A stretch of 52,532 bases of DNA, filler included, from Squatina squatina (lineage: Eukaryota): NCBI GenBank assembly GCA_031763465.1. It is 3 parts of 3 records of this genome, joined end to end, with 100 filler letters (N's around TTAATTAATTAA, not from the genome) between each part and the next. Parts side by side here need not be neighbours in the genome. Positions count along the whole stretch, not along the records: positions 1 to 25,205 come from JARFOE010000057.1; 2 more parts are not named here. One strand, given 5' to 3'. Shown piece after piece: positions 1-52,532 of this stretch. The translations under genes were made by a program, and so were the position numbers. The notes under the pieces are model-generated. The model worked only from the letters and a program-made list of their open reading frames with translations. It made no database searches and was not told the DNA's origin. Each line of letters opens with the position of its first letter. Within the stretch, counting starts at the first letter, position 1.

Positions 1-11949: not shown

Positions 11950-12700
11950 CCACAACTCTCAGTTTTGTTCCCCATTCTCTCTCCTTTTCAACCTCTCACA
12001 TTTTTTAGCCCTTATTTATCGGATAGAGAATCATTTCCCCTTTTCTCTCAAATAAAAACTGTTTCTCCGCCTTTGTCTACTATAGTCTCTCTTTCCCCTT
12101 CTCACTCTTGTACACACACTGTCTCTCCACCCTCCCTCCCTTTCAGACTCTCCCTCATTCACATGCTCAGTCTCTCACAGAGTCTCACTCTATCTCGCAA
12201 ACAGATTCTCTGAGACACTCACACAGACTTTCAGATCCACTCTCACACTGCTTCTGAGTCTCGCTCTCTCTCACTGACTGTCACTCATTCAAACACTGAC
12301 CCTGTTAAACACACTCTCACGCTCACAACCAGCATCTCACTCTTAACTACTGACCCTCTCAGACTCACCCTTACACAGACACACTGTCACACTCTGAGAC
12401 ACACTGTCACACACAGACTTTCAGATTCACTCTTACACAGCTGCTGAGTCGCTCCCTCTTTCACACTTAAACTCTCTGAGACTCACTCTCATACAGACTC
12501 TGTGCTAAACGAACTCTCACACACAACCAGAGTCTCGCTGTCACACACTGACTCTATCAGACTCGCTCTTTGACTGTCTCTCACACACAGACTCATTCTG
12601 TATCTCTCATTATTGTACTCAGCCGCTTGGTCCCCTCTTTTATGCACAGATTCTCTCTCCCATCTCTTGCACAGACACCGACTTTGCACCTCCTCTCTCA
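11950..12700. repeat. CT/CA-rich low-complexity repeat
   Basis: Repeated ctctcacac and acacagact motifs. Confidence 0.7.
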
Positions 12701-14084
12701 GACATCCTGATTGGTTCTCCCTTTGTTGTGGTATTCGGTGCAGCTACGAAGTGCCGGTGGTGGTGTGAGTGAATGTTTAGGGTGAATGTTTAGGGTAGTG
12801 GCTGTGGTGCTGATCAAGCGAGCTGCTTTGTCCTGGATGATGTGGAACTTCTAGAGCGTTGTTTGAGCTGTACTCAATCAGGCAAGTGGAGAATATTAGC
12901 CTGGATTTTCTACTTAACTTTCTGGAGCGGGGCTGAACACACAACCTTTATGATTCTAGAATCGAGAGAGTGGTACCAATGTGCCAAGGCTGACACCGAG
13001 CACTTCAAAACAGTCCTTAATCCATCCGTCCCCTAACCCGATGTGTCTTTCTTCCACAGGAGAACTCATGCTGGAACTTCCAGGAAATTTGCGAAAACCG
13101 GACTGGAGTTGAAGAAATGTTCTGGAGAATACTTGCGTCTGACTGGAAACCACTTTGGATGATCACAGGGCCGGACACACTGAGACAATTTGATGAGACT
13201 GTGAAAGATGTCAAGTGAAATCAGGGAGCTGGTGAGCAATGGTCTGAAGGTAACTGGGCTCCCCGGGGTAAGGGCTACTCTGTTCAGGGAGCTGTTTGAA
13301 AGGAAGGGGAACAGTGTGGGGAGAAATTTGGCTCCAGACCGGAGACAGAGGTTTTGCGTTACTGGGAGTTGCTCAGAGTGGAGAAGGGTTGGAAGTGGTT
13401 CCCCGGGACTCATTGCCGGCACCACATTTCCTCTCCATGTACACAGACTGTTCGGATTTGGGAATCAGGAGCACAATCTCAACATTTACTGAGGGCACAA
13501 AAGTTGCAGGTTTGACGGTCAGAAACGAGACTGTAAATGTGTTCAGGTAGACATTCTGTAGAAAGAAGAAATCAAGCTGGCGCTCAATTATTTTGCTCTT
13601 TAATTGTTATCCTCTAGTAACTGACTCATTAAAAACTGGGAATAGTGTATTTCTCAGTTACTTCAATAAAACCGCTTCAAAATTTTGAACCCCTCTATCT
13701 GATCTCCTTTTCCACTTCTCTGCTCTTGAGAAAAGTTATGTGAAGACTTTCGTCGTTGGGATGATCTCAGTGAATCTCATCTGCACCTCTCCATGGCCTT
13801 GACATTCTTTTTAAAGTAATGCATCAAAAACTGGACACAATATTCTGACACTGGCCTAACCAATGATATGTCCATGTGTAGCATTAACTCTGCTTTTATA
13901 CTCTCTGCCCTTATTTGTAAAGCATTGGATCCTGTATGAATTTTTGTAAACCAGCTTTATCAACTTGCCTCCCACTTTGAAAGATTTGTGTATCTGAATC
14001 CCTGAATTCTCCGCCCCTGTACTCCCTTTACAGTTTTTCATATAGTGTCTATTTCTTCTACTTATTCTTCTCACCTCACATCTC

Positions 14085-15982
14085 TTGTTGCATTGGATCA
14101 AGAGGAGGCCAGCCAGCCCCTTGAGCTTATTACACAGGAACAGGAGGAGGCCATTCAGCCCCTTGATCATGTTTCATAGGAACAGGAGGAGGAAATTCAG
14201 CCTATTGGGCTTGTTATGCAAGAATAGGAGGAGGCCATTCACCCTCTCGAGCTTGTTACATAGGATCAGGAGGAGACCATTCAGCCTCTCATGCTGGTTA
14301 AATTAGGAACACGAGCTGGCCATTCAGTCCATTTCGGCTGTGACATGGGAACAGGAGGAGCTTTTAGCCTCTCCTGTCATATAGGAGATGGAGAAGACCA
14401 TTGAGCCACTCGAGCAGGTTAGATAGGAACTGGAGAGGCTATTTATCTCCTTGAGATTGTTACACATGAACAGGAGGCCATTCAGCCCCTCAAACCTGTT
14501 ACATTGGAATAGGAGGATGTCAATCAGCCCCTCAAACCTATTATATTGGGACTGGAGGAGGCCATTCAGCTCCTCGAACTTGATACGTGTTAACAGGAGG
14601 AAGCCATTCAACCCCTTGAAACTGTAATATTTGAACAGGCAGAGGCCATTCAGCACTCAAACTGTTACGTGTTAACAGGAGGAGGCCGTTCAACCCCTTG
14701 AACCTGATACGTGTGAACAGGTGGAGGCCATTCAGCCCCTCGAACCTGACACGTGCTAACAGGAGGAGGCTGTTCAGCCCCTCGAACCTGATACATGTTA
14801 ACAGCAGGAGACCGTTCAGCCCCTCGTACCTGACACGTGTTAACAGGAGGAGGCCGTTCAACCCCTTGAACCTGATACGTGTGAACAGGCGGAGGCGATT
14901 CAGCCCCTCGAACCTGACACGTGTTAACAGGAGGAGGCTGTTCAGCCCCTCGAACCTGATACATGTTAACAGGAGGAGGCCGTTCAGCCCCTCGAACCTG
15001 ACACGTGCTAACAGGAGGAGGCCATTCAGCCCCTCGAACCTGATACGGATTAACAGGAGGAGGCTGTTCAGCCCCTCGAATCTGATACGTGTGAACAGGA
15101 GGAGGCCATTTCGCCCCTCGAACCTGATAAATGTTAACAGGAGGGGACCAATCAGCCCTCGAACCTGATATGTGTTAGCAGGAGGAGGCCGTTCAGCCCC
15201 TCGAACCTGATACGTGTTAACAGGAGGGGACCAATCAGCCCCTTGAACCTGATACATGTTAACAGGAGGAGGCCATTCAGCCCAGGGCCTTTAACATTAG
15301 AAAAATGAAATAAAGACTTCCCAGACCACCGGACGTCTCAAAGCGATTTACAGCCAATTAGGTACCTTTTGGAGTATAGTCACCGCAGTAATTAGGAACA
15401 GGAGAAGGCCATTCAGTCCCTCGGGGTTGTTGCATAGGAACAGGAGGTAGCCATTCATCCCCTCAAACCTGATATACAGGAACAGGTGGAGGCCATTCAG
15501 CCCCTTAATCCTGTTACATGGGAACAGGAGAACACTTGTCAGCTCCTTAAGCTCCTTGCATAGGAACAGGAGGAGGCCTTTCAATTCCTTTGGGCCTGTA
15601 TCATTAGGAACAGGAGTAGGTGTATTTGGCCCCTAGAGCCTGTTAGACAGAAAGAGGATGAGGCCATCCAGCACCTGGAGTTTGCTAGATAGGAACAGGA
15701 GGCGGCCATTCAGCCCCTCAAGCCTGTTTCATTGGAACAGGAGGAGTGCATTCAGCCCCTGAAGCCTGTTGCATCAGAACAGGAGGCGGCCATTCAGCCC
15801 CCTCGCGTTTATTACATTAGGTACAGAAGGAAGCCATTCAGCATCTTGAGTCCGTTTCATTAGCAACAGGAGGAGGCCATTGAGCCTCTACGGGCGTGTA
15901 ACACAGGAATAGGAGGAGGCCGCATAACCCCTCCAGCTTTTTAAAATTAGGAACAGCAGCAGACCATTCATCCCCTCGATCC
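14085..15982. repeat. ~42-bp minisatellite derived from a CR1/HER1 LINE 3' tail
   Basis: Core unit GTTAACAGGAGGAGGCCGTTCAGCCCCTCGAACCTGATACGT; ORFs repeat every 14 aa; homogeneous core at 14670-15285; array resumes at 17236-17345. Confidence 0.92.
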
Positions 15983-17235
15983 TATGATGACGACATGCAA
16001 GCAGTGATTCTCACCAATGGCTCAACCACAGGCCCAATTCAATTGCATACTGGGGTCAGGCGAGGCTGTGTCATTGCACCGACGCTTTTCTCCATCTTCC
16101 TCGCTGGAGCACTCCATCCCATCTCCATGAAGCTCCCCACTGGAGTTGAGCTAATCTACAGGACGAGTGGGAAAGTCTTCAACCTCCGCCGCCTCCAGTC
16201 CAAATCCAAGATCACCCCAACCTCTATGATTGAGCTGCAATTCGCAGACGACACCTGTGTGTGCACACACACGGAGGCTGATTTCCAATCCATTGTCAAT
16301 TTATTCACTGAGGTATATGAGAGATTGGGACTCACACTGAACATCCACAAGAAAAAGTTCCTAAACCAGCCATACACCACCAATTCGCAAATATCAAGAT
16401 CCACGGCAAGCCCCTGGACAACGTGAAACACTTCCCATACATTGGGAGCCTCCACTCAGCAAGGGCAGACATAGACGACGAAATCCAACACCGCCTTCAG
16501 TGTGCCAGCACAGCCTTCGGTTGCCTGAGGAAGAGAGTGTTTGAAGACAAAGACCTCAGACCCAGCACCAAGCTCATGGTTAGCAGGGCAGCAGTCATAC
16601 CCACCCTCCTGTATACATCGGAGATATGTTCACTGTACAGCAGGCACCTCAAAGCAGTGGAGAAATATGACCACTTCTGCCTCCGCAAAATCCTGCAAAT
16701 GAACTGGTAGGATAAATCCACCATCATCAGCGTTGTCTCTCAGGCCAACATCCCCAGCATCGAGGCACTGGTCACGCTCAGCCGACTGTGATGGGCGGGT
16801 CACATTGTCCGCATGCCTAACTCAAGACTCCCAAAACAAGCACTGTATTCCGATCTCCGTCATAGCAAACAGCTCCGAGGAGGGCAGAGGAAACACCACA
16901 AGGACATCCTCAAAGCCTCATTGAAAAAATGCAACATCCCCACCAACTCATGGGAATCTCGGGCCCAAGACTACCCGCAATGGAGGAGAAGCATTGTGAA
17001 GGCACCAACCGCTTTGAGCATCTCCGGTGGGAGCACATGATGGCCAAGCACAGGAAGTGGATGCAGCGCATGGAAACAAGAGCATCCCATCCTCTCGCCC
17101 CGCCAAATACCACCTGCCCCACCTGTCGTCGATTTTGCAGATCAGCATTGGACTTTTTAGCCATCTCAGAACCCACAACTCCAGAGTGGAAGCAAGTCAT
17201 CCTCGAACCCGAGGGACTGCTGAAGAGGGAGAAGA
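15983..17235 (+). mobile_element. RTE-clade LINE, 5'-truncated RT fragment inserted in the minisatellite
   Basis: TGVRRGCVIAPTLFSIFL, YRTSGKVFNLRRLQ, ELQFADD, HFPYIGS, RLPKQALYSDL...GGQRK, C-terminal CPTCRRFC. Confidence 0.9.
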
Positions 17236-17343
17236 GTGACATGGGAACAGGAGGAGGCCCTTCAGCCCCTCGAGCAAATTACTTATGAACAGGAGAAGGT
17301 CATTCAGCCCATCGAGCCTGTTACACAGAAACAGGAGGAGGCC

Positions 17344-17437
17344 ATCGTTCACAAACATGTTCCTGATGCTCATGGCCTTGGAGGAGATGCCGGTGTCGGG
17401 ATGAACCTGCTTCATCACTTTGTAGATGTAGATGGTA
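17344..17437 (-). pseudogene. Histone H2B fragment
   Basis: [31 protein letters not shown] matches the H2B core; both termini absent. Confidence 0.88.
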
Positions 17438-17439
17438 CA

Positions 17440-18050
17440 GTATGTGAGTGAGAGATTCATTCTGTATCTGCCAGTAAATCCTACCGTGCCTGAGTGTGTA
17501 TGCATCCCGTGTCTGTCAGTCCCTGCAACTCTGTGTGAGTGTGGGATTCATCCTGCATCTGTAAGACCCTGCAACTCTTTGTGAGTGAGGGATTCATCCT
17601 CTATCTGTCATTCCCTGCTACTCTGTGTGAGTGTGGGATTCATCCTCTATCTGTAAGTCCCTGCTACTCTGTGTGAATGTGGAATTCATCCTGTATCTGT
17701 CAATCCCTGCTACTCTGTGTGAATGTGGGATTCATCCTGTATCTGTCAGTCCCTGCAACTCTGTGTGAGTGTGGGATTCATCCTCTATTTGTAAGTCCCT
17801 GCTACTCTGTGTGAGTGTGGGATTCATCCTCTATCTGTAAGTCCCTGCTACTCTGTGTGAGTGTGGGATTCATCCTGTATCTGTCAGTCCCTGCTACTCT
17901 GTGTGAGTGTGGGATTCATCCTGTATCTGCCAGTCCCTGCTACTTTGTGTGAGTGTGGGATTCAGTCATTGTCTGTCAGGCCCTGCTACTTTGTGTGAAT
18001 GTGGGATTCATCCTGTATCTGTCAGTCTCTGGGACTGTGCTAGTGTGTGG
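17440..18050. repeat. 46-bp minisatellite, about 12 copies
   Basis: Unit CTCTGTGTGAGTGTGGGATTCATCCTGTATCTGTCAGTCCCTGCTA; GATTC recurs at 17821 and 17867. Confidence 0.92.
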
Positions 18051-18294
18051 AAATCATTCAAACAGAGGCCCAGGGGAGCATCAGAGCACCGGACCTGTGG
18101 CGCAACACTGCGAGGTGGTGGGGATAAAGAGCGGTGACGGCAGGGAGCTAGGCAGAGGTGCAGTGGAGTGTTGAACCTGCGGAGGAACACTGCGAGGTGG
18201 TGGGGATAAAGTGTGACGAAGGCAGGGAGCTGCACAGAGGTCCAGGGGAGCATCAGATTCACTGAAACCAGCGGCGGAGCTCAAGATGATGCCA

Positions 18295-19160
18295 CATTAG
18301 GCAGGCTAAGTGAATGTGCAAGAACATGGCAGATGGAATATAATGTGGCAAAATTTGAAGTTATCCATTTTGGTAGGAAAAACAGAAATGCAGTGTATTT
18401 TTTTAAATGTTGAGAGACTGGGAAATGTTGATGTCCAAAGGGACCTGGGTGTCCATGTTCACACGTCATTGAAAGCTGACATGTAGGTGCAGCAAGCAAT
18501 TAGGAAAGCAAATGTTATGTTGACCTTTATTACAAGAGGATTTGAGTACAGGGGTCAAGATGGCTTCCTGCAATTAAGTGCTGCCTTGCTGAGACCGCAC
18601 CTGGAGTATTGTGTGCAGTTTAATCTCCTTACCTAAGGGAGGATATACTTGCCATAGAGGGAGTGCAACATAGGTTCAACAGACTGATTTCTGGGATGGC
18701 GGGATTGTCGGTTGAGGAGAGATTGAGAAGATTAGCCCTGCATTCTCCAGAATTTCGAAGAATGAGAGGTGATCTCATTGAAACATACAAAATTCTTACA
18801 AGGTTTAACAGGATAGATGCAGGAAGGACGCTTCCCCTGGCTGGGGGATCTAGAATCAGTGGGTCACAGTCTCAGAATAAGGGGTAGGCCGTTTCGGACT
18901 GAGATTAGGAGATATTTCTTCACTCAGTGGGTGGCGAATATTTGGTATTGTCCATCCCAGAGGGCTGTGGAGGCTCAGTCATTGAGGATATTCATGACAG
19001 AGATTGATAGAATTTTAGATGTTAAGGGAATCAAGGGATATGGGGATAGTGCAGGAAAATGGCGTTGAGATAGAAGATCAGCCATGATCTTGTTGAATGT
19101 TGGACTAGGCTCGAGGGGTCGAATGGCTACTCCTGCTCCCAGTTCTTATGTTCTAATGTC
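18295..19160 (+). mobile_element. CR1/HER1-like LINE 3' fragment
   Basis: RLSECARTWQMEYNVAKFEVIHFGRKN, FRRMRGDLIETYKIL, tail gaatggctactcctgctcccagttcttatgttct. Confidence 0.9.
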
Positions 19161-20972
19161 TGTAAGGAGTTAATGTAATGTTAATTTTTTGTTAATGTGC
19201 AGATACATGTTTGTTCACCGTTCTTGAAATCTGATTTGCGGAAAGCAGCCCTGACACTGAGGAAATCTTCCTTGTGTGTCGCCACTTGAAGAGGTGGGCA
19301 ATACTCTATTTAAATATTGAGGTTCTGGACCTGACCACCAGGATTTTTAAAGAACAAAACAATAGAACAATAGAAACCCACATGGTCAGCGATAGAATTC
19401 AATTTTCTTCGAGCAAAAACTCAAATTTCAATTGGACTGCATGGGAATAAGAATCGGAAACACAGAATCCATGTCTCAATGATATCCCCGAACATATTGT
19501 GATTCTGGAAGCAGAGTTGGTCAGTAACCAGAGAAGGAAAATCACAGGAAATGGACAAAGGAAGAGTAAAACAATTTACTGTCAGAACAGCTATTACATC
19601 ATGTCATCCGGGAAATCAATGAGGTTTGGGTCTGTGACTAAACAGTTTTTGGTTTTGTTTAACATTCTGAATATTCTGGCTTGACATCAGGCTGGGGCTT
19701 TACGCCTTGACTTAATTTGTAATATTTACCTCATTTGTGAATTGCAAAATAAAATTGGCAAATGTTTACATTTTGTTACCGGGGCAACAATTAAAACACT
19801 CAAATAGTTCTTGTGTCCAGGTAAACATGTGTCACTAAAATAGCTTATCTGATGACATCTTATTGATGTTTCAATGCACCGGAACACAATTGTACTTCTG
19901 CTGTTAAAATTAGTGAAAAGAAAATGAAGTAGTATTTCATTGGAATTTCATTGTGTCTCCATACAATGGAAATATAGAAGAGAGAACGAGACTCCCATCC
20001 CTATGCCAGCTTTGTTGCCGGTTGTTGTATTGTTGCTCAATATCTTCTGGCTGTATTTCAATTCGAGCACTGATTCTTCATCAAAGATTTTCTTGTGTGA
20101 AAAGGAATGTACATTCCTGAGTCAGGAGACAAGTGGGGGAGGTAAAGATGGGGAATTTATTCACTTGCCGAATCCCCACGAGCTCCTCACTCTGTATTAC
20201 CCTGAACACTTTACAACTACAGCTGAGCAGAAACATCTGACTGCATCACGTGACAGCTCACCCTGCCTCTGAACTGGAATCTGACAAAAGGGATGATGGT
20301 GCAAGACAGAAGGAGATGGTAATGGGGCAAGTTAGGAAATAAAAGGTGCATCTAGCTCGGGTGTCACTGGAAAATTCATCAAGAGCTGCCACGGGAAAGA
20401 GAGACAAAAACAAAAAAAATAGGGTCAGATGTTACAGTCTGAAATTGATGAGCTCGATGTTGAGTCCAGAAGGCTGCAAAGTGCATAACCAAAAGATGAG
20501 GGGCAGTTCCTCGAACTTACATTGAGCTTTATTGGAACAGCGCAAGAGGCTGTGGATGGAGAGATCAGAGTGTGAGTGGAGGGGAGAATTAAAATGACCA
20601 TCCATTGGAAGATCAGGATCATGTTCACCGACCGAACGAAGGTGTTCTGGAAAGCGGTCACCCAATCTGCGTTTGGTCTCCCCAGTGCAGAGGAGACGAC
20701 ACCATGAGCAGAAAATACATTAAGTCCTTTTGAAAGAAGTAGAAGTAAATCGCTGTTTCACCTGGAAGGACTGTTTGGAGCCCTGGACAGTGGGAAGGAG
20801 GAGGTAAAAAATAAATGATCACATGTTCAAAACTAATTAAAAGACACTTTAATTCAGCAGTTGAAAACAAAAATTTAATTTTTTGAAAGATAAATTGCAA
20901 CATTTTAAAATGGCACAAAATTTACGTAAACTAATTTTAAATGTACGTTTGGAAGCGAGCGGCTGATGAGAG
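18300..20972. repeat. Copy 2 of the duplicated block
   Basis: Same order of elements and shared non-TE sequence as 8370-10967. Confidence 0.9.
20425..20790 (-). mobile_element. Penelope-like GIY-YIG fragment (paralog of 10430-10790)
   Basis: GDRFPEHLRSVGEHDPDLPMDGHFNSPLHSHSDLS...TLQPSGLNIELINF. Confidence 0.85.
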
Positions 20973-20973
20973 G

Positions 20974-21170
20974 TTTTTTTTATGTCAATCAGGCCGTGAG
21001 GGCCGGGTCACATGTGTAACATTTTTCCCCTTATTTAAACCAAATTAAACTAAAACACAAAAAAACAAATTAAATCAAAACCACTTTTTCCCCATCAAGG
21101 ATGCACTCCAGTCCCCCCGGCGTCCACCAGCTGCGGAAGGCCACAAGCGTGCCGGTGGACACCGCGTGCT
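20974..21170 (-). mobile_element. Tx1-clade LINE, very short 3' fragment with poly(A)
   Basis: T-tract followed by the same 3'UTR/ORF2 end as the adjacent copy (gtcaatcaggcc...caaggatgcactccagtc). Confidence 0.8.
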
Positions 21171-21183
21171 GGCTGGTGAGAGA

Positions 21184-22532
21184 TTTTTTTTTTATATTCA
21201 CGCGTCAATCAGGCCAGGAGGGCCAGGTCATTTGAATGATATTTTTTCCCCTTTTTTAAAAATCAAATCAAACCAAAACACACAAAACACCAAATTAAAC
21301 TAAAACCTCATTTTCCCCGTCAAGGATGCACTCCAGTCGCTCCGGTGCCCACCGGTCGTGGAAGGCCTCGATCGTGCTGGTGGACACCGTGTGCTCCCTC
21401 TCCAGTGACACCCAAGCGCGAACATAGGAGCGGAAGAGAGGCAGGCAGTCTGGACAAACGACCCCCTCGGTCGCCCTCTGCCTGGACGTGTTAATGGCCA
21501 TTTTGGCCAGGCCCAGGAGCAGGTTTACCAGGACGTCCTCCAAACGCCTCGCTCCTCCCAGCACCGGGAGCCCATATATCAGGAGCGTGGGACTGAAGTG
21601 CAGCCAAAATTTGAGGAGCAGCCCCCGCAAATATTCAAAGAGGGGCTGCAACCTCACACATTCGACATACACGTGGAACACGGACTCCCAGAAACCGCAG
21701 AAATAGCAGGCGGCCTGGGAGTCCGTGAACCAGCATAAAAGCTCCTTGCACGGGACTGCTCTGTGCAACACCCTCCAGGCCAAGTCCCCGATGGAAATTG
21801 GGAGGACTCCCGCATAGAGAGACCCCCACCGGGGACTCTCGCCCCCCCAGATGGAAGGATGGCATGCCACGGCGTGTCCTGGTGGCAGGCGAAGATGACA
21901 AAATGGAAGGTGTGCAAGAGCAGCCCGTACAGAAAAACCCTCTGCGCAGAACTAAAGGGCACAGAGGGGTATTCATGGAGGCGGCTCAAGTTGTGAGGTG
22001 CCGGCCACCAAGGGAGGTTTGGGGGCATGGCGCCAATGAGGAATTCTGTCCGAACTGTGGTAAGATCGGACAGGATGGCCCCACGTGCTTGGGCCTCCTC
22101 CATGCACAGAGTGCAGTCACGGCCCAGGGACATCATCAACGACTCGATGGCTTCGGCCGCTCGCTGGACGCTCGTCCTGGGCAGGCGACGTGACAGCTCC
22201 TCGGGCAACACCCAGCCTGCTCCTCCGCCAGCGAGGACATCCCTGACTCTAGTCACCTTGGCAACCACAGCTACACCTCTCCATCGGCCACTCCAACCCG
22301 AGGTCCTGGAAGTGCGGATTCCCGAGCAGCAGCTCGTGCACGACAGCCGCCTCTCCCGACGGGGGAGAACTGCACCTGCAGGCGACCTTGTTGCGAACCC
22401 ATAGCAGTTCCTGGTAAATGACAGGCAGCTCCCACGGGCGAGTCCTGCCGCCCAGGGTGACAAACAGGAGCTGCGAGTCATAGTTGAGGCCGTGCAGCTG
22501 GCGGAAGAAATACGTCGCCAGCGCACACCATC
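21184..22532 (-). mobile_element. Tx1-clade (L1 group) LINE, ORF2 C-terminal region, 3'UTR and poly(A)
   Basis: GDLAWRVLHRAVPC...CYFCGFWESVFHVYVEC (zf-RVT), NLLLGLAKMAI; T-tract at 21184-21193. Confidence 0.85.
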
Positions 22533-22632
22533 NNNNNNNNNNNNNNNNNNNNNNNNNNNNNNNNNNNNNNNNNNNNNNNNNNNNNNNNNNNNNNNNNNNN
22601 NNNNNNNNNNNNNNNNNNNNNNNNNNNNNNNN

Positions 22633-22890
22633 TGAGTAACGAGAAGCTGGGAAAGTTGCACTGGAGGAGAGGAGGCTAAGGGTTGATTGTACAGCAGTAT
22701 TAAAGATCCTAAAGGACATAGGCAAGATAAATGTTTAACGTAGTCATAGGTTCTACAACTAGAGTACCTACCCTGAAACCTGGAAGAGGGAAAGGTAAGA
22801 TACTTTTTAAATTCAATAATTTTACACAGAGAGTGGTGAATGTATGGAATGGACTGCCAAGGGAGGCAGTGGAGGTTGATTGTTTCAACA
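22633..22890 (+). mobile_element. Degenerate CR1 LINE fragment
   Basis: tttacacagagagtggtgaatgtatggaatggactgcca, CR1 ORF2 end (FTQRVVNVWN). Confidence 0.6.
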
Positions 22891-23593
22891 AATATGATTC
22901 CAATAAATAATTTGCTACTCAGCTTCATAAAAATACAAGGTAACCTAAGCTGATTTATTTCAGATAGATATATGCCATGTATTCTGCATAGAAAATCTCC
23001 CATTTCCAATGTACTATGACTGTAGTGTGGGTAGCATCAGACTTCACAAATGAATCAAGCAGGTGTCACCTAGATGTTTACTGGAGTTATATCTCACAAT
23101 TGATGATGCGGTTCAATTCTTCAGTTAATAACTTCAATGTTGACATTGATATTGACTGCAGTAATTTTATTACTGTTATTTGTATAAATATATATTTTAT
23201 GATTTTTAATTATGGCAGCAGAATGGTAGAATGATTGAAACTGACATTTAATTAAATGTTCATTCCATTGCAGTTATTAACTGTTGAACATATATCAGTT
23301 GGGTCAGCAAGCTTCATCTCAGGTTTTTGCACCCCAGCAAAATAAAGCGTTGCTTTGATAAGGTGAACCAATAACTATTAAAGTACAGCAAATCATGATC
23401 TCCCATATTCTCTGCACTGAAAGGAAACCATTGTACATCACTGCATTTCTTCCTTCTGCCACATATATCAATGGTAATGGGAAATTATCCACATGTGTAA
23501 CAAATTTATTGTTTGCATTCTGTGACTATATGTAATTGATCTGTGTAGCTTCATTAAATGTCAGTTTGGAAATTTCTGTCAAGTTGAGGTTTG

Positions 23594-25181
23594 TTATTCG
23601 TCAAGTTTGTTCTTCACTTGTTCAAAGAGTTGCATGACTCCCACTGCTGGGACACAGCCTTCTCTTAGAATGGTGATTCCTTCTGAAAAAAGTCAATCAT
23701 TTCTGTCAGAAACAGATTAATCATAGCCAAAGCCCATCACAATTACCACTGAAGTGGTCTTTAGAAATCATTAATAACGGTGAATTATTGAACAAAGTCA
23801 TATTAAAACTAACAGCCTATTTAAAAAATTCATACATGTAGAAACCCTGGGAGCTAGGCTAATACCAGTTATTGGATAAAATCAGTTTACAATTGTACTT
23901 TCTCGATGAACCTCACAGGTGTCAACATGAGTTGCATCTGGCTGACCTGCACAAGTGTTAATAATACATTCAGCAATGTAGCAAATGCTGTAACAAATGG
24001 TCAGCACTAAATGAGACTGCTACGTGTGTACTCAGTCCAACTTCAATCCCATCTCCTATTTCAAATACCACTATGTTCACATATTAAAGCTTGTATATAA
24101 TTGAAAGGAATACACATACATATAAGCCTTAGGGGCTAAACCAATGTAGAAGTTATTGGATAAAATTAGTTTAACCAATTGCGTATATCATTAATATATT
24201 TGAACAGAATGCTGTAATACCTTCATCAATCTTGGTACAGTTTACGACAGTGGAAGCAATCAATTCATTGGAGGTTCCATCACATAGAACACCATCAATC
24301 TTGTACCCAAGACGCCTGTCATTAAACATGATAACACACACATTGAAAAAGACATGTACTATTCGAATACATACGAGATAACCATGTCATGGTGGGTGCT
24401 ATCACACTCTCCACTAGGGTTTGCTGAAGTTATGGCTAGTGGCCCAGTCATATTCACAAGGTGGGCTGTCACAGTGTGGTCAGGAACACGGATCATGATG
24501 CTGTCCTTTGTACCAACACGATCATAGGCAGCGCCAACACCTTTAATAAAGGAGACAATCTGATTGTCAAAACTTCCTTAGAATCTAATCTCATTCTAAT
24601 ACTGATTAACTGATACAACTGGAAGTTTGAACAGGGATCAATAGCTGCTTCAACATGTTCTACGAATCACAATGAATACCTAGTCTCCTCAGCCATTCTC
24701 CTTTCTTCACAATACAACTGATCCCTCCAGGGTAGACATGGTTCATGAATTCCCAGAGCAAGGGGCTGAATGGAGGATGCACTGCAGAAAGTTGGTCCAG
24801 ACTGGAGATACAGATACAGATAGGCTTCTCTGCAGGACGTTCCTGGAAAGCATGGACAGCAATCATCCGTTAAAAGACTGAAAAGTGCACTTTATGGCAA
24901 ATGACATTACTGGGTAAGAATAAAAAGCTGTAAGAGTCTTGTCTGTATGTTCAGTATTTAAATCTCACTGGTTTTGCCATCCATACCTTTATGCTGTAGA
25001 TCCTTTCAACAGCCTCTGGGTGTTTACAGGAAGCTGCCAGGGCGTACACAGTATCAGTTGGTATCCCACACACATGGCCAGAATCCAAGATTTTTGCAAT
25101 AGTTTGCAGACCACTAGTCTGCCATGAAGAAGCAATGGGACAAGATGAAGTGGTTTGGTCTTTCCTTCTGTTTTTTTCAAC
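23594..25181 (-). CDS. YrdC/Sua5 (TsaC)-like domain protein, last five exons: 25181-24987, 24842-24680, 24540-24375, 24315-24221, 23682-23594
   Basis: All GT-AG and phase-compatible; spliced: VEKNRRKDQTTSSCPIASSWQTSGLQTIAKILDSGHVCGIPTDTVYALAASCKHPEAVERIYSIKERPAEKPICICI...VYPGGISCIV...IRVPDH...GPLAITSANPSG...ASTVVNC...ITILREGCVP...KNKLDE*. Confidence 0.92.
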
Positions 25182-25249
25182 CTGTGATTTATGAATAAAA
25201 AGTATNNNNNNNNNNNNNNNNNNNNNNNNNNNNNNNNNNNNNNNNNNNN

Positions 25250-25261
25250 TTAATTAATTAA
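25250..25261. other. Artificial six-frame stop linker inside an N gap
   Basis: TTAATTAATTAA flanked by 44 N on each side; identical construct at 39843-39854. Confidence 0.9.
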
Positions 25262-25363
25262 NNNNNNNNNNNNNNNNNNNNNNNNNNNNNNNNNNNNNNN
25301 NNNNNTATGGATAATTGTGAACGCAGACAAGAGGGAGGGTGGATAATTGAGGCTTCGCTATAC

Positions 25364-25497
25364 CTTGAAAGTCTTCCTTGCCTCATCTTCTGCTCCTGTT
25401 GTAGTCTGATGTTCTCTAATTTTACCGGGCTTGGAATGAATCCGACCTCGCATCCTTCTTTCACCAGTCGCCCTATCCACCAGTCATTGTTATATTT
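25364..25497 (-). CDS. CACNB1: Voltage-gated Ca channel beta-1 subunit, SH3/HOOK exon
   Basis: ag|[44 protein letters not shown]|gt; [11 protein letters not shown] and QEQKxRQ fit beta-1. Confidence 0.9.
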
Positions 25498-26656
25498 CTG
25501 AAAACAAAGGGAAAACGTACCAATCATTTTTTTTCCCCCCAGTGAATAAAAACAAGCAAGCTAATACCTGGCAAAATTGAACCACCTTAAAGAAGCGAGG
25601 TGTTCTGATAGCTTACCAAACCACAGGAGCATTATCAGAGCCCTAAGCAGCAAACCTGTGGTGAGTAACGTACCACCTTTGGCAACAGTGAACGCACAGG
25701 ATCAGTCACCAGATGGCAGGTGTGTTTATCCCTCCACCTCCTATCCTTCAACGTTTCTTTCACTGCTGTTTCCTATCCTGCGTACTACTTCCTCATCTGT
25801 GCATTTTATTCCCTTTTAAGACTCAATTCCTCAAGCTCTAAATTTGGGTAAACCAAAAAAAATGAAGGAGACAAATTTAAGCACTTTCTTGTCCCAGTCC
25901 AATTCNNNNNNNNNNGTGTTGGCTGCCCCTACCCTCGAGACAAGGCCTTAAGGAGTGGGCATTGTATTGGAGTAGAATGGAAACTGCTTTCGTCAGCCAC
26001 CAGTAGTTCAGTCATTACCCCACCATGGCTGGGCTGTGTACTTATATGGTACATGTTGCTTCTGTATGAATTCTACTTGTCTACAGATGTGGCATCACAA
26101 CAACCACAGATCACTTTCACTGTGCAAAATGAGATTTTTATTCTCTTTTTATCCAATCTTGTTATCCAGAATTAGAAATAAACTGAAGCCATAAATCATC
26201 TTTCTCACAAGACAGGTTTGGATGCGGATGGTCCTTTGGCTGATTTGATATTCTTTCAGAACACCAACCCTCCCTTTACAGTGTCCAACTGTTTACGAGA
26301 TTCCAATATCGTGTCCTCGCCTATCATTCCTGGCAACAGGCTCCATCTGTTCATTAGCCTCTGTGTAAAGAAATACTTACTGACATCTGATTAAACTTGT
26401 TCTCCACAACCCTAAACCTGGCTTCTCTTGTCCAGCTGCTCTGACATATCTGAAAGAATTGTTCCGAGTTTATTTCCTCTATCCTATTAGATAACTTGCA
26501 TACCTCCAAGATTCCTTCTAAGATACAAAAGCGAAATACTGCGGATGCTGGACTCTNNNNNNNNNNNNNNNNNNNNNNNNNNNNNNNNNNNNNNNNNNNN
26601 NNNNNNNNNNNNNNNNNNNNNNNNNNNNNNNNNNNNNNNNNNNNNNNNNNNNNNNN

Positions 26657-27300
26657 GGCCCACAGCGCCTCATGGATGCCCAGTTTTGAGCTGCTAGATC
26701 TGTTCTGAATCTATCCCATTTAGCACGGTGGTAGTGCCACACAACACAGTGGAGGGTTTCCTCAGTGTGAAGATGGGACTTCATCTCCACAAGGACTGTG
26801 CGGTGGTCACTGCTACCAATACTGTCATGGACAGATACATCTGCAACAGGTAGATTGGTGAGGATAAGGTCAAGTAGGTCTTTCCCTCGTGTTGGTCTTC
26901 TCATTGCCTGCCGCAGGCCCAGTCTGGCAGCTGTGTCCTTCAGGGCTCGGTCAGTAGTGGAACTACTGAACCACTCTTGGTGATGGACATTTATGTCCCC
27001 CACCCAGAGTACATTCTGTGCCCTTGCTACCCTCAGTGCTTTTTCCAAGTGGTGTTCAACATGGAGGAGTACTGATTCATCAGCTGAGGGAGGGCAGTAG
27101 GTGGTAATCAGTAGGAGGTTTTCTTGTTCGTGTTTGACCTGAAGCCATGAGACTTCATGGGTTCTGGAGTCAATGTTAAGGACTCCCAGGGCCACTCCCT
27201 CCCAAATATATACCACTTTCCCGCCAACTCTGGTGAGTCTGTCCTGTCGATGATACAGGACATACCCAGGGTTAATGATGGAGGAATCTGGGAGGTTGGC
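26657..27300 (-). mobile_element. LINE APE-endonuclease region (CR1/L2 group)
   Basis: HRQDR..GG, LLLITTYCPPS, LWVGDINVHHQEW, PTRGKDLLDLILTN, IGSSDH. Confidence 0.85.
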
Positions 27301-28976
27301 TGAATGGTACTCCAGCATTTAGTGTTCGCACTTAGCAAGTATAACCACTGAATGCAAAGCTCCATGGGACAAAGGCTCGCTCTATCGACCAGGAAAAAGG
27401 AGGAAAACTTCATTCTAACTGAGCAAAAGTCAGTGAGCGTGTTGGGTGGGTAACTTATGACCATGTGGAAGGACTAAAAAAAGTGGCAGCCATCACTGTA
27501 ACAGTTTATCAAGCAGTTTGTTTAATTCCACTGCCAACTTTGTTTAATTGACTTATCCAACTGATTTGTATAAAAGGTTCGGTTCTTGACATTTAGGCAA
27601 TTAAAAGCGGGTTGCATTTTGCACTGTGTATTGTTTGTATTTCACATTTTGAAATCCTTGACTCTCAGCCCAATGCCGTGAAGAGTAATTACAGAAAGGA
27701 CCTGGATTCTCTTTAACAGCTGGCTCTGTGCCAGTTGTTCTACCTCATGGACTCACTGCAAAAACAAGTTGGATACAGAACAGCCAGGAAGTGGCGCAGG
27801 TTTTGTGCAGGTATTAAATTAAACTATGGAATATACGCTAAAAGAATCTATATGCTACAGGGATGCTACTGAGTGGCGATAGAGGCAAAGTTCCACACGC
27901 CATGNNNNNNNNNNNNNNNNNNNNNNNNNNNNNNNNNNNNNNNNNNNNNNNNNNNNNNNNNNNNNNNNNNNNNNNNNNNNNNNNNNNNNNNNNNNNNNNN
28001 NNNNTTGCATGTGAAAGACTAACCCACCTGGACATGGTAGTTGAAGGCACCATACCCCATCAAGACTCAATACCTGGTGGAGAGACAGGGGAGAATGGGC
28101 AATTCCTTTGTAAACAAGCAAATTACTTGTCTTGTCCCTCTTCATGTGTCATAAACAGTACAGCATCTAAAAGGCCCAGTGCCACAAAATTTTACATCTG
28201 CAATTCAAATAGCCCCAGAATAGGATACTACAAAAATCCAGATGTTGCTCCAAATGTAACAAATACTTAATGACAAAAAAAAATCTAACTTGCAGAACAG
28301 TGGAAACAGAGACTCACTGCCAACCACATGTAGGACAAAACAATCAAACCAAGTAGCTACTTCAGAGCAACACGCAAGCATACATCGGCGAGACTGATGG
28401 CAGGTCTGTATCAATAAACACTTGCTGCTCCACTGGCTATGATAAAAATAGCCAGTTTTATATGGGTTATTCTACNNNNNNNNNNGTGAATTTAATAGGT
28501 TTGCCATCTATGTTGCATCTGATCTTGACGGCACTATTTTACCTCATGCTAATGTTTTGTTTCTTGAAACCTGGATGACTGGCCAAGGCCCACAGTGCAA
28601 TTTCAGTTTTAAATATACTCATCAACTGAGCATCAAGAAGATTAAATAGAGTCGAGAGGGAGAGAGAAAAAAAATGAAACAAATTAGGTAAATAGTACTT
28701 CGGGGGTGTCAGGCTTGGGTTTAAAAACCTGCCAGTGAATCATAACTGGGTCACTGACCACTGGTGTGAATTGTATAATTAGGTCCAAGGGGCAGCTAAG
28801 TGTGTTTTGAAGTCCTGGAAAAGAATCAGTTAGAACAGAACATGCGGGGCTTGCCTGTCGGATGGAGTGTTTGGAACTAAGGACGGTCAAGAGAGCAGTG
28901 TTGACCACAGTATTATTGATAAAATAATAAGAGCACAAATACAGTCGTTTTATAGTGCTTTTGGTCATCTACTTAC

Positions 28977-29063
28977 CTGTCTAACAAAGCTATTGGATGT
29001 TGTATACGAGGACGTGCTACCATCGGAGCGTTTGAATCGACTTTTCCTTTTGGCATACTTTCC
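28977..29063 (-). CDS. CACNB1: CACNB1 exon 2
   Basis: 87 bp, ag|[29 protein letters not shown]|gtaagt. Confidence 0.92.
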
Positions 29064-29211
29064 CTTTTGAAAANNNNNNNNNNNNNNNNNNNNNNNNNNN
29101 NNNNNNNNNNNNNNNNNNNNNNNNNNNNNNNNNNNNNNNNNNNNNNNNNNNNNNNNNNNNNNNNNNNNNNNNNTTTCGCCCTCCCACACCCAAGAATTTG
29201 CCTCCTGTTAC

Positions 29212-29292
29212 CTGCACGGGTTGGTTGTCAAACACGTCCATCTGTATCTCCTGGGAAGTTGAAGGTGTTCTGGACATGCTGTTTTGTACCAT
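29212..29292 (-). CDS. CACNB1: CACNB1 exon 1 (start)
   Basis: MVQNSMSRTPSTSQEIQMDVFDNQPVQ|gt, similar to the CACNB1 N-terminus MVQKTSMSR...SQEIPMEVFD. Confidence 0.88.
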
Positions 29293-29459
29293 TGGAGAGT
29301 GCTTCCAGTCACAGGTAGCACATTTTTAAATAAAGGTTACTACTGATTTCCTTTCTTTCTCTCTGGCTCTCCTTCTTTCGTTCTCTATATATTTGCCAGC
29401 TCTGCTCTTCAATATTAGGCTTTCCTCTCCTCTATCCCCTCACACAATGAATCTCATCT

Positions 29460-29690
29460 CCCCTCCAGCGCGCTACGTCGCCACCTAACTTCACGGTGTT
29501 GTGATTGGCAGACCATTGAACCAATCGGAAATGGATGGGTAGCCTGGCGCCTTGCTAATTGGTTGGCGATGTGGAAAATGTACCAATAGCAGAAAAGGTA
29601 TTGGGGAGGGCGGGCTGTACATAATCCGATTCGGTTCCCCCCTCCCCTCCTATACTTCCACCTTCCCCTGAGGAAAAAGGGGTATTTAGT
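29460..29690. promoter_or_regulatory. CCAAT/GC-box promoter upstream of CACNB1
   Basis: Several CCAAT/ATTGG boxes (~29504, 29521, 29558, 29583) and GGGCGGG at ~29608. Confidence 0.6.
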
Positions 29691-29942
29691 TGNNNNNNNN
29701 NNNNNNNNNNNNNNNNNNNNNNNNNNNNNNNNNNNNNNNNNNNNNNNNNNNNNNNNNNNNNNNNNNNNNNNNNNNNNNNNNNNNNNNNNNNNTAGCATAT
29801 TCTGTTGGCACAATTCAGGTAGTCTTTGGACAGATCCGTGATTGAATTATTTTTTCAGTAGCTCAGCTTAGAACTGTCTTAGCCTGTCAGAATGCAGTTA
29901 TGTGCCCAAGCAACTCGAAACAATTGTGTTTATCAATGTTAA

Positions 29943-32595
<2,653 letters not shown>

Positions 32596-33644
32596 TAAGG
32601 TTCCTTGATGATTATCCCTGGCAGAACTATTCCTTTCCCGGAGGTGGTGAATTGGCCTGAGGTTGGGTTTGGTCTACTTGCAGACTTCTACCTTGCCTAA
32701 GTAGTTACTCATGAACCTCGTCTCTCCTGTCTGGACCTGATACCCATGTTTGTTTCTACCGGTTGCTGGGCAGTCTGTCTTTAATTCCTCCTTAATCTGG
32801 GGTGCTAGGACTAATTGTGATGTGCCCCCACTGCATCCCTGGCTGACATCAGCTAACTGAGTCCACTGGAATCTTTCTCACCAAAACTACCCAAAACCAT
32901 TTACCTGCAATCTTGTGCTATAGAATTGTCCTGGTTTTGAATACAAAGTCACTACCATTCTCAACAGATATCTCTGCTCTGTACAGTCTTTTGAAATTGC
33001 TTAACAGAAGTGTTTTAGTGATATGCTGAATTATGGTTTGTGTCTTTCCTCCAATTTGCCAGGTTAGCCAATTAGTTATCTCTTGGTATGCCCTGGGCAG
33101 CCTCTGGTTTCTATTTTTTTTTTTAAGTTGACCTTTGGTATGCCCACTGCTTCTAGGCCTCAAATGACTGTGTATTTGGCAGCTCTCTGATAGGCATCCA
33201 AGTGGAGATGGAAGTAAGAGTGGAACATGAGGTGAAGTTTGTGTATTTGCGTAGCTCGGTGCCTGGGATTTGCTGGTAGTCTGGCTCCTGTTTGTAGGTT
33301 TCTTTACTTCAGAACTTCCACGCTCAAATTATTCTAGTGACATTGAAATATCTCTAATTCCCCTTTGATTTGAATAATTAGAAATTTAGGATAAGGCTTA
33401 TGATGGGTCATATGACAATCATGGCAGTGATTAGTCAGATTTCTGAATTTAGGTTTCATAAATGCAAATTTAGTTTTTGTGTTAAACGAAGCAGTTCTAG
33501 AAATCCTGCATGGCTAGTTTTTCATANNNNNNNNNNNNNNNNNNNNNNNNNNNNNNNNNNNNNNNNNNNNNNNNNNNNNNNNNNNNNNNNNNNNNNNNNN
33601 NNNNNNNNNNNNNNNNNNNNNNNNNNGTGTCTCTCCCATTTCAG

Positions 33645-33874
33645 TCAAATACAGCTGTACCAATTGTGAAAAGAAATTTAAACGCTCAAGTGGCCTACGC
33701 AGACACAAGCGGATTCATGCCGCTCGGGTGTCTGAGTGGGCATGTCCAATTGAGGATTGCAAACTGAATTTCAGAGCTGCCTTTAACTTGGAACATCATA
33801 TCCGAAAAGACCATTTCAAGGTCCTTGAATACCAATGCCACTTCCCAGACTGCCAGAAGGCTTTTACTATGAAA
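33645..33874 (+). CDS. C2H2 zinc-finger exon of a p43 (42Sp43)/TFIIIA-family 5S RNA-binding protein
   Basis: ag|..KYSCTNCEKKFKRSSGLRRHKRIHAARVSEWACPIEDCKLNFRAAFNLEHHIRKDHFKVLEYQCHFPDCQKAFTMK|gtaagt; finger spacing matches fingers 7-9 of the TFIIIA family. Confidence 0.8.
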
Positions 33875-34339
33875 GTAAGTATTCCGAGCCTGGAAAGCGA
33901 GTGAAATTAACAACTGCCCCTCTCTTCCTCAATTCCTTTTCCTACACTTGGTATTGAGGGTACTTTTTATGGCAGTCATGGGGAGGGAGTTGGTTGAAAA
34001 CAGCATTTTAAAACCAAGCAGATCGATTCTTTGATTCATAATCTTATTTAGATTTTGAGACAGTGGAGGAGTATTGAGGCTGTGAAATGTGTTTCTGAAG
34101 TTGATCATTGAAGCAGAGACCATGTCAACATTTAATAGGATAGATAGGTAGTTGATGGAAAATGAATAAAGGGCTATGTTAACAGGGCAGGTGCATGGAA
34201 TTGGGACTACTGCATTGGAGGATAAATATCTATACAATTAGTTGGGCTGCATGGCCAGTTTCTGTATTATTGCTATGTCTACTATGTTGCTCAGGAACAG
34301 GCAATAAGTTGCCATATGAACAGATTCATTCATTTCAAA

Positions 34340-34655
34340 TGAGAGTAAGCATACGGCCTCTTGAGCCTACACAGCCATTTATTAAGATAATGTCTGATCT
34401 TCTACCTCCACTCCATTTTCCTGTCCTCTGCCCATATCTCTTGATTCCCTTAGAATCTAAAAATCTATCGATCTCAACCTTGATTATACTCAATGCCTGC
34501 GCATCCATAGCCCTCCAGGATAGAGAATTCCAAAGATTCACAATCCTCTGAGTGAAGAAATTAGTTCTCATATCCGTCCTAAATGGCTGACCCCTTACCG
34601 TGTATGTTTCAATGAGATCATTTCTCATTCTAAACTAAAGAGACGAGGCCCAATC
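34340..34655 (-). mobile_element. CR1/HER1-like LINE 3' end
   Basis: MRNDLIETY...FRTDMRTNFFTQRIVNLWNSL...EIDRFL plus tail. Confidence 0.85.
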
Positions 34656-37474
34656 TATTCAGTCTCTCTTAAATTGTGCCTTTCACCGTAGTAATATTTG
34701 CCTGATGTATGCAGAATGAAAATCCAGCTCTTGCTGTCGGATATTTTTTGCAAAATGATGCTTGCTGTTTGATAGAGAAAACATAAAACAAACTCCATTT
34801 CCAAATCTAGTTGCTGGCAAGTATGAATAATATAAACTTTGTTCATAAATTGCCAGTTGAGCACAAATCACTGATGATTTGAAAGTAAATCTCCAGTGTA
34901 AGTAAGCAGTGTCGCTGTGCAAACTGCTATGCTGAGCACAACATTTAAATTAAACGTCAAATCTTCTGCAGTTGGATCGTGCTGTGAAGACAGTACTCTT
35001 CTTTTGGCAGTTGAATGTTGATAGAAAACATCAGAGCAGACGTGCAGTTCTCCCACCATGATACTCCCAACTGTATCACCCCAATCTCCAGAGAACCAAC
35101 AGACTCACTTTTTTTGTGGGTCTTATGATCTGCCTTCAAATTGGCGACCANNNNNNNNNNGTTCGGCTTTCCCCCATCCTGTGTGTGCAGAACAGCCTGT
35201 AAACTCAGATTTCTGGGGAAAATTGAACCAAAAAAGTACGTTGGGCAGCGGGACTTGAAGATAGCGTAACTCTCCCAGTGCCAAATGAGGCAAAAGTACC
35301 TCAAATGAGGATGACTGTCACCATCCCTCTCTGCTTGGTAAACTACTTAAGAGTTTGACTGAAAAGTTTACTCTGCACAGAATTATAGACACAAGCTTGT
35401 ATTTTACTATTGTTGAGTACTTTGATATTACAATTCTATTTTGCATGTCGACATTACCCTTGCTTTGATTAGTAGCACCTAAACGTTCTGTTAGGTAATG
35501 AGTTACATCCATTTCGTATTTAATGTGGTCGGAGGAACAGCAAGAATTACACAATAGAAAATTTGTGGATCGGGAGTGCATTACAGTAGACAAATCTTGT
35601 TAAATTAAAAAGTGCAGCCCTCCTTTTCAAGTCCTTCCAAGAGTGTGGTGAGTTAAAGATATTGTACAGAATTTAATACTTTGTTTATTTTGAGTGACTG
35701 CAGGCAAGAATTACTCACTCAGATTTCTTGGCTTATGGTATATATGTAGGTCATGCTTCAGAATTTGATTTGAGTTTTTAGCGGCCTCAGTAATCGTAGA
35801 TTCATAGCGGTATAGTCATGGGTATTAAAGCTGCTTTATTCCCTTTTGAATGAGTTCCTTGTCAAATTCATGGTGCCTGAGTAAATCAATCACTTATGTC
35901 TATATACTGAGGGGAAGTGAGAAACAGAATGTCGTCAGTACTGATAAATGAGAGATCCCCAGAGCAAAGTGCAACTGAATCTTTTAACAAAACTGATTCT
36001 CTCTTTTCAAAAAAAAATACGAGTTCAAACTCCACGGTGAAATCTTCCCCTAACTGTATGGTGCTTTTATAAGTTGTTAAAGTACTGTTGGCAGGAGACC
36101 CAGGATACTCGCATTTCCAGTGGCACATTATTAATAGAAAGAAGGTGAGCTCTACCGTGGGCATCTAAATAACTCAATTTATGGAAATGCTGGGACCCAT
36201 CACCAAAGACACTCATTATTCTCCATTCTCGGTCTGATGGCACACTACAAAAGGAGCAGCTCTTTGAAGTTTTGCATGTCCAGCTCAGCATCTCTGTCCA
36301 TACACCTGGCATTAAAAGTGCCCTTGTGTCAAACTATGCTGTCTGCCCTCGAGCCTTCCTAACTGCTTGCTGCACCTTAATGCTTGCTTTCAGTGACTGG
36401 TGTACAAGGACACCCAGGTCTCATTGCACCTTCCCCTTTCCCAATCTATCACCATTCAGATAATAATCTGCCTTCCTGTTTTTGCCACCAAAGTGGATAA
36501 CCTCACATTTATCNNNNNNNNNNNNNNNNNNNNNNNNNNNNNNNNNNNNNNNNNNNNNNNNNNNNNNNNNNNNNNNNNNNNNNNNNNNNNNNNNNNNNNN
36601 NNNNNNNNNNNNNCAGATTCTTTAACTGGGGTGTTGACCTACTTGTTCTAAATGAGTTGGTGCCCCTATTAAGAGCGGACAGAAGAATGTCATAGAGAAC
36701 GTGTTAAGTATTTGCCCACTAATACTACACATCACTGACATTTATTTTGGAAGCTTGTAGTACAGACAGTACAGACTGCATGTTCTTTTAAGCACAAGGC
36801 AGTTCTATAAGCTGGGACCGACACCTGAAGTAGAGATGTAGATGAACAAGGTCATTCGCGTTGTTATAACATTGTGAAGCTTGCCCAAATTAAAAAGGAC
36901 AAAGCTATCTCCAGCGGGCCCTCAACTCTAAGCACGTGCAATTCCTGGAAACATTCACAGAGGAAACAGTAACTACTAATATTAATGACAGCTTGAATAT
37001 GGGCCTAAAGGAAGGTTATTTATGTCACCCTTGCCATTGCTGAAGAAATTGTCCTTTGTTAAATCAGACAGCACAGTCACCTTTAGTTTTATGTATCTAC
37101 CATGTTTTCACTTTGCTCTGTACAATTTTTATTTCACAAGGAATATTTCAGATTGTGGACTGTGTGTTAATTATTAATAATTAAAACCAATTGCGCTGAA
37201 ATGCAATTGATTTTGAATTGTCAATGATCTGGCATCTTTGAGGAGATTACTGACAGATTCAAGGGTGACATTTTCAACTTTACCTGAGTCTGGAGTCACC
37301 ATTCTCTCATCCCAGGTTGATCACGGGAAAATGAATTAATCCAGCGGCATCATTCAATTGCACCATGTTGTGGNNNNNNNNNNNNNNNNNNNNNNNNNNN
37401 NNNNNNNNNNNNNNNNNNNNNNNNNNNNNNNNNNNNNNNNNNNNNNNNNNNNNNNNNNNNNNNNNNNNNNNNNC

Positions 37475-37645
37475 AGTTTGGAGGCGTGAGGTCACGTGAT
37501 GAAACCTCCCCGGAACACGCCCAATCAGAGTTGGCAACTCTTAAGTGTTGTAGAAGCGCAAAAACTGACTCCCAGGAGTGGGAAGTCTGTGCCTCCGCGA
37601 TCAAATGCGCAAGGGCAGCCCAGTGACCGAGCCCCTCCCCCAGTA
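37475..37645. promoter_or_regulatory. Promoter-like element of an unidentified gene
   Basis: GTCACGTGA E-box (37491-37499), CCGGAA ETS motif, CCAATCAG (37521), CpG-rich. Confidence 0.55.
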
Positions 37646-37804
37646 TTTGACAGGAAAGAAAAAAATTATTACATTTGTGGGAGGAATATTTTAAACCTAA
37701 ATCGCTCAACCACCGAATTAGTGCCCTTAAAATAATTAAAATTGTGGGTTGTGTATATTGTGATTATAGCTGGTGTTAGTTTTGGTTTTATGAGTTTGGA
37801 CATT

Positions 37805-38210
37805 AGGGGTTCAAGTCCCACTTTAGAAACTTGAGCACAAAATCTAGGCTGACACTTTCAGTGCAGTACCGAGTGCTACACTGTCAGAGGTGCCATCTGG
37901 CAAATGAGATGTTAAACCCAGGTTACATCTACCCTCCCTGGTGGATGTAAATGAATCCAAGGCACTATTTCAAAGAAGAGCAGGGTAGTTCTCCCCGGTG
38001 TCCCGGCCAATATTTATCCCTCAACCAACATCACCAAAACAGATTATCTGGTCATTTATCCCATTGCTGTTTGTGGGAGCTTGCTGTGCACAAATTGGCA
38101 GGCACGTTTCCTACATTATAACGGTGACTACACTTCAAACGTACGTCATTGTCTGTAAAGTGCTTTGAGACATTCTGAGGTCGTTAAAGGGGCTATATAA
38201 TTACAAGTTC
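37805..38210 (+). mobile_element. DeuSINE (SacSINE1-like), near complete
   Basis: ggttcaagtccc B-box, Deu-domain gcactatttcaaagaagagcagg...ccggccaatatttatccctcaacc...tgtttgtgggagcttgctgtg, tail ctatataattacaagt; fragments also at ~15300 (-) and ~39720. Confidence 0.8.
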
Positions 38211-39842
38211 TTCCATTCTTCTTTCTACTTAGGGTGTAACTGAATTTCCACAACATCCCAAGTCACTTGTAAATTAAGCTTTAGCGTAACCTTGAATTTA
38301 TTTAGAAAAATACCATTTTGTGTTTAAATACTGGGACAGCTTGAAGAGCTTAACACATGGTATTTCCACTGGCTGAACTCCAGGAGATAAACAAACAGAT
38401 TAGTGTTTGCAATGTTGAGGAGAAAGGGGTGGGATGGAAAACTTTAGACTTAAATGACACCGACGATTACAACTCTAAGGCGAACAGGCGTTCCTGGAAA
38501 TGAATGGGGAATAAAGGAAGAGCACGAGAAGTCGGGAAGCAGAGGTTAGTAGGCTGAGTGAACAGTGGTAAAATTCTGTGAACTTCCTCTGTAATCTTAG
38601 GATCAGTAATGTAAACTGAAATCACCCATCAGCACAGAGCAGTGATTAAACGTTGGACCTTCCTGGGCTGGATGTCGCAGTGCCACATCGAGTAAAGATA
38701 CGAAGGCATTGAGGGAGCTGCAATGCATTTGTTCTTAATTGAACACAATAGTTGTCATGAAAAAAGCAAAAGTCTTATCCAACATTTTTGTTTTTGAAAT
38801 GTGGAAGAAGAGTTAGAGTCAATTTACTTAGAATTTACGGNNNNNNNNNNNNNNNNNNNNNNNNNNNNNNNNNNNNNNNNNNNNNNNNNNNNNNNNNNNN
38901 NNNNNNNNNNNNNNNNNNNNNNNNNNNNNNNNNNNNNNNNTCCCTTCTGCATTGCTGAGGAAATGAAATAGGACCTACAAAAAGGTCAAAACTGATGTTC
39001 GTGTTGCTTTAAGTGGGGAAAAAAAAACCTATAATAAAGGGCTTACATAATGGTTAGATGTGACATGATTTATAATTGTCCCTGGGTAGTATAATGATTA
39101 TGACAGCGTGGGGAGAAGCTACAAGTTCATACATTAAATGAGGTACCAACAGGCAACAATTGGTCTTCGAGCAGACAGAGTCAGCTGACTGTAATCTCTT
39201 CTGTTTTTTTTCCATTGGATCGGTACTAATCTATCGTAACTGTATTTACCTACACGCGAGAAGATTTGTTGAGCTAAATTTGATGTCTTGCGCTTGGCTG
39301 ACACATTTCTGCTATTAGTCATGCAGTAGATTTGTGACTGATGTAATTAATACCCTAATTTACAAAGTTCCTTATTCATATTTCATACTTAAAATGGCAG
39401 AATGTGATTAAAGTGGTTGGTTATGTATATTAATATTTACTGCATGTAGTGACAGCAATATCTCATGAACACATGCATTAAACTCAGTTAAGATTCCTTT
39501 ACCATTCACATCATTTCTCTCAAATACTTTCCAATTTTGACAACACATTACTACGCCCCAATAGAAGCCGATTTTACTTGCTGTTAACAGAATGTCAATC
39601 TGGCTCCTCAAAGAAAGAAAGGGTAGCGCTGGAGAGTAAAACACGCTCTTGTTTTTAAGGTTTTGAGCACCCAGCCCTCCTAGGTCAGTTGCAGAGTAAA
39701 GCTCTGACCCAACATTCACTAAAAAGCCCAGATCTGGTCATTATCACATTACTGTTTGTGGGAGCTTGCTGTGAGCAAGTTGGCTGCCGTGTTTCCTANN
39801 NNNNNNNNNNNNNNNNNNNNNNNNNNNNNNNNNNNNNNNNNN

Positions 39843-39854
39843 TTAATTAATTAA
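39843..39854. other. Artificial six-frame stop linker inside an N gap
   Basis: TTAATTAATTAA between N runs. Confidence 0.9.
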
Positions 39855-41686
39855 NNNNNNNNNNNNNNNNNNNNNNNNNNNNNNNNNNNNNNNNNNNNCA
39901 GCAACTACCATATTTTTGGTTGTTGTAAAACAATTGAAATCCAATAGAACAAATTAAGCAGTGATTCTTAGTGCAACTTCTAGCATTCGTTACAGTAATA
40001 TATGTTTATCTATAAGTATATCATTGTATAAATTTCCATTGAGAAACGTTCCCTGTAAAATGCCGCTTGCCCTAGGTAGGTTGACTTTTGTGTGCACATT
40101 TTCACTGACATGGTTTTCAGTGAGCTGACCCAATCTCTTAACCCACAAAATTCCTTGAAATTCACAAATCACTTACCTCACTACAAGAGTTAATCAGAAG
40201 GCATCATAAAATGTTATCACTATCATTCTGGGGATCTCAGTTTGATCATGGAAGGCACTCTTTATATTTAGGCCTCATGTCATTAATCCACCCTAACTCT
40301 AAAATGATGATCTCAGTAAATAATCTATTATCATTGTGCAGCTGTAATGGATTAAAACAATTTTAGTAAACTAGGAAGTAAATAGTGTTACACTGAGAAC
40401 AGTTAATATTGGAGGAGGGAAAAATAGATAGAAATGATTAAAAAAATGTCTTTCCTGTTCTGGATAAAAGACAATGGAAGCAAAAGAATAAGAGTACTTG
40501 GATAAAAACATTCATATACATTAGTATTGTTGAAATTAGTTTCACGATTTTGCATAGTAGCTAAAAACTTTAAAATATATTTGAACAAAAGTCTGATGCA
40601 AAAGCTATCATACATTATTGACAAAGGACACTGTAGTCTGTAAAAATGAAACAGCATAAACAGTTGAAAAGTTTAATATAGTTTCAGCTAAAAACTGAGG
40701 CTGCAGTCGGAATAAATACAAGTATTCCATATTCCCTTAGTAATCCAAATAAACTTATGTTTATACACATAAAGTCTGCATGCCTGAAGATGCTCCTAGT
40801 TTGGTAACATGTTTGACTTTATACAGTTCATAGTATGATGCAGGCTGAAGTAAAATAGTGTTATTTGAGATGATTAAACACAGACCTGCTGTGCAGTCTT
40901 GTTACCATAATTCATCTTTTCCATTTCCCTCATCCTTACTGCTGCCAGCACCACCACCTTCATTGTCTACATACACTCCAAAAAAGCAATATTTCAAAAC
41001 AAAGCAAAAAAAAAGTGAGGCCAATAAAACACAAAACAGGAAGATACCAGATTATTTAAGGCTAAAACTTTCTGTCAAGAGCTCTATGTGCTCTGTATTG
41101 CCGGTAGCCTTCTCTAATTTTGTAAGCAAAACATGCATTCAAAAGGACTAGTTAAAAGAGAACATATTACAATTTGATATACATAAGTATTTGAGATAAT
41201 AATCATCTTAATTTTAATTTAAAGCATGAAATCAATCCTCAAAAGATATCCACTCTCTTTTAGGAATACACCCCGCTGGACCTCAAGCTCCTATTCTGTA
41301 GTACATTTTATGAGGCATAGCAAAGCCTCTTTTTTATATATTTTTTGCTACTACTGAATAAATATAAATTTAATATGAGTCATGCCATAAAACTATATGA
41401 AAAAGTTGCACATCATTATTGCATGCTATTTGTGATACTACATGCTGGCCGATGCTAATATTACAATGAGTTTAAAATGGCTGAGGTCTTGTATCAAAGC
41501 GATAAACATTACATTTCACTACAGCTGGTAAATAAACATCTCAGAATGCACGTAGTGCTAATTAAACTGTGCCCTATTTTGTAAATAATAAATGCAGTAT
41601 ATTTGTCCCATTAAACTTTGAAAATTACAGTAGAATTGTCTTTGATCAAAAATTAGATTTTAGCGTCCATCAAAAAGTTCCTGAAG

Positions 41687-42282
41687 TTACGTAAAACGAT
41701 CAGAGTTCATTTTCCTCAGTTTGGGAGGAAGGTTTCCCTCAATCCTTGAACCACCTGCTAATCTCTGTAGCTTTGGTGGCAGGTCAGCCACAGACTGGCT
41801 CATTGGGTCACAGGCCACCTTACTGGTCTTTGGCACCAATTTTTCCTCAGAATTTCCAGGAACTGAGCTGATTCGTTGGAGCTTCAGAGGCAGATCACCC
41901 ATACTATATGCTTTTTCTGAGGTGGTAGAACTCATTCTTAGCAATTTTTTTGGTAGGTCTTCCCTCCCTGTGATCTTCTGCAATTTCAGTGGTATCCTGG
42001 TACTTAGGTCATCAAGACTATCGAAGCAGTCCACAGAATCATTTCTATCTGGTATAATGCCTCTGCTGTTGTTAACAGCTGGGGCCATCAAAGGAGAGGA
42101 CATGAACAGCATTTCCTCTTGTTCTTTCACACTGTATGGTGGTGTTGGAATTTCAAATGTTGCATGAAATTGTGAGTAGTCTACTTTGAAGAATCCTTCT
42201 TCCAGAGAAATAACTGGGAAAAAACGATTACCCCAAAGAACTTCATCTTCTGTGTATGATGTCCTAGCTTGGCAAGTCATGC
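41687..42282 (-). CDS. KCNJ3: G protein-activated inward rectifier K+ channel 1 (GIRK1/Kir3.1), last exon
   Basis: ag|[44 protein letters not shown]...[14 protein letters not shown]. Confidence 0.96.
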
Positions 42283-43721
42283 CTAGAGGAAAAATACAAA
42301 TGTAAATAAATAATTCTGTCAGAATTTAAGCTAGACCTGAAATATATATTGTACAATATATAATGCTATATATATATATTACATATAGATATATATATAT
42401 AGCATTAATCTGATCACTTGATGCTTAAAATTCAATGGGCAGGTAATTGCTAACCACTATTTAAAAGTCAAAAACTAGGCATCTAACTACCATTCCATCA
42501 TCAACATTGGCCCTGAAATTGCAATCGGAGGCTTCCTGCGTGCGGAGGCCTCAGATGGCAAAAATATTTACGTACTTACCTGACAGTCCTTGATCCACGT
42601 GACCTTGCGAGTTTGAGCCCCCCCCACCGAGTTGGAGATTCGGAGTGAGACTCTGTAGATTCCTGGAGAAGTTCAGCAAACAGGCTGGAGGTCACATGGG
42701 AGGCCCCAACCAATCAGGTAGGAGTATCTTTCATTTAAGTTTTGACAGTTCTCACAGAACTGTCAAAACATGAATGAAAGATGAAAAGCAACAGAAACAC
42801 ATCCGAAAACATTAAAAAAAACTATTCTAACATTAAAATTTAATAAAAAGGAAATAAATAAGACAATTCTTTTTTGAAATTTAAAAAAAAATCTTTAAAA
42901 ATGTTTAAAAACATACTTACCTTACTGGGAATGGTTTTAAAGTNNNNNNNNNNNNNNNNNNNNNNNNNNNNNNNNNNNNNNNNNNNNNNNNNNNNNNNNN
43001 NNNNNNNNNNNNNNNNNNNNNNNNNNNNNNNNNNNNNNNNNNNTATTGATAAAATGAGCTGAGAAGCATCTGAACCAAGCCACATTTGGGCATTGGCAGA
43101 ATTGCCCAGTTTCTGTGGCTTGTATCATTAGCATCAAATGCAGCTTGTTCATTAGACTTTCGTGGTAGTAATTCTCTGTTAACTGGTGCCGAAAATCTTT
43201 CAGCTTGTATAAGGTACAATCCATTTTCATTTTAATTCCCTCGCTACAGAATTTCTTGATAAATACCATCAATGGAAGACATTTCACATATTATTTGTGT
43301 AAAAAACTGAACATTTCTTAATGAATCTCAATTTGCTTTGTGATGCATACTAAGCAGAGGATTTGAAAATGTATTTCATTATTAAAAGACTCCTGTAAAA
43401 AGCTGCATATGTGGCTTTAATAATTATGGAGTATTGCTACCAAGGCTGCATAATGACATGCTGATTACAGCTTTCAGAATACTGTAGAGATGGTGCAAAC
43501 TGCAGGGACAGAGCTCATATCATGGGGTTTCTGTGAGGATTTAATACAAGCTGATGCACTCAAACCACAATATACATTTTCTGTTGAATAAATTACTAAT
43601 AGGATCGAAATTGGCTCCCGCNNNNNNNNNNNNNNNNNNNNNNNNNNNNNNNNNNNNNNNNNNNNNNNNNNNNNNNNNNNNNNNNNNNNNNNNNNNNNNN
43701 NNNNNNNNNNNNNNNNNNNNN

Positions 43722-44212
43722 GGTACTGATCAGCCATGATCATGTTGAATGGCGTTGCAGGCTCGGAGGGCCGAATGGCCGACTCCTGCTCCTATTTTTC
43801 TGTGTTTCTATGAGTGCTGGGAACGGAACTCGCTGCCTTGCTGTAAGGAGTAATTGAGGTGCAGTGCACAGAGGGCTTAACAGGGCTAAATGCCGAGAGG
43901 CCATGTCCCCTGGGTGGAGAGTGCAGAACTCGGGGTCAGCCATTTTTAAGACGGAGATGAGGAAGAAATCACTTCACTCAGCGGGCTGCGAACGCTTGCA
44001 GTTCTCCACCCCAGAAGGCCGTGGATGCTCCGTCATTGAGAATATTCAAGATTGAGATCGTGAGACTTTGGGACGCCGAGGGAAACCAAGGGATTGTGGG
44101 GATGGTGCGGGAAAGCGGCGGTGAGGTCGAAGGTCAGCCATGATCGTGTTGAATGGCGGAGCAGGCTCGCAGGGCCGAGTGGCCTACTCCTGCTCCTACT
44201 GCTTATGTTATG
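43722..44212 (+). mobile_element. Two CR1/HER1-like 3' tail fragments
   Basis: Tails gaatggccgactcctgctcctattt (~43775) and gagtggcctactcctgctcctact (~44177). Confidence 0.8.
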
Positions 44213-46149
44213 TTCAAATCCAAATCACACCCGAGCCTGTACCAGGCTGAGCCTAGAAAAGTGCAGTTTGGGATCTGCTCTGTCAAACTACTTCATCTCA
44301 GATTTCAGGTCTCAAATTGACCATCCCGAGTTCAGTTTACCTTGGAATGAAATGTACTTCTTTGTAAAGATACGGAATACTCGGTTTTCACAAGGTGATC
44401 CAATTATTAGTCAACCAGTTACCAGAGCATTGGAATGATCATTAAATATTACATTACGTATCAGAACTAACACAAGGTTCATTTGTATTTTATTTCTTAA
44501 AAAGCTAGTCAAATTATTTCTAGTTCTACAAATAAGCTCCTTAATAAACACAATGGTGTTACAATAGTTACACTGATAGTCCTATCAATTCCATCCCCTT
44601 TTCTGCCCTACGCTTCTAAGGTGGTGACTAATGCTATATAGGTTCACTTGTGCCAGCCATGCTGCTAGTTTCATATATCAGAATGCCTGTCTTAAATGGT
44701 AAGTGCATAATTCTTGTATCAATCCAAGTGTCACACTATGAAGTCAACCAGAGCATTCAACTTTTGTGGTGTTCACTGACATTGATATTTTAAGAAAGCT
44801 ATTTTTAGTATTATAATAATCATTTTCCACCCACTGATAAAGCCGTTTTTAAGTGAATGCTCCATGATGCTCCCAGTCTACAGCATTAGGCAAACTATTC
44901 TGTCAATAAGCTTAATTTACCTCACATAATGGTGTTATCTTATTAAAAAGTCTTACCATTACTATATCCTTGTTCTTCTCTAACACCCAGTTTAGTTCCT
45001 CTTATTCCTTGGTAATTCCTTCTGTGACTGATTAAATTATTTCAGTTTCTAATCTGAGTAACAGCATTACCAAATATGAATAAATAAATTTTGTTGGATA
45101 AGATATCAAGAAATATGGAACAAAGGCAGGTAAATGGAGTTGCGGTACAGATTATCCACGATCTAACTGAATAGTGGAGCAGGCTTGAGGAGCTGAATAG
45201 TCTTATTNNNNNNNNNNTGAGTCTGTGCCCTGTCAAATTGTACATTTTAAACAGTGGTGCACATCTTATCGTGCAATTGCTACTTGTCTGGGCTATATCT
45301 ATAAAAACTACTGTTTCTCCAGTTCTGAACATTGCATTTTCTATACATCTAATATTTATTGTTATCTCTTTTTCAATACACCTATTTTCTTTGTTTATAG
45401 GCAGGCACTACAACCATCTTGTAAACTGTAAAGTCTGAATAAATATTTGAAGTATTAGCAGGATGCTTTACAGCAAATCTGTGTGTAGACTTAAATAATA
45501 ATCAGGTTTCATTTTTACTTTTATTTTCTGAAGGCATTCAAATTTGTCTCCTCATATTGTATAACTTCACCTCTAATATTCTATTCCCCTCGCATCTTCC
45601 TCTGTTGCGTTTGCAGAGCTTTGCCAATCTCTGCAACAGGAAGGCCAAAGTTTTCGCTCCTCTCCCATCATCACCCTTGCCAGATCACATCCTTTCCTCA
45701 TTACCTTTCCAGAAAACAGAGAGAGGATGGGGCATTGGTAATAAAAAAATGATAGCTGAAGTTGGGAACATGTGAGGGGACAAATTTAAAATGGGGTGTG
45801 ACCAGCCAATGATGTAGATTATATAAGTAAGTTTATTTAGCGAATATCATCAGGATTTGATTTTAGCATGAAAATATATTATTTCACAAAACAAGCCAAT
45901 AGAACTAACATTGAAGTAGTCAGGAATAAATACTGAAGAAGTCTATTGACATTGCTAGCATTACCCTAACTTTTAATAATGTGGACTGAACTCAAAAGTG
46001 ATGAGGAAAAGAATGATGAACTGTGCTAATAGTTATCAGTTTAATTGGACACACTCTGAATATTAAGGGGACACTTCACCCATGTATGCAAAAGGAACAT
46101 AATATGGTTAAATAAGGGGCAGATGACACAGTTAAGATTCCAATGCATT

Positions 46150-47400
46150 TCTGAAGTCAGCCTGCGCTGCCACAACCCACCCGTAAATCGTGGACGATAC
46201 AACTTAAAGGCATCCTCATCTGCTCGGTTCAAGCTTGTAGAGTGTTTTTTTTTTGGGCAAGTTAATTGATTCGAAAGTGCTTGTGGTGGTTCGGGGCAGG
46301 GTAACCTTCTGAAATCTTAAGCAGGCACTGGGGAAGCACTTCCTTTTTTTACCAAATTGGCATTTTCCTAACAATTCTAGTGGAAGAGGAGCAGCAGCGA
46401 CAGGTGAGCTGCAGCCTCAGGGCGACCAGCTAGGAGCAGGTGATCTTGTCGGGATCTTTAACCTCAGAGTCCAAAGGCCCGGGACAACAAGCCTGTATTC
46501 CTTTGAAGAGCCGGACATAAGGAGGCCTGCAAACCCACCGCCGCTGCTGGCACAGCACTGCTCCCTTCACTCAAGGTCACTGCAGCTCTGAATTTCTTTG
46601 CCTCCGGCTCCTTCCAGGCTGCCACAGGGGATATCAGGCAACATCAGTCAGTCTGCAGCTCGTGCTTCCATTAAGCAGCTGACCTGTGCCGTGTATGCTA
46701 AAGCAAGCACTTTCATGACGTTCCTCATGGACAACTGGAAAACAGCAGGATAGGGCTCTGGGGTTGAAGCAGATTGCACACTTTCATCAAGTTCAGGGTC
46801 TCATTAACTGCACCCAAGATGCCCTGCTGCGAGTCGTCTCCTGGGTTGTCCTTTCCACTTGCTCCTGCTCTTGCTCACTTGTGCCCTGTGAATCACCCAG
46901 CGCAGGCCCCTTAAACTCACACCAACCGAGGTGCCAATATCTACGCTGACGCTTGGAAGGGTAAGAGTGATCAGCAGTGCATCCTCTGGGAGGTTCTCCC
47001 CCCCGCCCATGTCTATGTGGCTGCAGAAGCAGGGCACACAGCGACAAGGGTTAGCATGCAATGGCAAAGGTAAACAGTAGCAGATGGGTGGCAGCGGAAC
47101 GCAGCCCCTGGCTTTCATGCTGTGGGTGAGCTAGAGAGTAGAGTGGAAAGAGAGAAGGGGAAAATTCCCCCAAAAACCTCCTGTGCATGACCTCCAGCCT
47201 GGCCATCACCAATGCTGCAGGTCCTCCCTCCGCCACCGACAGTGATGGTGACGTCCTCCACTGGAGTCAAAGCTTACAACAGGCCGGGACCTCCACATGT
47301 TCTTAAGGTCTCCCATCGATTGTGTGCCAGCTTCTCCTGCAAGAGCGCGAGCGGAGTCATTGCTCACCCTGTTTAAGCGTGAGGCGGCTTAACAATCGTG
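46150..47400 (-). mobile_element. Possible Harbinger-type transposon Myb/SANT-like ORF remnant
   Basis: Minus-strand exon-like EKLAHNRWETLRTCGGPGLL*ALTPVED at ~47200-47337 resembles the K.AHNR.E...TGGG...LTP.EE region of Harbinger Myb-like proteins; boundaries approximate. Confidence 0.4.
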
Positions 47401-47674
47401 TGCCTGCTGACCAAGGGCCAAGGGCAGGGGTCACTGTCAGGACAGAATCAGGTGTTGAGCATGTGAGTGCCAAGTGAAGGAGGTGCAGTGAAGTGCTCTA
47501 TTGTAATTGGAGGAAAGGCTTGTGAAGTGGGGGGGATTGACAGTCCTGAGGTTAAGGTCTGGTTGTTACAGGGCNNNNNNNNNNNNNNNNNNNNNNNNNN
47601 NNNNNNNNNNNNNNNNNNNNNNNNNNNNNNNNNNNNNNNNNNNNNNNNNNNNNNNNNNNNNNNNNNNNNNNNNN

Positions 47675-48016
47675 GGACCAATCGGGTCCGGCCAGCAGTA
47701 CTTCCCGTGGATCCACGTGGAGGACCTGGGTGGGATTATCGCGCACGCGCTGGAGCGCGGGTCAGTGACGGGCATACTGAACGGGGTGGCTCCCGCCCAG
47801 AACACCAACGGCGAGTTCGCCAGGGCGATGGCAGCCAGCCTGAGGCGACCGGCAGTGCTGCCCCTGCCATGGTTCGCGGTGCAGGCGGTGCTGGGTGCCG
47901 AGCGAGGGGTCATGCTGCTGGAGGGCCAGCGGGTGGTGCCTGAGCGCACTTTGCAGAGCGGCTACAAGTACCGCTACCCCGTGCTCCGGGCTGCCCTGGA
48001 GGACATCGTGTCCTGA
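47675..48016 (+). CDS. SDR39U1: Epimerase family protein SDR39U1, last exon
   Basis: GPIGSGQQYFPWIHVEDL...GILNGVAP...LLEGQRVVPERTLQSGYKYRYPVLRAALEDIVS*; AATAAA at 48290-48295. Confidence 0.93.
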   Translation, partial: GPIGSGQQYFPWIHVEDLGGIIAHALERGSVTGILNGVAPAQNTNGEFARAMAASLRRPAVLPLPWFAVQAVLGAERGVMLLEGQRVVPERTLQSGYKYRYPVLRAALEDIVS

Positions 48017-48369
48017 CACTCGCGACGCCCCACTCCCTCGCGCGTATGAAGAAGTCCGGGAGGGGGAAGGAGCGAGAGGCGATGGCAAAGTCGGGGTCAG
48101 TAGATGGGGGGGAATGTGAGGTCAGAGAACGGTAAAGGTTGGGGGATGGCAACGTTGGGGGTCAGAGGGCGAGGTCGATGGAAAATTGCAGGATCTGAAG
48201 TTGCGGACTTGTTGCAAGATCCCCGCCCCCACTCCACGCTGTCGGTCCCGTTGAATTTCGCTTGTGTCTAAACCAATTACTCGCAAAGCAATAAAGGATT
48301 GTTTTCTTTTGCTGTCATTGTGTTGAGTTGCTGTGTCCTGTCACGTCTGTCAAGAGCCTTCACCACATC

Positions 48370-48805
48370 GTCATAGAATCAGGAGGCCATTCGGCCCCTC
48401 GTGTCTGTGTCAACTCTTTGAAAGAGCTCTTCGATTTAATCCCACTTCCCTGCTCTTTCATAGCCCTGTAAATTTTCCCCTTCAAGTATTTATCCAATTC
48501 TACTTTGAAAGTTATTATTGAATCTGCTTCCATTGCCCTTTCAGGCAGTGCGTTCCAGATTGCAATTCGCTGTGTAAAAACATTTCTCCTCATCTCCCCC
48601 TCTGGTTCTTTTATCAATCACCTTAAATCTGTCCCTTTGGTTACTGACCCTCCTGCCACTGGAAACAGTTTCTCCCTATTTACTCCCAAAATCCCTCCAG
48701 TAAATCTCCTCTTAACCTTCTCTGCTCGAAGGAGAACAAGACCAGCTCCACGTCGCTCAAGTCCCTCAACCCCGGTACGATTCTGGTAAATCTCCTCTGC
48801 ACCCT
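48370..48805 (-). mobile_element. CR1 LINE 3' fragment
   Basis: EMRRNVFTQRIAIWNALPERAMEADSIITFKVELDKYL. Confidence 0.8.
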
Positions 48806-49524
48806 CTTCCTGACTGTTTATAAAAGTACGCAGGCATTGGAGGGGCGGGGAGAACGGGATAATCCAAGGCAAGGCGGACGGCACCGTATTTCGGATGAGA
48901 CATTAAGCCGAGGCCCCAACTGCCCTCCTAGGTGGGCACACGAGATCCCACAGCCACCACACTGAAGAGCAGCCTTTTTTATTTACTCCACCAAAATCAA
49001 AAAATAAAATATGAATTTGTTCCAACAATGTACATACAACAGGACGGTTGTGATTTGTGGTTGTCCTTTCTGATATTGCCACAAACAAAAGCCTGTTCAT
49101 TGGCGAAGTGCTGCATGAACCATCTGCTTACAGTCTGCAGATGCAAATATGTATGCCCTCAAAGTACCAATTGAAATATCTCATCTAATCAAATCATAAT
49201 TGCCGTTTCTAGTGAATTCAGACTTTTAGGCTCTTCATTAAGAATAAAATGCCTGTGCGAATGCAGGTATACATTCAGCATGTTTTGAGATGAACCACAG
49301 CTGAGCCACTTATCTTAATGTTTTTTGAGCTCGGGAGGGAAAAGTAAGGCAAGGACCCGACTCCTGATTGTGATGCAGTGGCTTCCATTGGAAAGTGTGT
49401 ATGAGTGCTGGGTCAGGGCAGGGAATTGGTTCAGCTGTGATGACCTTTGCACTGAAATTACTTGGCAATTCCCCCTGTCTACGCTTCACACTTGAAGAAT
49501 GGCTATTTGGGTGAGGTGCATAAG

Positions 49525-49850
49525 GGCATAAGAAATATGAGCAGGAGGAAGCCATATGGCCCCTCGAGGCTGCTCTGCCATTCAATAAGATCATGGGTGA
49601 TCTTCTAAATCAACAACACTTTCCAGTCTTATCCCCACATCCCTTGATTCCCTTAGTGTCCAAAAATCGATCGATCTCTGTCCTTGAATATACTCAATGA
49701 CTCAGCATCACAGCCCTCTGGGGTAGAGAATTCCAAAGATTCACAACCCTCTGAGCAAAGAAACTTCTCCTCATCTCAGACCTAAATGGCCGACCCCTTA
49801 TCCTGAGACTGTAGCCCCTGGCTCTGGACTCTCCAGCCAGGAGAAACGGG
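49525..49850 (-). mobile_element. CR1/HER1-like LINE 3' end
   Basis: cataagaaatatgagcaggagg..ccat...ccctcgag...gggtagagaattccaaagattcacaaccctctg. Confidence 0.85.
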
Positions 49851-51263
49851 GATCAAAGGGAGGTTGGAGAACCAGGACCCAGGATGAGACCGGAGAGTCT
49901 GGGTTACAAAAGAGNNNNNNNNNNNNNNNNNNNNNNNNNNNNNNNNNNNNNNNNNNNNNNNNNNNNNNNNNNNNNNNNNNNNNNNNNNNNNNNNNNNNNN
50001 NNNNNNNNNNNNNNTAAAAACAACTGTCATGAAAATACTAGGTATGGATATTAGGGTGCAAATGCTGAACACAATTCTCCAAAATCCCACTCTCCACTAT
50101 TCTAATGGAAGCATTAAGTCATTGAAAAATAAATGGGTTCATGAATCGACTACAATAGGTAACAGATGAATTTTAGAAAAATGTGTCAAGCAGTCGTACT
50201 TTAATAACCCTCTGCATAACTTGAGAGCAAATACCCTTTTACAGCTTCATAACTAATTTGTCATATACTTCAACTACACTGTCGTGCATCAGTTTTTCGT
50301 CCACCTGCGTAACTAGGCCTTTTATAAAACCCCCTTCACTGGCAGCACTCCTGGCTTATATTTTTTATAAGATTAGTCCTACTAATGCCTTTTCATTTAA
50401 AAAAAATACCAATTAGGTTTCCATAGAGCCAATGCTCTACATGCTGAGCAGGAAATAAAATGTGCTCCCCTGGAGGCTACTAAAAAACTTCTGAAATAAC
50501 ACTTAATAAGCTTTAAAACACATACCGTTGGTTCAATTCCCTGATTGCATTTGTTCTCTTCTCTGAATGAAACAAAGTCCCACAAAATGTCCATTTCATT
50601 GCATTTCTGTAGCTTCCTGGCGATTGGCAGGATTATTTTTAAAAATATAATTCTAATGAGATTTTGTTCAAAAACAATCTGTGCATTTACAATCCAAGAT
50701 CAAGCACTAATACCCAATGGATCATCGATAAGTTAAGTAAATGACTTAAATGCGACAAACTACAACACTAAGAACTATGCTGATTTTCTGAAAAAAGTAA
50801 CTCATTGAAACCTAAACTAATGAGGTTGAACTTGTTTCACACCCTTCAGCAGTATTTTAATATTAAGAGATAACAATTGCTGGAGATACTCGGGAAGGGT
50901 TATGCCCCATTGGCATTATATAATTGGCTTTCAGTTAAAATTGAAATTCATTACTCGTTTTTAAGATGCCTCTTTTGATGACATGCCCCAATTATCTTCG
51001 ATTACTGGCAATGATAAAAGGTTGGTTGACTGTGTATGTATACAAATGACCAGAAATTTCAAATTTGTAGCTTTCCTTTTTGATTCATGATTAATGCAAC
51101 ACCCATCTTCCAGCCCATGTGAAGCTCTGCGCTTCCACGCTGATTTCTCAGTAGTTCCATCACAAAACGTAATCTCCTTCAACAGTTACTTGATCACAGT
51201 GCGATTCCCAAAGGGACTCGCTGGCACTTACGCTTTGCTGAAAGTGCAGGTCGTTTCACTCAC

Positions 51264-51587
51264 CAGTCGTTTCGACGATTCCCTCAAGAATAACGACTAT
51301 CTCGAATTGCTCCGTTCGCATTGATCGCTGAGAGAGGTCGTAGAAAGGGCTCTTGGTATCAATCACATGGCAGATAGTGAGTGGGGAGACGAGGAAAAGC
51401 TGATCTGCCCCTGTGCTAAATCCCACGTCCAGTTCTAGTTGATCGAGGGGCAAGAATTCACCCNNNNNNNNNNNNNNNNNNNNNNNNNNNNNNNNNNNNN
51501 NNNNNNNNNNNNNNNNNNNNNNNNNNNNNNNNNNNNNNNNNNNNNNNNNNNNNNNNNNNNNNNTTCACCCTCGGTCGTCTGCCGAGA
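51264..51587 (-). CDS. KCNJ3: KCNJ3 exon 2 (interrupted by an N gap)
   Basis: SRQTTEGE / [66 protein letters not shown]|gtgagt. Confidence 0.95.
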
Positions 51588-52532
51588 CGAGACAAGCGTG
51601 GAGAGAAGACATCAACATTGGGCTAGCTACTCGTCAAGACATCCTGAAAGCGCTTTACATCACTGCCAACCCGCTGCACAATAAATAATTTGAGTGAAAA
51701 CGTTTTCTATTCAGGGTCAACGATCCAGATTAAAGAGTGGGTTTGTGTATAACACGAAGGAATTACATAAATTTAGTATAAAACATAATATTTGTGTCAG
51801 GATCACATAAAAGATCGTGCCTCAAAACGTTCCAGGCTGCGTACTGGAGGAATCCATCCATCTATTTCGGCATCCAGCACTATTAAATCCCCAAAGTGTT
51901 AACTCACATATGTGCTGTACTCATAAATTATGCACTCCTGCATAACGCTTGTTTATATTCCTGTATATAACGCATTTACTAATCGACCATCGATTCGTTT
52001 TTTGAAGTTTTCAATTCTTTAGTGAACAGGTTTGCTCATCAACTGACCGTGTTTTCTGTGTTTATTATTATACTACTGGATTTTTCGTTAAGTATTTAGG
52101 ATAAAGCTAGTGTTGTGTGGTTAAGTTAAGTCAGACTTGTTGGATAATGCAAGCAATGATTTAATCGGTTGTGTGCGTTATATATACCGTCTATCGGAAA
52201 AGTTTCCAGAAACTCCACAAACAATTAATGGCTTCACAGTTTGAAGTGCCATGACTGTAGGCAAAGACGGCGGCAAGACCCTAAACGAGTGGTTGCTCTG
52301 ATCTTTACACAATTTTAAACCATTTTATCTGGACACTCTTTTCCTTCCGCGCATCCGAAAGTGTTTTTGGAGAGATGGGAAGGACCATTTATGGCACTGT
52401 GGTGATGTTACCGCGTGCTGTGGCACAAACCGGGGTAAATCCGACCTGTTAAAAATCACACCCCATCACATCACGTAAAAGTCACATTAAATGGTCAAAA
52501 ACTCGCCATTCTCTACTATTGCTCATTGTATG

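Follow-up and report, generated by a model that had tools for sequence, protein, structure and literature searches.

How did two pieces of one LINE family come to lie head to tail at a single site, with the same short word in front of each? The question is raised by 52,532 nucleotides from Squatina squatina (assembly GCA_031763465.1; three parts joined end to end with filler, hereafter the window), in which one copy of a duplicated block runs into the word, a T-run and two successive Tx1-type fragments, and the other copy passes through the same word uninterrupted.

The tandem and its empty counterpart

Along the + strand the order is flank, word, T8, short copy, word, T10, long copy and assembly gap (Table 1). 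The short copy opens with T8 (20974-20981), followed by a 189-bp reversed LINE end; in its own sense it holds the final 32 codons of ORF2 (21073-21168), a T-rich 3' UTR and an A8 tail. In the long copy, about 410 codons remain from the C-terminal end of ORF2. They encode a CCHC knuckle of the form CX2C-X7-H-X4-C (CYFC-X7-H-X4-C) and contain two frame breaks (one near 22280-22306, one near 21852-21855); 402 codons are free of stops. The 3' UTR of this copy has 8 extra nt ahead of the tail compared with the short copy, so that the two termini differ. The fragments meet in a tail-to-truncated-head junction with the 13-mer inside it, and the block homology stops where this word ends. Because the 5' junction of the long copy falls in the gap, its outer TSD is unseen. 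An earlier note on this DNA had read the same anatomy, namely word, poly(T), a ~200-bp Tx1 end, word, poly(T) and a diverged Tx1, and every coordinate checks.

Table 1. Features of the double insertion and of its empty paralogue (window coordinates).
Feature	Position	Strand	Basis and details
Block A of the 2.6-kb duplication, stops at the empty site	8364..10967	+	self-BLAST and alignments versus block B
Empty target GGCTGACGAGAGA, uninterrupted, then TGAGATTCC	10955..10967	+	alignment, exact pattern match
CpG-rich promoter-like stretch, after block A only	10967/10968..11450		G+C 0.57 (57%), CpG o/e 0.71
Block B of the duplication, stops at the insertion	18298..20973	+	self-BLAST and alignments versus block A
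Outer (3'-side) target-word copy GGCTGATGAGAGG	20961..20973	+	GGCTGATGAGAG at 20961-20972, plus G; exact pattern match
Short Tx1-type copy, 5'-truncated	20974..21170	-	197 bp; alignment, codon analysis
Middle target-word copy GGCTGGTGAGAGA, separates both elements	21171..21183	+	GGCTGGTGAGAG at 21171-21182, plus A; exact pattern match
Long Tx1-type copy	21184..22532	-	A10 tail (T10 at 21184-21193); reaches the N-gap at 22533
Assembly gap	22533..22632		100 N; covers the long copy's 5' junction, outer TSD and right flank

The two blocks (8364-10966 versus 18298-20972) are 84-87% identical (83.8% and 82.5% by self-BLAST), and their homology ends at the word. In the block alignment, the empty copy continues past the word as TGAGATTCC and the filled copy enters the T-run. 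The nick is therefore placed after GAGAGA on the + strand, where the homology to the paralogue ends; there is no T-tract at this inferred position in the empty site, which belongs to a paralogue that is 15% diverged. The target copy inside the tandem junction is retained and agrees with the empty site. The pattern GGCTGRYGAGAG has three exact matches within the window (10955, 20961 and 21171) and one further match with 1 mismatch at 25987, where 0.61 would be expected by chance with 1 mismatch allowed; an 11/12 match at a fixed place has a chance of 1.7e-6. The DNA to the right of the gap has no match to 10967-18297 besides two short repeat matches, so the paralogy of the empty site is confirmed for its left half only. 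Within that limit, the claim of the earlier note that an empty paralogous word lies at 10955-10967, upstream of a CpG-rich region, is confirmed. Matches to YY1-, CRE-, NRF1-, CCAAT-, GC-box- and SBS-like motifs occur in this region (10968-11450), and an Rfam scan of it gave no RNA gene. Just downstream of the empty site, two motifs that we take to be SBS/ZNF143-like are arranged as an inverted pair of 19 nt with 31 nt between them (11020-11088).

Block A consists of what we take to be a CR1-type 3' part, unique DNA, a Penelope-type fragment and an AT-rich stretch. Block B was also considered as a giant TSD, rejected because the block order is wrong, and as a 3' transduction, rejected because the block ends in poly(T) and not in poly(A). 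Other repeats are found in the window: a decayed 42-bp satellite (14040-16000 and 17230-17345, homogenised in 14617-15240), broken by an RTE-type LINE fragment at ~15990-17230 (RVT_1 match); a separate 46-bp array (17408-18143); and a second small duplication of 225 bp (11470-11694 versus 13864-14085, 86%). Elsewhere lie an exon with C2H2 zinc fingers (33629-33904, Pfam zf-C2H2), whose finger spacing is presumably that of TFIIIA/p43-type 5S RNA-binding proteins, a single long open frame of more than 480 hydrophobic residues on the - strand (76-1533, no Pfam match at E 0.01), the C-terminus of an inward-rectifier potassium channel (41687-42325, - strand, IRK_C) and an epimerase-type C-terminus (47675-48016, + strand, DUF1731).

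The element and its copies in a relative

Between them, the two fragments show features of the Tx1 clade: A8 and A10 tails, 5' truncation and a C-terminal CCHC knuckle. This assignment, already made in the earlier note, is supported by protein similarity, a profile match and a C-terminal tree. The ORF2 tail is 56% identical to the ENA protein P0001, 35-41% to sea-turtle proteins and 29-32% to teleost proteins, several homologous proteins being named 'Transposon TX1 uncharacterized 149 kDa protein', and its profile match to P0192 has a probability of 99.9. Full-length relatives (P0160, P0015 and P0016) carry APE, RT and zf-RVT domains; the RT end is present in P0001, where zf-RVT gives a sub-cut-off match, and zf-RVT has no match in the window's ORF2 piece. 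In a FastTree phylogeny of the C-terminal region, the ORF2 tail, P0001 and the turtle proteins form one group (1.0), sister (0.98) to a teleost group with BAC82603, BAC82605 and BAC82609. We take these three to be KibiFr1, KibiTn1 and KibiDr1, the agreement with the literature being in species only. The tree is midpoint-rooted and comprises the window tail and 53 of 292 proteins, 136 of which covered the region (selected proteins plus one in five of the remainder, to which C-terminal stretches of 620 residues from some long proteins were added), with no identified Keno, Dewa, Mutsu or Tx1L sequence and no named L1-clade outgroup. Judged from its sequence, the element, seen in its C-terminal part, qualifies as a Tx1-clade LINE. 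Searches found no longer homologue of P0001 and no matching solved structure. Tx1 repeats are on record for whale shark and Callorhinchus.

Further copies were sought by protein query (none in metagenome, prokaryote-genome and viral contigs), by alignment query (none in genome and viral contigs) and by 3' UTR pattern (no true copy in metagenome, prokaryote-genome and viral contigs). Fourteen pattern-matched loci were rejected as chance, their likeness being limited to the 21-24 pattern bases. Copies are instead seen in the contigs of four sequencing runs of one study (X1-X4; 7-14% of sampled words in common with the window), which were aligned to 19200-22532 at 80% likeness and may thus mix subfamilies. 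These contigs come from a close relative, since their flank pieces differ from the window by only ~4-6%. From X3, the contig of record 23 runs through flank, word and poly(T) at 20818-20980 with 10 differences and no gap, and that of record 24 spans the short copy, the middle word and the 3' end of the long copy (20984-21246), at about 90-94% identity for the two. Because these two contigs from a relative cover the tandem, it is not an assembly artefact: the tandem is real and old. No loose contig end was found at either poly(T) among the 24 of 979 rows listed.

Stacking is not confined to this locus. Three other head-to-tail junctions, at 21244 (X1 and X4), 21405 (X2) and 21422 (X4), are seen among the joints (15 of 29 listed) and the rows of intervening letters (12 of 18 listed). 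Each passes from an internal ORF2 or UTR position through other letters and a poly(T) to a new 3' end at 20974, with spacers of 11, 16 and 30 nt that each match the 12-mer in register at 4 positions. The junctions are represented by one contig per run each, displayed without the outer flanks, and we read the spacers as probable TSDs; the table of intervening letters prints spacers of up to 40 letters, which biases it towards TSD-like lengths. Compared with the window, the three spacers give no convincing match (best 9/11, 12/16 and 18/30). Random insertion would yield 0.0002-0.02 head-to-tail pairs per genome (300-3000 copies, assumed 3 Gb). Summed contig depth, which is not copy number, is 5-64 on the flank (19200-20207), 230-480 on the 3' terminus and 4,300-14,900 on the ORF2 end, and counts of distinct contigs agree with it (21-38 at 21123 versus 1-4 at 20069). 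Rough as depth is, the element is far commoner than the flank. Since the spacers at the other junctions differ and element depth far exceeds flank depth, stacking within the family takes place at unrelated loci, and the family extends beyond the duplicated unit. At a further joint (21731-22462), each of the four runs has a contig that passes over 730 bases of the ORF2 region, its shorter side being 71 letters long; it may represent a Tx1 derivative with an internal deletion.

Repeated insertion versus local duplication

The history that we favour, with a probability of about 0.55, is that an old, high-copy LINE family of the Tx1 clade inserted twice by target priming at one site, the second time on the regenerated site; a double insertion under either model of nicking that is considered here is likelier still, at about two thirds. 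The first insertion would have begun with a + strand nick after GAGAGA and with priming on the poly(A) tail in the absence of a T-tract; the resulting duplication of about 13 bp would have left the nick context intact on one TSD copy. A second RNP of the family could then have cut again at that TSD copy, giving TSD-element-TSD-element. The re-use would concern a site that is favourable locally, any sequence preference being at most a loose one for AG/AGN before the nick: because the family stacks at unrelated loci, neither a family-wide 12-mer nor the duplicated unit would be the object of re-use.

The main competitor is a single insertion followed by a local tandem duplication of ~210 bp, made of the element's 3' end, the tail and 13 bp of flank. 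The short and long copies differ by 17% (33/186 aligned sites), or 13.9% at non-CpG sites (22/158), and the non-CpG divergence of blocks A and B is 11.5% and 13.9%. Copy divergence thus equals block divergence, so that a duplication soon after insertion would also fit, being within the age that the block duplication allows. The coding-tail differences fall 8/5/5 by codon position; lacking synonymous bias, they reflect decay and not two selected lineages, and such a neutral pattern also agrees with duplication, as does the T-rich low-complexity sequence in which the unit sits. Against it, the breakpoint lacks microhomology and lies as far from the tail as a TSD would, and the termini of the two copies are 8 nt apart in length. 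At the 3/3 checkable positions (among the 40 of 933 rows listed), where all or almost all contigs disagree with one copy, a change is private to one copy and the other copy has the base of the contigs, so no private change is shared. The long copy is free of stops, which has a P of 0.02-0.045 at the 7% decay that duplication requires; this argument is weakened because, by eye, 5 of the last 32 residues of the long copy (3 in the short copy) disagree with the majority among six relatives, a sign that the long copy has decayed. Finally, the same architecture occurs at three other loci with different truncation points. One X4 contig (joint 21170-21403) agrees with the short copy as far as 21170 and from there extends into ORF2 sequence further upstream, which shows that longer elements of the short type exist. 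Taken together, a local duplication appears unlikely to us, and two events would better describe the locus. The earlier note had proposed that a ~12-bp TSD regenerated the target, which was then hit again: the TSD-like 12-13-mer is there and re-insertion is the likeliest course, but a local duplication would also account for the divergence of the copies.

A double insertion could also have come about without any re-used target word. The second nick may have fallen inside the poly(A) tail of the first copy, at a TTTT/A step as in human L1, in which case the second TSD would be about 22-23 bp long, made up of 13 bp of flank and the T-run. The sequence GAGAGA T10 ATATT provides such a step, L1-EN favours poly(T)-A junctions, and unrelated spacers of unequal length would be accounted for. 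Set against this, a T-tract is missing from the empty site at the first nick (with the reservation of 15% divergence in the paralogue), the shared AG(N) at the end of 4/4 spacers suggests a different preference and Tx1L-EN is sequence-specific and no T-tract cutter. We regard a re-cut tail as improbable.

Target choice and known systems

In all four spacers, AG stands at -2 or -3 from the poly(T); its chance is 0.134 each and 0.0024 for the three new ones, counted post hoc. These AG(N) endings hint at a loose nicking preference, and the best reading combines a loose, non-T-tract preference with renewed use of a favourable site that the TSD had restored. The earlier note had gone further, to a family specific for the 12-mer and its repeated unit. 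Such a sequence-specific family, targeting GGCTGAYGAGAG in the duplicated unit, could explain why there is no T-tract at the nick, and many Tx1 families are target-specific (PMC4494074). The left word copy also matches the Keno U2 site and the SINEU-3/Tx1-Mar TSD at 9/10 nt, and contigs aligned at 80% likeness may blend subfamilies with different targets. Yet none of the three other listed spacers carries the word or resembles it; these are tandem junctions only, too few for the published measure of specificity, one target in >20% of flanks (PMC4494074). Two copies of the target unit are present in the window and flank depth is low in the relatives, which is not the profile of a multicopy locus, and the depth of the family is far higher. 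The U2 and Mariner likeness falls to 8/10 in the other two word copies, lies 2-3 nt out of register, is by eye not apparent in the other spacers and was noticed post hoc; 9/10 likeness to the U2 site and the SINEU-3 TSD is also reached by 13 and 12 of 19,084 random window 13-mers. The word lies outside any RNA gene, and the only credible tRNA gene is 5.2 kb off. A family bound to this word is not supported and seems improbable to us: 0/3 other spacers listed carry the word, and element depth greatly exceeds flank depth.

That tRNA gene is a tRNA-Lys(CTT) at 5717-5789 (ARAGORN, Rfam); 17 further calls of a relaxed tRNA scan were judged not credible. Some 500 bp downstream of it (~6290-6355) a sequence resembles, by eye, a tRNA-Phe pseudogene with an internal deletion and has a T-run after it; neither ARAGORN nor Rfam called it. 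At the insertion site there is no U2, 5S or tRNA gene, and U2 snRNA has no match within the window. An Rfam scan at the target up to E 5 gave no RNA gene or ribozyme except a weak mir-787 match on AT-rich sequence (10877-10947), and the folding of 10940-11060 (both strands) and of the two 3' UTRs was no better than that of shuffles.

A close precedent is found in crocodilians. In Kojima 2015 (PMC4494074), tandem SINEU-3 copies that sandwich a TSD are explained by sequential insertions by Tx1 machinery, and 90% of near-full-length crocodilian SINEU-3 copies flank one transposon, Mariner-N4_AMi. The Squatina locus is alike in its Tx1 machinery and in the TSD sandwiched by the tandem, the quoted TSD matching the word here at 8-9/10 nt with a shift of 2 nt; it is unlike in being a LINE fragment with no common target among four junctions, whereas SINEU-3 is a SINE with a single transposon target. 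The SINEU-3/Tx1-Mar TSD and the Keno U2 site match each other at 10/13 positions, an observation that fits the published clustering of both groups (PMC4494074, PMC4640811). Dimers are not peculiar to Tx1: tail-to-internal dimers are described for most Drosophila non-LTR families and ascribed to double insertion by site preference (McGurk and Barbash 2018, PMC5932611). Those dimers, like the R1 tandems, join an intact 3' end to a 5'-truncated neighbour with the target site retained in the junction, as here; clades and host are different, and R1 has one fixed rDNA target.

Keno, Dewa, Mutsu and Tx1L (U2 snRNA, tRNA-Leu spacer, 5S rRNA and Tx1D, respectively) share with our element the clade, insertion without a T-tract and a word partly like the U2 site; no U2, 5S or tRNA gene lies at the site here and no fixed target is apparent. 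Keno is flanked on its 3' side by U2 snRNA from nucleotide 39, whereas the word here matches at only 8-9/10 nt and 3 nt out of register, and in place of the tRNA-Leu array spacer of Dewa there is a single tRNA-Lys 5.2 kb from the empty site. Together with the sea-turtle proteins, the ORF2 tail is sister to the teleost group with the three proteins that we take to be Kibi, which brings it near Kibi/Koshi and the crocodilian families preferring (TTCC)n/(TTTC)n. The empty site on the element strand, TCTCA/TCTCTC, also looks like a broken TC repeat, one such site being present in the window. Identity over the aligned tail is only 29-31%, and the (TC)n or (TTC)n microsatellite that Kibi and Koshi target is replaced here by a broken TC run of at most 11 nt, the other spacers not being TC repeats. 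The U2 site itself is common to Keno and Utopia (PMC4640811).

It is conceivable, though again improbable, that the family homes to its own copies, re-inserting at the poly(A)-flank junction whatever the flank and far above the rate that a loose preference would give, so that the element's own 3' UTR or tail would be the target. As part of such self-homing, the Tx1 endonuclease could have relaxed from a U2/Mariner-like TCYYATCAGC ancestor. If so, cartilaginous fishes would have a Tx1 lineage that stacks on itself.

The reading that we prefer, a second insertion into a regenerated site, invokes a known mechanism; the family is uncharacterised, and the few other junctions lend no support to a new sequence-specific target. 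Literature searches gave nothing on the target preference of cartilaginous-fish (shark) Tx1 families; Repbase or Dfam may already catalogue the family. The locus would take on greater importance only if most copies were stacked or common to one target. If the double insertion is true, it would be another vertebrate LINE dimer that owes its origin to a regenerated target, and one in which a rare empty paralogue shows where the nick lies.

Follow-up and report, generated by a model that had tools for sequence, protein, structure and literature searches.

The angelshark (Squatina squatina) locus studied here raises the question of which protein its second YrdC domain belongs to and what that protein might do. 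The preliminary description of the window, i.e., the whole stretch of 52,532 nucleotides (nt) that was analyzed, regarded this domain as the probable C terminus of a larger, possibly transporter-fused protein unrelated to t6A synthesis and proposed an AceTr-like exon of the same strand as the missing N terminus, which would require misordered contigs or a paralogous copy. Five coding exons of the YrdC gene were delimited between positions 25181 and 23594:

24987..25181, minus strand: exon 1 of a.3-type gene (see below), linker and start of the YrdC domain with PTDTVY and the Lys of KxR; cag acceptor, gt donor, phase 0/0, PF01300 match with an E value of 7.6e-9
24680..24842, minus strand: YrdC exon 2 with the Arg of KxR, KPICIC, and YPGGIS; PF01300 match
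24375..24540, minus strand: YrdC exon 3 with IRVP and TSANPSG; 95% identity to Heterodontus P0005
24221..24315, minus strand: YrdC exon 4 with ASTVV
23594..23679, minus strand: last coding exon with LREG and the stop codon TAA

All introns of this minus-strand gene have GT..AG ends and matching phase, and the spliced coding length of 705 nt corresponds to 234 amino acids (aa) plus TAA. All motifs listed beforehand, i.e., PTDTVY, IKER (which is interrupted by intron 1), TSANPSG, STVV, LREG, and YPGGISCIV, are present in the spliced five-exon product. PGPVT is presumably typical of housekeeping YRDC where the window protein has YPGGISCIV, and the same site reads PGPLT in solved Sua5 proteins and PGPYT in MTH1692. 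The protein ends 20 residues beyond LREG and has no SUA5 domain. Exons 1, 2, and 3 matched PF01300 separately, and exons 4 and 5 by themselves gave no PF01300 match. As a control for chance, 2,163 stop-free six-frame pieces of the window were compared with the YrdC profile of the family; five of them matched (E values of 7e-35 to 3e-8) and were collinear, and the next-best piece had an E value of 2.1. The last exon is preceded by a tandem cag-aag acceptor (23680-23685) that permits a one-residue variant, and this choice of acceptor matches the single-residue difference between the isoforms X1 and X2 annotated in Heterodontus.

These exons almost certainly represent the 3' end, in intact form, of a shark gene of the si:ch211-153b23.3 clade (clade A; zebrafish genes of this name series are abbreviated.3,.4, and.5). 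The closest match, Pristiophorus P0336, shares 92% identity with the window protein; other clade A proteins of sharks and rays share 85 to 90% (80% in the case of a Narcine model), and zebrafish.3 (P0367, 880 aa) shares 74%. The YrdC domain of shark.4, in comparison, is about 50% identical to that of the window protein. In the phylogenetic tree the window protein groups with the.3 proteins of Heterodontus and Hypanus (support of 99/91), and its profile score is 439 for clade A versus 271 for clade B. Given membership in a common Pfam family and the many database fragments labeled YRDC or SUA5, an ordinary housekeeping YRDC might have been suspected; however, zebrafish yrdc is a gene separate from.3, so that this reading has next to no chance of being correct. 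Orthology to YRDC was rejected, indirectly, on the orthology to.3, and the description as a second, non-housekeeping YrdC holds.

The evidence for a fusion comes from the relatives. When exon 1 was used as the query for longer proteins, 120 of 127 matches were listed; 99 of these share a membrane region that belongs to a single family, and 70 comprise at least 800 aa, in line with the expected C terminus of a transporter fusion; the 21 listed matches without a membrane region measure 115 to 515 aa. Many of the listed matches combine PF01184 with PF01300 and are named si:ch211-153b23.3, and this architecture of ~870 to 890 aa was found among them in sharks, teleosts, amphibians, reptiles, birds, amphioxus, and a snail. 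Six of eight cartilaginous-fish representatives have 876 to 880 aa. In addition, six skate-cluster proteins of 880 aa each are located on contigs of 2,979 to 3,491 nt, and since the gene has introns, these contigs are read as spliced fusion transcripts. The architecture itself has already been published by Ghasemi et al., and the window adds a shark member of this recently described family.

Where the remainder of the window copy should be located follows from the start of exon 1 and from the following features:

25206..25305, no strand: spacer N44-TTAATTAATTAA-N44, inferred join of unrelated scaffolds, with the upstream.3 exons missing beyond it
39799-39898, no strand: second N44-TTAATTAATTAA-N44 spacer, likewise a presumed join of unrelated scaffolds
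94..1533, minus strand: large membrane exon of the neighboring paralogue (clade B, si:ch211-153b23.4 type), assigned by identity and profile

As described previously, the first visible exon begins in frame at an acceptor and without a Met: a pyrimidine tract with cag precedes exon 1, which opens in phase 0 and has its earliest in-frame Met at residue 98. The start of exon 1 coincides in the sequence comparison with the PLFK|xEKN position of Pristiophorus P0336 and P0003, and only 24 bases separate the acceptor (25181) from the gap at 25206. The orthologues suggest that membrane repeats totaling about 640 aa would lie upstream of 25181, off the scaffold; a profile and sequence search of the whole window revealed no clade A membrane exon. 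The window copy is likely, with good confidence, to be full-length, i.e., to consist of three AceTr repeats and YrdC. It may nonetheless be partial, because short clade A models exist and the closest match, P0336, is one of them (311 aa with two membrane helices). A truncated tandem duplicate that retains few membrane helices or none and resembles the frog copies would agree with the end of the scaffold at 25205 just upstream of exon 1, with the shortness of both Pristiophorus models, with near-identical models on a single Heterodontus chromosome (312, 623, and 877 aa), and with the occurrence of short clade A models in sharks (203 to 312 aa) and of many copies of 230 to 243 aa in Xenopus and Bombina. 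Against such a duplicate, which we regard as unlikely, stand the phase-0 acceptor with no Met before residue 98, the size of the six full-length cartilaginous-fish representatives, and the fact that the short shark models begin at internal Mets of the membrane region and hence look like fragments.

The AceTr-like exon belongs to another gene. The membrane exon at 1533-94, the 5' side of which is cut by a gap, is 83% identical over 480 aa to Stegostoma.4 and 84% identical over 392 aa to Rhincodon.4, compared with ~24% to the membrane part of clade A orthologues, and its profile score is 692 for clade B versus 97 for clade A. By sequence comparison it is thus an exon of the sister gene.4, situated ~22 kb downstream of the YrdC exons, and the window contains.3 followed by.4 on one strand, an ordinary tandem pair whose order needs no repair. 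Among 182 animal homologues with more than 100 bits in both parts, 99 were A/A, 83 were B/B, and none was mixed; contig misordering was rejected on these counts and, with the order intact, is also unneeded. The idea that exon 1533-94 is the N terminus of the window YrdC protein profits from the shared strand and family and from the fact that orthologues of this exon are YrdC-fused as well, but the two pieces fall into different clades, the identity to the expected N terminus is low, and not a single two-part homologue joins a.4-type membrane region to a.3-type YrdC domain, which makes it extremely improbable. Of the original proposals, the misordering and the union of both peptides in one protein consequently fall, and the fallback of a paralogous copy was correct.

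Linkage of both genes appears to extend beyond sharks. Within a species, A and B proteins often agree in the length of their longest contig, e.g., 80,275 bases in Smithornis, 130,558 in Ramphastos, and 458,535 in Ptilonorhynchus, or whole chromosomes in Lampris and Microcaecilia, from which we infer that the.3/.4 linkage is conserved. A convincing first exon of.4 was not found in the window (best piece with an E value of 0.01 over 13 residues). At the other side of the.4 membrane exon, similarity to relatives ends at base 94 (window 94-60). In 13 relatives the membrane frame extends ~50 codons beyond IIFGL(V/I)S, according to stop-to-stop frames or annotation, as it does in two full-length models (shark and coelacanth). 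A shark-specific intron, for which a weak GTCAGG donor is present, may account for this loss, as may an insertion or an assembly fault.

Since the spacers presumably join unrelated scaffolds, genes on different sides of a spacer should not be taken for neighbors. Beyond the tandem pair, the window contains the following exons of unrelated genes:

33629-33901, plus strand: C2H2 zinc finger exon (Pfam)
41690-42325, minus strand: exon for the C terminus of an inward-rectifier K+ channel (Pfam)
47675-48013, plus strand: DUF1731 exon (Pfam)

Another exon at ~25370-25480 on the minus strand, which gave no Pfam match, presumably encodes a part similar to a calcium-channel beta subunit. The regions 14544-15290, 15902-16423, and 26659-27318 hold a tandem repeat in which either strand has long open frames, as well as fragments of retroelements (reverse transcriptase, endonuclease).

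Which reaction, if any, the domain might catalyze was approached via its active site (residue numbering according to Pyrococcus abyssi, PMC6004061). In the window protein, the KxR/SxN tetrad is intact (K65, R67, S158, and N160), T157 corresponds to the TsaC signature Thr138, and four of the five threonine contacts (T35, H67, R121, S181, and R195) are retained, the exception being His67, which is replaced by Cys (C76). Near-complete YrdC matches were available for 177 of 285 proteins, and the profiles assigned 103 of these to A and 74 to B; two methods of clade assignment disagreed on three rows, which were partial or divergent. Conservation in clade A is close to complete, with T35 and K56 in all 103 proteins, R121, S143, and N145 in 102 each, R58, S181, and the signature Thr in 101 each, and R195 in 98; the H67 site is occupied by Cys in 70 and by Phe in 28 (birds and lizards). 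The active site of clade B (n = 74) is altered: K56, SxN, and R195 are retained, whereas R58 is replaced by Gln in 67 and by Leu in 4 proteins, N62 by Arg in 71, and H67 by Trp in 73. R58 is part of the tetrad that is essential for activity in TsaC and Sua5 (PMC6004061), and the new Arg at position 62 might compensate for its loss. His67 contacts the threonine hydroxyl in Sua5 (PMC10321239); this position is specific to Sua5 and variable in ordinary TsaC. The occupation of the His67 site by Cys or Phe leaves the amino acid substrate of clade A uncertain. At the PGPxT site (S107 of the window protein), Gly instead of Ser is present in 29 clade A rows, which about matches the number of Phe residues at C76, and the combination may represent a compensating change of the pocket in birds and lizards.

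The YrdC part is the most conserved portion of the fusion, with 65 invariant columns among 53 sequences, compared with 36, 13, and 6 in the three membrane repeats. The sharks pass the TIGR00057 cutoff of 123.2 bits (129.8 and 133.3 bits), and six of eight tested proteins, namely those of teleost, snail, and clade B, are below it. The otherwise unalignable C-terminal tails of clade B share N-x-x-F-(x)-E/D (P0121, P0217, P0241, P0257, P0260, P0266, and P0284). We take this motif to resemble a membrane sorting signal.

The membrane part was assessed with the Heterodontus orthologue P0005, whose model (based on the 53-sequence alignment; pLDDT of 76.8, pTM of 0.69) comprises 18 long helices followed by a YrdC fold. 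Structure searches matched it to TsaC2/Sua5 (E value of 2.7e-8) and to SatP (target TM of 0.77 to 0.82; E values of 1e-3 to 3e-3 at a TM of 0.81 to 0.82), and the profile match of P0005 to 5ZUG had an E value of 6e-9. GGxxQ and the SYGSFW-like motif of SatP align in repeat 1, and the AceTr signature NPAPLGL is only partly kept, as EPGVLGL and EPMALG, and degenerate in repeat 3. P0005 narrowly exceeds the Pfam cutoff for AceTr (28.4 versus 25), and all eight tested proteins remain below that of NF038013, the NCBIfam model for AceTr (23 to 34 bits versus 50). Neither the Pfam scan nor the model of P0005 revealed a Kae1-like domain, and the hypF score was 17 versus 466.

The evolutionary history was reconstructed with a 36-row maximum-likelihood tree, which was rooted with six prokaryotic rows as the outgroup, comprised no canonical eukaryotic YRDC, and omitted the long-branched P0247; the tool warned of long branches joining at the root. 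Clades A and B were recovered with supports of 98/98 and 100/99, respectively. Vertebrates form one group within A (100/97) and one within B (98/98), with amphioxus and molluscs outside, and a union of both vertebrate groups was rejected in the 36-row tree (p-AU of 0.0002), in agreement with a quick tree of 67 rows. Because both clades hold molluscs and amphioxus, the A/B duplication is considered ancient, and the molluscan members are thereby explained without transfer. The necessity of a vertebrate-to-mollusc transfer was rejected, as the molluscs are located outside the vertebrates in both clades.

Outside animals, fusions of the membrane and YrdC parts are encoded by intron-bearing metagenome contigs (L003:7663-11707 and L004:2-3132). 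They have at least 18 relatives (e.g., P0293, P0294, P0298, P0302, and P0322), including a record of Cyclotella meneghiniana, the single named record on which the label "diatom-type" is based. KxR is kept in these members, Trp occupies position 67, and the tree places them in a clade of their own, the third one (support of 100/99). Their C terminus is formed by a GAF-like domain (Atlas score of 0.97, with GAF for each of the top families), which gave no Pfam match, had no animal counterpart among 335 proteins, and points to signaling. In Xenopus and Bombina, arrays of channel-less clade A models (230 to 243 aa; P0013, P0354-P0361, P0070, and P0362-P0365) reside on the chromosome of the full-length gene, with intact motifs in those inspected. 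Highly diverged frog members were also observed, namely P0247 of Pyxicephalus, which has lost the YrdC motifs, and P0246 of Pseudophryne. In prokaryotic genomes, a single query retrieved no member and an alignment query retrieved two ordinary-looking TsaC loci with 30 to 31% identity. Among the best 80 of at least 562 confirmed metagenome loci, 78 were TsaC-like (28 to 38%), and none of the 80 was adjoined by a match to the membrane profiles of the family. The family was not found in viral contigs, and an Atlas search with the YrdC domain yielded generic TsaC clusters only.

Expression data for the zebrafish orthologues involve irg1l, which we take to be a relative of itaconate synthase. In whole larvae infected with Shigella sonnei, the single infection study and the only species behind the induction data,.3 had a log2 fold change of 6.04 at 24 h (padj of 3e-13) and ranked fourth by fold change in a table of 23,517 rows; the same table gives log2 fold changes of 4.05 for.4, 3.08 for.5, 5.81 for irg1l, and 3.79 for acod1, compared with 0.27 for yrdc, -0.31 for osgep, and -0.65 for osgepl1, each with a padj of ~1 (PMC6980646). 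Furthermore, a module enriched for inflammation has.3 and.5 among its hub genes, alongside irg1l and noxo1a (PMC11140123). In one list,.3,.4,.5, and irg1l are jointly downregulated 2.2- to 3.0-fold (PMC5841277), which documents co-movement and not induction, and genes of this name series are only listed as differentially expressed or methylated in PMC8877790, PMC11489432, PMC7083608, and 10.1101/2024.09.16.613370. Since zebrafish.3 is strongly induced by infection, the protein is likely to make or handle a small defense molecule and not to modify tRNA. The expression data thereby lend indirect support to the earlier suggestion of a role unrelated to t6A.

Taken together, we favor, with a probability of roughly 0.55, the reading that the YrdC domain of the.3 clade would be an active enzyme outside t6A synthesis; what appears to be the best explanation, held at the same level, is an enzyme that is induced by infection, is attached to a carboxylate channel, and carbamoyl-adenylates an amino acid. 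TsaC/Sua5 proteins form PPi and the labile TC-AMP from threonine, bicarbonate, and ATP (PMC9654439). By analogy, the cytosolic YrdC domain would bind a small amino acid and bicarbonate or CO2, then ATP, and would release PPi and a labile carbamoyl-AMP, as TsaC does. Since no Kae1-type transferase is fused, this product or its breakdown product would either be handed over to an acceptor that is a separate molecule or move through the carboxylate channel to which the domain is joined. Two protomers might form a SatP-like ring of six pores, a hypothesis published by Ghasemi et al., and.4, being linked, co-induced, and altered in its active site, would be the likely partner subunit of.3.

Two other functions were weighed against this enzyme. 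The main competing reading is that the YrdC domain might chiefly serve as a sensor, i.e., as part of a transceptor in which bound amino acid, bicarbonate, and ATP would control gating of, or signaling from, the attached channel, with little useful product. The GAF-like domain behind YrdC in the diatom-type homologues, the retention of clade B from molluscs to birds despite its lost tetrad Arg, and the lack of a fused transferase would fit a sensor; the near-invariant catalytic set of clade A, the absence of the GAF-like tail from the animal members, and the amplified channel-less frog copies with intact motifs, which suit a useful enzyme better than a gate, argue in the other direction and render this role doubtful. 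Alternatively, the protein could be an inducible extra TC-AMP synthase that would raise t6A modification of tRNA during tissue inflammation and receive its substrate via the channel. The TIGR00057 scores of the sharks, the retained threonine contacts, and the high bicarbonate Km of human YRDC (13 mM; PMC9654439) are compatible with this role, but the TC-AMP users osgep and osgepl1 are not induced while.3 is upregulated ~65-fold, the family is absent from mammals (PMC13316224), and most of the tested proteins remain below TIGR00057, so that it is rather improbable.

A broader scenario around the favored enzyme is offered only tentatively. In it,.3 and.4 of non-mammalian animals would form a previously unrecognized machine for an innate-immune metabolite, comparable to IRG1 and itaconate, in which active.3 and altered.4 share one six-pore ring that turns an amino acid, CO2, and ATP into an exported reactive carbamoyl compound during infection. 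The fusion would predate animals or have crossed supergroups, and it would have been duplicated before the split of molluscs and chordates, amplified in free form in frogs, and lost in mammals. If the favored enzyme reading holds, fish, amphibians, reptiles, birds, and molluscs have redeployed a universal tRNA-modifying chemistry for defense, which mammals have lost in this use. The infection response of zebrafish and the split into intact and altered subunits make the function of the family testable, and frogs offer natural soluble YrdC copies.

Proteins combining three six-helix AceTr repeats with a C-terminal Sua5/YciO/YrdC domain (~900 aa) have been described by Ghasemi et al. (10.1101/2025.05.26.656167; PMC13316224), who reported two vertebrate clades, an absence from mammals, and a dimer hypothesis (bioRxiv 2025, iScience 2026; PMC13316224); a literature search on YrdC/Sua5 joined to AceTr/FUN34 retrieved nothing beyond this work. 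The architecture is the same here, and the window holds part of one gene per clade. For the protostome members, horizontal transfer was suggested in that study (10.1101/2025.05.26.656167; PMC13316224), whereas the current tree fits an ancient duplication. Its main text makes no mention of diatoms, stramenopiles, or GAF, and infection, the linkage of the genes, differences between their active sites, and copies without a channel do not seem to be treated there.

With the threonylcarbamoyl-AMP (TC-AMP) synthases TsaC/Sua5/YRDC (COG0009, PF01300), the family shares the fold, the KxR/SxN tetrad, the signature Thr, and four of five threonine contacts. In contrast to these proteins, it is joined to a membrane part, lacks the SUA5 domain, and has Cys, Phe, or Trp in place of His67, and it is infection-induced, dispensable in mammals, and present alongside a separate yrdc gene. 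The likeness to the acetate-succinate channels SatP/Ato1 (AceTr, PF01184; 5ZUG and 5YS3) comprises the six-helix fold and, in repeat 1, GGxxQ and the SYGSFW-like motif, but the fusion family has three repeats per chain and a diverged signature, as reflected by its scores of 23 to 34 bits versus 50 for the NCBIfam AceTr model. TobZ and HypF, in which the same fold makes carbamoyl-adenylate outside tRNA modification (PMC9654439), set a precedent for YrdC chemistry in another pathway. Both have a Kae1-type transferase and use carbamoyl phosphate, whereas the fusion family has a channel instead and has kept the amino acid pocket.
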